From Thermoanaerobaculia bacterium (GTDB taxonomy: Bacteria > Acidobacteriota > Thermoanaerobaculia > Multivoradales > Multivoraceae), in contig OY762911.1 of NCBI GenBank assembly GCA_963666565.1, forward strand, positions 3,296,001 through 3,360,000: a DNA stretch of 64,000 nucleotides. The letters run 5' to 3'. Below, piece after piece: positions 1-64,000 of the stretch. Both the position numbers and the translations under genes were made by a program. How positions within the stretch are numbered: position 1 is the stretch's first letter; each line of letters opens with the position of its first letter. The notes under the pieces are model-generated. The model made no database searches and was not told the origin of the DNA. It was given only the letters and a program-made list of their open reading frames with translations.

Positions 1-1042
1 GGGCGACTTCCTTCATGGGCTCGAGACGGCTGCGGATCGCCCACGAGTACCAGCCGTCGAAGATCTCTCGCGCCTCGACGCGGTCCCGCGTCTCCCACAT
101 CATCATCGCCACCTCCTTCAGGTGCCAGCAACGCGCCGTCTTCAAGGTCGCGTTCACCAAGGTCTTGAAGGAGGCCGCATGCCTCTCCGGCAACCGGTCG
201 GGGTGGTACAGCCACATGTGCCGGGTGCCGGCCAGCCGGTCGTCCCCCCGGTTCTGCAGCTCTCGGTGCTCCGCCACCCGCACCCGGTTCACGGCGTCGC
301 CCAGATGGGCCGCGACGTGGAACTTGTCGTACGCGAGCTTGGCGCCGCCGGCAGGCAGGCAGGACACCGTCGCCGAGATGTACGCCGGCCACATGTCCAT
401 CGCCACCGTCTCGATCCGGGAGCGCTCCGCCTCCGACAACGACTCGTAGTACGAGGACAGAGCGTCCTTGCCCCGACCGTCCGCCACGTGATGCACCCGC
501 GGCTCGCCCTCGATGTCAGCCACCACCGTCACGTACTCGTGGCGCTTCTGAAACGACGTCTCGTCCACGCCCAGAACCCTCGACGCCGGCGCCGGCCCGC
601 GCCGCTCGAGCCCGCGCTTCACCGCACGCTCCATCACGCCGGATACCTGGTCCCAACTCAGGTCCAGAAGCCGAGCCACCGCCGAGACGCTCGCCGCACC
701 CAGCCAGTCGATCACCAGCGCCTCGAACAACGCCGTGAACCGCGAGCCCGGGTCCGACCAGGGCACGCCGATCGTCAGCACTCCGTGCTCCGCGCAACGC
801 ACCCTAGGCACGTCCGCGGTCAGGATCGTCCGGTACTGGCACGTCGGCAGATGCCGCCAGCGCCGACGACGCGCGTCGTGCCGGCTCGCCGAGCCGCCGC
901 ACTTGGGACAACGGAACGACTCGCCCTGCCTGCGAGCCACCAACACCTCCACCTCGCCGGACTCAAGCCGCAGCTCGACGTCCGTCACCTCCCAGGGACT
1001 CTCGATGCCGAGAATCCGACCGTACAAGTCTGTGTTGCGCAT
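1..1042 (-). CDS. ISL3-family transposase (C-terminus outside window; absent from ORF track)
   Basis: Manual translation from ATG 1042 gives MRNTDLYGRILGIESPWEVTDV..., a zinc finger CPKCG...RRWRHL...VPRVRCAEHG, a later DRFH motif and WYSWAIRSRLEPMKEVA. Confidence 0.9.
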   Translation of the reverse strand, partial: MRNTDLYGRILGIESPWEVTDVELRLESGEVEVLVARRQGESFRCPKCGGSASRHDARRRRWRHLPTCQYRTILTADVPRVRCAEHGVLTIGVPWSDPGSRFTALFEALVIDWLGAASVSAVARLLDLSWDQVSGVMERAVKRGLERRGPAPASRVLGVDETSFQKRHEYVTVVADIEGEPRVHHVADGRGKDALSSYYESLSEAERSRIETVAMDMWPAYISATVSCLPAGGAKLAYDKFHVAAHLGDAVNRVRVAEHRELQNRGDDRLAGTRHMWLYHPDRLPERHAASFKTLVNATLKTARCWHLKEVAMMMWETRDRVEAREIFDGWYSWAIRSRLEPMKEVA

Positions 1043-1084
1043 CGCGCCACACTACGCGATCTCCACCATCAACCCGGAAGAGCC
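1..1084 (-). mobile_element. ISL3-family insertion sequence (partial, runs off left edge)
   Basis: The minus strand begins GGCTCTTCCGGGTTGATGG at 1084, a typical ISL3 GGCTCTTC terminus, followed by an ISL3 transposase ORF. Confidence 0.85.
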
Positions 1085-1090
1085 ACCAAA

Positions 1091-2179
1091 GTGAGCGAGA
1101 TGGGCAGGGGAACAGGGGCCGCTCGCCGGCCCTACACCGTAGGCGCGCTCTTCTGCGGCATGGGCGGCTTCGCTTCAGGTATGGACCGGGAGGGGTTCGA
1201 CCTGCGCTGGGCCAGCGACTCCGACGCGGCTGCTTGCGCCACGTTTCACCACCGCTTCCCTCACGTCCCCGTGCTCGAGAGGGATGTGGCGGATCTCTCC
1301 GTGGCAGCCGATCGCCTCGATCCTGTCGATGTCCTGACGGCGGGCTTTCCGTGCCAGAGCTTCTCGCAAGCGGGCGACCGTCGGGGCTTCGACGATCCGC
1401 GTGGCCGGACGTTCCTCGAGATCATCCGCCTTGTTGGTGAGTTCGCTGAGACTGAAAGGCCCCGACTACTCTTGTTGGAGAACGTCCCGCACCTTCTCCA
1501 CGGCGCCGGAGGCGCCTGGTTCGACAGGGTGCGGCGTGAGCTGAGGCGCGCCGGCTACTGGTTTCGGCAGTCCGCCTGCTGGGTGGCCAACGTGAAGGAC
1601 GAGACCGCCCTTCCTCAAGACCGCGAGCGCCTGTTCATGGTGGCCGCTTCCAGACACCACTTCAGTTTCAACCCGTTCAGGCCTCCGGCAGACCGTCCTG
1701 AGACCGCCCAGCCCAGATTGTCCGCGAAGCTGAATGGCAAGCACGGTCTGGACGAGTTCGTCGACCGGGGCCACCGCCGAGAACCCTCCGAGTACTTGTC
1801 CCCACACAACCGCTACTTCAAGATGATCGCCCGGAAGATGGAGACTGGCGACCACCGGAACATCTACCAACTCAGGCGCTCCTACGTGCGCGAGAAGAAA
1901 GACGGCCTCTGCCCCACGCTCACAGCCAACATGGGGATCGGCGGACACAACGTCCCCTTCATACGGGACGAATGGGGAATCCGCCGGCTCGGCGTGGATG
2001 AAGTCGCTCGCCTCCAGGGGTTCAGCGACCCCCACAGCCTGTTTCCGGCGGAGATCCCTGCCACGGAACGCTATCGTCTGCTCGGCAACGCGGTATGCGC
2101 TGACCTCGCCACGGTGGTCGCCGGGCGCTGCATCGATATCCTGGTTGAACACTCCATACGGCCCAGCGAGGGAGACTAG
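1091..2179 (+). CDS. DNA (cytosine-5)-methyltransferase
   Basis: Motifs LFCGMGG (I), GFPCQSFS (IV), LLENV (VI), PQDRER (VIII), RRL...ARLQGF (IX) and YRLLGNAV (X). Start is GTG 1091 or ATG 1100. Confidence 0.95.
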   Translation: MSEMGRGTGAARRPYTVGALFCGMGGFASGMDREGFDLRWASDSDAAACATFHHRFPHVPVLERDVADLSVAADRLDPVDVLTAGFPCQSFSQAGDRRGFDDPRGRTFLEIIRLVGEFAETERPRLLLLENVPHLLHGAGGAWFDRVRRELRRAGYWFRQSACWVANVKDETALPQDRERLFMVAASRHHFSFNPFRPPADRPETAQPRLSAKLNGKHGLDEFVDRGHRREPSEYLSPHNRYFKMIARKMETGDHRNIYQLRRSYVREKKDGLCPTLTANMGIGGHNVPFIRDEWGIRRLGVDEVARLQGFSDPHSLFPAEIPATERYRLLGNAVCADLATVVAGRCIDILVEHSIRPSEGD

Positions 2180-2180
2180 C

Positions 2181-4163
2181 GTGGCTGATGACATCGGTTG
2201 GCACTTTCCGCCCACCGGCGGCGGCCAAGAAGACGGCTACAATCACTCTGGGATGGCGCACTTTCGCGGCGCCCGGATCGGGAGCTTGGCTCGCGAGACC
2301 ATCCAGAACTCGCTCGACGCACATGACCAGGGGCCGAAGGCGGTCCATGTGGCTTTCGAGGTCCGTTCGCTCAGCGCGCAGGAGGACTCCTTCGGCCACG
2401 AGGGACTCCGACGGGCGATCGAGTCCTGCCGCGTCCGCGCCGAGGCGGACGAGGACGATGGTGCCGTCGGTGGGCTGACTCGCGCATTGGACCTTCTTGA
2501 AGCTGGCGACGTCGCCTATCTGCGGATCTCCGACCAGAACACGACCGGCCTCACGAACCGCCACTGGAAGGCCCTCGTCAAAGTACAAGGTCTCACCGTC
2601 AAGCAGCCTGGAAGCGATCCTCTCGGTTCGCACGGCATCGGGAAGTACGCCCCGTTTGCGGTTTCGTCGCTCCGTACAGTCTTCTACTGGACTGCCTTTC
2701 CCGAGGACGGCAAAGTTGTAGAGAAGCTGCAGGGAAAGTCCGTACTGATGACCCACGACGGGCCTGAGGGTCCGACCCAGGGAACGGGCTTCTACGGCTA
2801 CCGACACGGATGTCGAGAACTCGACCCGGACCGAATACCGCGCTGCTTCCGGGTCCTGGACAACACCGGGAAGCCACAATCAGGTACGAGCCTGTCCGTG
2901 TTGGGCTTCAGTGCTGATCCGGGCTGGCAGCGAGAGCTCGCAGGACGAGTGCTCGTCAGCTTCTTTCATGCCGTCAGCCACGGCAACCTTGAGACGACGA
3001 TCGAACCCGACGACGAGCTGCAGGAACGCGAGCTCTTGACGATCGACCGGTGCACGATCGGCGATTGGTTCGCCTACTTGGTCGATTCCGCTCGATCCGG
3101 CGACGCCGATCAAGAGCTGGAGGACTTGGCCGAAGCCCGGGCCTTCTGGACGCTGCCGGGCGAGCACGATCAGAAGTTCGAGAAACAGGATCAGGATCTG
3201 GGCCATTGCAAGCTCTACCTGCGCGTAGAGGAGGGCTTGCCAAGCAAGGTCGCACTTGTCCGTCGGTCGGGCATGTTGGTGACCTCGGACCAGAGGGGTC
3301 TGAAGCAGTTTCGCGGACTCGATGACTTCGCTGCCCTGTGCGTCTTCGAGGATCCCGAGGGCAACGAGCTCCTTCGGAAGATGGAGAACCCGCAGCACGA
3401 TCAGTTCGAGCCGGAGCGTCTACCCGACGAAGAGAAGGAGGTCGGCCGCAAGGCACTCAAGCGGGTCACGGACTGGATCAGAAGCAGCATCCGCGAGCAC
3501 GCCAAGCCGCCCGAGACCGCGGCAACGTCGGCCCTAAAGGAAGTGGCTGAACTCCTTCCCGATCCGTATGCGGAGGATGATCTGGGCGGGGGCGCGGCCG
3601 GCGACGGCATCGAGAAGTCCTTCGCGGACCGAATCGAGGAGCTGGCACTCAGGCCGATCAGACGCCGCCCCTCACGCGGCCTCTCCTCAGAAGCTACAGA
3701 AGTGGATGCCAACGCCGAAGGCGACGGCGATTTGGAAGGAGAGCAAGGCGGTCGGGGCGAGGGATCGAACCACGGTGGTGGCGGGGACGGACATGGTCGC
3801 GGAGAGGGCGAAGGCCGAGGTGGAACCGGCTCTCGGGGAGGCAGCGCGACCGCGAAGCTCGTGCCAGTGCATGGCGTTCGCATGCTGCCGCTGGAAGATC
3901 GTCACGAACTGGAGGTCAGCTTCACGAGTACGGAGTCCGGGCTCGTACAGCTCCAGGTCGAGGAAGCAGGAGACGCCTCGGCAATCCCCCACGCCAATCT
4001 GATCGCCTTCGACGAGCATGGCGACCGTATCGACCTGCAGTGCGTGGAGATTCGCGCTCGCCGTCGCTTCCGCCTTCGGATCCGATCCACTGAGCCCATC
4101 CATGACCGGGCATGGCGAGTGGCGCTCAGGCCAGCCGCCGGCGGGGAGTACTCAGGAGGATGA
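2181..4163 (+). CDS. GHKL (Hsp90/MutL/MORC-like) ATPase-domain protein with acidic Gly-rich linker
   Basis: GTG 2181 follows a GGGAG RBS. Bergerat-fold motifs RETIQNSLDA, ISDQNTTGL and GSHGIGK; acidic Gly-rich stretch before a small C-terminal domain. Confidence 0.75.
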   Translation: MADDIGWHFPPTGGGQEDGYNHSGMAHFRGARIGSLARETIQNSLDAHDQGPKAVHVAFEVRSLSAQEDSFGHEGLRRAIESCRVRAEADEDDGAVGGLTRALDLLEAGDVAYLRISDQNTTGLTNRHWKALVKVQGLTVKQPGSDPLGSHGIGKYAPFAVSSLRTVFYWTAFPEDGKVVEKLQGKSVLMTHDGPEGPTQGTGFYGYRHGCRELDPDRIPRCFRVLDNTGKPQSGTSLSVLGFSADPGWQRELAGRVLVSFFHAVSHGNLETTIEPDDELQERELLTIDRCTIGDWFAYLVDSARSGDADQELEDLAEARAFWTLPGEHDQKFEKQDQDLGHCKLYLRVEEGLPSKVALVRRSGMLVTSDQRGLKQFRGLDDFAALCVFEDPEGNELLRKMENPQHDQFEPERLPDEEKEVGRKALKRVTDWIRSSIREHAKPPETAATSALKEVAELLPDPYAEDDLGGGAAGDGIEKSFADRIEELALRPIRRRPSRGLSSEATEVDANAEGDGDLEGEQGGRGEGSNHGGGGDGHGRGEGEGRGGTGSRGGSATAKLVPVHGVRMLPLEDRHELEVSFTSTESGLVQLQVEEAGDASAIPHANLIAFDEHGDRIDLQCVEIRARRRFRLRIRSTEPIHDRAWRVALRPAAGGEYSGG

Positions 4164-5026
4164 AGTGGGATCCAGGCAAAGCGTTTCCGCATCCCGTTCT
4201 CCGACCCGACCGGCGGGACGAAGGCGACTACCCGACAGCCGAGTTTGAAGCCGACGTCGAAGCGGTCCGCGCCAAGGGAGCGATGGCTGTGGAGGTGTCC
4301 GTCGACTTTGAACTGTCCGACGCCGACCTCAGAAGCCTCGTTGGTCGAGGCGACGCAGAGTGCGTCCTTCTTGTCGAGGCACCTACAACTCGTTTCCGCC
4401 GTCTTCTCAGGGCGACCTGCTACCGCCTGCACGAGAGCTTCCGTGCGGGCGAGTTGAAGGGAAGAGTCGAATTCCGGCCGTTCCTGGTCTGCCTGCGGGA
4501 ACTGGTCGGCTTCAAGGCGGCAGGGTGGCACGCCGACTACGGCAAACGGTCTTTCGACCTCTATCCGGGGTCTGTGCTTGGCCAGGACGAGCCGCGTGCG
4601 TACTGGATCGACACGGAAGACGAGAAGCCGATCGGCTCGATCTTCAAGCACGTGGCGTCAAGCCGCCAAGCGGATGGAACTTGGGTTTGTGACTTGTCCG
4701 GGAACCAGGTCGCGGTTCAGATGTCCGAACGGGACCATGGCCGCTTTGAAGAGGCCGGTCGCCGGCGCCAGGACGACGCCGCATTCCTGATCAACAGCGT
4801 CTACCTCCCGGCCCTTGTCCACGTGCTCAGCGAGGCGGATCGGTCGGAGGACGAGTACTCCGGCTATCGCTGGTTCTCCACGCTCGACCAGAAGCTTGAA
4901 GAACTCGGTTGCCCCCCTCTTGGAAGGGTAGCCCCGGATCGCCTCGCCGATGCTCAGAAGCTGTTGGATTCACCCTTGGGGCGTCTCCCCCAGTTCGCGG
5001 ACCGCGACTCGGAACCGGCGGCATGA
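4160..5026 (+). CDS. conserved hypothetical protein (N-terminal FPHPVL...DY motif) in methyltransferase operon
   Basis: ATGA overlap with the upstream stop, AGGAGG RBS, globular composition. Confidence 0.8.
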   Translation: MKWDPGKAFPHPVLRPDRRDEGDYPTAEFEADVEAVRAKGAMAVEVSVDFELSDADLRSLVGRGDAECVLLVEAPTTRFRRLLRATCYRLHESFRAGELKGRVEFRPFLVCLRELVGFKAAGWHADYGKRSFDLYPGSVLGQDEPRAYWIDTEDEKPIGSIFKHVASSRQADGTWVCDLSGNQVAVQMSERDHGRFEEAGRRRQDDAAFLINSVYLPALVHVLSEADRSEDEYSGYRWFSTLDQKLEELGCPPLGRVAPDRLADAQKLLDSPLGRLPQFADRDSEPAA

Positions 5027-5653
5027 CTCTCCACTACTACAGGCAGGCGATCGTCGACGACTACTTCGACCGCGTTGAGCTGAACCTCGACTGGTACTAC
5101 GAGCCGAACGGGGAAGCGCCAGAACCCCAGGAGACATACACGACCAGATCGGCGCCCATTGAAGCGCGTGATCTGTCGAGCCTCCTGAAGCCACAGGACG
5201 CGAAACCGTCGGAGACGGACGCCGGCAACGCCCTACTCGTCTACGAGGCGCTGAACGCGCTCAGTCCGCATCAGGCGACCGACGAGAGACTCTGGGCCTA
5301 CCTCTGCCACAACAGCTGCTCGGCCTACGTCGCGTGGCGGTGGTTGGGACACCGTCCCGACGCCACTGAGGTGGCGGCCAAGAAAGTGCGCAGTCACTTC
5401 TTCGCCCGCCGGAACGGCTCCAGATCTCTCGTCCGGGACAATGGCGTCTCCAGGCTTTGGTGGCTCGGCTACATCGCGCACCAGATCGACCCGGAACACC
5501 CCCGCAGGTTTCTGGAGATTCTGCTCCACAGGCAGGACGTACGTTCCGCGCTGATCGAGAGGCCCGCGGTGTCGATGAACCTGGAAGTCCTCAAGGCCAT
5601 CTACGGCGTGATGCGGAACCTGTCAACGAGTTTGACACAGGGGCTTCTCGGAT

Positions 5654-6652
5654 TTACTGAGCCATCTCCGATGCTTCGGGGCTCGGCTTGTTGATCCAGA
5701 CGGCCTGAGGCAGGGGTTGGTGCATCGGCTCGCCGCCGACGAATCGTTCCGGGTGGCGTCTCCAGGCGGCGCTCAGCGCTCGCTGGCGCTGTTCGATCGC
5801 GGCTTGCGCCCGGCCGTAGTGGACGGTCTCCGGAGTCAGCATGGCGATGCCGGCATGCCGGTGCTCGGTGTTGTACCAGGGGAAGAAGGACCTGCAGTAG
5901 CCGGTCGCCGCGTCCTGGTCGGGGAAGCGGTCGGGAAAGCCGGGGTGGTACTTCAGGGTCTTGAACTGGGCTTCGGAGAAGGGGTTGTCGTCGCTGACGC
6001 GAGGTCGGCCCAGGGATCGGTTCACGCCGAGGCGGGCGAGCAGTTGGGCGGTACCCTGGCTGGTCATGGGCGCGCCCCGGTCGGAGTGCAGGGTGAGCAC
6101 CGAGGGTTTCACGCCGTGCTTGAGGCAGGTCTCCTCGATGAGCCTCTGGGCGAGCGCGGCATTCTCGCGGTCGGCAACCATCCAGCCGACCGCGTAGCGG
6201 CTGAAAAGGTCGAGCAGGACGTAGAGGTAGTAGTAGCTCCAGGGCCGCGGGCCGAGCAGCCTGGTGATGTCCCACGACCACACCTGGTTGGGCGCGGTGG
6301 CGACCAACTCCGGCTTGGCGTAGGGCGGGTGGACCCGCTGGTTGCGACGGTCCTTCACCTCCCCGTTCGCGCCCAGGATGCGGTACATGGTGCGTTCCGA
6401 GCACAGGTACCGGCCCTCGTCCAGCAGCGTCGCCACCACCTCCGCCGGCGAGCGATCCACGAACCGGGGAGACGCGAGCGTCGCCTGGACCCGCTCCCGC
6501 TCGATCTCGCTCAGCGCCCGGGCGGGCGCGGGTCGGGGCAGCTGGCGCCCGGGAGCGGGCCTCGCCCTACGGTAGAACGTCGATCGCGACACGCCCAGCG
6601 CCCGGCACGCCGGCGCGACGCCGACCTTGCTTGCCAGGGACCGGGCCGCCAT
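5654..6652 (-). CDS. IS3-family transposase OrfB (DDE integrase core)
   Basis: WSWDIT, LHSDRG and DNPFSEAQFKTLKY DDE motifs; ATG overlaps the orfA stop (TGATG). Confidence 0.92.
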   Translation of the reverse strand: MAARSLASKVGVAPACRALGVSRSTFYRRARPAPGRQLPRPAPARALSEIERERVQATLASPRFVDRSPAEVVATLLDEGRYLCSERTMYRILGANGEVKDRRNQRVHPPYAKPELVATAPNQVWSWDITRLLGPRPWSYYYLYVLLDLFSRYAVGWMVADRENAALAQRLIEETCLKHGVKPSVLTLHSDRGAPMTSQGTAQLLARLGVNRSLGRPRVSDDNPFSEAQFKTLKYHPGFPDRFPDQDAATGYCRSFFPWYNTEHRHAGIAMLTPETVHYGRAQAAIEQRQRALSAAWRRHPERFVGGEPMHQPLPQAVWINKPSPEASEMAQ

Positions 6653-7137
6653 CAGCAGTCCTTCCCGTCTTCGAGGCTGAATCCCAGCAGCCCTGCAACT
6701 TTTCCCTGCACGTCCAGGATCGTGTGGGCGGCGGCGAGCTCCCTCTCCAGCCGCTTCACCTTGGCCTCCAGCCGCTTCACCTTCGGCGCCAGAGGGTTGG
6801 CCTCGGTCGGCTTGCGGCCCCGCTTCTTCCGCCGCAGACCGGAAAGCGCGCCCTCGCGCCGCGCCTTGCGCCAGTTGGCCAAGTGCGAGCTGTACAGACC
6901 CTCTCGCCGAAGCAGCCGGCCCACTTCGCCGCGATCCGTGCATCGGTCCGCCTCCTCCAGAATCCGCAGACGGTACTCCGCCGTGAACTGCCGTCTGGTC
7001 GGCTTCGCCACGACCTCCGGGTCGGGAACACCCCCCGCGGGCGACGCGCCGGCCCCGGGGGCCTCGTCGCTCCGCTCCTCACCCCCCGGGGCCGGGAGCT
7101 CCGGGCCACCCCAACGTCTCTGCTCTCGTCTCGCCAT
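6652..7137 (-). CDS. IS3-family OrfA (HTH DNA-binding)
   Basis: RRQFTAEYRLRILEEAD...LLRREGLYSSHLANWR HTH plus a coiled coil; AGGAGG RBS before ATG 7137. Confidence 0.9.
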   Translation of the reverse strand: MARREQRRWGGPELPAPGGEERSDEAPGAGASPAGGVPDPEVVAKPTRRQFTAEYRLRILEEADRCTDRGEVGRLLRREGLYSSHLANWRKARREGALSGLRRKKRGRKPTEANPLAPKVKRLEAKVKRLERELAAAHTILDVQGKVAGLLGFSLEDGKDC

Positions 7138-7388
7138 CGATCCTCCTTGCCAACGTGTGCCCTCCACTATTCAACGGGATGCCCGCTGTGTCACGTACGT
7201 TGGCAGAGAGGGATGCAGGAGCACTGGCAACAGGAGACGAGAGGCCTGTTCGCGCGCGAGACCTTTCGCACCTGGATGGTCAACATCAACCGGCGCGGAG
7301 GCGTCGTTCTCCTCGACGCTCTTCCGGAACCTGCCTTGACGGCGCTTCTGCGCGACGAGGCCGCGCGGGCCTTGGAGGCGACTGCCGG

Positions 7389-7805
7389 TTGACCGACAAT
7401 CTGAGCCCGGCGGATCGTTCCAGGTGCATGGCGAGCATCCGCTCGCAGGGCATGAAGCCCGAGCGTGCGGTCCGCTCCATGGCGCATCGCCTCGGCTATC
7501 GCTTCCGCTTGCACCGCCGAGACCTGCCCGGCACACCCGACCTCGTCTTCCCGCGACACCGGGCGGTGGTGTTCGTCAACGGCTGTTTCTGGCACTGGCA
7601 CGCCGATCCCATGTGCCCGATTGCTGCGCTCCCGAAGTCCAACCTAGGGTACTGGAAGCCGAAGTTGACCCGTACGCGTTCTCGCGACAGTGAGAACGTG
7701 GCCAAGCTGGTCTGTCTCGGTTGGAGGGTCCTCACGATCTGGGAGTGTGAGCTGCGGGACCCGGAGACCGCGCTCGTGCGGCTTGACCGATTCCTCTCGA
7801 CCTGA
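7389..7805 (+). CDS. vsr: very short patch repair endonuclease
   Basis: TTG start overlaps the DUF6339-like stop. Motifs RSRCMASIRSQGMKPE, LPGTPDLVF, FVNGCFWHWH and GWRVLTIWECE. Confidence 0.93.
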   Translation: MTDNLSPADRSRCMASIRSQGMKPERAVRSMAHRLGYRFRLHRRDLPGTPDLVFPRHRAVVFVNGCFWHWHADPMCPIAALPKSNLGYWKPKLTRTRSRDSENVAKLVCLGWRVLTIWECELRDPETALVRLDRFLST

Positions 7806-7866
7806 GCCAGCGAATCGCCTGGAAGGGCCGGCGGCCGGTCTGCACGGACCGAGTGACCAAGGCCTT

Positions 7867-7992
7867 GCATGGAACTGGCCGCCAGAGCAGAGCTGGCCTG
7901 ACGGCCGGCGCGCGTTCCGGCCGCCTGCGGGGACGCCGGCGCACCCAGTATGCGGCCAGTTCCTTGCGCGACAGCGCAGCCTGACGGCTGCG
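7867..7992. repeat. nested inverted repeats in convergent intergenic region
   Basis: GCATGGAACTGGCCGC (7867-7882) pairs with GCGGCCAGTTCCTTGC (7952-7967) at 15/16 positions; two hairpins with TGAC loops at 7892-7909 and 7975-7992. Confidence 0.6.
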
Positions 7993-8093
7993 AGTACTCC
8001 TATGCGCCGGCGATCCGAGACGTCTGCCGTCGCGATAGCGGCTTCTTCGAGGCCATGCCGGCGTCTCTGCGGCTGCGGGCCGCAGTGAGCGGG

Positions 8094-8303
8094 TCAGGAC
8101 CGTTCGAACTCCTCCCGGCTGATCCCGAGGTCTCGGAGGATCGCCCGCACAGTACCCGGCCGGAGGTCGCGGCTTCCCCAGTTCGGGATTGTCGTGCGAA
8201 GTCGCGTCGACGGTCGGATCCAGATCTCGTGGCTCCCACGTCCCCTGCGGTCGAACTCGCAGTCGAGACGCCGGAGCTTGCGCGTGAGTTCACGGTACCT
8301 CAA
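8094..8303 (-). CDS. hicA: HicA-family mRNA interferase toxin
   Basis: 69 aa, RGRGSHEIW motif, GTVRAILRDLG. Confidence 0.88.
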   Translation of the reverse strand: MRYRELTRKLRRLDCEFDRRGRGSHEIWIRPSTRLRTTIPNWGSRDLRPGTVRAILRDLGISREEFERS

Positions 8304-8563
8304 ACAGCGACCATTACCTCGCTGAATCCGCGGCGCTCGCCAAGTTCCACGGCGGCGGCAGCGACCTCGGGAGGAAGCGGATCGCCATGAGCGCGGTGAG
8401 ACTCGATGAACGCCGTCGTGACACTCTGCAGGTTCTCCAGCGCAAGGGCGGCGGTTTCACCCCAGGCCCGGCAGCCGGGCAGCACGGGTACCTCAGCAAG
8501 GTACATTCCCTCCGTGTCTTCCGACGGTTCCTTGAGGACGAATTCGAGCCTGTACAGCTTCAT
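8300..8563 (-). CDS. hicB: HicB-family antitoxin
   Basis: YLAEVPVLPGCRAWGET motif; overlaps hicA. Confidence 0.88.
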   Translation of the reverse strand: MKLYRLEFVLKEPSEDTEGMYLAEVPVLPGCRAWGETAALALENLQSVTTAFIESHRAHGDPLPPEVAAAAVELGERRGFSEVMVAV

Positions 8564-8581
8564 GGCGACAGTCGTGAACCG

Positions 8582-8839
8582 CTAGCTCGTGCCGAGTAGG
8601 TGGGACAGTTCCAGAACCGCCGCAAACTGCGCCGCGAGAAATGCCGCGACGCCGCCGTACAGCGTTCGCGTCATCCGCGCCTCGAGCTTCGCCAGGGCGG
8701 CGTCCAGGTCGGACCGCGTGACTAGGCCGTCCTCCGCCACGGCGTTGCGGATCGTTGCCGTCACGGCAGCGGCCTGCTTCGCATCCATGCCGGCGTCCTC
8801 CAGGCCGCGGGCCGCGGTGAGCGTGTCGAAGGTCGTCAT
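8582..8839 (-). CDS. DUF1640/CCDC90-like small coiled-coil membrane-anchored protein
   Basis: FDTLTAARGLEDAGM...QAAAV, VTRSDL and a C-terminal hydrophobic helix. Confidence 0.7.
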   Translation of the reverse strand: MTTFDTLTAARGLEDAGMDAKQAAAVTATIRNAVAEDGLVTRSDLDAALAKLEARMTRTLYGGVAAFLAAQFAAVLELSHLLGTS

Positions 8840-8845
8840 GGGCTG

Positions 8846-9838
8846 TCAGTCTATCCGCTCGGCGCCCCGCTGTCCCCCGGCCGCATCGCGCCTGAACGCC
8901 AGCAGTTCGCCGTAGCGGCCGGCGGCGTCCGGGGGCTCCCGGCCGTTCTCCTCCCGCGCGGCGCGGAGCCAGTCTGCGCTGGCCTTCAGGCCGCCGAAGG
9001 TGAACAGGTGGATGCCGGCCAGCGTGGTTCCCGGATTCCCGGCGAGATGGCGGGCGAGCGGCGCCGCGACGACGTCGGGCGACCAGCGGCCGGTCAGCCG
9101 CATCGCGCCGGGCCGGCGGCGCAGGAAGCGCGCCGACGGGCCGATGCCGCAGCGCGCCGCATAGATCGTCAGCGTATGCAGCCGGGCCGGTCCCGGCACG
9201 CCGATGCGCACTGGCAGCGTGCATCCGGCGTCCTCGATGCGTGCCAGCCAGTTCAGGAACGGCGCCGGCGAGAATCCGAACTGGGTCACGACCCACATCC
9301 GCGTGCCGGTCGCGGCGGCGTACTCGATCTTGCGCGAGAGCGCGGAGTCGAGGCGCCCGCGGTCGACGAAGGGATGACCTTCCGGATGGGCCGCGATTCC
9401 CAGGCTGCGAAAGCCGCGCTCCGCCAGCAGGCCGGAGTCGAGGACCGCCAGAGCGTCGGGATACGGTCCGGCCGCTTCGGCGCGGTCGCCGGCCACGAGC
9501 AGCAGGGAGTCGACGCCGGCGCCGGCCAGTTCGGACAGCCGCGCGTCGAGCTCGGCGGCGCTTCGCAATTCCCTGGCGAGCAGGTGCGGCACGGGCTTCA
9601 TCCCGGCCGACAGGATCCGCTCGCACGCCGCGACCGTGTCCCGCCAGCGGCCCCTGGGCAGGAACGGCACGTAGACGCTGGCGCCCCGGGGAAGGTGGCG
9701 CGCCAGCGATTCGCCCACCGCGTGCGGCGGCACCTCGACCGACGCCCCGACCGCCAGGTCGCGCAGGGCGGACCGCTCGCCGTCCTCGTCCGGCGCCGCC
9801 ATCGACGGCGCGGGCCGCTCCGACGAACCGAACCGCAT
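8846..9838 (-). CDS. metF: methylenetetrahydrofolate reductase-like protein
   Basis: PVPHLLAR, LLVAGD, AAHPEGHP and VTQFGF motifs in the C-terminal part of ORF 8846..11404; start approximate. Confidence 0.8.
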   Translation of the reverse strand: MRFGSSERPAPSMAAPDEDGERSALRDLAVGASVEVPPHAVGESLARHLPRGASVYVPFLPRGRWRDTVAACERILSAGMKPVPHLLARELRSAAELDARLSELAGAGVDSLLLVAGDRAEAAGPYPDALAVLDSGLLAERGFRSLGIAAHPEGHPFVDRGRLDSALSRKIEYAAATGTRMWVVTQFGFSPAPFLNWLARIEDAGCTLPVRIGVPGPARLHTLTIYAARCGIGPSARFLRRRPGAMRLTGRWSPDVVAAPLARHLAGNPGTTLAGIHLFTFGGLKASADWLRAAREENGREPPDAAGRYGELLAFRRDAAGGQRGAERID

Positions 9839-9855
9839 TCCGCGCGCTCCCGGCC

Positions 9856-11160
9856 TCAGTCCGCCGCGTCCTCGCCGCGGGCGTGCGCCAGTTCGCGCGC
9901 ACTCGGGTTCACCGACTCGCGGAACGGCACCTCGCATACCCGCGCCGGGTCGGGCCGGCCCGGTTCCGTGGCGTACTCGTCGGGGAGTTGGACGAGGAGC
10001 TCCGTTCCAACCGCCGACTTCGCCACAGGCACGTAGCCCAGCGCGATGTTGCAGCCGAGCTCGGGTGCGTGCCACGGCGATGTCAGATAGCCGATCGGAT
10101 CGCCGCCGTCCGCGTCCGACACCAGCCAGAAGTCCGGCGCGTAGTCGTCGATCGGCTTGCCGCCCACGGTCATGCCGACCAGGAGCATCGAGAACGGCGG
10201 CCGCCCGGCCTCGATCTCCTCGCGCATCCGCTCCAGGGCCTCCCGGCCGATGTAGTCGCCCTCCTTCTTGCGGGGCACCTGGTAGGCCAGGTTGCACTGG
10301 AACGGCGTCGTCTCGTGGTCCATGTCCTGTCCCCAGGACAGGATGCCGGCCTGGATGCGCCGCTGGTGGCCCGGGGCGATGACCGTGAGCCGGTGGCGCT
10401 CGCCCGCCCGGAGCACCGCGTTCCACAGCGTCTCGGCGTGCAGCGTGGCGTCGCGCAGGTAGATCTCGTAGCCCTTCTCGCCGGAGAAGCCGGACTGCGA
10501 GATCACCACCCGGCAACCCTCGATCTCTGCCTCCAGCAGGCCGTAGTAGGGAATGTCCCGGATCCGCTCCCCGACCAGATCGACCATCAGCGCCAGCGAC
10601 TTCGGCCCCTGGATCTGCACCGGGCAGACGTCGATCTCGTCGATCTCCACGTCCATTTTCAGGCCGACATTCAGGCCCTGGAGCCAGAACAGGATGTCGG
10701 AGTCGGCCAGCGAGAACCAGAACTCGTCCTCCGACAGGCGCAACAGCACGGGGTCGTTGAGGATGCCGCCCTTCTCGTTGCACAGGATGACGTACCGGCC
10801 GCGCATCGGCAGAATCCGCGTCGCGTCGCGGGTGATGACGTAGTCGGTGAAGCGCTCGGCGTCCGGACCCGCGACCCGGATCTGGCGCTCCACCGCGACG
10901 TTCCACATCGTCACGTGCTTCGTCAGCGCCTCGTGCTCGGCGGCGGCGCCGCCGTCCTCCGGCCGGACGTAGCCGCGGGGATGGTAGATGCGGTTGTAGA
11001 CCGTGGCCCGCCAGCAACCGGCCTCGTGGGACAGGTGCCAGTAGGGAGATTTCCGCACGCGGGTCGAGATCAGCAGCTCGACCGGCGTCCGGCCGCTCTG
11101 GCGCAGGTTGATCGGGACGATCCGGTCGGACTGATCGACGCTTCCAGGCTGGCCGCTCAT
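9856..11160 (-). CDS. GcvT-family THF-dependent methyltransferase (DmdA-like)
   Basis: MWNVAVERQ, NDPVLLRL...WFSLADSD, IQGPKS, SGFSGEKGYEIY and RRIQAGILSWG motifs. Confidence 0.85.
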   Translation of the reverse strand: MSGQPGSVDQSDRIVPINLRQSGRTPVELLISTRVRKSPYWHLSHEAGCWRATVYNRIYHPRGYVRPEDGGAAAEHEALTKHVTMWNVAVERQIRVAGPDAERFTDYVITRDATRILPMRGRYVILCNEKGGILNDPVLLRLSEDEFWFSLADSDILFWLQGLNVGLKMDVEIDEIDVCPVQIQGPKSLALMVDLVGERIRDIPYYGLLEAEIEGCRVVISQSGFSGEKGYEIYLRDATLHAETLWNAVLRAGERHRLTVIAPGHQRRIQAGILSWGQDMDHETTPFQCNLAYQVPRKKEGDYIGREALERMREEIEAGRPPFSMLLVGMTVGGKPIDDYAPDFWLVSDADGGDPIGYLTSPWHAPELGCNIALGYVPVAKSAVGTELLVQLPDEYATEPGRPDPARVCEVPFRESVNPSARELAHARGEDAAD

Positions 11161-11306
11161 TGCACCTCCCTTTTTCGTGCGTCCGGCGCGGCAGAAGGCG
11201 CCCGGAAGCTGGCGCTCGGTGCCGGATGCAAGCGAGGACGCCGGTGCACCCGGTTTCGGCCGCTTCTGCCGCGCGGGCGTCTGGGCTACGATGACTCACA
11301 GGGACG

Positions 11307-13865
11307 ATGACCGCAAGTACCTCCGTGCCGCCGGCGCCGCCCCCGACCGTGGCGCCGCCCCAGCGAGCGACCATCGCCGTCATCGGCGCCGGCATCGTCG
11401 GCAACTTCCTCGTCCATCACCTGGCCGAGCTCGGCTGGCGCGACCTCGTGCTGATCGACAAGGGACCGCTGCCCAATCCGGGCGGCTCGACCGGCCACGC
11501 CTCGAACTTCATCTTCCCCACGGACCACAACCGCGAGATCGCGATGCTGACGCTGGAGAGCCAGCGCCAGTACGCGGCGCTCGGCGTCAACACCGCCTGC
11601 GGCGGCATCGAGGTGGCGCGCACCGAGGAGCGGATGGAGGAACTGCGCCGGCGAATGACCTCGGCGCGGACCTGGGGCATCGAGACGGAACTGCTGAACC
11701 CTGCGGAAGTCGTCGGGAAGGTGCCGTTCGTCAACGCCGACGTCGTCCTGGGCGGATTCTTCACCCCGAGCGCGTCCGTGGTCGACTCGGTGCGGGCCGG
11801 AACCCTCGCTCGCGAGCGGGCGCTGGCGAAGGGCGCGCTCACCGTGCTCGACGAGACCGAGGTGACCGGCATCGAGGTCGAGCGCCGCCCGTTCGCCCGG
11901 CCGCGGGTCCGCGCCGTCGCGACCGACCGCGGCACGATCGCGGCGGACCGGGTCGTCGTCGCCTGCGGCGTCTGGAGCCCGCGGATCGCCGCGATGGCCG
12001 GAGCGACGATTCCGCTCACCCCGGCGGTCCACCAGATGGCCGACTTCGGCCCGATCGATCTGCTGCACCGCACAGGGAACGAGATCGGCTATCCGATCGT
12101 GCGCGACATGGACACCTTCATGTACGAGCGCCAGGACCACGACGCGATGGAGGTCGGCTCTTACGCCCACCGGCCGATCCTGGTCCGGCCCGACGAGATC
12201 CCCTCGCTCGCCGAGGCGAAGCGCACGCCGACCGAGATGCCGTTCACCGCCGGCGACTTCGCGCCCCAGCTCGAGGAGGCGCGGCGGCTGATGGGCGGCC
12301 TGCTCGCCGACTCGGAGATGCGCTACTCGGTCAACGGGTTGCTGTCCCTGACGCCCGACGCGCAGCAGGTGCTGGGCGAGACAGCCGAGGTCGAGAATCT
12401 CTGGTCGGCGGCGGCGGTCTGGATCAAGGAGGGTCCCGGCAGCGCGCGGCTGATCGCCGAGTGGATCACCCACGGCTACCCGCGCCTGTGCGACCCGCAC
12501 GGGTCGGACGTGACCCGCTTCTACCCGCACGAGCGGACCGAGCGGCACGTCCGGCGGCGCTGCCGCGAGCACTTCAACAAGACCTACGGCATAGTCCATC
12601 CCCGCGAGCAGTGGGAGTCGGAGCGCGGCGTCCACCGGGCGCCGTTCCACGACCGCACCGCGGCTCTCGGCGCCGAGTACTACGAGGCGCGCGGCTGGGA
12701 GCGCCCCCAGTGGTACGCCTCGAACGAGGACCTGGTCGCCCGCTACGGGGTCGCCGACCGTCCCCACGAATGGGACCGCCGCTGGTGGTCGCCGATCGTC
12801 GACGCGGAGCACCTGCACCTGCGCGAGAAGGCCGGCATCGTCGACCTGAGCGCGTTCCAGGTGTTCGAGGTCTCCGGTCCGGGCGTCGTGCCCTACATCG
12901 AGCGGTTGACGGTCAACCGCTGCGACCGGCCGACGGGCAGTTCCATCTACACGCCGCTGCTGACGCCGGAGGGCGGCATCCGTGCCGACCTGACGATCCA
13001 GCGTCTGGCGGAGGACCGCTTTCGCGTCGTCACCGGCGCCTTCGACGGGGCGCGCGACCGCGTCTGGTTCGAGCGCCACCTCCCCGCCGACGGTTCGGTC
13101 CGGTTCGAGGACCGTTCGGCCGCCCTGTGCACGATCGGCGTCTGGGGTCCGCGCGCACGGGCGCTGCTTGAGAAGATCGCCGACATCCCGCTCTCGCGGG
13201 AAGCGTTCCCGTACAGCACGGGGCGCGAAGCCGTCCTGGACGGCGTGCCGGCGACGATGCTCCGCATCTCCTACGTCGGCGAAAGCGGCTGGGAGATCTA
13301 CGCTCCCGCGCCGTGCGGCGTCCGCCTCTGGGACGCGATCCGGGAGGCTGGCCGGGAGCTCGGCGCGCGGCCGGTCGGCATCGGCGTCTACGGCACGACC
13401 GGCCGTCTGGAGAAGGGCTACGCGCTGATGGGCGCGGACCTGACCTCGGAGTACACGCCGGTCGAGGCCGGCCTGGCCCGGCGCGGCGTCAAGAAGGCGG
13501 ACTTCATCGGCAAGGAGGCCTACCTCCGGGCGCGGGCCGAAGGGCCGGCGGCGAAGCTGTGCACGCTGACGATGGACGACCACGCCAGCGCGTCCGGGGT
13601 CCCCCGCTTCCCCACCGGCGGCGCCGAGCCGATCCTGACCCTCGACGGCGAACGGATCGTGGACGCCCACGGGCGGGAATCCCGAGTCACCTCCGCCGGC
13701 ATGGGGCCGTCGGTCGGCAAGTACATCCTGTTCGCCTACCTGCCGCTCGAGCACGCCGGGGCCGGAACCCGGCTGCAGGTCCTCTACATGAACGAGCCCT
13801 TCCCCGTCACCGTCGCCGCGGGTCCGGCCCTGTTCGATCCCGGCAACGCGCGGATGAAGGCGTAA
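11307..13865 (+). CDS. dimethylglycine/sarcosine dehydrogenase-like FAD oxidoreductase with GcvT C-terminal domain
   Basis: IGAGIVG, GGSTGHA (covalent FAD His), GWERPQW and GESGWEIY; 852 aa. Confidence 0.9.
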   Translation: MTASTSVPPAPPPTVAPPQRATIAVIGAGIVGNFLVHHLAELGWRDLVLIDKGPLPNPGGSTGHASNFIFPTDHNREIAMLTLESQRQYAALGVNTACGGIEVARTEERMEELRRRMTSARTWGIETELLNPAEVVGKVPFVNADVVLGGFFTPSASVVDSVRAGTLARERALAKGALTVLDETEVTGIEVERRPFARPRVRAVATDRGTIAADRVVVACGVWSPRIAAMAGATIPLTPAVHQMADFGPIDLLHRTGNEIGYPIVRDMDTFMYERQDHDAMEVGSYAHRPILVRPDEIPSLAEAKRTPTEMPFTAGDFAPQLEEARRLMGGLLADSEMRYSVNGLLSLTPDAQQVLGETAEVENLWSAAAVWIKEGPGSARLIAEWITHGYPRLCDPHGSDVTRFYPHERTERHVRRRCREHFNKTYGIVHPREQWESERGVHRAPFHDRTAALGAEYYEARGWERPQWYASNEDLVARYGVADRPHEWDRRWWSPIVDAEHLHLREKAGIVDLSAFQVFEVSGPGVVPYIERLTVNRCDRPTGSSIYTPLLTPEGGIRADLTIQRLAEDRFRVVTGAFDGARDRVWFERHLPADGSVRFEDRSAALCTIGVWGPRARALLEKIADIPLSREAFPYSTGREAVLDGVPATMLRISYVGESGWEIYAPAPCGVRLWDAIREAGRELGARPVGIGVYGTTGRLEKGYALMGADLTSEYTPVEAGLARRGVKKADFIGKEAYLRARAEGPAAKLCTLTMDDHASASGVPRFPTGGAEPILTLDGERIVDAHGRESRVTSAGMGPSVGKYILFAYLPLEHAGAGTRLQVLYMNEPFPVTVAAGPALFDPGNARMKA

Positions 13866-13868
13866 CCG

Positions 13869-15184
<1,316 letters not shown>

Positions 15185-15188
<4 letters not shown>

Positions 15189-15769
15189 AGCAACCCCTCC
15201 TGCTGCAGATCCTCCTCCTCGGCGCCGGCCTTCAGTTCGCGCAGCCGCCGCCAGTTGCGCGCCGCCTCCGCCAGCCCCTGGAGGGCGAGCAGCGCGAACG
15301 CGACCAGCAGGACGCTCTTGATCGGATACCGCGGCAACCCTCCCGGATCGGACGACACCTCGAGCACCGCCCAGGAGTTCCGGACCGCCGGCCAGGACAT
15401 GACGAGCCCGAAGACCGCGAACGGAACCAGGAACAGCAGCGATCCCCAGAGGTCGATCCGCCGCCGCCAGCGCTCCGGCAGCCGGCTGAAGATCACGTCG
15501 ACGCGCACGTGGGCGCCCGTCAGCAGCGCGTACGCGGCGCCCAGCAGGAAGACCAGGCTGAACATGTACCACTGGAGTTCGAGGTAGGCGTTCGAGCTCA
15601 GGTTCCAGCCGGTGAAACGGCCCAGGTAGCGGACCACCGCGTTGTACGCTCCGACCGCGACCATGGCCAGCGTCAGCCAGGAAACCGCGACGCCGAGGCG
15701 TGTATTGAGACGATCGGTCCAGGCCACGAAACGTGCCAGGAAGCCGCCCGGGGTTGGTGCTGACGCCAT
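15185..15769 (-). CDS. TRAP transporter small permease (DctQ-like)
   Basis: ELQWY, HVRVDV and DPGGLP; about 4 TM helices. Confidence 0.9.
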
Positions 15770-15892
15770 GAGCGCGGGCAGGCTACCAGTCCGCGCACCC
15801 GCGACGGCAGGGACTGCCGGCGCGGCGCGGAGACCGGAAGCGGGGCAGGCGCCGGGGACCGCGAGGCCTCCCGCGGCGCTGCCGGCCAGCGC

Positions 15893-17224
15893 GTGATCGC
15901 CGGTTCCGCGCCCGCAGGGGCGAGCCTGAGCCGCCGGTTCGCCCGGTTGACGGCGCTCAACGTGGCCTCCAACCTGACCGTTCCGCTCGCGGGCCTCGCC
16001 GACACCGTGATGCTGGGGCGGCTCGACGACGTCCGCTTCCTGGCCGGCGTCATCCTGGCGGCGCTGATCTTCGACTACCTCTACTTCGGCTGCGCGTTCC
16101 TGCGCATGAGCACGACCGGCATGACGGCGCAGTCCTGCGGCCGGGGAGATCCGCTGGAGATCGCGGCCCACCTCTACCGCGCCCTCCTGATCGCGGCCGT
16201 CCTGGGCGCCCTGGCGCTCCTGCTGCGGGATCCGATGGGCGACCTCGGCTTCCGTCTTCTCGCCGGCGAGCCGGAAGTGGAGAACGCGGGCCGCGAGTAC
16301 TTCGACGCCCGCATCTGGGGCGCGCCGGCGACGCTCGCCAACCTCGCGTTGACCGGCTGGTTCCTGGGCCGCGCGCAGGCGGCCCGCGCCCTGGCCGTCG
16401 TCGCGGCGGCGAACCTCGGCAACGTGGCGCTCAACTGGTGGTTCATCGTCCACCTCGGCTGGGCGGCCTTCGGAGCCGGCGTCGCCACCGCGGCCGCGCA
16501 GTGGCTGGGGGCACTCCTCGGGCTGGCGCTGGCCGTGGGCGCCGGCCTGCCGGCCGTCTCCTGGCGGCGGCTCCTGGACTCCGCCGAGCTGCGCCGCATC
16601 GTCGCGCTCAACGGCCACCTCGTGATCCGAACGCTGTTCCTGGTCACGGCCTTCGCCGCCTTCACGAACCTGAGCGCTCTCTTCGGCACCGCCAGGCTGG
16701 CCGCCAACGGCCTCGTCCTGCGCCTGCTGGGCGTGGCCTCCTACCTGATCGACGGCGCCGCGTTCGCCGGCGAAACCCTGGCGGGAGCGGCGTTCGGCGC
16801 CGGCGACCGCGCCGGACTGCGGCGGGTCCTCGTTCTCACCGTGCTCGTCGCCGAGGCGTGCGCGATCGTCTTCCTGCTTCCCGTCCTGATCCTGCCGGAG
16901 TCGATCTACGGCCTGCTCGCCGACTACCCGGACGTCGTCGACCTCGCGGCCGCCAGCAACGTGTGGCTGCTGCCGGTACTCCTCTTCGCCGCCCTCGCCT
17001 ACGCCTTCGACGGGTTCTTCCTGGGCCTGACGCGGGGCAGGCTGCTGAGCCGCGCGATGGCGGTCAGCCTGGCGGCGGGCTTCGCTCCCTTCGCCTGGGC
17101 GGCGGTCCACTTCCGGGACCAGCACCTCCTCTGGCTCGGCATGGTCGGCCTGATGGCGGCGAGGGCTGGAACGCTCGGCTACGCGGCGCGCCGGTACTTC
17201 ACGCCGGACCGCGGCGGCGCCTGA
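15893..17224 (+). CDS. MATE-family efflux transporter (DinF-like)
   Basis: NLTVPLAGLADT, FLRMSTTG and RIWGAP; about 12 TM helices. Confidence 0.9.
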   Translation: MIAGSAPAGASLSRRFARLTALNVASNLTVPLAGLADTVMLGRLDDVRFLAGVILAALIFDYLYFGCAFLRMSTTGMTAQSCGRGDPLEIAAHLYRALLIAAVLGALALLLRDPMGDLGFRLLAGEPEVENAGREYFDARIWGAPATLANLALTGWFLGRAQAARALAVVAAANLGNVALNWWFIVHLGWAAFGAGVATAAAQWLGALLGLALAVGAGLPAVSWRRLLDSAELRRIVALNGHLVIRTLFLVTAFAAFTNLSALFGTARLAANGLVLRLLGVASYLIDGAAFAGETLAGAAFGAGDRAGLRRVLVLTVLVAEACAIVFLLPVLILPESIYGLLADYPDVVDLAAASNVWLLPVLLFAALAYAFDGFFLGLTRGRLLSRAMAVSLAAGFAPFAWAAVHFRDQHLLWLGMVGLMAARAGTLGYAARRYFTPDRGGA

Positions 17225-17309
17225 GAAGAGAAGCCGCGGCAGCCGGGGCAGCGGCTACACTCCGGGCCGCCGGCACATCGTCCACCAGCCCCGGGGAGGC
17301 CGAACGCAC

Positions 17310-18095
17310 ATGGGAAAGCTCGAAGGAAAGACCGCCCTGGTAACCGGCGGCGGCACCGGCATCGGCCGGGCCACCGCGCTAATGTTCGCGCGCGAGGGCG
17401 CGTCGGTCGTCGTGTCCGGCCGTCGAATCGAGCCGCTGGAAGCGGTCGTCGCGGAGATCGAGGCGGCCGGCGGCGCCGCCTGGGCCCACTCCGCGGACAT
17501 GGAGGACCCGGAAGCCGTTCGGGGACTGGCCGCGGCCATCCTCGCACGCCACGACACGATCGACGTTCTGGTCCACAACGCCGGCCACAGCTCGAAGGTG
17601 CGCAGTACCCGCTACATCTCGCAGGAGGAGTGGGACAGCGTCATCGCGGTCAACGCCACCGGCCCCGCGATGCTGACCAAGGCCCTGCTGCCGGCGATGC
17701 TCGACCGCGGCGGCGCCACCGTCATCATGGTCTCCTCGATGGCGGCGATCCGGCCCGGCGTCATGGCGGGCACGGCCTACGGCGCGGCCAAGGCGGCTTC
17801 CCGGAACTACATCATGGGGCTCGGCGCCGAACTGCGCCAGCTCGGCATCCGCGCCACCAGCGTCCTTCCCGGCGAGGTCGACACGCCGATCCTCGACAAC
17901 CGGCCCCGGCCGCCGTCGGAAGAGGAACGGGCCGGGATGATGGCGTCCGAAGACATCGCCGAGGCGATCCTCACCGCGGCGGCTCTGCCCGAGCGCACCG
18001 TGATCGAGGAGATGACCCTGATGCCGACGAAGCTGCGCGACTACTCCGCCGACATCGCCGCGGCGCGGACTCTCGGCGCCCCCGAGGAGGGTTGA
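17310..18095 (+). CDS. short-chain dehydrogenase/reductase
   Basis: TGGGTGIG, HNAG and YGAAK motifs. Confidence 0.93.
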   Translation: MGKLEGKTALVTGGGTGIGRATALMFAREGASVVVSGRRIEPLEAVVAEIEAAGGAAWAHSADMEDPEAVRGLAAAILARHDTIDVLVHNAGHSSKVRSTRYISQEEWDSVIAVNATGPAMLTKALLPAMLDRGGATVIMVSSMAAIRPGVMAGTAYGAAKAASRNYIMGLGAELRQLGIRATSVLPGEVDTPILDNRPRPPSEEERAGMMASEDIAEAILTAAALPERTVIEEMTLMPTKLRDYSADIAAARTLGAPEEG

Positions 18096-18171
18096 CCATG
18101 TCTGGGAAGCCGCGCAACGGCGCCGGCGCGGCGCTGCCAAGCGCTCCCGGCCCGCTGCAGGAGGATTGTCC

Positions 18172-18675
18172 ATGCCGACGATGACCCACGCCGAACGCGA
18201 CGCCTTCCTCGCCGAGCCCGGTATCCTGATGCGGATCGGCACCGTCTGCGACGACGGCCGGCCCCTGGTGACGCCGATCTGGTTCATCTTCGAGGAAGGC
18301 GCGATCTGGTTTACCCCTCGGGAGAACTCCGCCTGGTTCGCCAATCTGCGCCGCGATCCGCGAACCTGCCTCGCCATCGACGAACAGGACCTCCCCTACC
18401 GCAAGGTCCTGGTCGAGGGCGAGGCGGAACTCGTGCACGACATCGGCGTCGACGACGTCTGGCGCGACCGCTACCGCCGCATCGCCTGCCGCTACGTCCC
18501 GGAGGACGCCGCCGAGGACTACATCCAGGCAACGATCGACCAGCCGCGGGGCCTCTACCGGCTGCCCCTGGAGTCGGCCGCCGTCCGCACCTGGCGCATG
18601 CCGATCGACGACGAGGACCAGGCGGGCATCTGGCACCAGCGCTACTACCGTCCGGGGACGAAGCTCAGGCGCTGA
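18172..18675 (+). CDS. pyridoxamine 5'-phosphate oxidase-like (PPOX/FDOR, possibly F420-dependent) protein
   Basis: DGRPLVTPIWF and NLRRDPR split-barrel motifs. Confidence 0.75.
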   Translation: MPTMTHAERDAFLAEPGILMRIGTVCDDGRPLVTPIWFIFEEGAIWFTPRENSAWFANLRRDPRTCLAIDEQDLPYRKVLVEGEAELVHDIGVDDVWRDRYRRIACRYVPEDAAEDYIQATIDQPRGLYRLPLESAAVRTWRMPIDDEDQAGIWHQRYYRPGTKLRR

Positions 18676-18767
18676 TCTCCGCGGAGAGCACGCTAGACGG
18701 CCGCGGCTGGCTTCTCCTGCCCTCCGACCGCGCCGCCGAATCGCCGCGGCCTTCGGCCCGTCCGGCG

Positions 18768-19220
18768 TCATGCCGTCTCTTCGGACCTTTCCGGAACTCG
18801 TCGTTCGGTCAGTTCGCGAACCGCCGCCCAGACCAGGACGGCGATCGGCGCGGCGGCCAGCAACGCCGTCGCGAAGCGGCTCGCCGCGGTGTTCCACGGC
18901 AGCAGCAGCCAGTCGATCGCCGTGGGCGCAAGGAAGAGGAGGATCCGCCGGGGCCGGTCGAGCAGCCAGTCGCGGAACCGGCGAACGCGTGGAAGCACGG
19001 CCAGCCCCAGGGTGAAGCCGACGTAGAACCCGAAACAGCGGTGGCAGACCGCCAGCGGGTGGCCCGCCAGGTGAAAGCAGCGCTCGGCGATCTGGTGGCA
19101 GACCGGCGCGAAGATCTCGTAGAGCACCGGCCCCAGCCGCCCGCCGGGCGCGGCGGCGAGAGGCGCGGCGACGACCATGCCGATCGCCAGGCAACAAGCC
19201 GCGGCCACCGCCGCGGTCAT
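18768..19220 (-). CDS. DUF2085-like membrane protein
   Basis: CHQIAERCF...VCHRCFGFY motif with TM helices; start approximate. Confidence 0.75.
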   Translation of the reverse strand: MTAAVAAACCLAIGMVVAAPLAAAPGGRLGPVLYEIFAPVCHQIAERCFHLAGHPLAVCHRCFGFYVGFTLGLAVLPRVRRFRDWLLDRPRRILLFLAPTAIDWLLLPWNTAASRFATALLAAAPIAVLVWAAVRELTERRVPERSEETA

Positions 19221-19379
19221 CCGGCCAGTGGTCGCCAGCGCGGAGAGTACCGTTCCCGTCGAGCCCGGGCCCTCGGAAGCTGCGGCGAAGACGCTTCCGG
19301 GCGAGACTTCGGGACGCCGGCGGAGCATTGCGAGTTAGTCTAGCGATTCCACCAGCCCCTGAGTTCAGAAGGAGCCTCC

Positions 19380-19856
19380 ATGTCCCAGAACCGCATCAAG
19401 GCCATCGCCATCGGCGGCGGCGCCGCCGGCATTGCCAGTCAGGTCCCGATTCTCAACATTCTCAACGTCCTGTGCTGCGCGCTGATCGTCGGTGGCGCGA
19501 TCCTCGCCGTCTACCTGGCGTTCCGGGGCGAGGACGCGACGGAGAGCCCGTACGGCGCCGGCGCCGGAATCGGCGCTCTGTCCGGCGTGGTCGCCGCGGT
19601 GGTCGGGACGATCGTCTCCATCCCCGTCACCCTGATCTTCGGCAACGTGGCGGCGGAGACGCTCCAGGAGCTTCTCGAGAACGACGGGATCCAGCTCGAA
19701 GGGGCGCCCAGGCAGATGATCGAGTCGTTCGCGGGTTCCGGCGATTCCATCGGCGCCCTGGCCCTGATGACCGGCCTGGTCTTCAGCCTGATCGTCAACA
19801 GCATCTTCGGCGCCCTCGGCGGCGTCCTCGGCGCGGCCTTCTTCCGCAAGAAGTAG
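19380..19856 (+). CDS. hypothetical membrane protein
   Basis: AAGGAG RBS; about 4 hydrophobic helices, LNVLCC. Confidence 0.8.
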   Translation: MSQNRIKAIAIGGGAAGIASQVPILNILNVLCCALIVGGAILAVYLAFRGEDATESPYGAGAGIGALSGVVAAVVGTIVSIPVTLIFGNVAAETLQELLENDGIQLEGAPRQMIESFAGSGDSIGALALMTGLVFSLIVNSIFGALGGVLGAAFFRKK

Positions 19857-19951
19857 AGCCACAGGACCACCGCGACGGCGGGCCAGCCCGCCCGCGACTC
19901 GCCGCTCCGGCCTCCGCGGCATCGGTATGATCCCCTCGTGGGGATCGATCG

Positions 19952-21250
19952 GTGAGCGGCTGGAACTCGATTCCCGAACTGGGCGGCCTGATCGGCAAGG
20001 AGGTCCGGCTGCGCGGCTGGGTCGACGCCCGCCGTTCCAGTGGGCGGATCGGCTTCATCCAGCTCCGGGAGTCGGGCGCCACCGTCCAGCTCGTCGTCAG
20101 CCGCAAGCGGGTCGACGACGCCTCCTGGGACGTGCTCCAGCACGCCGGTCAGGAATCGACGATCGCGGTGACCGGCACGGCCGCGGCCGATCCCCGTTCG
20201 CCCGGGGGCGTGGAGGTGCAGGTGTCGTCGCTGGCCCTCGTTCACGCCGCGGAGGCGTACCCGATCACGCCCAAGGAGCACGGCACCGCGTTCCTGATGG
20301 ACCATCGCCACCTCTGGCTGCGCTCCAGCCGCCAGCGCGCGGTGCTGCGGATCCGCAGCGAGGTATGCCAGGCGATCCACGACTTCCACCGCGAACGCGG
20401 CTACTACCTGGTCGATTCGCCGATCCTGACGCCGGCCGCCTGCGAGGGCACGTCGACCCTGTTCGAGACGCCGTACTTCGATCATGGCAACGCGTACCTC
20501 AGCCAGTCCGGCCAGCTCTACCTGGAACCGGCTGCCGCCGCGCTCGGCAAGGTGTACTGCTTCGGCCCCACCTTCCGGGCCGAGAAGTCGAAGACGCGCC
20601 GCCACCTGATGGAGTTCTGGATGGTCGAGCCGGAGGCCGCTTTTCTCGACTTCGAGGGCCTGTGCGAACTCGCCGAGGACTTCGTCGTCTACCTGGCGGA
20701 GCGGGTCCTGGAGAACTGCGCCGACCCGCTCGCCGTCCTGGAGCGCGACGTCGCGAAGCTCGAAGCGATCCGCAAGCCCTTCCCCCGTCTGCGCTACGCC
20801 GAGGCGATCGAGCTGCTCCGCGGGCAGGGCTCGGAGATCGAGTTCGGCGAGGACTTCGGCGCGCCCGAGGAGACCGCGGTCGCCGAGCGGTTCGACCGGC
20901 CGGTCATGGTCACCCACTACCCGGCGTCGCTGAAGGCCTTCTACATGGAACCCGATCCGGACGATCCGTCGCTGGCTCTGGCGCTCGACGTGATCGCCCC
21001 GGAGGGCTACGGAGAGATCATCGGCGGCAGCCAGCGCATCCACGACCACGACCTGCTGCTCACCCGGCTCAGGGAGCACGACCTGCCGCTCGACGCCTTC
21101 CAGTGGTATCTGGACATCCGCCGCTGGGGCACCTTCGAGCACAGCGGCTTCGGCATGGGCGTCGAACGCTTCGTCGCCTGGATGGCCGGCGTGCCCCACC
21201 TGCGGGAGACGATCCCCTACCCGCGCACGATGGACCGGATCTACCCCTGA
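19952..21250 (+). CDS. asnS: asparagine--tRNA ligase
   Basis: OB-fold LRGWV, YLSQSGQLY, FGPTFRAEKSKTRRHL, GEIIGGSQR and GFGMGVER. Confidence 0.96.
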   Translation: MSGWNSIPELGGLIGKEVRLRGWVDARRSSGRIGFIQLRESGATVQLVVSRKRVDDASWDVLQHAGQESTIAVTGTAAADPRSPGGVEVQVSSLALVHAAEAYPITPKEHGTAFLMDHRHLWLRSSRQRAVLRIRSEVCQAIHDFHRERGYYLVDSPILTPAACEGTSTLFETPYFDHGNAYLSQSGQLYLEPAAAALGKVYCFGPTFRAEKSKTRRHLMEFWMVEPEAAFLDFEGLCELAEDFVVYLAERVLENCADPLAVLERDVAKLEAIRKPFPRLRYAEAIELLRGQGSEIEFGEDFGAPEETAVAERFDRPVMVTHYPASLKAFYMEPDPDDPSLALALDVIAPEGYGEIIGGSQRIHDHDLLLTRLREHDLPLDAFQWYLDIRRWGTFEHSGFGMGVERFVAWMAGVPHLRETIPYPRTMDRIYP

Positions 21251-22002
21251 GCGACCTGGACCAGCTCCAGGAGCGGCTCGGCTACCGCTTCAACGATCCA
21301 GCGCTGCTCCGGCTGGCCCTGACCCACACCTCCTTCGCCAACGAACGGGGACTCCCGGAGCAGAACGAACGCCTGGAGTTCCTGGGCGACTCGGTGCTCG
21401 GCACGATCGCCGCCGAGTGGCTCTTCAACCGCTGCCCGCGGGCGCCGGAAGGCGAGCTCACGCAGACGAAGGCTCACCTGGTCCAGGCCAGGGCCTTGGC
21501 CGAGCGCGCCCGGCAGCTCGAACTCGGACCGCTCCTGCGGCTGGGCCGCGGAGAGGATCGCTCCGGCGGACGGGAGAAGCAGTCCCTGCTGGCCTGCGCC
21601 CTGGAAGCCGTGATTGGCGCGGTGTTCGTGGACGGAGGCATGGAAGCCGCCCGCAGCACGGTGGCGCCCTGGCTCGAAGCCGGGGCGGCGGAGGCGATCG
21701 GCGCCGGGGACGCCAAGTCGGACCTGCAGGAGGTGCTCCAGGCGCAAGGTCTCGAACCCCCGGTCTACCGCCACGTCGGCCGCGAAGGACCCGACCACGA
21801 TCCGGCCTTCCACGTCGAGTGCTGGATCGAGGGTCGGTTCGCAGCCAGTGCTTCGGGGCGCTCGAAGAAGGCCGCGGAACGTAGCGCCGCGCGACGAGTT
21901 CTTCGCGACGCGGAACCGACCGACCGACCGGCTCCGCCATCCAGACGCGGCGGACGGCGAGCGGCCGACGGCACGGAGGGAACCCTGCTGGACGGCAGGT
22001 AA
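21247..22002 (+). CDS. rnc: ribonuclease III (probable CTG start)
   Basis: ALTHTS, NERLEFLGDS and EAVIGA, plus dsRBD DAKSDLQE...GPDH...SKKAAE. Confidence 0.93.
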   Translation: MSDLDQLQERLGYRFNDPALLRLALTHTSFANERGLPEQNERLEFLGDSVLGTIAAEWLFNRCPRAPEGELTQTKAHLVQARALAERARQLELGPLLRLGRGEDRSGGREKQSLLACALEAVIGAVFVDGGMEAARSTVAPWLEAGAAEAIGAGDAKSDLQEVLQAQGLEPPVYRHVGREGPDHDPAFHVECWIEGRFAASASGRSKKAAERSAARRVLRDAEPTDRPAPPSRRGGRRAADGTEGTLLDGR

Positions 22003-22006
22003 CCGG

Positions 22007-22780
22007 ATGACCGACTTGGCGACTCTCTTCCAGCGCTGCTGGCGGGTTCCGTTGACTGCGGCGTCGTTTCTTCTCTTCGGCCTCGGCGGCCTCGTTCTGG
22101 GCGGCGTTTTCTTCCCCGCGATCCGTCTGCTCAGCCCGCGAGAAGCGACCGGTCGGCGTTGCCGCCGAGCCATTCAGGTGTCCTTCCGCCTGTTCCTGAA
22201 CTTCCTGTCCGCTCTGCGCCTCATGCGGTTCGAGTTTCTCGGAGAGGAGCGTCTGCTCCATCTTCGCGGTCGGCTGGTGGTTGCCAACCACCCTTCGCTG
22301 ATCGACGTCGTGGTTCTGATCTCCCGCCTCCCCGACGCGCGCTGCGTCGTCAAGCGGGCCGTGTGGCACAGCCCGTTTCTCGGCGCGGTCGTCCGCGTCG
22401 CCGGCTACGTGCCGAGCATGGATCCGCGAGACGTCGTCGACCGGACGGTCCGCCTTTTGCGCGCCGGAGAGACGGTCGTCCTCTTTCCGGAAGGGACCCG
22501 AACGAGACGGGACGAGCTGATCGCGGCGCAGCGCGGCGCGGCGTTGATTCTCCTGCGGTCGGACCGACCTGCACTGCCGGTCCGCTTGCGGGTTCGCCCG
22601 GCCGCCCTCGGTAAGACGGACTCTCTTGCGCGCCTTCCGCCGGAGGCGCTGCGCTTCACGATGAGCGTCGGCGAGGAGGTCCATCCGTCCTCCTTCGGAA
22701 CCCACGGCAGCGAGCGCGAGAAATCCCGGTCTGGAACCAGGATTCTGGAGCGGGCACTGGACTTGCCGCCCGGGATCTAG
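22007..22780 (+). CDS. lysophospholipid acyltransferase (ApeD-like)
   Basis: NHPSLID and FPEGTR motifs. Confidence 0.88.
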   Translation: MTDLATLFQRCWRVPLTAASFLLFGLGGLVLGGVFFPAIRLLSPREATGRRCRRAIQVSFRLFLNFLSALRLMRFEFLGEERLLHLRGRLVVANHPSLIDVVVLISRLPDARCVVKRAVWHSPFLGAVVRVAGYVPSMDPRDVVDRTVRLLRAGETVVLFPEGTRTRRDELIAAQRGAALILLRSDRPALPVRLRVRPAALGKTDSLARLPPEALRFTMSVGEEVHPSSFGTHGSEREKSRSGTRILERALDLPPGI

Positions 22781-22844
22781 CTGGACCCGAAGAAGGACGG
22801 CTGGTAAGGTTCAGCATCGCCTGATGAGGGAGCCGCAGGGAAAG

Positions 22845-23093
22845 ATGAAGCGCGACGAAATCCGGGCCAGACTGAGGGATCTTCTGGTCGAGATGTACGA
22901 ACTCGATCCCGCCGAACTCGTCCCCGACGCACGCCTTTACGAAGATCTGGGGCTTGACAGCATCGACGCGGTGGATCTGGCCGTCCGACTGAAGGACTTC
23001 ACGCAGGCCGACATCCCTCCGGAGCGGGTCAAGGAGATCCGTACGGTCGAGGACGTGGTCGACCTCGTAGCAGAACTGCTACAGGTCCGCTGA
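22845..23093 (+). CDS. acyl carrier protein (ApeF-like)
   Basis: DLGLDSIDAVDL phosphopantetheine site. Confidence 0.93.
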   Translation: MKRDEIRARLRDLLVEMYELDPAELVPDARLYEDLGLDSIDAVDLAVRLKDFTQADIPPERVKEIRTVEDVVDLVAELLQVR

Positions 23094-23094
23094 G

Positions 23095-23679
23095 GTGAAC
23101 GCTCTGGTCAGCGCGGTCGAACGTCTGGAGTCCGTCGAAGCCGCCCGGTTGCAGGCCGGAGAACTGCACGTCGTGCCAACGGAGGCTGGCTGGGAGGCTT
23201 TGGCGCACAAGGGCAAGCGGACGCTGATCCAGGAGCTGAGCGGCGTTCTCTCGTCCGGTGCAACCCCGGAAGGGGTACCTGAACGGTGGCGCTTCGTGCA
23301 CCGGCTGCCCTCCGCCGCGAAGGCCGATTCCAACCGGCCCCTCCACCCGGACTGGGAGGAACTCGAGCATACTGAGGCGACATGGCTCGGCGAAGCGACC
23401 GTGACCGGCGATCTGGCGGTCCTCGAGGGTCACTTCCCGAACGAGCCGGTCGTTCCCGGCCTCGCCCAGTTGCTGTGGGCGGACGCTCTTTCCCGTCGAG
23501 CTTTTCCCGACCACGCCGCGACTGCCGAGGTCCGCAACCTGAAATTCGCGAGGATCCTCGCGCCGGGCGTCAACTTTCGGATCGCACTCGTTCACCGGAT
23601 AGGGACGCGGTCGCAGGTCGCCTTCAGACTAACCTCCGACGCAGGCACGCACAGCAGCGGCGTGCTCATCGGCGCGTAA
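23095..23679 (+). CDS. hotdog dehydratase (ApeI-like) with N-terminal AMP-ligase C-domain remnant
   Basis: GHFPNEPVVPG and NLKF in the dehydratase part; N-terminal GKRTLIQEL...VPERWRFV. Confidence 0.8.
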   Translation: MNALVSAVERLESVEAARLQAGELHVVPTEAGWEALAHKGKRTLIQELSGVLSSGATPEGVPERWRFVHRLPSAAKADSNRPLHPDWEELEHTEATWLGEATVTGDLAVLEGHFPNEPVVPGLAQLLWADALSRRAFPDHAATAEVRNLKFARILAPGVNFRIALVHRIGTRSQVAFRLTSDAGTHSSGVLIGA

Positions 23680-23697
23680 CGCCGTGCCAGGTTTGTC

Positions 23698-24162
23698 GTG
23701 ACGAATCCAGCCCCAGTCGTCCTGTCGACCGACGTCGAGGCGCTGCTGCCGCACGCCGCACCCATGATCCTCATCGATGGCGTCGCGCCCCAAGGATCCG
23801 AATCGACCCGAAGCGTGGTGCGCATCGGTGAAGACTCCATGTTCTACGAAGAACCGCACGGCGTGCCATCGTACTTCGGCATCGAGTACATCGCCCAGAC
23901 GGTCGCGGCTCACGCCGGGCTCCGCGCCCTTCGGGAAGGAGAACCCGTGCGGGTGGGTTTCCTCCTCGGCACGAGACGGTACAGGTGTGCCGAGACCTGG
24001 TTTCGCCTCGGTGCCAATCTGACCATCGTAGTCTCTACCGTCCTGGAGATGGCGGATCTCTCGAAGTTCCGAGGCGTCATCTCGGACCAGCTCCGGGGCG
24101 AGATAGCCGACTGCGCCGTGACCGTGTACCTGCGACCCGGCAGCGGGCCAGCACTGACATGA
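23698..24162 (+). CDS. hotdog 3-hydroxyacyl-ACP dehydratase (ApeP-like)
   Basis: LLPHAAPMILID, IEYIAQTVAA and GFLLGTR. Confidence 0.88.
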   Translation: MTNPAPVVLSTDVEALLPHAAPMILIDGVAPQGSESTRSVVRIGEDSMFYEEPHGVPSYFGIEYIAQTVAAHAGLRALREGEPVRVGFLLGTRRYRCAETWFRLGANLTIVVSTVLEMADLSKFRGVISDQLRGEIADCAVTVYLRPGSGPALT

Positions 24163-24881
24163 CCGGGCGCCGGCGAGTTCTTGTGACGGGAGCATCCCGG
24201 GGCATCGGCCGCGCGGTCGCCCTGGCCCTCGCCGAGGAGGGCTTCGAAGTGGCCTGCAACGCGCGAGGCGACGTCGAAGAGGTCGTCGACGAGATCCGTT
24301 CGCGCGGCGGCGCCGCCAGCGCGCTCCCTGGCGACGTTTCGAACCGCGAAGCCATTCGCTCCGCCCTCGACCGGGACATGGAAAGCCGGGGCGCGTTCTA
24401 CGGTATCGTCTGCAACGCTGGCGGCCACGCCGACGCCGCGTTCCCCGCGCTGACGGAGACGGAGTGGGACGATGTCCTGCGTACCAACCTGGACTCCTTC
24501 TTCAACGTAGTCCAGCCGTGCGTGATGCCGATGATCCGCTTGCGCGACGGAGGTCGCATCGTCGCCATGTCGTCGGTCTCCGGCATCGCCGGCAACCGTG
24601 GGCAGGTCAACTACAGCGCCGCCAAGGCTGGGCTGATCGGCGCCGTGAAGGCGTTGGCCATCGAACTCGGCAAGCGGAAGATCACGGTGAACTGCGTCGC
24701 TCCGGGTATCGTCGGAACCGACATCACCCGGAGCATGTCCGACAAGCTCGTCGAGCGGCTCGTGCCGCTTCGACGACCAGGAACGCCCGAGGAAGTCGCC
24801 AGCCTGGTCAGGTACCTGTTCTCCGACCTTGCCGCCTACGTGACCCGACAGGTCCTGTCGGTCAACGGGGGCATGATCTAG
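24159..24881 (+). CDS. fabG: 3-oxoacyl-ACP reductase (ApeQ-like)
   Basis: TGASRGIG, GNRGQVNYSAAK and YVTRQVLSVNGG. Confidence 0.92.
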   Translation: MTGRRRVLVTGASRGIGRAVALALAEEGFEVACNARGDVEEVVDEIRSRGGAASALPGDVSNREAIRSALDRDMESRGAFYGIVCNAGGHADAAFPALTETEWDDVLRTNLDSFFNVVQPCVMPMIRLRDGGRIVAMSSVSGIAGNRGQVNYSAAKAGLIGAVKALAIELGKRKITVNCVAPGIVGTDITRSMSDKLVERLVPLRRPGTPEEVASLVRYLFSDLAAYVTRQVLSVNGGMI

Positions 24882-24940
24882 CAACGTCGACTCATGTTCT
24901 GTCTCCTCTTCCACCTCCCCGACACGGGAACGCCGCACGG

Positions 24941-26200
24941 ATGAGCAGGCGAGTCGTCGTGACCGGCGTCGCCGGCATTTCGCCGATCGGCACCGATTGG
25001 GCGTCGGTGCGGAACCGCCTGTTGGCTGGAGAGGGTGGCGTCGAACGGATGGGCGAGTGGAGCCGCGTCAAGGGGTTGCGGTCGTGGCTCGGCGCCCCAG
25101 CCGATTTCGAGACGCCCCTCCGCTGGCCGCGCAAGATGCGGCGATCCATGGGCCGCGTGTCCGCCATGGCTGTCCGGGCGACGGAACTTGCACTTGAACA
25201 AGCGGGCCTTCGAGACGATCCCGTCCTGCAATCCGGTCGGGTCGGAGTCGCGTACGGCTCCTCAAGCGGTTCCACCGACAGCTTGCGGGAGGTCGGCCGG
25301 TTTCTCGCGACCGGGTCGACCGAGGGGGTTACCTCGAACGTCTACGTCAAGATGATGCCGCATACGACGACCGCAGCGATCGGCATGTTCTTCGGCCTCA
25401 CCGGGCGTCTTCTGCCCTCCTCCTCCGCCTGCACCTCGGGAAGCCTGTCGCTCGGCATGGCGTACGAGTCGATCAGGCACGGCTACCAGGACGCGATGGT
25501 CGCCGGCGGCGCGGACGAACTCGACCTTCCGGCGGTGGCGACCTTCGACACGCTGTACGCGACGAGCCGCCGAAATCAAACACCGTCGCAAACTCCGAGA
25601 CCCTTCGACTCCGACCGCGACGGCCTCGTGGTTGGTGAAGGCGCCGGCACGTTCGTGCTTGAGAGCAGGCGCCATGCTCTCGCCCGCGGCGCGACGATCC
25701 TGGCCGAGCTCGTCGGCTTCGGCGCCAACTCCGACGGCGCTCATCCAACCCAACCCGCTCAACGAACCATGGCCGAAGCTATGCGTTTGGCTCTCGCAGA
25801 CGCCGGTCTGGGCGCGGATCGAATCGGCTACGTGAGCGCCCACGGCACCGCCACCGAACTGGGGGACATCGCGGAGAGCCAAGCCACGCTGGAGGTGTTC
25901 CGTCGTCCCGTGCCGATCAGCTCGCTAAAGAGCTACATCGGTCACACCTTGGGAGCGTGTGGCAGTCTGGAGGCATGGATGAGCCTTGAGATGCTAGGGG
26001 AAAGTTGGGCAGCTCCGACGATCAACCTGGAGAATCCCGACCCGCGCTGCGCCAAACTCGGCTACGTCGTCGGCGAACCGGTGCACCTCGAGACCGACTA
26101 TCTGATGACCAACAACTTCGCCTTCGGCGGCGTGAACACTTCACTCGTGTTCAGGCTGCCCCCAAGAGAAGGAACCACTACTCGTGAAACAGACGCCTGA
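24941..26200 (+). CDS. beta-ketoacyl-ACP synthase (ApeR-like)
   Basis: SSACTSG catalytic Cys, SAHGTAT, GHTLGA and NNFAFGG. Confidence 0.93.
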   Translation: MSRRVVVTGVAGISPIGTDWASVRNRLLAGEGGVERMGEWSRVKGLRSWLGAPADFETPLRWPRKMRRSMGRVSAMAVRATELALEQAGLRDDPVLQSGRVGVAYGSSSGSTDSLREVGRFLATGSTEGVTSNVYVKMMPHTTTAAIGMFFGLTGRLLPSSSACTSGSLSLGMAYESIRHGYQDAMVAGGADELDLPAVATFDTLYATSRRNQTPSQTPRPFDSDRDGLVVGEGAGTFVLESRRHALARGATILAELVGFGANSDGAHPTQPAQRTMAEAMRLALADAGLGADRIGYVSAHGTATELGDIAESQATLEVFRRPVPISSLKSYIGHTLGACGSLEAWMSLEMLGESWAAPTINLENPDPRCAKLGYVVGEPVHLETDYLMTNNFAFGGVNTSLVFRLPPREGTTTRETDA

Positions 26201-26459
26201 GCAGAGCCGGATGGCCGTCCTCATCGTCGAGGCCCTGAACCTGGAGGACGTCGATCCCGGCGCTATCGACCCGAACGAGTTGATGTTCGGCGACGAGGGT
26301 CTCGCTCTCGACTCCATCGACGCTCTGGAGATCGCCGTCGCGATCGCGGAGGAGTTCGCGGTCCACTTCAGCGCCAAGGAGGAGACGACTCGGGAAGCGT
26401 TTGCCACCTTGGGAAACCTGACGGACTTCGTCATGAAGGAAGTGAATGGCCGAATGTGA
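26184..26459 (+). CDS. acyl carrier protein (ApeE/XanC-like)
   Basis: GLALDSIDALEI. Confidence 0.9.
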   Translation: MKQTPEQSRMAVLIVEALNLEDVDPGAIDPNELMFGDEGLALDSIDALEIAVAIAEEFAVHFSAKEETTREAFATLGNLTDFVMKEVNGRM

Positions 26460-27798
26460 GGCGCTGTCGACGGCGCCTCTGGTCGACCGTTCGGGAGAGG
26501 CGCCATGGGCACACGCCGCCGACCGTCCGATCGCTGTCTCGCGGTTTGCCCGAGACGCGCTGTTGTGCGCACGGAATCTTCCGGACCGCCCTTGGCTGAT
26601 CAACGTCTGCTCCGACCGCTACCTCTTCGGGGTCGCGTTCTTCGCCGCGCTCCTTGGAGGCCGCGTCAACCTCCTGCCGTCACAGCGAAGTTCTGAAGCC
26701 CTGAACGCGCTGCGCCGGAGGTACCCGGACAGCGCGATCGTCGCGGACGACACGGCGGCCGTCCCAGCCCCCTCCTCCAACTCCGCGGACCCGATGCCGG
26801 CTCTCCCCGAGATCGACACGGCGCAGCTTGCCGCCATCGTCTTCACTTCGGGAAGCACCGGCGCTCCGAACCCGCATCCGAAAACCTGGGGCCTGCTCAG
26901 CGACTTCCGCGCCATCCACTGGCGCAGGTTGACCCGAGCTTTGGAGGAAGCCGGGACTCCTGCCGGCGAGGTCGCGATGGTGTCGACAGTTCCTCCGTGG
27001 CACCTCTACGGACTTGAGTGGACGCTGCTGCTGCCCAGCGTCGCTCCCGTCTCGATGCACTGTGAACGTGCATTCTTTCCCAAAGACGTGGTCGACACCC
27101 TGGGCTCTTCAAGCGCCCCCACCGTCCTGGTAACCACGCCAACGCACCTGCGGGCGCTGCTCAAGGCTCCTTCTCCCGCTCGCCCGGTGAGCGTTACCAT
27201 CTGCGCGACCGCCCCCCTCGATCCGAACCTCGCAGCCCAAGCGGAGAGACGCCTCGGCACACGCATTCTCGAACTCTACGGTTGCAGCGAAGTGGGCACA
27301 TTGGCATCGCGCCGGCCCACCGAAGGAACCGAATGGAGCTTCTTCGACTACTTTCAATTGGCTTTCTCCGAAGGCGGCCTGACGGTAAGGGCGCCCCGAC
27401 TGGAGGCTTCCGTCGACCTCGATGATCGCTTCGAGCGCCTTGCGGATGGACGGTTCAGGTTCCTCGGAAGGTCTACGGACATCGTGAAGATTGGCGGAAA
27501 GCGGGAATCTCTCACGAACCTGAACGCGGTCCTGCTGGAGATCCCTGGAGTACAGGACGGCGTGATCTTCCAGCCCCGGCGCGTCCGCGAGACATCGAGA
27601 CGCCTCGCTGCCCTCGTGGTAGCGCCGGACCTCGCCCCTCTGGACATCCGAAGGGCCATGGCGAACCGTTTCGATCCCGCCTTCGTGCCGCGACCGATCC
27701 GGATCGTGGAGGCGGTTCCTCGCAATCGTACCGGCAAGATGCCCCTGGGGAAGCTGACCAGCATGCTGGACGCCCGCGCCGCACCGCTCGATGACTGA
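26446..27798 (+). CDS. AMP-dependent aryl/acyl-ACP ligase (XanA2/ApeH-like)
   Basis: FTSGSTG, YGCSEVG, GRSTDIVKIGGKR and PRNRTGK. Confidence 0.88.
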   Translation: MAECEALSTAPLVDRSGEAPWAHAADRPIAVSRFARDALLCARNLPDRPWLINVCSDRYLFGVAFFAALLGGRVNLLPSQRSSEALNALRRRYPDSAIVADDTAAVPAPSSNSADPMPALPEIDTAQLAAIVFTSGSTGAPNPHPKTWGLLSDFRAIHWRRLTRALEEAGTPAGEVAMVSTVPPWHLYGLEWTLLLPSVAPVSMHCERAFFPKDVVDTLGSSSAPTVLVTTPTHLRALLKAPSPARPVSVTICATAPLDPNLAAQAERRLGTRILELYGCSEVGTLASRRPTEGTEWSFFDYFQLAFSEGGLTVRAPRLEASVDLDDRFERLADGRFRFLGRSTDIVKIGGKRESLTNLNAVLLEIPGVQDGVIFQPRRVRETSRRLAALVVAPDLAPLDIRRAMANRFDPAFVPRPIRIVEAVPRNRTGKMPLGKLTSMLDARAAPLDD

Positions 27799-28732
27799 TA
27801 CAGCCCACTGGCAAGCCCGTTCCGAAGCAGGAAACCGGCTCGCCATTCGCGCCGCAGTATGGGTAGCCCGAACCCTTGGCCGCAGGGCCATCCACCTGCT
27901 TCTCTTACCGACGGTCCTGTACTTCTATCTGGTGCGGGAGCCGGAGCGCAGGGCCTCCCGAGAGTTCCTGACTCGCGCCTTGAGGCGTCCGGTGCGCGAA
28001 ACCGACGTTCTGCGGCACTTCCTCAGTTTCGCCCGAGTAGCGGCAGATCGCTTCTTCACACTCAGCCGCAGTCCGGATGCGAGAGAAGTCAGGTTCGTGC
28101 GCGACGAGAGAATCCAACAGGTAGTGAAGAAGAACGATGCGGGGATCTTCGTCACCGCTCACTTCGGTTCGTTCGACGCTCCCAGGCTGGTTGACGCGGA
28201 CCGTCGTGAGTTCGGGATTCGCATCGTCCTGGACAAGGGCGTCAACTCCCGTTTTCTCTCCGTCATGGAGGAGGTCGATCCGACAATGGCGAAGCGCATC
28301 ATCGACTCGGAACAAGGCGCGGCGGCGCTTGGCGTCTCCATCGCGGAAGCGCTTCGAAGAGGCCATTGGGTGGGGTTCATGGCGGATCGTTTTCGGCACG
28401 GAGACCGGACGCTTTCGATTCCCTTCCTCGGCGCCCGGGCGGCCTTCCCGCTCGGCCCGTACCTCGTCGCCTGCGCGTTCAAGGCGCCGATCATCTGCGT
28501 GTTTTGCCGCCTGGACCCGCCCGGGTATGAGGTCCACTGCGAGGTTCTGTGGACCGGCGGCCACGTACCTCGATCGCAACGCGCCGGGAAGGTCGCAGCG
28601 CTGGCCCGGGGATACGCGAAGAGACTTGAGCGGCATGTCCGTGCGGCGCCTTTCTCCTGGTTCAACTTCTTCGACTTCTGGGCGCAGCATGCGACAGAGG
28701 CGCAACAGTCCACCAGCCGCACGAGGGCCTGA
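27791..28732 (+). CDS. LpxL/LpxP-like acyltransferase
   Basis: TAHFGSFD, MADR and WFNFFDFW. Confidence 0.85.
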   Translation: MTDTAHWQARSEAGNRLAIRAAVWVARTLGRRAIHLLLLPTVLYFYLVREPERRASREFLTRALRRPVRETDVLRHFLSFARVAADRFFTLSRSPDAREVRFVRDERIQQVVKKNDAGIFVTAHFGSFDAPRLVDADRREFGIRIVLDKGVNSRFLSVMEEVDPTMAKRIIDSEQGAAALGVSIAEALRRGHWVGFMADRFRHGDRTLSIPFLGARAAFPLGPYLVACAFKAPIICVFCRLDPPGYEVHCEVLWTGGHVPRSQRAGKVAALARGYAKRLERHVRAAPFSWFNFFDFWAQHATEAQQSTSRTRA

Positions 28733-29387
28733 CCCGTCCCGGTTCGGGTGGGCGAGCGTCGCCGCTCTTGCCCTCTCGGCTGCACTCCCCGCCGCGGCGG
28801 ACGAGGCGGCCTGGAAGCGGCTCGCGGACCTGGAGTTTCCGCGGGAGGAACGCGTCGCCTTCGTCGAGCGGCATCTGAATCGACTCTTGCGGGCGCCGGC
28901 CGAACAGCACGGCGAACTCTGGCTTACGAGCGACGGCGTCGCGGTCATGCGGGTGCATACCCCGCGCCTCGAGGAACGCAGGATCGAGGGCGACCGGCTG
29001 GTCCTGCGTCGTCCGCACCAGCGGCGAGCCGAGGCTGAGGAGCAAGAAGCCGCACTTGCCAGCGGAACCGAGCGGCGGCGCAGGCTCAACCGCGGGCGAG
29101 GCGCCCACCTCATGCTGGCGATCATCCTCGACGTGCTCTCCGGCGACCTCTCGGAACTCCGGCAGAGGTTCGACTCCTCGTCGACCTCGCTCGACGACTC
29201 CGCCGAAGGCCACGACTGGGAGATCGAGCTGGTCCCGCGCGATCCCGGGCTCCGCGGCGAACTCGTGGCTGTACGCCTTCGCGGCGCGGGCCAGCGCCTC
29301 GGCTTCCTGTACCTGAGCCGCGGGACCAGGAACTGGCGGGAGATCCGGCTTCTCTTTCCATCCCGAGGCGACGAGAGAATCGACTGA
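28689..29387 (+). CDS. LolA-like periplasmic lipid carrier (ApeL-like)
   Basis: Signal-like hydrophobic stretch, FVERH...LLRAP...GEL and WEIELVP; lies upstream of the MMPL gene; start uncertain. Confidence 0.65.
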   Translation: MRQRRNSPPAARGPDPSRFGWASVAALALSAALPAAADEAAWKRLADLEFPREERVAFVERHLNRLLRAPAEQHGELWLTSDGVAVMRVHTPRLEERRIEGDRLVLRRPHQRRAEAEEQEAALASGTERRRRLNRGRGAHLMLAIILDVLSGDLSELRQRFDSSSTSLDDSAEGHDWEIELVPRDPGLRGELVAVRLRGAGQRLGFLYLSRGTRNWREIRLLFPSRGDERID

Positions 29388-29389
29388 TC

Positions 29390-31621
29390 TTGACTCTGGG
29401 CAGACGCACCGCTGGCCTCCTGATCGTTGCTGCGACGATCGCCGGCGCGACGGCGCTCGACATCTCCGTCGGCTACGATCTCGCCTCTTTCCTGCCGGAA
29501 CCCACCGATCCGGCCCAGCGGCTGCTGGTGGAACGCCTGGGCCGGGTCTCCGGCGCCGACGCGGTCTACGTAGTTCTGCCGGAGGCGTCGGAGACGGCGG
29601 CCGACGGCGTTGCGGCCGATCTGCGGGCCCTGCCGCTGGCACGCCGTGTCCTTCCAGAGGCAGAAGTGCTCGAACCGGATCTCATTCCGCTCCCGATCTG
29701 GCGCAAACGCCTGCTGCTCCAAGACCTTCCCGCTGGCGAGGACGCCTGGCGCGCGGTTCTGGAGGCCCGGCTGGCCGACTCGACGCTGGCCGAGTCGGAT
29801 TCGGCGCTGGAGCTGATTGCCGCCGATCCGTTGCTGGCGAGCGTTTCGGCTCTCGAACGGATGGCCCCTGCCCGGCAGACGTTCGGAAACGGCGACAGGC
29901 GGTATCTCCTGGTACTCCCGGCGGCCGCCATGTTCGACATCGGCACGCACGCCGAACTGCTCGGGGACGTGAGGCGGACCCTGGCCGGACGCGGATTCGA
30001 CGACGCCCGGCTCTACGGCAGCGGCGTCTACAGCGTCGATCTGCAGGCCAGGACGCGGCGGGAGGCGAAGCTGTTCAGTTCGCTCGCCGCGGTCGCGTTG
30101 GCGCTTCTTCTGTTGTGGCACTTCCGGGCGCCCGCCACAGTCGTCGCCGCCGGCGCGCCCATGCTCGCGGGCGCGGCCGCGGGGCTCGGCGTGTCCTCGC
30201 TCCTCTACGAACAGGTTCACTCGATCGCGCTCGCCTTCGGCTTCACTCTTCTAGGCGTCGCAGTCGACTACCCCCTGCACGCTCTCAGCCACCGGTCGAA
30301 CCCGGGCGCCGTCTGGCCTACTCTTCGCCTTGGGGTGGGCAGTACGCTGATCGCCTATTCCGTCTTCCTCGTGGGCGGCGCCCCAGGTCTTCAGCAGCTC
30401 GGCGCGTTCGCTCTCTCGGGCCTCGCGGCCGCCGCCCTGGCAACAGCCTGGTTGACGGCGAGATCCGGCAGCGCGGCGTCTCCGACGATAGCGATCGGCT
30501 CGGCGCCCGCCAGAGACACGGCGCTGCGCCCCTGGCCCTGGGTCGTCGTCGTCGCGGCCGCCGCGATCCCGCTGGCCACGCACGGCCCGTTCCTGGACGA
30601 CCTCGACGCGCTGACGCCCGTGCCCAAGGAAACGCTGGCCGCCGACGCCGAACTTCGGCGCCAACTGGGGGCGCACGACATGCGCCATGTCGCGGCGAGC
30701 CGCGCTCCGGACCTCGAGGACGCACTTCTGCTCACGGAAGCCGTGTCGGCACGTCTCGACGACGCCGTGCTGGCTGGTGAACTGGAGGCCCACCGGAGCA
30801 TTTCGCCGTTGCTCCCCAGCCGATCGCGCCAGAGCCAGCGAATGGACCAAGTCCGCCGGTTCCTTGCCGATGGCGGAGTGTACTCAAGCGCCTTCGTACA
30901 CGCCGCGGACGAGCTGTCCTTCGCAGAAGACGCCTTCCGGCCCTTCCATGAGGATGCCGTCGGCTTTGGACGAACCGCGGATTGGCTCTCGATCGACGAT
31001 CTGCAGGACCACCCGGAACTCGCCTCGCTGACCGGACTGCACGTCCTGGAAACGACCGACGGCTGGATCAGCCTCACGTTCCTGAGCGGCATCGCAGACG
31101 CCGACGCGGTGGCCGACAGGCTCGACGGCCTGGACGGAGTTCAAGTCGTCGACCTCGTCGAGGCCTCACGCACACTGGTGGTGGACCTTCGGAACCGAAT
31201 CGCCGTCCTCCTCGCAGCCGCGCTCTTCGCCGCCGGCTGCGCGCTCTGGCTGCTGACCCGGGACTTGCGCCGTTCGGTCTGGCTGCTCGGGAACGTCGCC
31301 GCCGCACTGTCGGCCGCGGCATGTCTCGGGATGTGGCTGCGCGGCGGCCTCTCGCCCTTCGACCTGATGGCGCTGGCACTGGTAGCTGGGTTGGGGCTGG
31401 ACTACGGCCTGTTTCACAGCCGAACGCCGGCCGACCCGACAGACGCCCGCGAAACGGGCGCCGCCGTACTGATCTGCGCGCTCTCGAGCTTCGTCGTCTT
31501 CGGGCTCCTGGCTTTCTCCAGGATTCCTGTACTCGCGGGGATCGGCCAGACAGTCGCGACCGGAGTGACTGCGGCGTACCTGCTGACTCGTTTCGGCCGC
31601 TATCCGAAGCCCGGAACCTGA
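29390..31621 (+). CDS. MMPL/RND-family exporter (ApeM/XanM-like)
   Basis: Two TM bundles, FGFTLLGVAVDYPLH and GLGLDY. Confidence 0.88.
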   Translation: MTLGRRTAGLLIVAATIAGATALDISVGYDLASFLPEPTDPAQRLLVERLGRVSGADAVYVVLPEASETAADGVAADLRALPLARRVLPEAEVLEPDLIPLPIWRKRLLLQDLPAGEDAWRAVLEARLADSTLAESDSALELIAADPLLASVSALERMAPARQTFGNGDRRYLLVLPAAAMFDIGTHAELLGDVRRTLAGRGFDDARLYGSGVYSVDLQARTRREAKLFSSLAAVALALLLLWHFRAPATVVAAGAPMLAGAAAGLGVSSLLYEQVHSIALAFGFTLLGVAVDYPLHALSHRSNPGAVWPTLRLGVGSTLIAYSVFLVGGAPGLQQLGAFALSGLAAAALATAWLTARSGSAASPTIAIGSAPARDTALRPWPWVVVVAAAAIPLATHGPFLDDLDALTPVPKETLAADAELRRQLGAHDMRHVAASRAPDLEDALLLTEAVSARLDDAVLAGELEAHRSISPLLPSRSRQSQRMDQVRRFLADGGVYSSAFVHAADELSFAEDAFRPFHEDAVGFGRTADWLSIDDLQDHPELASLTGLHVLETTDGWISLTFLSGIADADAVADRLDGLDGVQVVDLVEASRTLVVDLRNRIAVLLAAALFAAGCALWLLTRDLRRSVWLLGNVAAALSAAACLGMWLRGGLSPFDLMALALVAGLGLDYGLFHSRTPADPTDARETGAAVLICALSSFVVFGLLAFSRIPVLAGIGQTVATGVTAAYLLTRFGRYPKPGT

Positions 31622-33150
31622 CCGAGCGAGCGTCGCACGAGACGGTCTCCATCGTCCGCCAAGATGCAACGGATACCGGTCGCCGCCGCTTGCAGCCGTT
31701 CGAGGTTGACCGTCAAGCGCGCCTCGTCCCCGCACGGATCGCCCTCCAGCAGGTCGGTCTGCAGCTCGTGGAACAGAGGCACGGCGTGGTGGTCGAAGAA
31801 ACCGCCCTCGCCGCCGACCCGGCCGGCGTTCGCCGCACGGCGGCGAAACAGCTTCTGAACGCCCGAGTGCAGGGCCGCGGCCTGCAGAAACAGGCTCTCG
31901 TTGCGCTGCATGAACTCCAGATCGGTCAACCTGCCCGAGAAGAACAGCTTGGCCGGAATCGACCAGTAGAACGCGTAGTCCCAAAGCGTCTTCGCCACGA
32001 TCAGCGTCCGGTCGCCGAAGCCCGCGTACTGGCTGCGATACAGGAGCATCGTGTTGCTGAAGAAGGACTGATAGTTCCGCTGGAACCTCCGCACCCGCTC
32101 GGCCGGAAATCCGCGCGCGACAAGGTCGACCGCATAGGTGTTCGCCATAGCGATGAAGTCGCCGCCGGGCGAGTAGAACGGATCGGCGAACAGGCTGGCA
32201 TCGCCGGTCGCCGCCCAACCTTCCTCCGAGAAGACCTGAGAATTGCCGACCGCATAGCCCTTCAGGACGGCGTGGTCGAGAGGGTCTCTTCCGGCAAGCT
32301 CCGCAGCCACCAGCGGGTGTTCCCGCCGCAGCCAGAGCAACAGGCCGGCTCGCCCGCGAACCTCCTCCAAAGGCACTCGTTCGGGATCGAACACGAGGCC
32401 CACGCTGGTCGCCCCGGAGGCAAGCGGAATCAGCCAGAGCCAGTATCCCGGACCGGTGAAGTGGATCGTGCTGGCACGGCGCGGAAGTTCCCCCGAGCAC
32501 CGCGACAGCCAGTCTCCGTCGCCACTCAGCGATTCGACGTCCACTACTCCACGAAGCCGGAACCAGACAGCATGGTGCCGATGTCGAGCTGAACGGACGG
32601 TCCTCCGTGAACGGCGCAGAAACGCCCTACGACCGCTGGCGTCGATCAGGTACCGGCAGCGGTGCGTCGTCTCCCTTCCCTCGCCCGGGTTCCGCAGGAC
32701 GACCCGGTGCATCCCCCTTTCGACATCCACGGACCGCACCGTAGTCCCATCGTGAAGCGTACCGACCTCACGCCAGGTCCGGGCCAGTTGGTTCTCAAAG
32801 CGGCCCCGATCCAGTTGGTAGGTGGGTATGGGAAGCGGTGCGCTGGGTCCGATCTCGTCGTAGGCGGCCAGATCGCGGTCTATGGGCGCGTCGCCCCGGC
32901 AGAACAGGCGCAAGCCGAACTTCCGCAACTGCTCACGATCGAGCTCCTCCTTCAGACCGAGGTCCCTTGCAAGGTAGTGGGACGCAATCTCGACCGTGGA
33001 CTCGCCGACCTTGTGCGCTGCCTCCGGCACCGGAAAGCGCCTCCGTTCGACCACTGCGATGTCGAGATCGGGGAATCGCTGGCGAAGATGCCGGGCGAGG
33101 GTCAGTCCCGCGAAGCCACCGCCCACGATACACACGTCCTGGCGCCGCAC
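31600..33150 (-). CDS. flavin-dependent halogenase (xanthomonadin XanJ-like)
   Basis: GGGFAG FAD motif, HKVGESTVE, QLRKFG (candidate catalytic Lys), WLWLIP and GDASLFADPFYSPG. Confidence 0.88.
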   Translation of the reverse strand: MRRQDVCIVGGGFAGLTLARHLRQRFPDLDIAVVERRRFPVPEAAHKVGESTVEIASHYLARDLGLKEELDREQLRKFGLRLFCRGDAPIDRDLAAYDEIGPSAPLPIPTYQLDRGRFENQLARTWREVGTLHDGTTVRSVDVERGMHRVVLRNPGEGRETTHRCRYLIDASGRRAFLRRSRRTVRSARHRHHAVWFRLRGVVDVESLSGDGDWLSRCSGELPRRASTIHFTGPGYWLWLIPLASGATSVGLVFDPERVPLEEVRGRAGLLLWLRREHPLVAAELAGRDPLDHAVLKGYAVGNSQVFSEEGWAATGDASLFADPFYSPGGDFIAMANTYAVDLVARGFPAERVRRFQRNYQSFFSNTMLLYRSQYAGFGDRTLIVAKTLWDYAFYWSIPAKLFFSGRLTDLEFMQRNESLFLQAAALHSGVQKLFRRRAANAGRVGGEGGFFDHHAVPLFHELQTDLLEGDPCGDEARLTVNLERLQAAATGIRCILADDGDRLVRRSLGQVPGFG

Positions 33151-33154
33151 GGAA

Positions 33155-34003
33155 TCAGTCCTCCCAACCACGACCGCCCTCGAGATGCAGTTCGACGCAG
33201 CAGCTCGGGCCGGCAGGAAAACGGAGCCAGCCCTGCCGCGACGGATCCGTTTCCGAAGCCGCAAGGCGATCCGCGAGCGTCAGCGCGCATCCTATCGGAT
33301 TCGCCTGTCCGAGCCACTCCAGGCCGGCGGGAAAAGGGGTCGTCTGGAGCGGCCCCGTCCTGAACCTGAGCTCCGCCCTCAGGCAGCGGCGGTCCCGGGC
33401 CACGCCGTCTTCCCGTTCAAGAACGAAAGCGGCTCCGAGCGTCTGCCGAACGTCCGCGACCGCCGTAAGCGGCGGTTTCGTCGCGATGTCGCAGGCAACG
33501 TAGAGCACGGGACCGTGAGCGGCGACCGCCTGGCTGGCCGCTTCCAGCAATCCGGCCCCGAAGCTCTCCAGGAAAGCGCCGACGAACGTGCTCGGCGAGC
33601 GATTGCGGGCGCTGATCGTCCAGTAACCCGATGCAGCATTGTGAACCGAGTTGTGGAACTTGGTCGGCGACAGTACCTTCGCAGGCTGCGCAAGCCGGCG
33701 ACACATGTACTCCGTGACTGCCGTGTCGCCGAGTGCGGACGAAAAGACCGAAGGCACGGCGTCCTTCGGGACGCCGGCAACCTCACATGCCTGGTGCGCG
33801 ACCTCGACGCCCAGGCCGATCATCAACCCCGCTCTGCGCCGCTCCCGTGCCGGCAGCCACGCGGGTTTGGGCGGCTTGAACTCGCTGGCGGCCAAGTCGA
33901 CGAAACCGGACTTTCTCGCCGCCTTGAACTCGGCGAAGCTGGTGAGGCCCCGCGTCCAGAGGCCGACGCCCGTAATCGCCACTCCAAGCGCCGGCCGAAT
34001 CAC
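33155..34003 (-). CDS. beta-ketoacyl synthase chain-length factor (ApeC-like)
   Basis: ERRRA and SPTKFHNSVHNAASG; shortened KS fold. Confidence 0.88.
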   Translation of the reverse strand: MIRPALGVAITGVGLWTRGLTSFAEFKAARKSGFVDLAASEFKPPKPAWLPARERRRAGLMIGLGVEVAHQACEVAGVPKDAVPSVFSSALGDTAVTEYMCRRLAQPAKVLSPTKFHNSVHNAASGYWTISARNRSPSTFVGAFLESFGAGLLEAASQAVAAHGPVLYVACDIATKPPLTAVADVRQTLGAAFVLEREDGVARDRRCLRAELRFRTGPLQTTPFPAGLEWLGQANPIGCALTLADRLAASETDPSRQGWLRFPAGPSCCVELHLEGGRGWED

Positions 34004-35157
34004 CGGCCGAAAACCACCGAACAGTTGACGCCCCCGAACCCGAAGGAGTTTGTGAGAGCGACGTCGATGGGGCGCATCGCGCTCTCGAGCAGCAACTCGA
34101 ACGGCGCATCGGGAGTCGTCGTGTTCCTGGTGCCCGGCACGAAGCCGGTGGCCAGGGCCTCAAGGCACAGCACGGCTTCCACTATGCCGCTTGCACCGAG
34201 CGCATGCCCCGTCCAGCCCTTCGTGGCGCTGGCCAGAACGTCGCCTTCCATCATCGCCGCGCATACCTTTCCTTCGACCTCGTCGTTGCCCTGGGTACCG
34301 GTGCCGTGGAGATTCACGTAGTCGACTTCGTTCATCGAGATTCCGGCGTCGGCCAGCGCCCGTTCCATCGCGAGCCGGGCGCCCAGGCCTTCCGGGTGGC
34401 TGCTGGACATGTGGTGCGCGTCGCAGCTCTCACCCACCCCCAGCAGCCGAAGATCTCCCGGCGCAGGTTCTCGGGACAGCAGGACGAACCCCACAGCTTC
34501 GCCGAGACTGATGCCCGCTCGATCTTCCGAGAAGGGTCGGCAAGGTTCGGGCGAAACGAGCTGCAGCGCACTAAACCCGTGGATCACGCTAAGGCAAAGG
34601 CTGTCCGCACCTCCGACCACCACGGCGTCGACGAGATCCTGCTCCAGCCAGCGTTTGGCCGTCGCGAACACCTTGGCGCTGGAGGCGCAAGCCGCGCTGA
34701 CCGTGATTCTCGGACCCTCGACCCCCAGCCGCTCGGCTGCGAAGGCGGTCGGTGCGTGGGGATTGTGCACCTCGGGCTGGCGGTACCGTCTGGCGAATCT
34801 GCCGTCCTCTTCGAGTTCCCGATACGCCTCCTCGGTCCGGTCGATAGCTGAGGTGCTCGTGCCCATGACGAGACCCAGCCGATCCTTCTCCACTCGCTCG
34901 CCCACCTCGGCGACGGCATCGACGAAACCATCGTGCCGCAGTCCGAACTCGATGAGGCGAGTGTTCCGGCTCCATCGATCCGGCGCCACTTCGACCGACT
35001 CGGGCAGATCGACCCGGCCGAGAAAGCACGGGACGTCGCTACCCCGCCACTCCCGGTCGTCCAGGCCTGTCCGGTTCGCTCGCAGGGAAGCCCGCAAGCC
35101 GCCGTTACCCGCTCCCAACGCCGAAGTGAGGGTGTATGCCTTCAGGTACACGCTCAA
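34000..35157 (-). CDS. beta-ketoacyl-ACP synthase (ApeO-like)
   Basis: SAACASSAKVF, NLHGTGT, GHALGA and NSFGFGG; start approximate. Confidence 0.9.
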   Translation of the reverse strand: MSVYLKAYTLTSALGAGNGGLRASLRANRTGLDDREWRGSDVPCFLGRVDLPESVEVAPDRWSRNTRLIEFGLRHDGFVDAVAEVGERVEKDRLGLVMGTSTSAIDRTEEAYRELEEDGRFARRYRQPEVHNPHAPTAFAAERLGVEGPRITVSAACASSAKVFATAKRWLEQDLVDAVVVGGADSLCLSVIHGFSALQLVSPEPCRPFSEDRAGISLGEAVGFVLLSREPAPGDLRLLGVGESCDAHHMSSSHPEGLGARLAMERALADAGISMNEVDYVNLHGTGTQGNDEVEGKVCAAMMEGDVLASATKGWTGHALGASGIVEAVLCLEALATGFVPGTRNTTTPDAPFELLLESAMRPIDVALTNSFGFGGVNCSVVFGR

Positions 35158-35510
35158 GGGGCAATCTCCACCGCGACTCCGCAGGATTGGGAGCCTACCC
35201 CTCCAGCCGGCCACGGCCCAAACGACCGCTCTTCTGGACATGGCCTCATGATCGGCGGTAGTCTACGCTAGTTCCGGGCCACCGGCGTAGCTCCGGGGAA
35301 CACGTCGCACTCGGGCACTCCAATGCGCTCAATCTCGATTCTCCCCCTGCACTCGCCCTTCCTGAGGCTCGCCGACCGTATCCGCACCATGGGCGGCGCT
35401 CCCCCGCTTCCGGACTGTGCAGTCTCGCCACGGGCAAGACGTTCTCGGACGTGATCGAGCGCGTCGGCGAGACTGTTCGGAGGACCTCCGCCCTGGCGAG
35501 GTCCTGAAAC

Positions 35511-36122
35511 TTGGCGGCGCTCCCCCGCACAACGCCCGTGAGTGTCTTCACGGCGCTGGCGCTTCTTGCCTATCCTCTTCTGGTTTACCTGCTGCTCGAT
35601 CGCGTACCGCCGGCCTTGATGATTCTCGGCCTGGGCGCCTTGGGCGCTGCCAGACTTGCGACCGGGAGATCGGTTCACCGGAAGCACCGGCCGCTGCTGC
35701 TGGTTCTGCTGGGCCTGCTATGCGGGATCGCCTGTCTGGACGCTCGATGGGAGTGGGTCAAACTGTACCCCGTTCTGGTCAATCTTGCGGGTGCCAGTTG
35801 GTTCGCATGGACCTTGATCCGTCCACCTTCGGCGGCGGAGCGGCTCGCGCGGCTCGCGAATCCCGGGGAGAAGTTCGACTGGCGCAAGTCCTTGTACACG
35901 AAGCGGGTCACACGGATCTGGGTGGTCTTCTTCTTGTTCAACAGTTGCGCCGCAACGTACACTGCCCTTGCGACACCGACCGGCGTCTGGACGATCTACA
36001 ACGGATTCATCAGCTACCTCCTTGTCGGTTTACTGCTCGGCGTCGAGTACCTGTTCCGCATCCGGTACCGGAGACGCCATTTCGCGGGCACGGAAACATG
36101 TCGAAACGCTACCATCTCCTGA
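35511..36122 (+). CDS. COG4648-like membrane protein (ApeG-like)
   Basis: KLYPVLVN, YTKRVTRIW and WTIYNGFISY...EYLFR. Confidence 0.85.
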   Translation: MAALPRTTPVSVFTALALLAYPLLVYLLLDRVPPALMILGLGALGAARLATGRSVHRKHRPLLLVLLGLLCGIACLDARWEWVKLYPVLVNLAGASWFAWTLIRPPSAAERLARLANPGEKFDWRKSLYTKRVTRIWVVFFLFNSCAATYTALATPTGVWTIYNGFISYLLVGLLLGVEYLFRIRYRRRHFAGTETCRNATIS

Positions 36123-36850
36123 TTCCGCACTACCGGCACGTGGACCGGCTGACCCGGTTCCTGCCCCGTCTTGCATCAGCCGGTCTGCCAGTCCTGGTCG
36201 TCGACGACGGCAGCGACCGCCGAACGCTGAAGCGGTTGCGCGATCTGGTCGCCGGCTATTCCTGGGCCTCGTTGCTGGAGCGCGACCGCAACGGCGGCAA
36301 GGGCGCCGCCGTCATCGCCGGCATGGAGTATCTGTACGACCGCGGCGCAACGCACGCCATATCGGTGGACGCCGACGGCCAACACGATCCCGGGGACGTT
36401 GCCCGCTTCCGGCGGGCTTCGGAGCGGAGCCCCCGCCGCCTACTCTCCGGCAGGCCGGTGTTCGCCGACAGCATACCGGCGAGCCGTCTCCACGGTCGTA
36501 AGGTGACGAATTGGCTGGCCCGTTCTCTGGCTGGAGGAAACCGGGTGGAGGATGCGATGTGCGGCTTCAGGCTCTACCCCCTCGCTACCGTGTTGCCTCT
36601 CGTTCCGGCTCTGGGAAACCGCGTCCGCATGGAGTTCGACGTCGAGATTCTGGTGCGAGCCTGCTGGGCGGGAATCGAGTTGGAATTCATCCCGACGCGG
36701 GTGGATTATCCGAAAGAGGGCCTCTCGCACTTTCGTCTCATCGCCGACAATCTGAGATTCGCCCGCATGCACAGCGTACTGACCTTCGAGGCGCTTGGCC
36801 GTTCTCTGAGACCGCCACGCGGTTGCGGGACCGGAAGTCCCCAGGCATGA
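36098..36850 (+). CDS. glycosyltransferase family 2 (ApeJ GT-domain-like)
   Basis: VVDDGS, NGGKG, VDADGQH and DAMCGFRLYP. Confidence 0.92.
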   Translation: MSKRYHLLIPHYRHVDRLTRFLPRLASAGLPVLVVDDGSDRRTLKRLRDLVAGYSWASLLERDRNGGKGAAVIAGMEYLYDRGATHAISVDADGQHDPGDVARFRRASERSPRRLLSGRPVFADSIPASRLHGRKVTNWLARSLAGGNRVEDAMCGFRLYPLATVLPLVPALGNRVRMEFDVEILVRACWAGIELEFIPTRVDYPKEGLSHFRLIADNLRFARMHSVLTFEALGRSLRPPRGCGTGSPQA

Positions 36851-37326
36851 GCGCCAGCCACGGCCAGGGCCGTCGCGCGCTGTGGACGAAGCGCTGGCCC
36901 GACCACCCGTCCTTGCGGGCGTGCGCCACCCTTGTCGTGCCCTTCCAGGACGCAGATCCGACGGGCGTGGTCTGGCACGGCAACTACTTTCGATACTACG
37001 AAACCGCGCGCACCGCCCTCCTCGAGCGACTCGGGTTCAGCTATCGGCAGCTCGGCGCCAGAGGGCAACTCTGGCCGATCGTGGATAGCCGGGTCCGTTT
37101 TCGCGGGAGTCTGTCCTACGGCGAGAAGATCGCGGCGTTCGCTCAGATCGTCGAGTGGGAGTTCCGCCTGCGGATCTACTACGAGCTTCGTCGCGACGAC
37201 GGAGAACTCGTGAACGAAGCCTACACCGTGCAAGTACCGGTGGCGGAGCGCTCGGAGAACCTGCTCGTCGGTACGCCCCGCTTCCTCCGAGATCGCATCG
37301 CCGAGCTGATCGAGCAGGATGCCTGA
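36847..37326 (+). CDS. acyl-CoA/ACP thioesterase (ApeK-like)
   Basis: FQDADPTGVVWHGNYFRY. Confidence 0.88.
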   Translation: MSASHGQGRRALWTKRWPDHPSLRACATLVVPFQDADPTGVVWHGNYFRYYETARTALLERLGFSYRQLGARGQLWPIVDSRVRFRGSLSYGEKIAAFAQIVEWEFRLRIYYELRRDDGELVNEAYTVQVPVAERSENLLVGTPRFLRDRIAELIEQDA

Positions 37327-37393
37327 ACGGCGTTCGGACAGGCAAACGGGGCCGGGACCGCCGAAACGCCAACCCACCGCGACCCGGCCGCCG

Positions 37394-39334
37394 TTACCGC
37401 CGCTTGAACCGCCGCTCCAGGTCCCGGTCCGTCAGTTCCAGCACCACCGGCCGGCCGTGCGGGCAGGTATAGGGGTGCTCGCAGCCGAAGAGCTCGGCGA
37501 TCAGGCTCTCCATCTTCTCCGCCGACAGCGCCTGGTGCATCTTGACCGCGGCACGGCAGGCGCGGCTGGCGGCCAACTGGGTCAGCAGGTAGTCGGCGAG
37601 CGCCTCGCTCTCGCTGGGCAGTTCGTCGCCGGCGGCGACCCGGGTGGCGATGCGAAGCACCAGGCTCTCCGCTTCGGCATCGGGCAGCACGGCCGGAATC
37701 GCGGTGATCGCGGCGCTGCCGCCCGACAGGCTGCTCACCGAGTAGCCGCAACGGGCAAGGCCTGAGGAGCACTCGGCGAGCGCGGCGTTCTCGGCCGCCG
37801 AGAGTTCGAGCATGCGGGGCACCAGGAGCGTCTGGCTGGCGGCGTCGTTCTCGCTCAGGCTGCGGCGGAAGCGCTCGTACAGGATCCGTTCGTGGGCCAC
37901 GTGCTGGTCGACGACGAGCATGGACTCCGGTCCTTCGAGCAGGATCATCGTTCCCTTGTACTGGCCGATCAGCCGCAGCGATTCGCGTCCCTTGCCGGAC
38001 AGGGGCACCGGCGCGGCGGGCCCGGGCGCGTAGGACACCTCGGCCAGCTTGCCGATCTGCCCGGACTGTCCGGCCTGCGCGGCGGCAGCGCCGCCGTAGC
38101 GTGCGGCCAGTTCGGCGGCCCAGACTGGCGCCGCCGGCGCCGGATCGTCCTGTGCCGGGCCGCCGCCTCTTCCCGGACCGGTCTCCCGCCACGGCGCCGG
38201 ACCGGGGGCTTCCCGGACCTCGCCCGCGCCGGTCCAGGCCGGCGGTACGATCGGCCCTTGCATCTCCCGCAGCGGCGCGGGCTCCTCGCCCTTCGCGGCC
38301 TCCAGCCCCCTGCGCAGCGCGCTGCCGATGCGGCCCATGAGCGCCGCGTCGCGGAACCGGACCTCCGCCTTCTGCGGATGGACGTTCACGTCTACCGACT
38401 CCGGCGGCACGTCCAGGAACAGGAACAGCGCCGGCGCCGGGTCGCCCTTCATCAGGTCGCGCACAGCCTTGTAGTAGATGCCGAGCACCGCGCGGTCGCG
38501 CACCAGCCGGCCGTTGACGAAGACGAACTGTCGCCGGCCCCTTCCCGTCTCGCGGTCGCCGACGAAGCCGGAGATCCCCTGCTCCCTCCTGGCCTCGGGC
38601 AACGGAACGAGACGCTCGACGAGACCTTCGCCGAAGAGCTGGCCGATCCGGTCGAGCCGGCCCGCCGCGTCGAGTCCGGTGGCCTGGGCGCGCAGCAGCT
38701 CGCGGCGCGCCGCCGCCGCTTCGGGCGCGTGCCGCAGGACGAAGGTGACGTCCGGGCGCGCCAGGGCGTACCCCTGCACCACGGTCGTCGCGTGGCGGAG
38801 TTCGGTCGCTGGCCGCTTGAGGAACTGCTTGCGGGCCGGCACGTTGTAGAACAGGGACTCCACGTTGACCGTGGTGCCGCGCGGGCGGCTCACCGGCTCG
38901 TCGACCGTAACGCGGCCGCCCTCCACCAGCAGCCGGCGGCCCTCGCCGGCGGTACGGGCGGTCAGGAGCTCGCACTTCGAAACCGCGGCGATGGAAGACA
39001 GCGCCTCGCCGCGAAAGCCAAGGGTCGCGACCTCGAGCAGGTCGTCGAAGGACGCGATCTTGCTGGTCGCGTGCCGCTCCACCGCGAGGGCAGCCTCCTC
39101 GGCCCCGATGCCCCCGCCGTCGTCGATGACCGAGATCAGGTCCTTGCCGCCGTTCTCCAGGTCGATCTCGATGCGGGTCGCGCCGGCGTCGAGCGCGTTC
39201 TCCACGAGCTCCTTGACCACCGAGGACGGACGCTCCACGACCTCGCCGGCCGCGATCTGGGAGATCAGCGCCTCGGGAAGCCGCCGCAACGGGCGGCCCG
39301 ACGGCCCGGCGCCGGCGCCGGCGCCGGCCGTCAT
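37394..39334 (-). CDS. mutL: DNA mismatch repair endonuclease MutL
   Basis: QIAAGEVVERP, ELVENALDA, GFRGEAL, DQHVAHERILYE, ACRAA and CPHGRP. Confidence 0.97.
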   Translation of the reverse strand: MTAGAGAGAGPSGRPLRRLPEALISQIAAGEVVERPSSVVKELVENALDAGATRIEIDLENGGKDLISVIDDGGGIGAEEAALAVERHATSKIASFDDLLEVATLGFRGEALSSIAAVSKCELLTARTAGEGRRLLVEGGRVTVDEPVSRPRGTTVNVESLFYNVPARKQFLKRPATELRHATTVVQGYALARPDVTFVLRHAPEAAAARRELLRAQATGLDAAGRLDRIGQLFGEGLVERLVPLPEARREQGISGFVGDRETGRGRRQFVFVNGRLVRDRAVLGIYYKAVRDLMKGDPAPALFLFLDVPPESVDVNVHPQKAEVRFRDAALMGRIGSALRRGLEAAKGEEPAPLREMQGPIVPPAWTGAGEVREAPGPAPWRETGPGRGGGPAQDDPAPAAPVWAAELAARYGGAAAAQAGQSGQIGKLAEVSYAPGPAAPVPLSGKGRESLRLIGQYKGTMILLEGPESMLVVDQHVAHERILYERFRRSLSENDAASQTLLVPRMLELSAAENAALAECSSGLARCGYSVSSLSGGSAAITAIPAVLPDAEAESLVLRIATRVAAGDELPSESEALADYLLTQLAASRACRAAVKMHQALSAEKMESLIAELFGCEHPYTCPHGRPVVLELTDRDLERRFKRR

Positions 39335-40095
39335 GGCGCCATGTCCCGCAGCGTCCGCTGCATCACGCCGTAGCTGCGGAGTTCCTTGCCCAGGAAGGCC
39401 CGCCGGACCTCGCGCGCCAGCGACTCGACGGACCTGAGCGTCGCCTCGTCCACGTGCCCGTTCGCCTGCATGGCGGCGAGATCCGAGCCGCCGATGCGGC
39501 GCAGGAAGGCCAGCGCGCCGGCGCCCACCCGCCGGTTGGCGCCAGCGCCAGCGCCGCACGCGGGGCACAGCAGGCCAGCCGCGTCGACCGCCAGCATCGC
39601 CTCGTCGCCAAGCGCTTCGCCGCAGGACGGACAGTGCCGGGGCGCCGGGAACACGCCGGAGAGGCGCAGGGTCCAGCACTCCAGGTAGCGCGCGGCCAGC
39701 GAGCGTTCGCAGCCGGCGAGAAGCGCCTGCACGGTCGAGTCCAGCAGCCGGTACAGGTGGTTGTCCGGCTCGTTCTCCTGCGCGAACACCTGCATGTGCT
39801 CGGCGAGGTACGAAGAGACGAGGATCCCTTCCAGGTCGGCATGCAGCGTTCCGGGGCTCCGGATCATCTCCGCGTCGCCAAGCCGGACCAGGTCGCGGTC
39901 GGGCTTCTCGAACCACGACAGATGCACCTTGGCGAGCTGCTGCAGCTCGCCGCCGAAACGGCTGAAGCGGGCCTTGGCGCTGCGCGCGGCGCCTCGCTTC
40001 AGCCCCCAGTCGCGGCTGAGAAAGACGACGATCCGGTCCTTCTCGTGAAGGTCGATCGTCTGAAGCAGCAGTGCCTCGCCGCTTCGCCGCTTCAT
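39331..40095 (-). CDS. recO: DNA repair protein RecO
   Basis: EKDRIVVFLSRDWG, SRFGG and a CPSCG...CPAC zinc finger. Confidence 0.92.
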   Translation of the reverse strand: MKRRSGEALLLQTIDLHEKDRIVVFLSRDWGLKRGAARSAKARFSRFGGELQQLAKVHLSWFEKPDRDLVRLGDAEMIRSPGTLHADLEGILVSSYLAEHMQVFAQENEPDNHLYRLLDSTVQALLAGCERSLAARYLECWTLRLSGVFPAPRHCPSCGEALGDEAMLAVDAAGLLCPACGAGAGANRRVGAGALAFLRRIGGSDLAAMQANGHVDEATLRSVESLAREVRRAFLGKELRSYGVMQRTLRDMAP

Positions 40096-40110
40096 CGCCT
40101 CATCGCCCGT

Positions 40111-41481
40111 TCAGCGGACCAGCCAGTCGATCATCAGGGTGGCGAGGCCGAAGTACACCAGGATTCCCGTGATGTCGCTGGAGGTCGTGACCATCGGGCC
40201 GCTGGCCACCGCCGGGTCGATCCCCATCCGCTCGAAGGCCATCGGCAGCAGCGAGCCGATCAGCGACGCCAGCATGATGGCGAGGAACAGCGAACTCGCC
40301 ACGACCGCGCTGTAGGCCGGGTTCTGTTCGAGGAAAGCCGCCACTCCCGCGGCGACCGCCGAGCAGACCAGGCCGACGACCAGACCGACCCGCACCTGCT
40401 GCAGCAGGAAACGCCTCATCCGGCCGCCGCCCTCGCCGATCCGGCCGGTGGCCAGGCCGCGGACGGTGAGCGTCATCGTCTGGCTGCCGATGTTGCCTCC
40501 CATCCCCATGACCACGGGCGCGAAGGCGAGCAGGAAGGCCTCGTTCAGCCGGAGCTGGAACTGCTTCATCAGAACGCCGGTCAGGGTCAGGCCGATCAGA
40601 TTGACCAGCAGCCACGGCAGCCGGATGCCGGCCACCCGCCACGAGCGCTCGCGGTACAGCAGCTCGTCGTCCGAGGTGCCGACCATCTTGTAGAAGTCCT
40701 CTTCCGCCTCCTCCTGGACGATGTCGATCACGTCGTCGACGGTCACCAGGCCCAGCAGGCGGCGCCGGTCGTCGACCACCGGGATGGCGAGGAAGTCGTA
40801 ACGGGAGGCGAGCTGCGCCACCTCCTCCTGGTCCGTGTCGGTGTGGGCGGTGACCAGACCGCGGTTCATGATCTCGCCCAGCGGGCGGGTCGGCACGGCG
40901 AGCAGGAGTTCCCGCAGCGACAGGACGCCGACCAGGCGGCCCTCCGGGTCGACCACGTAGAGGTAGAAGATCATCTCCACCTCGCCGTGCTCGCGGATCT
41001 TGGCGATCGCGTCGCCGACCGGCGTGTCCTCCGCCAGGGAGAAGAACTCCGTGTTCATGATCCGCCCGGCCGTGTCCTCCTCGTAGGCGAACTGGGTCTG
41101 GAGTTCGTCGCGGTCCGGGCGGTCGAGCAGCGCCAGCACGGCCTCGCGCAGTTCCTCCTCCAGGCCGTCGACGATCTCGACGCTGTCGTCGACCGCGAGC
41201 GGCGCGAGCAGACCGGCGATCTCGGCCGGCGCGAGTTCCTCCAGCAGCGGCCGCCGCTCCCCCGGCTCCAGTTCCAGCAGCACCTCGCCGGCGGAATCGG
41301 GGAAGTCCTCCAGGGCCAGCCGGACGACGAACAACTGCTCGGTGGGCACCAGCTTCCGCAGCGCGGCGGCCACGTCTCCCGGCCGCACCTTGCTGAGGAC
41401 GCGGGACAGGTTGCGGCGGGCGCCCCGGCGGGCCAGCCGGCGCATCGTGTCGCCCAGAATCTCGACTCGCTGCGTGGACAT
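40111..41481 (-). CDS. mgtE: magnesium transporter MgtE
   Basis: TAGRIM, CBS pair, RLPWL, GGNIGSQ and DPAVASGP...D. Confidence 0.95.
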   Translation of the reverse strand: MSTQRVEILGDTMRRLARRGARRNLSRVLSKVRPGDVAAALRKLVPTEQLFVVRLALEDFPDSAGEVLLELEPGERRPLLEELAPAEIAGLLAPLAVDDSVEIVDGLEEELREAVLALLDRPDRDELQTQFAYEEDTAGRIMNTEFFSLAEDTPVGDAIAKIREHGEVEMIFYLYVVDPEGRLVGVLSLRELLLAVPTRPLGEIMNRGLVTAHTDTDQEEVAQLASRYDFLAIPVVDDRRRLLGLVTVDDVIDIVQEEAEEDFYKMVGTSDDELLYRERSWRVAGIRLPWLLVNLIGLTLTGVLMKQFQLRLNEAFLLAFAPVVMGMGGNIGSQTMTLTVRGLATGRIGEGGGRMRRFLLQQVRVGLVVGLVCSAVAAGVAAFLEQNPAYSAVVASSLFLAIMLASLIGSLLPMAFERMGIDPAVASGPMVTTSSDITGILVYFGLATLMIDWLVR

Positions 41482-41714
41482 GGCGGGTCGGATCGTAGCA
41501 GCCGAAGCCCGCCCGACGGCGACGCGAAAGCCGCCGCTCCGAAGTCCCTAAGCTACGGTTTCTCAGCCAGTTGGAGAGCTTCGGACAGAGTTCATCGACC
41601 CTGGACATCGCGCGAAGCGGGCGTTCGCGAGGAACGGCCTGCGCATTCCCGACGCCGCCGTTCGCGGGCCTCGCGTCTCGCCGGCCTCGGCGGCATCCCC
41701 GGCCACGAATCCCC

Positions 41715-42182
41715 TCAGTCGACCTCGAAGACGGCGTCGATCTCGACCGGCACGTTGAACGGCAGCTTGTTCGTTCCCACCGCGAAGCGGGCGTGCCGCC
41801 CCTTGTCGCCGAAGACGTCGACCATCAGGTCCGAGGCGCCGTTGACCACCGCCGGATGATTCTCGAAGTCGTCGCTGCAGTTGACGAAGCCGCCCAGCTT
41901 CACGCAGCGGCGCACGCGTTCCAGGTCGCCGTCGCAGGCTGCCGCCACGACGGCCACGATGTTCAACCCGACCAGGCGGGCCGCCTCTTGCGCCTCCTCC
42001 AGCGAGTAGTCGACGCCCACCTTGCCACGGTAGGCCAGCCGGCCGTCGCGCACAGGTACCTGGCCGGAGACGAAGACGAGCGCTCCGGCGCGGACCCAGG
42101 GAACGTAGTTCGCGGCCGGCGGTGCCGGCGCGGGGAGGATCAGGCCGAGCGCCTTCAGGCGCTCCTTTGCGGTCTCGATCAT
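41715..42182 (-). CDS. RidA/YjgF family protein
   Basis: AANYVP, SGQVP, NGASDL, GRHARFAVG and PVEID. Confidence 0.9.
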   Translation of the reverse strand: MIETAKERLKALGLILPAPAPPAANYVPWVRAGALVFVSGQVPVRDGRLAYRGKVGVDYSLEEAQEAARLVGLNIVAVVAAACDGDLERVRRCVKLGGFVNCSDDFENHPAVVNGASDLMVDVFGDKGRHARFAVGTNKLPFNVPVEIDAVFEVD

Positions 42183-42289
42183 CGATGGGCTCCTGTCGGC
42201 TGGTGCGGTCCGGAGCGGCGCCCGAAGGCTGCGCCGCGGAAGGACGCGGAGTGCCTTCCGCGAGGCAGACTCACGGCGAGGCCGGGCCG

Positions 42290-43216
42290 CTAGTTCTCGA
42301 ATGCCGCGAACAGTTCCTCGAACGCCTTGATCTGGTTGCCCGCCGCCGACGAGGGCACCAGGATCGGCGTGCGGACGCCGGCGTCGACCCAGCGCTCGAC
42401 GCCCTCGCGGACCTCCGCCGCCGTCCCGAACAGCGTGCAGTCGGCCAGCCAGCGGTCCGAGAGCAGGGCCGGAATGCGGTCCATCTCGCCCTGCTCTACC
42501 GCCCGCTCCACGGCCTCCATCTCCTCCACGTAGCCGGCCGCCTTCCAGTAGTTCCGGTAGTTCGGCAGCAGCGCGTAGCGGGAGAGCGTCTTGCGGTTGC
42601 GCGCCGCCGCCAGGTCGCGGTCGTCGGAGATGACCGTCGGGATCATGTTGCCAACGAGGAAATCCGGGTCGTCCGCCCGCACGCCCGCCGCCTGCAGGGA
42701 GCGATCCATGCGCGAGCGGGCGCCGTTCGCGAACACGATGCCACTGGCGATCTCGGCCGCCGTCGCGATCATCCGGTCGCGCAGCGTCGCGAGGACGATC
42801 GGCGGCAGGGCGCCGGCGCCGCGCACCGCCTTCAGTTCCTTCACGAAGGCGCGGATGTCCGCCAGCGGTTTGCCTGGCGTCACGCCGAGGCGCTCGTGGG
42901 CCGGCGCATGGCCGACGCCCACCCCGAAGATGAACCGGCCCCCCGACGCCTCGTGGATGAAGGCTGCCGTGTGCGCGAAGTCCGTCACATGGCGCATGTA
43001 GATGTTCACGATCGACGTGCCGAACTGGATGCGCTCGGTGCATAGCGCGATCGCCTCGCACAGCGCCAGCCCGTCGCCCATGCTCGGGCAGTAGATGCCG
43101 CTGAAGCCGCGGCGCTCGATCTCGGCGGCCAGGTCGAGGGTCAGCCGGCGCCGGCCGGGAACGGCCGCGAGCGAGATGGCCGGGAGGCCGTTACGTGCTT
43201 CGGAAGTCGTCGTCAT
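42290..43216 (-). CDS. luciferase-like (LLM) flavin/F420-dependent oxidoreductase
   Basis: TERIQFGTSI and SGGRFIFGVG. Confidence 0.85.
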   Translation of the reverse strand: MTTTSEARNGLPAISLAAVPGRRRLTLDLAAEIERRGFSGIYCPSMGDGLALCEAIALCTERIQFGTSIVNIYMRHVTDFAHTAAFIHEASGGRFIFGVGVGHAPAHERLGVTPGKPLADIRAFVKELKAVRGAGALPPIVLATLRDRMIATAAEIASGIVFANGARSRMDRSLQAAGVRADDPDFLVGNMIPTVISDDRDLAAARNRKTLSRYALLPNYRNYWKAAGYVEEMEAVERAVEQGEMDRIPALLSDRWLADCTLFGTAAEVREGVERWVDAGVRTPILVPSSAAGNQIKAFEELFAAFEN

Positions 43217-43261
43217 TGCGGCGGCAGGGTATCAGCGGCTGCGGCTACGCTAGCGCCCGCG

Positions 43262-44521
43262 ATGAAGAGACTCGATCCGCATGAGGTCGGCGCGCTGCTC
43301 CGGCCCGGCATGAAGGTTGCCGTCTTCGGCGGCTGCAGCGAGCCCCGGGGCATCGCCGCGGCACTTCATGCGCAACCCGAGGCGACCGCCGGGGTCGAGT
43401 TCACCGTGACCCGCATCCCCGGCATTTCGTCGCCGACGCTGGCGCCCTGGGCCGGTTCGACCGTGCGGAGCTACTTCGTCACGCCGGAGATGCGGGCTGG
43501 CTTCGAGGGCGGGTCCGTCCGCTTCGTGCCGATGCAGTACCGGCACGTCTGGGACGACCTGATGGCGGCGCCCTTCGACCTCGCCATCGCCCAGTTCACG
43601 CCGCCGGACGGGAACGGCGACTGTTCGCTCGGCATTGGCGCCGGGTTTCTGCCGGCGTTGCTGGGACGCCAGGAGATCCCGTTCGTCGCCGAGTGGAACC
43701 GCGCGCTGCCGCGCCTCCCCGGCGCGCCGACGGTGAAAGCGGACCGCTTCGACCATGTCGTCGAGACCGAGGTCGAACCGCCCACGCTGGCCAGCCGGCC
43801 GAGTCCGGCGGCCGAGCGCATCGGCGCCCTGGTCGCGGAACTGATCCGCGACGGCGACTGCATCGAGACCGGCGTCGGCGCGATCCCCGGTGCGGTGCTG
43901 GCCGCTCTGCGGGATCACCGCGACCTCGGCTTCCACTCGGGCCTGCTGTCCGATGGCGTGATGGACCTGGTGGAAGCCGGCGCGCTTACCGGCGCCCGCA
44001 AGAGCATCGACGAGGGGCGCCTCGTGGCCGCCATGGTCCTCGGCACACCGGCGCTCTACGACTGGGCCAGCCAATGCGACCTGATCGACCTGCGCGGCGT
44101 GAACTACACCCACGACGTGAGGGTCATCGCCAAGCTGAAGAACTTCGTCGCGCTGAACTCCGCGGTCGAGGTGGACCTCTTCGGCCAGGTCAATTCCGAG
44201 ATCGTCCGTGGCCGGCAGATCAGCGGCACGGGCGGCGCGGTCGACTTCATGCGGGGCGCCGGGATGTCGCCCGGCGGGCGGTCGATCGTCGCCCTGGAGG
44301 CGACCGCCGGCGGCGGAAGGTTCTCGCGGATCGTCCCGGCGCTACCCGAGCCGCACGCCGCCACCGCGCTCCGCACCGACGCCGACATCTTCGTCACCGA
44401 ACACGGCGTCGCCGAGGTGCGCGGGCTGGACCTCGCCGAGCGCGCCCGGCGACTGGCTCGCATCGCGGCGCCCCGGTTCCGCGAGGAGTTGGAAGCCCGG
44501 ATACCGCACCTGCGTCCGTAG
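43262..44521 (+). CDS. acetyl-CoA hydrolase/CoA-transferase family protein
   Basis: TGVGAIP, NSAVEVDLFGQ, SGTGGAVDF and VTEHG. Confidence 0.9.
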   Translation: MKRLDPHEVGALLRPGMKVAVFGGCSEPRGIAAALHAQPEATAGVEFTVTRIPGISSPTLAPWAGSTVRSYFVTPEMRAGFEGGSVRFVPMQYRHVWDDLMAAPFDLAIAQFTPPDGNGDCSLGIGAGFLPALLGRQEIPFVAEWNRALPRLPGAPTVKADRFDHVVETEVEPPTLASRPSPAAERIGALVAELIRDGDCIETGVGAIPGAVLAALRDHRDLGFHSGLLSDGVMDLVEAGALTGARKSIDEGRLVAAMVLGTPALYDWASQCDLIDLRGVNYTHDVRVIAKLKNFVALNSAVEVDLFGQVNSEIVRGRQISGTGGAVDFMRGAGMSPGGRSIVALEATAGGGRFSRIVPALPEPHAATALRTDADIFVTEHGVAEVRGLDLAERARRLARIAAPRFREELEARIPHLRP

Positions 44522-44614
44522 CCGTCGGCACGCCGAACCGAAACGCGGGTCGTTCACGGAAGAAATCGCGGCGGCGGCCGTGTGCCGAACCTCCCCGTAG
44601 AGGGCGCCTGCGCC

Positions 44615-45226
44615 CTACGCCTTCGCGCTGGGCCGCGCCGACACGGCCTGGTGCCACCTCAGCAGGTTCGGCGTCTCCTCGGTCACCTTGAACTTGGTCA
44701 CCCGGCCGAAGTCGATGCCGATCTGGGCGGTGATGTCGGCGATAGTGTACTCGTCGCCGGCAACGAACTCGCGGTCGGCCAACTCCTCGTCGAGCCAGGC
44801 GAGACGCTTCGTCGCGTGGCTGCGCTGGCCCTCGCCGTAGTCGGGGAACTGCTGGATGCGGTCCGCGAAGTACGGGTGGGTGTTGCGGAAGACCTGCATG
44901 ATCGGCAGGGCGACCTCGAGTTCCATCCGCCGCTGCCACATCTCGACGCGGGCCACCTCGGCCGGGCCGTCGCCGCCCATCAGCGCCGGCTCGGGCTGCA
45001 ACTGCTCGAAGTAGCGGCAGATGGCGACCGATTCGGCGATGAACGTGCCGTCGTCGAGTTCGAGCACGGGCACGCGGCCCATCGGGTTCTTCTTGCGAAA
45101 CGGCGCCTGCCGGTTCTCGGCGGCGCCCAGGTCGACCGGCACGACGGGCACCGCGATGCCCTTCTCGGCGAGGAAGATGCGAACGCGGCGACAGTTGGGG
45201 GCGGTGGCTGCTTCGTGTAGCTTCAT
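44615..45226 (-). CDS. glutathione S-transferase family protein
   Basis: APNCRRVRIFLAEK, NPMGRVP, ESVAI and YTIADI. Confidence 0.93.
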   Translation of the reverse strand: MKLHEAATAPNCRRVRIFLAEKGIAVPVVPVDLGAAENRQAPFRKKNPMGRVPVLELDDGTFIAESVAICRYFEQLQPEPALMGGDGPAEVARVEMWQRRMELEVALPIMQVFRNTHPYFADRIQQFPDYGEGQRSHATKRLAWLDEELADREFVAGDEYTIADITAQIGIDFGRVTKFKVTEETPNLLRWHQAVSARPSAKA

Positions 45227-45429
45227 GGCGTGCGGCGAACTCCCGGAATCTGGATGCTGTTGGTCGAGCGAGGCCCGTGCGGCGACCGTGCAGTCTATCC
45301 CCTGTCGTCGGCCGGCCGACGACCGTCCGGGCGCGGGCGGCCGGACCGGCGGCCGTGCCGTTCGAGCAGAACCGCCCGCGGCCGGCGCCGCCGCCCGTTC
45401 CCCGCGCCATCCGCCAGGCCGAGATCCCG

Positions 45430-46227
45430 ATGATCGACCTGCTGCTCCAACCCTCCTTCTGGGCGGCCCTCTTCTCGGTGACGCTGATCCAGATCGCGCT
45501 CGGCGCTGACAACCTGATCATCATCACGATCATCGCCAACAAGCTGCCGGAGGCCCGGCGCCAGCAGGCGATTCAGCTCGGCCTGATCCTGGCGATGGCG
45601 CTGCGGATCGTCCTGCTGCTCCTCGTCAGCCTCGTCCTCCAGGCCGCGACCGCCGAGCTCTGGCGCCTCGACGGCAGGTTCCTCGGCGTCGATCTCGCCG
45701 GCCGCATCGACGGCAAGTCCCTCGTGCTCGCAGTCGGCGGCCTGTTCCTGATCTGGAAGGGCGTCAAGGAACTGCGAATCAAGCTGAAGGCGGTGGAACA
45801 CGAGGTCGCCAGGGCGAGCCGCTTCGCCGAGGTCGTGACCCTGATCGTCGGCATGAACCTGATCTTCTCGGTCGACTCGATCCTCACCGTCGTCGGCATG
45901 ACGGACATCTTCGCCGTCATGGTCGGCTCGGTGCTGATCTCCGTGGCGCTGATGCTGGCGTTCGCGGCGCCGATCTCCCGTTTCCTGAGCGCCAACCCCG
46001 AGTTCGAGATCCTGGGCCTGTTCGTTCTGCTGCTGATCGGCTTCGTGCTGATCCTCGAGGGCGGCCACAGCGCCCACCTGACGGTCAACGGCGCGGCCAC
46101 GCCGTACATCCCGCAGTGGATCGTCATCTTCATCCTGCTGCTGATGTTCGCGGTCGATCTCTACCAGAACTGGTGGGAGCGCAAGCGGGACGTCGACACG
46201 GTGACGCTCCACCGGCGGAGGAAGTAG
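45430..46227 (+). CDS. TerC-family membrane protein
   Basis: LGADNL and NLIFSVDSILT; TM helices. Confidence 0.88.
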   Translation: MIDLLLQPSFWAALFSVTLIQIALGADNLIIITIIANKLPEARRQQAIQLGLILAMALRIVLLLLVSLVLQAATAELWRLDGRFLGVDLAGRIDGKSLVLAVGGLFLIWKGVKELRIKLKAVEHEVARASRFAEVVTLIVGMNLIFSVDSILTVVGMTDIFAVMVGSVLISVALMLAFAAPISRFLSANPEFEILGLFVLLLIGFVLILEGGHSAHLTVNGAATPYIPQWIVIFILLLMFAVDLYQNWWERKRDVDTVTLHRRRK

Positions 46228-46257
46228 AGGCTTGGCCGGACGTGCCGTTGTGGCGGG

Positions 46258-46644
46258 CTACACCCGACGGACGGGGCCCGGATAGCGCGCCACGGTCTCG
46301 TCCGCCGTCAGCAGCGTGATTCCTTCCACCTGAGCCTGGGCCACGAGCAGGCGATCGAAGGGATCCCGGTGGATCCGCGGCAGGAGATCCACCGCCGCCG
46401 GATGGGCGCCGGTCACGGCCAGTTCGTTGTAGCCGACCTCGAGCAGACCTCGCCTCAGCACTCGGGGGTCCAGCGGGAAGTCGGCTCGCCGAAGCCCGTG
46501 CTTGATGGCGACCTCCCATATCGACGCCGCGCTGAAACGGAGTTCCGTCTCCGGCTCATGGAGCAGCCGGCGGACGTTGGGCGACAGCATCGGAGAATCG
46601 ATGGCCGACCACACCAGGAGGTGGGTGTCGAGGAGCAACGTCAC
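46258..46644 (-). CDS. vapC: VapC PIN-domain toxin
   Basis: LLLDTH, SIWEVAIK, HRDPFDRLLVAQA and TAD. Confidence 0.92.
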   Translation of the reverse strand: MTLLLDTHLLVWSAIDSPMLSPNVRRLLHEPETELRFSAASIWEVAIKHGLRRADFPLDPRVLRRGLLEVGYNELAVTGAHPAAVDLLPRIHRDPFDRLLVAQAQVEGITLLTADETVARYPGPVRRV

Positions 46645-46883
46645 TCGTCACCGTAGAAGAGACGCTCGATCTCCTTGGCGGCGAGCCCGTCGAAGTCCTC
46701 CGGGATAGCGATGTCTCCCTTGATGAACCCGACCCGGCTCTTCAGAGGCGCTGGCGAGTCGGCCGCGACGACCTTGGCCACCGGCTTGCCGGCGCGGGCG
46801 ATGATGAACGGCTCTCCCGCGGCGACTTCGCGCAAGAGGCGCGAGAGGTGGGTCTTCGCATGGTGGACGTTGACTACTCGCAT
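46641..46883 (-). CDS. Phd/YefM-family antitoxin
   Basis: NVHHAKTHLSRL and IARAGKPVA. Confidence 0.92.
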   Translation of the reverse strand: MRVVNVHHAKTHLSRLLREVAAGEPFIIARAGKPVAKVVAADSPAPLKSRVGFIKGDIAIPEDFDGLAAKEIERLFYGDE

Positions 46884-46898
46884 CGTGGTCCTCCGCAG

Positions 46899-46924
46899 TA
46901 TGGACTAACCGACCTTAGTCCATA
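46899..46924. promoter_or_regulatory. putative autorepression operator of phd-vapC
   Basis: Perfect 10-bp inverted repeat TATGGACTAA-N6-TTAGTCCATA just upstream of the antitoxin RBS. Confidence 0.7.
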
Positions 46925-47075
46925 ACCGAGAGCCGATCAACACCGGGATCGGCCAACTGGTCCGGGAGGCGGTCATCGAGGGACCGGTTGGCGGCGCAAC
47001 GGTGTACCATCGCCCGGCCTCACGCCCAAGTCCCGGCCGGTGGCCGAGACGTTCTTCGATTCTGCGGGAATCTCC

Positions 47076-47780
47076 ATGTCGGACAACCAGCCAGGCAGCG
47101 GCGCTCTGCCGACTCTCGCCATGCTCGGCGCCACCGGCGATCTGGGTGGCGGCCTCGCCCGGCGCTGGGCGGCCGCCGGCTACCCGATCGTCATCGGCTC
47201 GCGCTCGCGGGAAAAGGGGGCCGGTTCAGCCGAGGACGTGAACAAGCAGCTTCGCGGGCTTGGCCTTGAGACGACGGTTCGCGGCACCGACAACCTGACG
47301 GCCGCCCAGGAGGGCGACATCGTCGTGCTGACGGTGCCCTACGCGTTCCAGCGGGCGACGATCGAGTCCGTTCACGAAGCGATCCAGGGGAAGATCCTCG
47401 TCGACTGCACCGTGCCGCTCGTGCCGCCCAAGGTGGCGCGCGTGCAGCTTCCGGAGGAGGGCTGCGCCGCGAACATCGCGCAAGAGGCGGCCGGGCCCGG
47501 CGTCCGCGTCGTCTCGGCCTTCCAGAACGTCGGCGCCGCGCACCTGCGCGAGGAGGACGCGGTGGACTGCGACGTGCTCGTCACGGGCGACGACCCTGCC
47601 GCGCGCGCCGAGGTCATCGAGTTGATCGAGGCGCTCGGGATGCGGGGCTTGCACGCGGGGCCGCTCGACAACGCGGCCGCGGCGGAGGCGCTTACGTCCA
47701 TCCTGATCCAGTTGAACCGGAAGTACGGCATCGCCGGGGCGGGCATCCGGATCACGGGCGAACCGACCCGAGAACCCTGA
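47076..47780 (+). CDS. npdG: NADPH-dependent F420 reductase (Fno)
   Basis: GATGDLG, IGSR, DCTVPL, VVSAFQNV and EALTSILI. Confidence 0.9.
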   Translation: MSDNQPGSGALPTLAMLGATGDLGGGLARRWAAAGYPIVIGSRSREKGAGSAEDVNKQLRGLGLETTVRGTDNLTAAQEGDIVVLTVPYAFQRATIESVHEAIQGKILVDCTVPLVPPKVARVQLPEEGCAANIAQEAAGPGVRVVSAFQNVGAAHLREEDAVDCDVLVTGDDPAARAEVIELIEALGMRGLHAGPLDNAAAAEALTSILIQLNRKYGIAGAGIRITGEPTREP

Positions 47781-47994
47781 GCGACGTTTCCGCCTCGGAG
47801 TCCCGCCTCGTCCACCGTCCGCCGGACCAGGGCATCCGTGCCGGCACCGAGCCGGCAATGCGTACGATGACTGCGGGAAGCGATGGCGCCCACGCGCAGC
47901 GGCCTCACCACCGACGTACCGGCCGACGATTCAGCGGACGCCACCCCGCGCCGATGCGGGTAGCCTTCCCCGGCCGCCAGCGACCTTGTACGCC

Positions 47995-48756
47995 ATGTTG
48001 AGCCTCCACGCGATTCCCGACCTGCCCGAGGTCCAGACGGGCGACGATCTGGCCGACCTGATCGGCGACGGACTCGACCGCGCCGGGTTGGACCTGCGGG
48101 ACGGCGACGTCCTGGTCGTGGCCCAGAAGATCGTCTCCAAGGCCGAGGGGCGAGTCGTCGATCTGGCGACGGTCGAACCGCGGCCGGAAGCCGTGCGACT
48201 GGCGGCGAAGTGCGACAAGGATCCGCGCCTGATCGAGCTCGTGCTCAGGGAATCCACCGAGGTCCTGCGCACCGTGCCCGGCGTCATCGTGGTCGAGCAC
48301 CGGCTCGGGCTCGTGATGGCGAACGCGGGGATCGACCAGTCGAATCTCCGCCCGGGCGGCGACCACGGGCATGCCCTGCTGCTGCCGGAGGATCCGGACG
48401 CCTCTGCCGCAGTCCTGCGCGAAGCCCTGGCGGCGCGGTTCCGGGTCGAGCGCCTCGGCGTCATCGTCAACGACAGCGTCGGCCGGGCCTGGCGGCTGGG
48501 CACCGTCGGGCTCGCCATCGGCGTCGCCGGCATGACGGCGCTCCGGGACCTCCGCGGCGAGCGCGACCTGTTCGGCCGGGAGCTCCTGGTTTCCGAGACC
48601 GGCGCCGCCGACCAGGTGGCGAGCGCGGCCCAGATCGTCCAGGGCGAGGGCGACGAGGGCACGCCCGTGGTCCGGGTGCGCGGCCTGAAGGAACTCGGAC
48701 CGCCCCAGACCGCCCGTGCCCTGCTGCGGCCCCGCGACATGGACCTGTTCCGATGA
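47995..48756 (+). CDS. cofE: coenzyme F420-0:L-glutamate ligase
   Basis: QKIVSKAEGR, ANAGIDQSN and DSVGRAWR; single domain. Confidence 0.93.
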   Translation: MLSLHAIPDLPEVQTGDDLADLIGDGLDRAGLDLRDGDVLVVAQKIVSKAEGRVVDLATVEPRPEAVRLAAKCDKDPRLIELVLRESTEVLRTVPGVIVVEHRLGLVMANAGIDQSNLRPGGDHGHALLLPEDPDASAAVLREALAARFRVERLGVIVNDSVGRAWRLGTVGLAIGVAGMTALRDLRGERDLFGRELLVSETGAADQVASAAQIVQGEGDEGTPVVRVRGLKELGPPQTARALLRPRDMDLFR

Positions 48757-50000
48757 GCGGCGACCCCGAGGCGGGGGCCAGGCGAAACGCCGGCGGCGCG
48801 GGGGCCAGGCCAGACGCCGGCGGCCCGGCGACCGGGCGCGGCGACGCACGCTCGCCACACCGCTGCATCGCCCTCTCCGGCGGCGTCGGCGGCGCCAAGC
48901 TGGCCCTCGGCCTCTCGCGCGTCCTGCCGGCCGAGTCGCTGACCGTCGTCTGCAACACCGCCGACGACTTCGATCACCTCGGGCTCCGCATCTGTCCCGA
49001 TCTCGACACGGTGATGTACACGCTCGCCGGGATCTCGAACCGCGTCACGGGCTGGGGCCAGGCGCACGAGACGTGGTCGTTCCTGGAGGCGCTCGCCCAC
49101 CTCGGCGGCGAGACCTGGTTCCGCCTCGGCGACCGCGATCTCGCGACCCACGTGGAGCGGACCCGCAGGCTCCGCGCCGGCGAGGCCCTGACCGAGGTGA
49201 CGGCGGCCCTCTGCGGCGCGCTCGGCATCGCCGCCCGAGTACTGCCGATGAGCGACGATCCGGTGCGCACCGTGGTGCTGGCGGAGGCCGGCGAACTCAG
49301 CTTCCAGCACTACTTCGTGCGCGACCGCTGCGAACCGGCCGTCGCCGGGTTCCGCTTCGAGGGGATCGACGACGCGCGGCCGGCGCCGGACTTCCTGGCG
49401 TCCCTGGACGACGACGCGACGGCGGGCATCGTGATCTGTCCCTCGAACCCCTTCGTCAGCGTCGATCCGGTGCTGGCGCTCGAGGGCGTCGAGGCCGCTC
49501 TGCGCGGCGCCGCGGCGCCCGTCGTGGCGGTGTCGCCGATCGTCGGCGGCGCGGCGATCAAGGGACCGGCGGCCAAGATGATGGCCGAACTGGGGATGCC
49601 GGTGACCGCCGCCGGAGTCGCCCGTCACTACCGGGAACGCGACCTCCTCGACGGCTTCGTGATCGACGAGGCCGACGCCGCCGAGACGGCCGCGATCGAG
49701 GATCACGGGCTGCCCACGCTGGTCACCGGCACGGTGATGCAGACCCTCGCCGACCGCGAACGCCTGGCCCGGGACACGCTCGACTTCGCGCTCGGACTCG
49801 ACCCGCGCCGGCAAGCCGCGCAATCCGGAGGAGACGAAGGCAAGCCAGACGCCGGCGACGACATTCAACGGCGCCTGCGGCGAGAGCAGGTCGGAAGACC
49901 CGCGCACCCGGCGCCACGAACCGGCGGGCGCCAGGCGTCCGAGTCGGATGCCGGGCAGAAGGCCGGCGGGACCGGCGACCGGTCCGAACGCGAAGCATGA
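48753..50000 (+). CDS. cofD: 2-phospho-L-lactate/PEP transferase CofD (FbiA)
   Basis: LSGGVGGAK, NTADD, CPDLDT, WFRLGDRD, PSNPFVS and KGPAAKMM. Confidence 0.93.
   Translation: MSGDPEAGARRNAGGAGARPDAGGPATGRGDARSPHRCIALSGGVGGAKLALGLSRVLPAESLTVVCNTADDFDHLGLRICPDLDTVMYTLAGISNRVTGWGQAHETWSFLEALAHLGGETWFRLGDRDLATHVERTRRLRAGEALTEVTAALCGALGIAARVLPMSDDPVRTVVLAEAGELSFQHYFVRDRCEPAVAGFRFEGIDDARPAPDFLASLDDDATAGIVICPSNPFVSVDPVLALEGVEAALRGAAAPVVAVSPIVGGAAIKGPAAKMMAELGMPVTAAGVARHYRERDLLDGFVIDEADAAETAAIEDHGLPTLVTGTVMQTLADRERLARDTLDFALGLDPRRQAAQSGGDEGKPDAGDDIQRRLRREQVGRPAHPAPRTGGRQASESDAGQKAGGTGDRSEREA
48771..48824 (+). repeat. 27-bp tandem duplication in cofD 5' extension
   Basis: GCGGGGGCCAGGCGAAACGCCGGCGGC followed by GCGGGGGCCAGGCCAGACGCCGGCGGC (25/27 identical). 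Confidence 0.8.
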
Positions 50001-50698
50001 ATGCCGGCGGCCTCTGGGCGGTCCTGCCGGTCAAGGCCTGGTCCGAGGCCAAGCGGAGGCTGTCGCCGGTCCTGAGCGCCGGGGAACGAGAAGGGCTGGC
50101 CCGCGCGATGCTCGACGACCTGCTCGACGCCGTCGCGGCGGCGCCCAGCGTCGCGGGCGCGCTGGCCGTGACCGCGGACGGCGCCGCGGCGAGCTACCTG
50201 GAAAAGGCCGGCTGCGAGGTCCTGGCCGAACCCAGGCGCGGCCTGAACCGGGCGCTCGGCACGGCCGCCGAGGAGCTCGCTCGGCGCGGCGCGGCGACGA
50301 TGCTGGTGCTGCCGATCGACCTGCCCCTGGTCACGCCGGACGACCTGGAGGAACTCTGCGCCCGCCATCTCGACGACCTGGGCGGCGGAGGCAGCGGTCG
50401 GCAGCGGCCGGCGGCGGTCACCGTGGCGCCCGACCGCTTCCGCTCGGGGACCAACGCGCTCGTCTGTTCGCCGCCGGGCTGCATCCCCTTCCGCTTCGGC
50501 GACGGCAGCTTCCATGCCCATCTGCGGGAAGCGGAGCGGGCGGGCGCCGTCCGCTCCAGCCTCTCCCTGGCGAACCTCGGCCTCGACGTGGACCACCCGG
50601 ACGACCTGGCCGAACTGCTCCGGCTCGACCGTTCCGGGCGGACCGGGCGCCTGCTCCGCGGACTCGGCGTGGCGGAACGGCTCCGGAACCGGGACTGA
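49997..50698 (+). CDS. cofC: guanylyltransferase CofC (FbiD)
   Basis: VLPVK...AKRRL, GLN, DLP, GTNAL and DVDHPDDL. Confidence 0.92.
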   Translation: MNAGGLWAVLPVKAWSEAKRRLSPVLSAGEREGLARAMLDDLLDAVAAAPSVAGALAVTADGAAASYLEKAGCEVLAEPRRGLNRALGTAAEELARRGAATMLVLPIDLPLVTPDDLEELCARHLDDLGGGGSGRQRPAAVTVAPDRFRSGTNALVCSPPGCIPFRFGDGSFHAHLREAERAGAVRSSLSLANLGLDVDHPDDLAELLRLDRSGRTGRLLRGLGVAERLRNRD

Positions 50699-50748
50699 TA
50701 CCGTTCGCTATCCGTTGCGGGCCGGCTCTCTCCCCCGCCGCCGTCGCC

Positions 50749-53349
50749 ATGTCCCCTCCGCTCAGCACGTTCCTCGAACGCCGCCCGACTCCCGACGAGG
50801 CGCGCGCGCTCGCCGCCGTCGGGGCAGGCGCCGGTCTCGACGAGCTGATCGAGGCCGCCGGAGAGCTGCGGGATCGCGGCCACGGCGATCTCGTCTCCTA
50901 CTCGCGCAAGGTCTTCCTGCCGCTCACGCACCTCTGCCGGGACATCTGCCACTACTGCGTCTTCGCCCGGCCGCCCAGGAAGGGCGAGGCGGCCTACATG
51001 CCGCTCGACGCCGTGCTGAGCCAGGCCCGCCTCGCCGCCCAGGCCGGCTGCAAGGAAGCCCTGTTCACGCTCGGAGACAAGCCGGAACTCCGCTACAAGG
51101 CCGCCCGCGAGGGCCTCGCCGAGCTAGGCCACGACACGACGCTCTCCTACCTGCGCGAGGCGGCGGAACGGGTGCTGACCGAGACCGGCCTCCTGCCCCA
51201 CCTGAATCCGGGCCTGATGACGGCCGCGGACATCGAGCGCCTGCGCCCCGTTTCGCCGTCCATGGGGATCATGCTGGAGAGCGTCTCGATGCGGCTGCAC
51301 GAGAAGGGCCAGGCGCACTACGGCTGCCCGGACAAGGTGCCGTCGCGCCGGCTGGAGACGCTCCGGCTCGCCGGCGAGGCAAGAGTGCCCTTCACCTCCG
51401 GCATCCTGATCGGCATCGGCGAGACGCGCGAGGAGCGGATCGACGCCCTGCTCGCGCTCCGGGACCTGCACGACGAGTACGGCCACATCCAGGAGGTCAT
51501 CGTCCAGAACTTCCGGGCCAAGCCGGAGACCCGGATGGCGAGCGCGCCCGAACCCACGCTCGAGGACCTGCTCTGGACGATCGCCGCGGCGCGCCTCGTA
51601 CTCGGCCCGGAGATGCACATCCAGGCCCCGCCGAACCTGAGTCCGGGCGTTCTGACGCAGCTCGTGGCGGCCGGCATCGACGACTGGGGCGGCGTTTCTC
51701 CGGTGACTCCCGACTTCGTCAATCCGGAGGCGCCTTGGCCGCACCTGGAGCGCCTGGCCGAGGAGACGGCCGCCGCCGGCAAGACCCTGGTCGAGCGACT
51801 GACCGTGTACCCCGAGTGGGCGCTCGACGGCGAGCGCTGGCTCGACGACGGCCGCGGCCAGAGCCGCGAGATCCGCCGGATGGGCGGCGTACGCGCGGCG
51901 GTTCTGCAGCGAATCGACGCCACCGGCCTGCCGCGCACGGACGACTGGTCGCCGGGCGAGCAGACGCCGCCGCCTCGAGAGATGCTGGACGCGGTCACAG
52001 CGTCCCCCGCCCGCGCCAACGGGTCGGGGCCGCCAACCTCCGGTTCGCCAGGCGCCGGCGGCAACGGCGCCGGTCGCACGGCGGCCCTGGCCAAGCCTCC
52101 GGTCGGCGGCGCCGGCGCGGCCGCTTCGCCGACCGTACGCTCGATTCTCGACCGGGCCCGCACCGGCGACGACCTGGCCGAAGACGAGATCGCCGCCCTG
52201 TTCCGGGCCCGCGGCGCCGACTTCACCGCCGTCTGTTCCGCCGCCGACGCGATCCGGCGCGAAGTGAACGGCGACACGGTGACCTACGTCGTCAACCGGA
52301 ACATCAACTACACGAACGTCTGCTACTTCAAGTGCCAGTTCTGCGCCTTCTCCAAGGGCAAGCTGAGCGAGAACCTGCGCGGCAAGCCCTACGACCTGGA
52401 GCTCGACGAGGTCATGCGCCGCACCGCCGAGGCCTGGCAGCGCGGCGCGACGGAAGTCTGCATGCAGGGCGGCATCCACCCGGACTACACCGGCGAGACG
52501 TACCTGGGCATCTGCCGCGCGGTAAAGGAGGCCGTGCCCGAGATCCACGTTCACGCCTTCTCGCCGCTCGAGGTCTGGCAGGGCGCAGCGACCCTCGACA
52601 TGCCGCTCCGCGACTACCTGCTGCACCTCCGCGAAGCCGGCCTCGGCACCCTGCCGGGAACGGCCGCCGAGATTCTCGACGACGAGATCCGGGCGATCAT
52701 CTGCCCCGACAAGCTGAACACGGACCAGTGGCTCGAGGTCATGGAGACCGCCCACGGCGTCGGCTACCGGACCACGGCGACGATCATGTACGGCCACGTC
52801 GAGGGCCCGCGGAATTGGGCCCGCCACCTGCTCCGCCTGCGGGCCTTGCAGAAGCGCACCGGCGGCTTCACCGAGTTCGTGCCGCTGCCCTTCGTCCACA
52901 TGGAGGCGCCGCTCTACCTCAAGGGCCGCGCCCGCAAGGGGCCGACCTTCCGCGAGGCCGTGCTCATGCACGCGGTCGCCCGGCTGGCGCTCCACCCGTG
53001 GTTCGAGAACGTGCAGGCGTCCTGGGTCAAGATGGGGCCGGAAGGCGTCGCGGCCTGTTTCCGGGCCGGCGTCAACGACCTCGGCGGCACGCTGATGAAC
53101 GAGAGCATTACCCGGGCCGCCGGCGCCGCCCACGGCCAGGAGTTGCCGCCGTCCGAGATGGAGCAGCTCATCCGCGACGCCGGCCGCGTCCCGCAGCAGC
53201 GGACCACCGCCTACGGCACGCCGCCGCCCGAACGCGTCGAGACCTCCTTCCAGGCCGCGGAACTCGCCGCTGTGCTGAACAACCCGGCGCACCGCTACGA
53301 GCGCGATGGGCCGCTGCGCCTCGTCCGCCCGGGCCTGGACGGCTCGTAG
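50749..53349 (+). CDS. fbiC: FO synthase, fused CofG-CofH (two radical SAM domains)
   Basis: CRDICHYC and CYFKCQFC clusters, DDWGGVSP and NDLGGTLMNESI. Confidence 0.95.
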   Translation: MSPPLSTFLERRPTPDEARALAAVGAGAGLDELIEAAGELRDRGHGDLVSYSRKVFLPLTHLCRDICHYCVFARPPRKGEAAYMPLDAVLSQARLAAQAGCKEALFTLGDKPELRYKAAREGLAELGHDTTLSYLREAAERVLTETGLLPHLNPGLMTAADIERLRPVSPSMGIMLESVSMRLHEKGQAHYGCPDKVPSRRLETLRLAGEARVPFTSGILIGIGETREERIDALLALRDLHDEYGHIQEVIVQNFRAKPETRMASAPEPTLEDLLWTIAAARLVLGPEMHIQAPPNLSPGVLTQLVAAGIDDWGGVSPVTPDFVNPEAPWPHLERLAEETAAAGKTLVERLTVYPEWALDGERWLDDGRGQSREIRRMGGVRAAVLQRIDATGLPRTDDWSPGEQTPPPREMLDAVTASPARANGSGPPTSGSPGAGGNGAGRTAALAKPPVGGAGAAASPTVRSILDRARTGDDLAEDEIAALFRARGADFTAVCSAADAIRREVNGDTVTYVVNRNINYTNVCYFKCQFCAFSKGKLSENLRGKPYDLELDEVMRRTAEAWQRGATEVCMQGGIHPDYTGETYLGICRAVKEAVPEIHVHAFSPLEVWQGAATLDMPLRDYLLHLREAGLGTLPGTAAEILDDEIRAIICPDKLNTDQWLEVMETAHGVGYRTTATIMYGHVEGPRNWARHLLRLRALQKRTGGFTEFVPLPFVHMEAPLYLKGRARKGPTFREAVLMHAVARLALHPWFENVQASWVKMGPEGVAACFRAGVNDLGGTLMNESITRAAGAAHGQELPPSEMEQLIRDAGRVPQQRTTAYGTPPPERVETSFQAAELAAVLNNPAHRYERDGPLRLVRPGLDGS

Positions 53350-53383
53350 CAGTCGACGCCGCGTCCGCGCCGCGCCGACTCGC

Positions 53384-54073
53384 ATGAGCGACGACTCCTC
53401 CCACTCCGTCCGGCGCCACCTGCGGATCGCCGTCGATTCCTACGACGCGGCGATCCGCCGCTTCATCCCCGGCTACGAGGAAATGCTCGCCGTCGCCGCC
53501 CGGCAGTTTGCGCCCGTCGATCCGGGCCTCGTGATCGACCTCGGCGCCGGCACCGGCGCGCTCGCCGAGGCGATTCTCGATTCCACGAACGAGACGGCCG
53601 TCGAACTGATCGACGTCGACCCGGAGATGCTCGACCAGGCCCGCACGCGGCTCGTCCGGTTCGGCGAGCGCGCCCGCTTCACGGAAGCCTCCTTCCTCGA
53701 ACCGTTGCCGCCCTGCAACGGCGCCGCCGCGTCCCTCGCGCTGCACCACATCCCGACGATGGACGCGAAACGGGCCCTCTACCGGCGCGTGTTCGAGGCC
53801 CTCGAACCCGGCGGCATCTTCGTCAACGCCGACGCCACGATGCCCGCCGAGCCCGCCGCCCGGAAAGCCACCTGGCGCGGCTGGGCCGACCACATGGTCT
53901 CGCACGGTATCGAAGCACGGCGCGCCTTCGAGCACTTCGAGGAGTGGTCGAAAGAGGACACCTACTTCCCGCTCGAAGAAGAACTGGCCGCCGTCCGGGA
54001 CGCCGGCCTCGCCACCGAGTGCGTCTGGCGCGAGGTCGGGATCACGGTCGTCGTCGGCCGCAAGCGCGGCTGA
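53384..54073 (+). CDS. class I SAM-dependent methyltransferase
   Basis: IDLGAGTG, ASLALHH and LEPGGIFVNAD. Confidence 0.9.
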   Translation: MSDDSSHSVRRHLRIAVDSYDAAIRRFIPGYEEMLAVAARQFAPVDPGLVIDLGAGTGALAEAILDSTNETAVELIDVDPEMLDQARTRLVRFGERARFTEASFLEPLPPCNGAAASLALHHIPTMDAKRALYRRVFEALEPGGIFVNADATMPAEPAARKATWRGWADHMVSHGIEARRAFEHFEEWSKEDTYFPLEEELAAVRDAGLATECVWREVGITVVVGRKRG

Positions 54074-54208
54074 GGCCGGCGAAGACGGGTACCCCATTCT
54101 TGGAGGGCTACCACGCGCCGCTTGCATCGTGTAGTGTTCGGTGGTCTCTCGGATCGAAGTCCCCGATTCGAGCCCAACAGTGCGGCCAAGCCGCGAAGGA
54201 AGACAGCC

Positions 54209-55126
54209 ATGAAGTCGATTCCCTCGCCTGTAGCTGGCGCGACGCTACTCGTGACATTCCTCCTCGGTGCCGCACCGGCGGCCTACGCCAGAGCGCCAAT
54301 CGTCAACATCGAGAACGCGCCTATCCCCGCCGGCCTTACCATGGAGGAGATCGAGCAGACGCTGGTCGCAGGGACGTTCAGCCGACAAGGCTGGACTGCG
54401 CAAATTGTCGCGCCCGGACACATCGAGGCGCGGGTCAACGTGCGGTCGCACAGCGCCGTCGTCGACATCACATTCGACGAGCGGGCGTACTCGATCACTT
54501 ACAAGGACAGCCACAACCTGGACTACAAGAACGGCAAGATCCACGGCAACTACAACAAGTGGGTCGCCACCTTGAACGGTGTACTGCAGAGGGTTCTGGC
54601 CGAGCGGGCGGTTGCGGGAACCGGGCCATCGGCCGCTCCGGCCGCCCAGCGCGGGAGATCGCCTGCGCCCACTGAAGCCGCATCCACGGGCGTGTACAGC
54701 GGCGGCCCGGTGACGATTCCAGCCACGATAGGAGTGGCCTCATACGTGGGCGCACCGCTGGCGACCTCGGAGTGCCGAATAGGCACTCTGCTCGCGGAAC
54801 AACTGGCCAGCCGTTCGGCCGACATCCAGATCGGCGACATCGCCAACGCCAGCCACTACCTGGATCTGGAGATCACCGAGATCCACATGCCTGGCGGCGG
54901 GGCGTGGTCCGGCCCCAAGTGGATGGAGTTGACCGGCGCCCTGCGCGAAGGCGACGGCGACTTGGTGTCTTCCTTCAGGGCGAAGCGGTTCAGCACCGGC
55001 GGCGCCTTGGCGGTGGTCAAGGGCAGTTGCAAGATCCTGGGACGCACCGCCAAGGCCATCGCTCAGGATGTGTCCCGTTGGCTGCAGAGCCCTCTCGACG
55101 GCGCCCAACTCGGCGACGCCCGCTGA
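54209..55126 (+). CDS. secreted two-domain hypothetical protein
   Basis: Signal peptide ending in AYA; two globular regions separated by an Ala/Pro/Ser linker. Confidence 0.75.
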   Translation: MKSIPSPVAGATLLVTFLLGAAPAAYARAPIVNIENAPIPAGLTMEEIEQTLVAGTFSRQGWTAQIVAPGHIEARVNVRSHSAVVDITFDERAYSITYKDSHNLDYKNGKIHGNYNKWVATLNGVLQRVLAERAVAGTGPSAAPAAQRGRSPAPTEAASTGVYSGGPVTIPATIGVASYVGAPLATSECRIGTLLAEQLASRSADIQIGDIANASHYLDLEITEIHMPGGGAWSGPKWMELTGALREGDGDLVSSFRAKRFSTGGALAVVKGSCKILGRTAKAIAQDVSRWLQSPLDGAQLGDAR

Positions 55127-55160
55127 CCGCCACTCTCGGCATCTCGCTCCGTCAGGAAGG

Positions 55161-56132
55161 CTACGGATCGAGTCGGCTGACGCCCTCGATTTCCACCTCG
55201 AGTTCCGATCGGCAGATCTCGGCATGCAGATAGACCGCGTCGACCTCCGGAAGTCTGCTTGCGACGACTTCGCTCGCCAGTGGAACGTGCCCCCTGTTTC
55301 GCAGATAGACCCGGATCCGATCCAGGCCCTGGCTGCCACCGCCCGGTCCGAGAACAGTCTCAAGTAGGCGGTCGAGGTTCTCCAAGGTCACCGTCAACTG
55401 CCGAGCGAGACTCCCTGGATGGCGACTTCGGTGCCCTACGATGCTGGCGGTGCCCGCCACGAACACATGCTGCACGTCCCGATCCGCTACGCACGTCGCT
55501 CTGGCGAAGGAGGGCGCTCGCGGTCCGTAGAGCCGCGGATAGGAAGGCGCCCGGATCTGGCGAGGATTCTCGAAGTGGCGTCCCGGTTCGGCGCGCGCGA
55601 GCAGGTAGACGACCAGCGCGTCGCCGAAGTTCCCCACCGCCGTGGCGGCCGGATACCGATCGCTGGTGTAACCGTAACGCTCGAAGGCTTGGTGGCGGCC
55701 GAGGCAGAAGCGCTTGTACCGCTCCTGGTCGCCCGCGCCTGCGTTGATCCTCGGAACATGGTTCCAGCCGCGAACCAAGTGCGGATGACCCTTGACCGCG
55801 CATGTGTCGAGAAGCGCCGACCAAACGCTACAGGCGACCGTTGCGAGGTCCCGCTCGGGCGGAGCATCCGCGGTACAGGCCGCGAACAGTCCGAAGTCGC
55901 CGGCAGCCCACCCAACGGTACCCTCCCGACCCATGCGGACCGGCGAGGAACTCCGCCAGACTTCTCGCAGACCTTCGCGCGCAAGCGACGGCTGGCCGGT
56001 CGCCACGTACCGCGGGTCGTCGGAACTCGTATCGCGCTCCACCGGCGCCGCGAAGTCCAAAACCGCCAACACGCGCTCCGAGTCCAGCAACTCCCCAACC
56101 GGCCTCGACGTGAAGTTGCTCGACAGATCCAT
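55161..56132 (-). CDS. chorismatase, FkbO/Hyg5 family (XanB2-like)
   Basis: RGWNHVPRIN, ERYKRFC, PAATAVG, ENPRQ...YP..YGP..PSFARA, GTASIVG and ICRSELEVEIEG. Confidence 0.88.
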   Translation of the reverse strand: MDLSSNFTSRPVGELLDSERVLAVLDFAAPVERDTSSDDPRYVATGQPSLAREGLREVWRSSSPVRMGREGTVGWAAGDFGLFAACTADAPPERDLATVACSVWSALLDTCAVKGHPHLVRGWNHVPRINAGAGDQERYKRFCLGRHQAFERYGYTSDRYPAATAVGNFGDALVVYLLARAEPGRHFENPRQIRAPSYPRLYGPRAPSFARATCVADRDVQHVFVAGTASIVGHRSRHPGSLARQLTVTLENLDRLLETVLGPGGGSQGLDRIRVYLRNRGHVPLASEVVASRLPEVDAVYLHAEICRSELEVEIEGVSRLDP

Positions 56133-56164
56133 CGATTTCTCGGCGCCCGCCGCCACGCGACAGC

Positions 56165-57205
56165 TCAGAGCACCGCCTCCGCGATCGCCTCCAGCGCCTC
56201 CGGCTGCCGGCAGCCGAGCAGCAGCGACGCGACCTGACCCTTGCCCGCGGCCTCCTTCCAGGCTTCCAGCCGTTCGACGATTCGCTCCTTCGGCCCGACC
56301 AGAGCGACATCGTCCACGAGGGCGTCCGGCACGGCGCCGACGGCTTCGCTCTTCTTGCCGCCGAGGAAGTTGTCCTGGATCGTCTTCGCCTCGTCGGGAT
56401 AGCCGAGGCGCCTCGCGTAGGCGTTGTAGAAGTTCTTGTCGCGCGCGCCCATGCCGCCGATGTAGAGAGCCATGCTCTGCTTGACCGGGGTGCGGCACTG
56501 CTCCACGTCGTTCCCCATGACGACGGTGACGAAGGGCATGACCTTGAAGTCGTCCAGGCTCTTGCCGTTGCCGGCCCTGGCGAAACCGCGCTCGAGCGAG
56601 TCCTCCAGCAGGTCGTAGCGCTCGGGGTTCATCCAGATCGGGAACACGCCGTCCGCGACCTCGGCGCTGCACTCCAGCCCGTTCGGGCTGATGGAGGCCG
56701 TGTAGATTGGAATCGACGTGTCCGCCGCCAGGATGCTCCGAAGCGGCTTGCCGAGGCCCGAAGCGCCCTCGCCGCGGTAGGGCAACTGGTAGTGGTAGCC
56801 CTCGTGGGTGACCGGCTCTTCGCGGGCGAAGACCTTCCGCATGATCTGGATGTACTCCTTCGTGCGCGTCAGCGGCCGGCCGTAGGCGACGCCGTGCCAG
56901 CCTTCGATGACCTGCGGACCGGACGGGCCGAGGCCGACCAGGAAACGGCCGCCGGAGAGCTGGTTGAGCGTCATCGCCGTCATGGCGGTCATCGCCGGAC
57001 TGCGAGCCGGCATCTGCATGATCGCGGTACCGACCTTGATCTTCTCCGTCTGCGCCAGAATCCAGGACGCCGTCGTCACCGCGTCGGAGCCGTACGCCTC
57101 CGCGGTCCAGACGGACGTGAAGCCGGCGCTCTCGGCCTGGCGGATGCGGTCGATGTCGATGCTGATCTGGCTGCCGAAGGCGCCCGCGAGCAGTCCCAGT
57201 TCCAT
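56165..57205 (-). CDS. LLM-class F420-dependent oxidoreductase
   Basis: WTAEAYGSDA, GTAIMQ, GLGPSGPQVIEGWHG and YIGGMG...NFYN. Confidence 0.9.
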   Translation of the reverse strand: MELGLLAGAFGSQISIDIDRIRQAESAGFTSVWTAEAYGSDAVTTASWILAQTEKIKVGTAIMQMPARSPAMTAMTAMTLNQLSGGRFLVGLGPSGPQVIEGWHGVAYGRPLTRTKEYIQIMRKVFAREEPVTHEGYHYQLPYRGEGASGLGKPLRSILAADTSIPIYTASISPNGLECSAEVADGVFPIWMNPERYDLLEDSLERGFARAGNGKSLDDFKVMPFVTVVMGNDVEQCRTPVKQSMALYIGGMGARDKNFYNAYARRLGYPDEAKTIQDNFLGGKKSEAVGAVPDALVDDVALVGPKERIVERLEAWKEAAGKGQVASLLLGCRQPEALEAIAEAVL

Positions 57206-57318
57206 GGCGGCGTTCTCCTCGTCGTGTCGTTTGCCGATGCCTGCTGGCTTGAGGGAGGCGAGGCTAGCAGCGTGCGCCGTGGAACGCAGCGAAGCGGCGT
57301 CGGGCATAGACTGCGGCG

Positions 57319-58155
57319 GTGAGCGAGAGACCTGCCCAGTGGAGCCGGACAGGAGAATCGGGCCGCCGGCCGCGCAGTCAGACGATCTGGCCGCTCGCCT
57401 TCGTCACGCTGATGCTCGGACTGATTCTGGCAATCGTCGTCGGCTTCGTCATCATCCGGTTCACGATGATCCCGCGCGAGATCGCCTCGGGCGGCCGCGA
57501 ACTCGCACGGGACACGATCGAGGGCGTCGAGCGGATCGCCCGGGCCTTCCGCACCGGCACGGTCCAGACGTCGTTCCTGAGCTACGCCACGGAGATCTCC
57601 GGCAACGCCTTCCTCCAGTTCGCCACCCTCGACCAGACGGAGATCCTCGAGCGAACCGACTCCGCCAGCCTCCTCTGGGGACGCCTCCGGCTTCCCGACG
57701 TCATGGTCGAGGCGCGGGTGCCGGTGCGCTACACCTACTACCTCGACCTGGAGGACGAGTGGTCGCTGACACTCGAAGGAACGACCGTCCGCGTGCTCGC
57801 GCCCGGCGTCCGCGCGAACCGGCCGGCGGTCGACGCTTCGGCCATTGAGTACCGGGTCCATGAGGACTCCATCCTGCGCGACGAGGACGCGGTGCTGGAG
57901 CAGCTTCGGTCCCAGATCACGGACCGGTTGGCCGCGCGCGCGGGCGAGAACATCGCCCTGGTGCGGGACGTGGGCCGGCAGCGGACGGCGGAGTTCGTGA
58001 GCACGTTCCTCCTCTCGCAGTTCGGAGAGGACGCCGCCGGCTACGCGATCGAGGTCCGCTTCCGCGACGAGTTCGACGACTTCGACGAGGCCGGCGCACT
58101 GCCGCGACCGGTCCTCAAGCTCCCTCAGACGGGCGAGGGACCGGCGGTTGACTGA
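57319..58155 (+). CDS. membrane-anchored hypothetical protein (DUF4230-like)
   Basis: Single N-terminal TM helix; PVRYTYYLDL beta region then helices. Confidence 0.65.
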   Translation: MSERPAQWSRTGESGRRPRSQTIWPLAFVTLMLGLILAIVVGFVIIRFTMIPREIASGGRELARDTIEGVERIARAFRTGTVQTSFLSYATEISGNAFLQFATLDQTEILERTDSASLLWGRLRLPDVMVEARVPVRYTYYLDLEDEWSLTLEGTTVRVLAPGVRANRPAVDASAIEYRVHEDSILRDEDAVLEQLRSQITDRLAARAGENIALVRDVGRQRTAEFVSTFLLSQFGEDAAGYAIEVRFRDEFDDFDEAGALPRPVLKLPQTGEGPAVD

Positions 58156-59455
58156 CCGGCTGGCGCGCCGGCGCCAGCGGCTTCGGGCACGGCAGGCGGA
58201 CCGCTTCGGCCGCATGGCGGAGCAGGTCCACGTACACAACCCCTTCTACCGGGCGAAGTGGCGCGCCGCCGGCTTCGAGTCGCCGCCCACGCTCGACGAT
58301 CTTGCCGGCCTTCCCTTCACGACGAAGGATGAACTCGCCGCCGACCAGGAGGCGAACGCGCCCTGGGGCACGAACCTCACCTTCCCGCTGGAACGCTACG
58401 TCCGCGCCCACCGCACCTCCGGTACCACCGGCAGGCCGCTCCGCTGGCTCGACACGCCGGCGAGCTGGCAGTGGTTCCTCGACTGCTGGCTGGAGACCTA
58501 CCGGGGCGCCGGCGTCGAGGCGGACGACCGCGTGTTCGTGGCCTTCGGCTTCGGCCCCTTCGTCGGCTTCTGGACCGCGTTCGAGGCCGCCCAGCAACTC
58601 GGCTGCCTGGTCATGCCCGCCGGCCACCTGAGCACGGAGCAACGCCTGCGCGCGATGCTGGACGACGAGGCGACCGTCCTCGTGTCGACCCCGACCTACG
58701 CCCTGCGCCTCCTGGAAGCGGCCGACGCGCTCGGCCTCGACCTGGCCGGCAGCTCCATCGCACGGACGATCCACGGCGGCGAACCGGGCGCCGGCGTGCC
58801 GGCGGTCAAGAGCCGGCTCGCCGCCGGCTACGGCGCCCAGGTCTTCGACCACGCCGGCGCCACGGAGGTCGGCGCCTGGGGCCATCCGTGCGGCGTCGGC
58901 GAGCGCCTGCGCGTCCTGGAGGAGGAGTTCGTCGTCGAGTGGTTCGACCGCTCCACCGGCGAGCCCCTCGAACCGGTCGACCCGTCGGCCGTGGGCGAAG
59001 AGGCCGAGCCGGTCCTCGGAGAGCTCGTCCTGACCAACCTCGGCCGCATCGGCAGTCCCGTCGTCCGCTACCGCACCGGCGACGTCGGCCGCCTGTGCGC
59101 CGCCGCCTGTCCCTGCGGCCGGCCGACGATGTACCTGGACGGCGGCGTCCTCGGCCGGGCCGACGACATGTTCGTCGTCCGCGGCGTCAACGTCTACCCG
59201 AGCGCGGTCGATGCCCTGATCCGCGAGGCCGGCGGCGTCGCCGAGTACCGCGCCGCCGTGCGCCGGCAACGCCAGATGGCGGAAGTCGAGCTGGAGGTCG
59301 AGCCGGAGGCCGGCGCCGACTCGGCGACACTCAGGTCCCGGCTCCAGGATCTGTTCGAGCAGCGGCTCAGCCTCCGCGTCCCGGTTCGCGTCGCCGACGC
59401 CGGCTCGCTCCCCCGTTACGAGTTGAAGGCGAACCGCTTCACCTTCCTCGACTGA
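58148..59455 (+). CDS. phenylacetate--CoA ligase family protein
   Basis: LPFTTKDEL, TSGTTG, GELVLT, RYRTGD and GRADDM..VRGVNVYP. Confidence 0.88.
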   Translation: MTDRLARRRQRLRARQADRFGRMAEQVHVHNPFYRAKWRAAGFESPPTLDDLAGLPFTTKDELAADQEANAPWGTNLTFPLERYVRAHRTSGTTGRPLRWLDTPASWQWFLDCWLETYRGAGVEADDRVFVAFGFGPFVGFWTAFEAAQQLGCLVMPAGHLSTEQRLRAMLDDEATVLVSTPTYALRLLEAADALGLDLAGSSIARTIHGGEPGAGVPAVKSRLAAGYGAQVFDHAGATEVGAWGHPCGVGERLRVLEEEFVVEWFDRSTGEPLEPVDPSAVGEEAEPVLGELVLTNLGRIGSPVVRYRTGDVGRLCAAACPCGRPTMYLDGGVLGRADDMFVVRGVNVYPSAVDALIREAGGVAEYRAAVRRQRQMAEVELEVEPEAGADSATLRSRLQDLFEQRLSLRVPVRVADAGSLPRYELKANRFTFLD

Positions 59456-59611
59456 TGGCCGCCGGCCGGCGCCGCCCTCTCGACCGGCGCGTCGTTCCGG
59501 CCGCCTCCGGCGGCAAGCGGGTCGGGTACCCGGGTGGCGCGTTCCGCGCCGCTCGTCAACGGGTAGACCCGCGCCCCCGGCAGGCAGGCCCACCTCACCG
59601 CAGGGACAGTG

Positions 59612-61915
59612 TCAGTTCGAAACCGCGGCGGGCCGGTTGAGCACCAGCAGTGCGGCGAACAGGACCGCCCCGACACCGTTCACGACGAGGCCCATCGCCG
59701 CCCCGCCCAGGTCGGGGACCAGGAGCAGAGCCGCCGCGACCAGCATGAGGACGCGGAGCGGCAGGGTGAGCTCCGTCCGCAGGTAGCCGCCGATCCCCGA
59801 TGCCAGGGCCACGATGCCGACGACGGCCGCGCCGAGCGCCAGCAGCAGGGGCGGCAGTCCCGCGGCGCCCGCGGCAAAGAGGCTCGCGCCGTCCTCGTCC
59901 ATCAGCAGCAGCGCCGGCCGGTAGATGAACATGAAGGGCAGCGTGAACCCGACCAGGGCGAAGCGGAACGCCGCCAGCGCCGTCGGCATGACGGGCGCCT
60001 GGGCCAGACTGGCCGCCGCGTAGGCCGCCAGCGCGACCGGCGGGGTCACCATCGACATCATCCCGAAGTAGAAGATGAAGAGATGCGCCGCCAGGGGGAT
60101 GACGCCCAGTTCGGACAGCAGCGAGCCCATCAGCGTCGCCATCAGGAGGTAGCACACGACCGACGGCACGCCCATGCCCAGCACCAGCGACGTCACCATG
60201 ATGCCGAGCAGGGCGAGGAACAGGTTCGTCGCCACGACCCCCTTGATCGCGGCCGAGAAGTCCGCCGCGATGCCAGTCTGCTGCACGATGCCGATGACGA
60301 CGCCGACGCAGGCGCTGGCGGCGACCAGGGGGATCCCGTTGCGCGCCGCCCGGGTCAGGGCGCCGAAGACGTGCGGTCGGAAGACGCGATGCCCGAGTCC
60401 GAAGACCATCAGCCCGAACATCGCCACGATCCCGGACGAGAGCCAGGACTCGAAGATCTGCCGGAACGACGGCTCGGCCGGCAGGTCCGCCCAGATCAGG
60501 TTGTGCAGGAGGGCCACCGCCCCGAAACAGCCGAGAGCCAGATGGCGCAGCCTCCGGGGCAGTTCGATCTCCGGGCGCAGCACCGCCAGCACCAGGATGA
60601 CGATCAGCGCCCCGGTCACCGCCCGGAACGGCGAGAACCGCAGCAGCAGGAGCAGAATCAGCGTGGACAGGCCGGCGCCGAAAACGAGCGCGTCGAAGCG
60701 CCGTACCGGCGGCGGCTCTCCCTCGCGCTCCGGGGTCCCGACCCGCCGCGAGTAGAAGTGGACGATCAGGAAGATCGAGAGGTAGAAGAGGATCGCCGGC
60801 AGCAGCGCCGCCTGCACGATCTGCAAGAACGTGACCCGGGGCTCGACGATCTCGAGCATCATGTAGGCGCCGGCGCCCATGACCGGCGGCACCAGCGCGC
60901 CCCCCGATGCCGCCGCCGCCTCGACCGCCGCCGCCACGTGGCGGCGGAAACCGTTGCTGCGCATCATCGGGATCGTGAAGGCGCCGGTCGTCACGGCGTT
61001 CGCCACCGCACTGCCAGACAGAGAACCCAGGAGCCCGCTGCTCAGCACCGCCACCTTCGCCGGCCCGCCCGGCCGGGCGCCGAACACCCGCTCGGCGAAG
61101 CGCATGATGAACTGCGTCGCTCCCGACATCTCCAGGAACGCTCCGAACACGACGAACAGGAAGACGTAGCGGAACATGACCGACGCCGCCGGTCCGAACA
61201 CGCCCAGGCTCTGCAGGAACGTCGTGCCGACGACGTCCCGCGGATGCTGGCCGGCGTGCGGAAACAGCCAGTCGGGCAGCACGGGCCATCCGCTCCGCAG
61301 GCTGTAGTAGCAGTAGAGCGTGTGGGCGACGAAGGCCAGCGCCAGCGCCGGCACGATCCAGCCGATGCTCCGGCGGGCAGCCTCCAGCACGAGCAGGAGG
61401 CCGATCAGGCCGAGGCCGATGTCCGCCCCCGTCTCGATCCCGGCCCGGTTGCCCAGCGACCTGCCTCCCGACCAGAGGTGCTCGAACGCCGGCTCCGTCT
61501 GCACGACGACGTAGGCGCACACCGCCACCCCCAGAAGCCCAAGAAGCCCGTCCACGCCTCGCAGCCAGCCGTTCGCCGCGAACCGCGGATGTACCGGAAA
61601 GGCCAGGAAGCAGAGCAACAGCCCGAGGCCGACGAACGCCGCCAGGGACGACTGCGGCAGCAGCAGCCCGAAGTTCACCTCGAAGAGGACGAAGAAGCAC
61701 AGCGCCGCGCCGAGCGCCGCGATCAGCGCGCGGCGAGAGCGGTCGAACCGCGAGATGCCAGCGGCCTCGCCCGGCGCGCCGCCGGAAGCGAATCGGGCGC
61801 CCGCGCTCCCGGGAGCCGCGGCCGCCGCGGAAAGCTGGGTGCGCGAGTCTTCTGACCCGCCGCCGCCGAAGGCGGCCGACAAGCCGCGCACCGGGAGCTG
61901 TTCCGCCTCGTTCAA
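59612..61915 (-). CDS. TRAP transporter fused 4TM/12TM permease
   Basis: GGPAKVAV, SGSAVAN, PPVMGAGA and TPPVALAAY; start approximate. Confidence 0.92.
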   Translation of the reverse strand: MNEAEQLPVRGLSAAFGGGGSEDSRTQLSAAAAAPGSAGARFASGGAPGEAAGISRFDRSRRALIAALGAALCFFVLFEVNFGLLLPQSSLAAFVGLGLLLCFLAFPVHPRFAANGWLRGVDGLLGLLGVAVCAYVVVQTEPAFEHLWSGGRSLGNRAGIETGADIGLGLIGLLLVLEAARRSIGWIVPALALAFVAHTLYCYYSLRSGWPVLPDWLFPHAGQHPRDVVGTTFLQSLGVFGPAASVMFRYVFLFVVFGAFLEMSGATQFIMRFAERVFGARPGGPAKVAVLSSGLLGSLSGSAVANAVTTGAFTIPMMRSNGFRRHVAAAVEAAAASGGALVPPVMGAGAYMMLEIVEPRVTFLQIVQAALLPAILFYLSIFLIVHFYSRRVGTPEREGEPPPVRRFDALVFGAGLSTLILLLLLRFSPFRAVTGALIVILVLAVLRPEIELPRRLRHLALGCFGAVALLHNLIWADLPAEPSFRQIFESWLSSGIVAMFGLMVFGLGHRVFRPHVFGALTRAARNGIPLVAASACVGVVIGIVQQTGIAADFSAAIKGVVATNLFLALLGIMVTSLVLGMGVPSVVCYLLMATLMGSLLSELGVIPLAAHLFIFYFGMMSMVTPPVALAAYAAASLAQAPVMPTALAAFRFALVGFTLPFMFIYRPALLLMDEDGASLFAAGAAGLPPLLLALGAAVVGIVALASGIGGYLRTELTLPLRVLMLVAAALLLVPDLGGAAMGLVVNGVGAVLFAALLVLNRPAAVSN

Positions 61916-62904
61916 TCGCCCGCTTCGGGCCAGATGCCGATCTCCCGGTAGAAACGCTCCGCGCCCGGGTGGAACGGTGTGCCGGTGTTGCGAGCGGCGT
62001 TCGCTTCGTTGATCGCGCGGCCCGCCGGGTGCTTCTCCGCGATCGACTGGCGGTTCTCCCACATCGTCTTCGTGACTTGGTAGATCAGCTCCTCATCGGC
62101 GTCGGCGTAGGCGATCAGATGCATCGAACCGACGTTGAGGCCAGGGTAGTCCTCGGTGAGATCGGAGTAGGCGTCCGCCGGAATCGTGGCGAGCTGGAAG
62201 AACGGGTAGTCCGTCGCGAGCTGCTGGCGCTTCTCCTCGTCGAAGGGCAGGAACACGATGTCGTGCGTGCTGCTGGCCTGCGTGACCGCTCCGGTGGGAA
62301 CCGCGCCGCCGAGGAAGGCTGCGTCGATCGAACCGTCGGCCAGCATGTCGACGGCGCCGCTCTGGGTGCCGTAGACCTGGGTGAAGTCGTCGTAGGTCAC
62401 GCCGTGCGCGGCCAGCAGCGGCTGGACGAACATCTCGAAGCCCGCGCCGGCCACGCCGACCATCGCCCGCTTCCCCACCAGGTCCCGCAGGGAAGTCAGC
62501 CCGGAGTCGGCCTTGGCGATGAAGGTCGCGATGTTCGGCGCCAGGGTGGCGACGGCGCGGATCTCGTAGCTCTGCTCCCAGCCCGACTCGCCAAGGACCG
62601 CGAAGTAGCTGATCGCCGAGTTCGACATCGCGAGTTGCAGTTCGCCGCGCGCGAGCCGGCGGATGTTCTCCTGCGAGCCCTTCGTGCCGCGCGGCTGCAC
62701 CCGCCACTCGTTCTCGCCGCGGTTCTCGTTCAGGACCTCGGCGATCGCGCCGCCGACGACCGGAAAGGCGCCGCCGACCGGCGCCGTGCCCATGCTCAGG
62801 AACTGCGGGCCGCCCGACGGGCCGTCGCCGGCGTCGCCGCCGCCCCCGCCACAGGCGACGAAGAGCGCGAGCAGAGGAAGAAGGACGAGCGAACGGGTCT
62901 TCAT
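61912..62904 (-). CDS. TAXI-family TRAP solute-binding lipoprotein
   Basis: Lipobox FVAC, GTAPVGG, TKGSQEN and PFHPGAERFY. Confidence 0.92.
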   Translation of the reverse strand: MKTRSLVLLPLLALFVACGGGGGDAGDGPSGGPQFLSMGTAPVGGAFPVVGGAIAEVLNENRGENEWRVQPRGTKGSQENIRRLARGELQLAMSNSAISYFAVLGESGWEQSYEIRAVATLAPNIATFIAKADSGLTSLRDLVGKRAMVGVAGAGFEMFVQPLLAAHGVTYDDFTQVYGTQSGAVDMLADGSIDAAFLGGAVPTGAVTQASSTHDIVFLPFDEEKRQQLATDYPFFQLATIPADAYSDLTEDYPGLNVGSMHLIAYADADEELIYQVTKTMWENRQSIAEKHPAGRAINEANAARNTGTPFHPGAERFYREIGIWPEAGD

Positions 62905-63018
62905 GCGGGGGAACCTCTCGAACCGCGGGAGTGCGGGGACCGCCGGCCGGCAGCGCGCGAGCCTAGCAGCCGGCGCGGCGGCCGCCGCTCCGAAGCGCGG
63001 CCGGAAACGCGGCGGCCC

Positions 63019-64000
63019 TCAGCCCGACGCCTCGGAGATGCAGTAGAGGAAGCTGTCGGTCCGCAGGTAGAGCCGTCCCGGCGCCGGCGCAAGCGAGGAC
63101 AGCGTGAAGCCCTGGACCTGGTTCGCGGCCAGGATCTCGAACTCCGGGCCATCGCGGACGACCGTGGTCACGCCGTCCTCGCTGGTCGCGTAGACCTTGC
63201 CGTCGGCCACCAGCAGGGAAGCGCTGTAGGTCCCCGGCTCGAGCCGCCGGTTCTCCCAGTCGGGCTCACCGGTCCGGGCGTCGAGCCGCGACAGCAGGCC
63301 GTTGTCTCGCAGCAGGTAGAGCGTCTCGCCGTCCGTCGCCGGAGTCGGCACGTCGGGACCGCGGTCGGTCTCCCAGAGGAGTTCGGGTTCGCCGCCGGGC
63401 CGGAGCCGCAGCGCCTTCATCGGATTGACGCGGGTGGGGACGAAGACCAGATCCCCCGCGGACACCGGCGACGCGACGACCCGGTACATCGGGCTGTCCC
63501 TCGGGTTGAAGCCCTCCACGCGCCACAGCTCGCGGCCGCTCTCCGGGTCGTGCCCGGTGGCCACGTCCCCGCCGTTCAGCACCAGGACATGCCCGTCGCC
63601 GCTCTCGACCAGAGCCGGGGTGATGTAGGCGTCGGGCGACTCCATGCGGGCGTTCGTCGGCCGTTCCTGCCGCCACATCGTCTCCCCGGAAGAGGAGTCG
63701 ATCGCCAGGAGGTAGGACGGATCGTCCGTCTTCATGCCGTGGAGAACCGGCACGTAGAGCACGTCCCGCCAGAGCAGCGCGGACGAGCCATAGCCGTGGT
63801 TCAGGCCGAAGGCGCCGTAGTCCTGTTCGAGTTCCCGCGCCCAGAGCCGCTTGCCGTCGAAGTCGTAGGCCTGCAGGGCGCCGGTGCCCGTCAGCACCCA
63901 GACCCGCTCGCCGTCCGCGATCGGAGAAGGCGACGACATGTTGTGCTTGCGCTGGAATCGGTTGCCGCCTCCGATCGTTCGCCGCCACACGACGTCCCCC
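63019..64000 (-). CDS. PQQ-binding-like beta-propeller repeat protein (5' end outside window)
   Basis: Repeated SP...DG/G..LW blades; C-terminal GRLYLRT. Confidence 0.85.

Follow-up and report, generated by a model that had tools for sequence, protein, structure and literature searches.

CglI and NgoAVII combine a C5 cytosine DNA methyltransferase (C5-MTase) with a multi-subunit, NTP-dependent restriction component in place of a single restriction endonuclease, and this component uses a PLD-family nuclease and an SF2 helicase-like ATPase. GHKL ATPases have been described in restriction-modification-like operons with Dcm and Vsr, where they were predicted to act as an ATP-driven engine (Iyer, Abhiman, Aravind 2008, PMC2292703). 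Tiamat is described as an anti-phage GHL ATPase fused to a PD-(D/E)xK nuclease and is often found near methylases (bioRxiv 10.64898/2026.09.30.754977). PDC-M33 is one of 145 candidate phage defence systems catalogued in PADLOC; according to the accessible text of the preprint, these systems were predicted to act in defence because they are embedded in BREX, DISARM or type I restriction-modification loci (Payne et al., bioRxiv 10.1101/2024.01.29.577857). A literature search for "PDC-M33" or "DUF6339" found no paper, and no experiment for any member.

Here we report on a window of 64,000 nucleotides from a Thermoanaerobaculia bacterium (contig OY762911.1), in which five co-oriented, overlapping genes on the plus strand (1091-7805) encode a C5-MTase (M), three proteins that we call A, B and C, and Vsr. 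What lies here is a decayed version of a four-gene core that moves horizontally and consists of the C5-MTase, PDC-M33A, PDC-M33B and PDC-M33C, with Vsr as an optional addition. We assign a probability of about one half to the reading that the cassette is an ATP-dependent, restriction-modification-like defence system, inactive in this window. The original prediction, made from the sequence of the window alone, proves right about a single conserved cassette, the GHKL fold and the lack of a recognisable restriction endonuclease, but not about the unnamed status of the genes, the MORC-like label or Vsr as a core component.

Results

The gene encoding M (362 aa, 1091-2179) is separated by a 1-nt gap at 2180 from that of A (660 aa, 2181-4163). 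ATGA overlaps join A to B (288 aa, 4160-5026) at 4160 and B to C at 5023, and the TTG start of Vsr (138 aa, 7389-7805) overlaps the stop codon of C in a TTGA at 7389. This tight coupling had been correctly noted, as had a higher share of A/T-ending codons (GC3 0.73-0.84 in the cassette genes versus 0.895-0.948 in seven flanking genes) and the presence of two insertion elements; we find one of the IS3 family in C and one of the ISL3 family upstream of M. A further flanking gene, for a TRAP transporter, was left out of the GC3 comparison because of out-of-frame coordinates.

The reading frame of M is intact and matches PF00145 (3.4e-49) and TIGR00675 (2e-50). It contains the motifs F21xGxG, P87-C88-Q89 and E130-N131-V132, and motifs I, IV (PCQ), VI (ENV), VIII, IX and X are visible in an alignment with M.HaeIII and M.HhaI. 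Vsr matches PF03852 (1.7e-25), TIGR00632 (1.5e-40, 138.2 bits, cut-off 97.85) and the PADLOC Vsr model (1.1e-23). M and Vsr are ordinary members of the families that form the Dcm-Vsr very-short-patch repair pair; unlike in that pair, three extra genes stand between them and are co-inherited with both.

A, B and C match the three PDC-M33 models of PADLOC in the same order and orientation, at 2.2e-92 for A (PDLC04582), 3.7e-40 for B (PDLC04583) and 1.2e-33 for C (PDLC04586). The genes had not been assigned to any named system; given the PDC-M33 match, they belong to one that is already named, but uncharacterised. Plasmid and phage copies match these models more strongly than the proteins of the window (E down to 4.9e-205), and A of the window clade shares 24-31% identity with them. 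The window clade further differs in having a dedicated C5-MTase in the operon, usually together with Vsr, and in the ~75-aa upstream ORF of the distant copies, which is present in only 1 of its 77 loci.

A comprises an N-terminal ATPase and middle domain (1-445), a disordered linker rich in Gly, Arg and Glu (~457-557) and a C-terminal beta domain (560-655). Its AF2 model (pLDDT 74.5) finds its best Foldseek matches in the PDB among HtpG, Hsp90, TRAP1 and Topo VI-B (E 2e-8, probability 1.0). E39 is conserved at 90% or more, and N43, D46, D118, G123, G149-S150, G152, G154 and K155 are invariant. By fold and conserved residues, A is a GHKL-fold ATPase with intact ATP-binding motifs (ExxxN and Gly-rich), as had been predicted. 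By contrast, the label "MORC-like" is not borne out: A has no Pfam match, and neither HATPase_c_3 nor any other HATPase Pfam model matched any of 40 family members at E up to 1. A resembles the MORC and paraMORC proteins of PMC2292703 in its operon context with a cytosine methylase and Vsr, and the ExxxH reported there for paraMORC2 is also present in A (E402 at 90% or more, H406 invariant). However, the cassette has no SF2 helicase or RE-fold nuclease partner, and B and C are not among the partners described in the accessible text of that paper. Tiamat likewise employs an Hsp90-like GHKL ATPase in defence, often with adjoining methylases, but its one polypeptide is described as also carrying a NOV_C nuclease, a domain that A lacks, and A does not match the PADLOC Tiamat model.

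B has homologues in 3085 representative clusters at E up to 1e-3, no Pfam family common to 38 members and no sequence relative in the PDB. C, predicted to be DUF6339-like, matches PF19866 (1.5e-34). Many of its Arg and Trp residues are invariant, and its confidently predicted, helical fold found no match in the PDB or BFVD. Searches with A, B and C turned up no family of nucleases, helicases or DNA-binding proteins. A and C are unlike any known nuclease, B belongs to no known family, and the cassette contains no recognisable restriction endonuclease.

Gene C is interrupted by a 1597-bp IS3-family element on the minus strand (5615-7211; orfA 6652-7167, orfB 5654-6943). The orfB product matches NF033516 (3.2e-53, 181.3 bits, cut-off 160) and contains an rve domain (4.8e-22). 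The element has imperfect terminal inverted repeats and is flanked by a 5-bp target duplication, GATGC (5610-5614 and 7212-7216). Aligned with two related loci in which C is intact, L001 and L020, the gene shows a simple insertion. The N-terminal part of C (197 codons and the first base of codon 198, 5023-5614) and its C-terminal part (the last 58 codons and the stop, 7217-7392) are in the same frame, and removal of the element restores a 255-codon frame, as in L001. The C-terminal part is 87% identical to the C terminus of the L001 protein, as is M to the L001 gene, and covers positions 199-241 of PDLC04586. This element occurs once in the window and in none of the 77 related loci. The second element, of the ISL3 family, is represented by its 3' part (2-1083, minus strand), whose transposase ORF (2-1042) is open at the window edge and matches NF033550 transpos_ISL3 (8.1e-77, 258.8 bits, cut-off 180). 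It ends at ~1083-1084, 7 nt before the GTG of M, and similarity to the native upstream DNA of L001 and L002 stops at ~1084. The operon is severed from its native upstream DNA by this element, which is 80% identical to one sitting inside the MTase gene of L002.

We compared the cassette with 77 related loci, which span at least 8 phyla. In 74 of them the MTase lies directly upstream in the same orientation, and in 75 B and C follow A; gene order recurring in this many independent loci is beyond chance, and the expected co-occurrence of the three middle genes with a C5-MTase is borne out in these loci. The largest cluster of other flanking genes covers only 5/77 loci, and the flanks have no conserved restriction endonuclease, SF2 helicase or RE-fold nuclease. 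Where M, A, B and C are all intact (45 loci), their pairwise distances are correlated (Mantel r 0.89-0.95, p 0.0005), and M is tied to B and C just as closely as A is (r 0.94-0.95). The four genes are passed on as a single unit in at least 8 phyla. The variable, target-recognition region of M is conserved almost as well as its catalytic parts (0.63 versus 0.70 and 0.66 in 66 sequences), which supports a single, fixed specificity that the family would share.

The genes do not decay alike. At least one of A, B and C appears broken in 20 of the 65 loci with intact M. M is broken in 5 loci, with A, B or C also broken in 4/4 assessable cases, and in none is M broken alone (Fisher p 0.012); none of 20 first hits fell in M (binomial 0.005). 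The two loci with intact A, B and C and no cognate M have another C5-MTase within 4.3 kb. This asymmetry supports a harmful action of A, B and C on self DNA that lacks the mark, from which it would be expected. It would also arise if whole loci decayed together. Moreover, 14 of these 20 calls rest on a frameshift or stop codon, in some cases within a G-rich linker in MAG assemblies, and could be assembly errors; the 6/20 with insertions >300 nt or truncations are too few for significance.

Discussion

As in CglI and NgoAVII, a C5-MTase is accompanied here by a putative multi-subunit, NTP-dependent component instead of a single restriction endonuclease, but the ATPase is of the GHKL type and no nuclease fold is recognisable. 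Following restriction-modification logic, M would mark one fixed host motif with 5mC. A may form a dimeric clamp powered by ATP, in the manner of Hsp90, MutL and Topo VI-B, and act together with B and C on unmarked DNA. We infer that the three proteins form a complex that tells methylated from unmethylated DNA. C probably contacts DNA, given its helical fold and many invariant Arg and Trp residues, and M may double as the sequence-recognition subunit, like Mod in type III systems. As none of the three proteins matched a nuclease, helicase or DNA-binding family, the effector step is wholly our inference; it could consist of cleavage by an unrecognised active site or of DNA trapping.

The contexts of distant PDC-M33 copies are of a defence type, which favours a defence system acting by restriction-modification logic, but they also bear on a different reading, in which the trio forms an abortive-infection or guard module that works independently of methylation and travels with restriction-modification systems and methylases. 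Such a module would respond to a phage product or to an assault on the system next to it, much as PrrC guards EcoprrI, and would have its Dcm partner by co-transfer only. A C5-MTase is present in 6/8 distant plasmid or phage contexts, and one copy adjoins a temperate-phage integrase and an HTH-fused C5-MTase. Several copies adjoin complete type II pairs (Sau3AI-like, EcoRII-like), which are enough alone to explain the neighbouring Dcm. Further copies, for which no C5-MTase was detected, have HsdS/HsdM on one side and an MmeI-like enzyme on the other or adjoin AbiGII, and some have only N6-adenine methylases nearby. Copies also occur on 9 Ligilactobacillus salivarius and 6 Lactococcus plasmids; no C5-MTase lies within the stretch examined (one record each), and the trio therefore may not need 5mC or may use other methylases. 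A guard role would also fit both the lack of a DNA-cleaving domain and the definition of PDC-M33 by its embedding in other defence systems, as given in the accessible text of its preprint. In the window clade, however, M is translationally coupled to A, accompanies it in nearly all loci, shows the same tight co-variation with B and C as A and is never lost alone, and no conserved flanking endonuclease is there to be guarded. We consider a guard module rather unlikely, though the likeliest of the alternatives.

The distribution of Vsr speaks to the proposal that A, B and C manage 5mC damage, in repair rather than defence, with A as an ATPase akin to MutL that would join B and C in assisting Vsr or in standing in for host MutS/MutL at T:G mismatches made by the linked methylase. 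GHKL ATPases include MutL, a functional MutL-Vsr link was pointed out by Iyer et al. (PMC2292703), a C5-MTase is the commonest denominator of the near and distant copies, and Vsr is translationally coupled to C in the window. Yet Vsr, which directly follows C in 45/77 loci, is absent from the fetched locus in 26/77 that keep M, A, B and C, 23 of which have room for it. On the A tree it must have been gained or lost at least 13 times, 10 of them forced by well-supported branches (mean of 19.1 after shuffling), and it is therefore dispensable. The predicted fifth gene is thus present, but as an accessory, not a part of the system proper. Moreover, the copies with only N6-adenine methylases nearby do not fit such a role, A is closer in fold to Hsp90 and Topo VI-B than to MutL, and a module useless without M should sometimes outlive its loss, which was seen in 0 loci. 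A repair role is accordingly improbable. A selfish addiction or epigenetic module without antiviral benefit, kept by post-segregational killing or methylation-dependent gene regulation, would equally predict the decay asymmetry and would suit the patchy cross-phylum distribution and atypical GC3, but it is less probable still, as the cassette is found in prophage and plasmid defence contexts and selfishness and defence are known to coexist in restriction-modification systems.

Under the preferred reading of a restriction-modification-like defence system, Vsr would have no role in restriction and would repair the T:G mismatches left by 5mC deamination, which may be why it is so often lost. In the window, the PDC-M33 cassette is most likely inactive. 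The loss of C would have removed the need for the MTase, and for this reason the insertion of the ISL3 element just upstream of its gene may have become tolerable.

The cassette in the window

The cassette in the window is PDC-M33 with a dedicated C5 DNA methyltransferase (Dcm), usually accompanied by Vsr. All five genes lie on the forward strand. The methyltransferase M (1091-2179) matches PF00145 (3.4e-49) and contains the PCQ, ENV and GNAV motifs. It is followed by A (2181-4163; 660 amino acids), which matches PDLC04582 (PDC-M33A) at 2.2e-92 with residues 5-603 on profile positions 3-572 of 627, and by B (4160-5026; 288 amino acids), which matches PDLC04583 (PDC-M33B) at 3.7e-40 with residues 7-273 on profile positions 6-272 of 289. 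C, a DUF6339 protein starting at 5023 (PF19866, 1.5e-34), matches PDLC04586 (PDC-M33C) at 1.2e-33, and its part beyond an insertion sequence also matches this PADLOC model (E 0.0034). As in the Dcm-Vsr repair pair, a Vsr (7389-7805) is found near the C5-methyltransferase, at 138.2 bits against a curated cut-off of 97.85 (TIGR00632).

The original prediction described the genes as tightly coupled, and the sequence bears this out: M and A are separated by 1 nt (2180), the next two junctions are ATGA overlaps (4160 and 5023), and the last is TTGA (7389). A, B and C are adjacent and in the same orientation, as PDC-M33 requires, and match its three components in order, so that the combination, which the original prediction could not match to a named system, does have a name. 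The finding itself is real, and the core inference, an ATP-dependent effector of the three middle genes that tells methylated self from unmethylated invading DNA, is reasonable but unproven. In NCBIfam A, B and C are all without a match, as are A and B in Pfam. According to the PADLOC preprint, the PDC systems are 145 untested "phage defence candidates", picked because they have homologues embedded in BREX, DISARM or type I restriction-modification loci (bioRxiv 10.1101/2024.01.29.577857). A full-text literature search returned no paper mentioning "PDC-M33" or "DUF6339", a broader search likewise gave nothing relevant, and the main text of a lactococcal defensome paper contains nothing specific on the trio.

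The G+C content of the first 14 kb of the window is 0.61-0.76, and the five cassette genes have a GC3 of 0.73-0.84 versus 0.895-0.948 in seven flanking genes. Downstream of the cassette (8846-13865) there are genes of one-carbon and methylamine metabolism: an MTHFR-like gene, a GcvT-family aminomethyltransferase, for which the best NCBIfam match is DMSP demethylase, below its cut-off, and a dimethylglycine or sarcosine dehydrogenase-like fusion.

Insertion sequences and probable loss of function

The copy in the window is very probably inactive. Gene C is broken after codon 197 by a 1597-bp IS3-family element on the reverse strand (5615-7211). Its transposase is encoded in two overlapping frames with a DDE (rve) domain, of which orfB scores 181 bits (cut-off 160); the element ends in inverted repeats and is flanked by a 5-bp target duplication, the direct repeat GATGC. 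Based on DNA alignment to the uninterrupted genes of the close relatives L001 and L020, the insertion is clean. The two halves of C are in a single frame, and their sum of 255 codons equals the length of the L001 protein.

A second element, of the ISL3 family, occupies the first 1083 nt of the window, with its transposase at 2-1042 on the reverse strand (259 bits, cut-off 180). Similarity to the upstream DNA common to L001 and to a further close relative, L002, stops about 7 nt before the GTG of the methyltransferase, and the operon is thus without its own 5' region. The whole operon has probably lost its promoter through this element, independently of the IS3 hit in C. A sigma-70 promoter scan, which is weak for this kind of organism, found none upstream of the methyltransferase.

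A related ISL3 copy lies inside the methyltransferase gene of L002. In this Candidatus Multivorans sp. metagenome-assembled genome (MAG; L002:6100-16900), M is in three pieces, with the ISL3 copy in one of the gaps, and further insertions split B (1.3 kb) and C (1.5 kb). L002 is a case of IS-driven decay of the cassette in this lineage. Downstream of the cassette, the DNA of the window is colinear with L020, indicating that the cassette occupies the same chromosomal place there.

Conservation of the neighborhood

In a single scan of 185,579 species genomes, the A alignment found 77 distinct loci, each taken with up to 10 kb of flank on either side, in which genes were placed by tblastn with the proteins of the window. 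In 74 of these, a methyltransferase in the same orientation (identity 40% or more) lies upstream of A and ends no more than 150 nt from it. Two of the exceptions have another C5-methyltransferase (28-30% identity) on the opposite strand within 4.3 kb, and in the third A is present as a fragment only. B and C are downstream of A in 75/77 loci, the exceptions being one truncated A and one contig end. Vsr directly follows C in 45 loci, and in 6 more it lies either at a greater distance downstream (3) or in another part of the locus (3). The other 26 loci have no Vsr, and 23 of them extend for more than 600 nt past C. Beyond these genes the flanks are not conserved: flanking ORFs of at least 90 amino acids form no cluster larger than one of housekeeping genes, present in 5/77 loci.

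M, A, B and C move as one unit. Their identities to the proteins of the window rise and fall together (Spearman 0.67-0.89, 55 loci), and their distance matrices correlate (Mantel r 0.89-0.95, p 0.0005, the 45 loci with all four genes intact). In a tree of A(1-440) with 66 rows, from which twelve loci with an incomplete N-terminal match or one with a stop were left out, presence of Vsr requires at least 13 changes, 10 of them forced by well-supported branches, compared to a mean of 19.1 after shuffling. By record title, the hosts in the tree are Chloroflexota (23), Pseudomonadota (20), Acidobacteriota (11), Actinomycetota (3), Thermodesulfobacteriota (2), Nitrospirota (2), Gemmatimonadota (1) and Vulcanimicrobiota (1), with 2 unplaced. 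Many record titles of the surveyed loci name sponge-associated candidate taxa. Overall, members of the family are found in at least 8 bacterial phyla, on haloarchaeal plasmids and in a temperate phage.

Order of decay

A gene was scored as broken when its matches fell in several frames or had gaps of more than 300 nt between them, or when its stop-to-stop frame was short (below 320, 600, 255 and 228 amino acids for M, A, B and C, respectively). All four genes are intact in 45/77 loci, and they look intact in the locus of Sphingopyxis panaciterrae DSM 27164 (L049). M is intact in 65 loci, 20 of which have at least one apparently broken gene among A, B and C; of these 20 loci, 6 have large lesions (truncations, or insertions of more than 300 nt) and the others have frameshifts or stops. 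A broken M occurs in 5 loci; one of these lies at a contig end, and in each of the four that could be assessed A, B or C is broken as well. In the remaining loci M is at a contig edge (4) or missing from the adjacent place (3).

M is thus never the sole broken gene (Fisher p 0.012), and given its share of the length the probability that none of 20 first hits falls in M is 0.005. Such a pattern would be expected if A, B and C do harm when the methylase is missing, and the order of decay is the one that a restriction-modification system should show. Part of the evidence is frameshifts called in MAG assemblies, and the six large lesions are by themselves not numerous enough for significance. The window fits the pattern, with the frame of M intact and C destroyed. 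In the Thermoanaerobaculia MAG locus L006 (9468-10004), matches to M (residues 16-194) run directly into those to A (from residue 17), as if a deletion had taken out the 3' half of M together with the beginning of A.

Distant copies of PDC-M33

A tblastn search with A identified 24 plasmids and 2 phage records at 24-31% identity. Among eight contexts examined, the PADLOC models match A, B and C more strongly than those of the window in all four that were scanned, and in the other four the C gene is annotated as DUF6339. A C5-methyltransferase is present within about 2.5 kb in 6/8. In a temperate phage of [Clostridium] innocuum, the order is integrase, small ORF, A, B, C, a 179-amino acid ORF and an HTH-fused C5-methyltransferase. 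On a Deinococcus plasmid, the trio and its small ORF are preceded by Dcm, Vsr and an oppositely oriented NOV_C-domain gene, and a Planococcus plasmid has an AlwI-family restriction endonuclease, Vsr, Dcm and a small ORF ahead of A, B and C. The trio adjoins a Sau3AI/MutH-family restriction endonuclease and dcm on a Priestia plasmid, and an EcoRII-C restriction endonuclease and dcm on a Paenarthrobacter plasmid. On a Halobaculum plasmid (L084:5914-13200), it is back to back with a Dcm and a second GHKL ATPase of HATPase_c_3 type (2.6e-19), so that two GHKL-plus-methylase modules are neighbors. The trio can also sit with other methylases and beside complete restriction-modification pairs.

According to a rival reading, A, B and C would be a guard or abortive-infection module that acts independently of methylation. 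Two of the distant contexts speak for it: no C5-methyltransferase was detected on an L. salivarius megaplasmid, where the trio lies between HsdS/HsdM and an MmeI-like enzyme, or in 12.4 kb of an L. lactis plasmid, where it adjoins AbiGII. The adjacent methyltransferase in 74/77 survey loci speaks against it and for the preferred reading, restriction-like immunity.

Directly upstream of A, 5/8 distant contexts contain a conserved ORF of about 75 amino acids that has no Pfam family. It is present in 1/77 survey loci (L058) and absent from the window. The copies (L083:5725-5955, L086:5745-5978, L079:4744-4974, L080:1907-2131, L085:5803-5991 and L058:4646-4870) are 38-60% identical to one another. 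This ORF may encode a fourth component or a regulator outside the PADLOC definition.

The proteins A, B and C

Among 8000 candidates scored, 494 relatives of A were found at E up to 1e-3, most of them about 650 amino acids long and 45-50% identical. An AlphaFold2 model of A (40-sequence alignment, pLDDT 74.5) has two well-modelled parts, residues 1-445 and 560-655, separated by a disordered Gly/Arg/Glu-rich linker. The linker region (window 3549-3851, residues about 457-557) comprises about 100 residues rich in Gly, Arg, Glu and Asp, a composition kept across the family, and some apparent frameshifts of A in MAG assemblies fall in its G-rich stretch. In a Foldseek search of the PDB, the best matches of the model were HtpG, Hsp90, TRAP1 and Topo VI-B (E 2e-8, probability 1.0). 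The ATP-binding motifs ExxxN (E39 at 90% or more, N43 invariant) and DxxxxG (D118 and G123) are conserved, as is the Gly-rich GSxGxGK motif (G149-S-H-G-x-G-K155). Based on the modelled fold and these motifs, we conclude that A is a GHKL-fold ATPase of the dimeric clamp type. None of 40 members of the A family matched a HATPase Pfam model at E up to 1, including HATPase_c_3, which we take to be the sequence signature of the MORC-type ATPase domain, and the label "MORC-like" originally given to A is thus not specifically supported.

Sequence searches of the PDB, run with A and B as single sequences and with profiles of all three proteins, yielded only low-complexity or chance matches (best E-values 0.0024 to 1.2). 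B has no Pfam match, and a Pfam search with every member of the A and B alignments revealed no family in common. A profile search with B among 1.84 billion representatives gave 3085 clusters (50% identity) at E up to 1e-3. Its invariant polar residues are few (D23, Y24, T77, Y215 and W238).

The protein of C was folded as the uninterrupted orthologue of L001, which shares 87% identity with the two halves in the window. This gave a confident, mostly helical model (pLDDT 92.7, pTM 0.90) that matches nothing significantly; its best E-values were 0.22 in the PDB (probability 0.07) and 0.56 in BFVD. Look-alikes of B and C in the ESM Atlas were unnamed clusters or had scores of 0.81 only. The invariant residues of C, mainly Arg and Trp plus H96 and D172, suggest that C contacts nucleic acid.

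For A(1-445), no protein of more than 1156 amino acids was present among the matches in a search for fused forms, and Pfam added nothing new on proteins of odd length. The single database protein P0161 (749 amino acids) is a fusion of A(1-465) to B, without the linker and C-terminal domain of A, and P0278 (541 amino acids) joins B and C, apparently by a frameshift near the end of B. In a predicted complex of A(1-445), C and B, with B as the partner, replacement of chain 1 did not lower the score, and the prediction counts neither for nor against binding.

Methyltransferase specificity

The best solved full-length relative of M is M.HaeIII (E 1.3e-20). The recognition region aligns poorly to it, and we therefore claim no target motif. 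Across 66 sequences, the variable region of M (196-294) is nearly as conserved (0.63) as the catalytic parts (0.70 and 0.66), which suggests that these have one specificity in common.

Both the window and 1.55 Mb of host loci are poor in the palindromes CTAG, CTCGAG, CAGCTG and GGCC. CAGCTG occurs 2 times in the 64-kb window versus 18.6 expected under a Markov model (O/E 0.11), the strongest avoidance among 4- and 6-mer palindromes; pooled over the 77 host loci its O/E is 0.65. GGCC is below expectation in 77/77 loci (O/E 0.81 for the pooled 1.55 Mb) and CTCGAG in 68/77 (O/E 0.61). Such avoidance is not attributable to the methylase of the cassette because the counts cover carrier loci only, with no non-carrier controls.

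A second rival reading takes A, B and C as a 5mC repair helper. Against it speaks that Vsr, which directly follows the trio in 45 survey loci, is absent from 26.

Discussion

We propose that the cassette confers restriction-like immunity, a reading that we hold to be about as likely as not. The methyltransferase would mark self DNA at one motif, and A, B and C would use ATP against DNA that does not carry the mark, possibly with the methyltransferase as the recognition subunit, while Vsr would repair deamination damage. In a bolder version of this proposal, the effector of this widespread family with a dedicated C5-methylase would not be a conventional nuclease. It would be composed of an Hsp90/Topo VI-B-like clamp ATPase and two proteins of new fold, either cutting by an undescribed active site or neutralizing unmethylated DNA by trapping or compaction, as has been proposed for eukaryotic MORCs. 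We consider this bolder version doubtful, with a chance of roughly one in five. The remaining rival, a purely selfish module, would also account for the order of decay, but the phage and plasmid defence contexts of the distant copies speak against it.

The cassette has a methyltransferase with the catalytic motifs of classical type II restriction-modification systems, but the recognizable restriction endonuclease of such systems is missing, given the GHKL fold alone in A, the structure of C and the sequence of B. Tiamat has a GHKL ATPase fused to a NOV_C/PD-(D/E)xK nuclease, whereas the cassette has no NOV_C domain in Pfam and no PADLOC match to Tiamat. The Z1 and AIPR partners of Mza-type loci are also absent, as originally stated: PADLOC includes Mza models, and A, B and C match no PADLOC family except PDC-M33.

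A further comparison is to the MORC and paraMORC proteins described by Iyer et al. 2008 (PMC2292703). A shares with these the Bergerat (GHKL) fold and its conserved motifs, but the A family does not have the HATPase_c_3 signature of MORC. In paraMORC2, the S5-fold domain after the ATPase is reported to carry an ExxxH motif, and a stretch of A with E402 (at 90% or more) and the invariant H406 (M-E-N-P-x-H-D-x-F-E-P) fits this motif. MORC and paraMORC operons contain a cytosine methylase and often Vsr, likewise found here in 74/77 and 45/77 loci. By contrast, their partner SF2 helicase and/or restriction endonuclease-fold, HNH or PLD nuclease is not conserved in the flanks of the 77 loci. An R-M-like working of GHKL ATPases in restriction-modification operons was suggested in the same paper, and this idea is echoed in the discussion of the Tiamat preprint (bioRxiv 10.64898/2026.09.30.754977).

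In conclusion, it was already known that PADLOC flags the cassette as a candidate. What is new is that in a large clade the trio is welded to one conserved C5-methyltransferase, often with Vsr, and that the four genes form one unit decaying in an R-M-like order. The copy in the window is a wreck, of local interest only as an example of the IS-driven loss of a defence system. If our proposal is correct, the trio would act as an ATP-dependent restriction effector of a new kind, lacking any known nuclease fold, and would be a bacterial equivalent of GHKL ATPases linked to methylation, such as MORCs.
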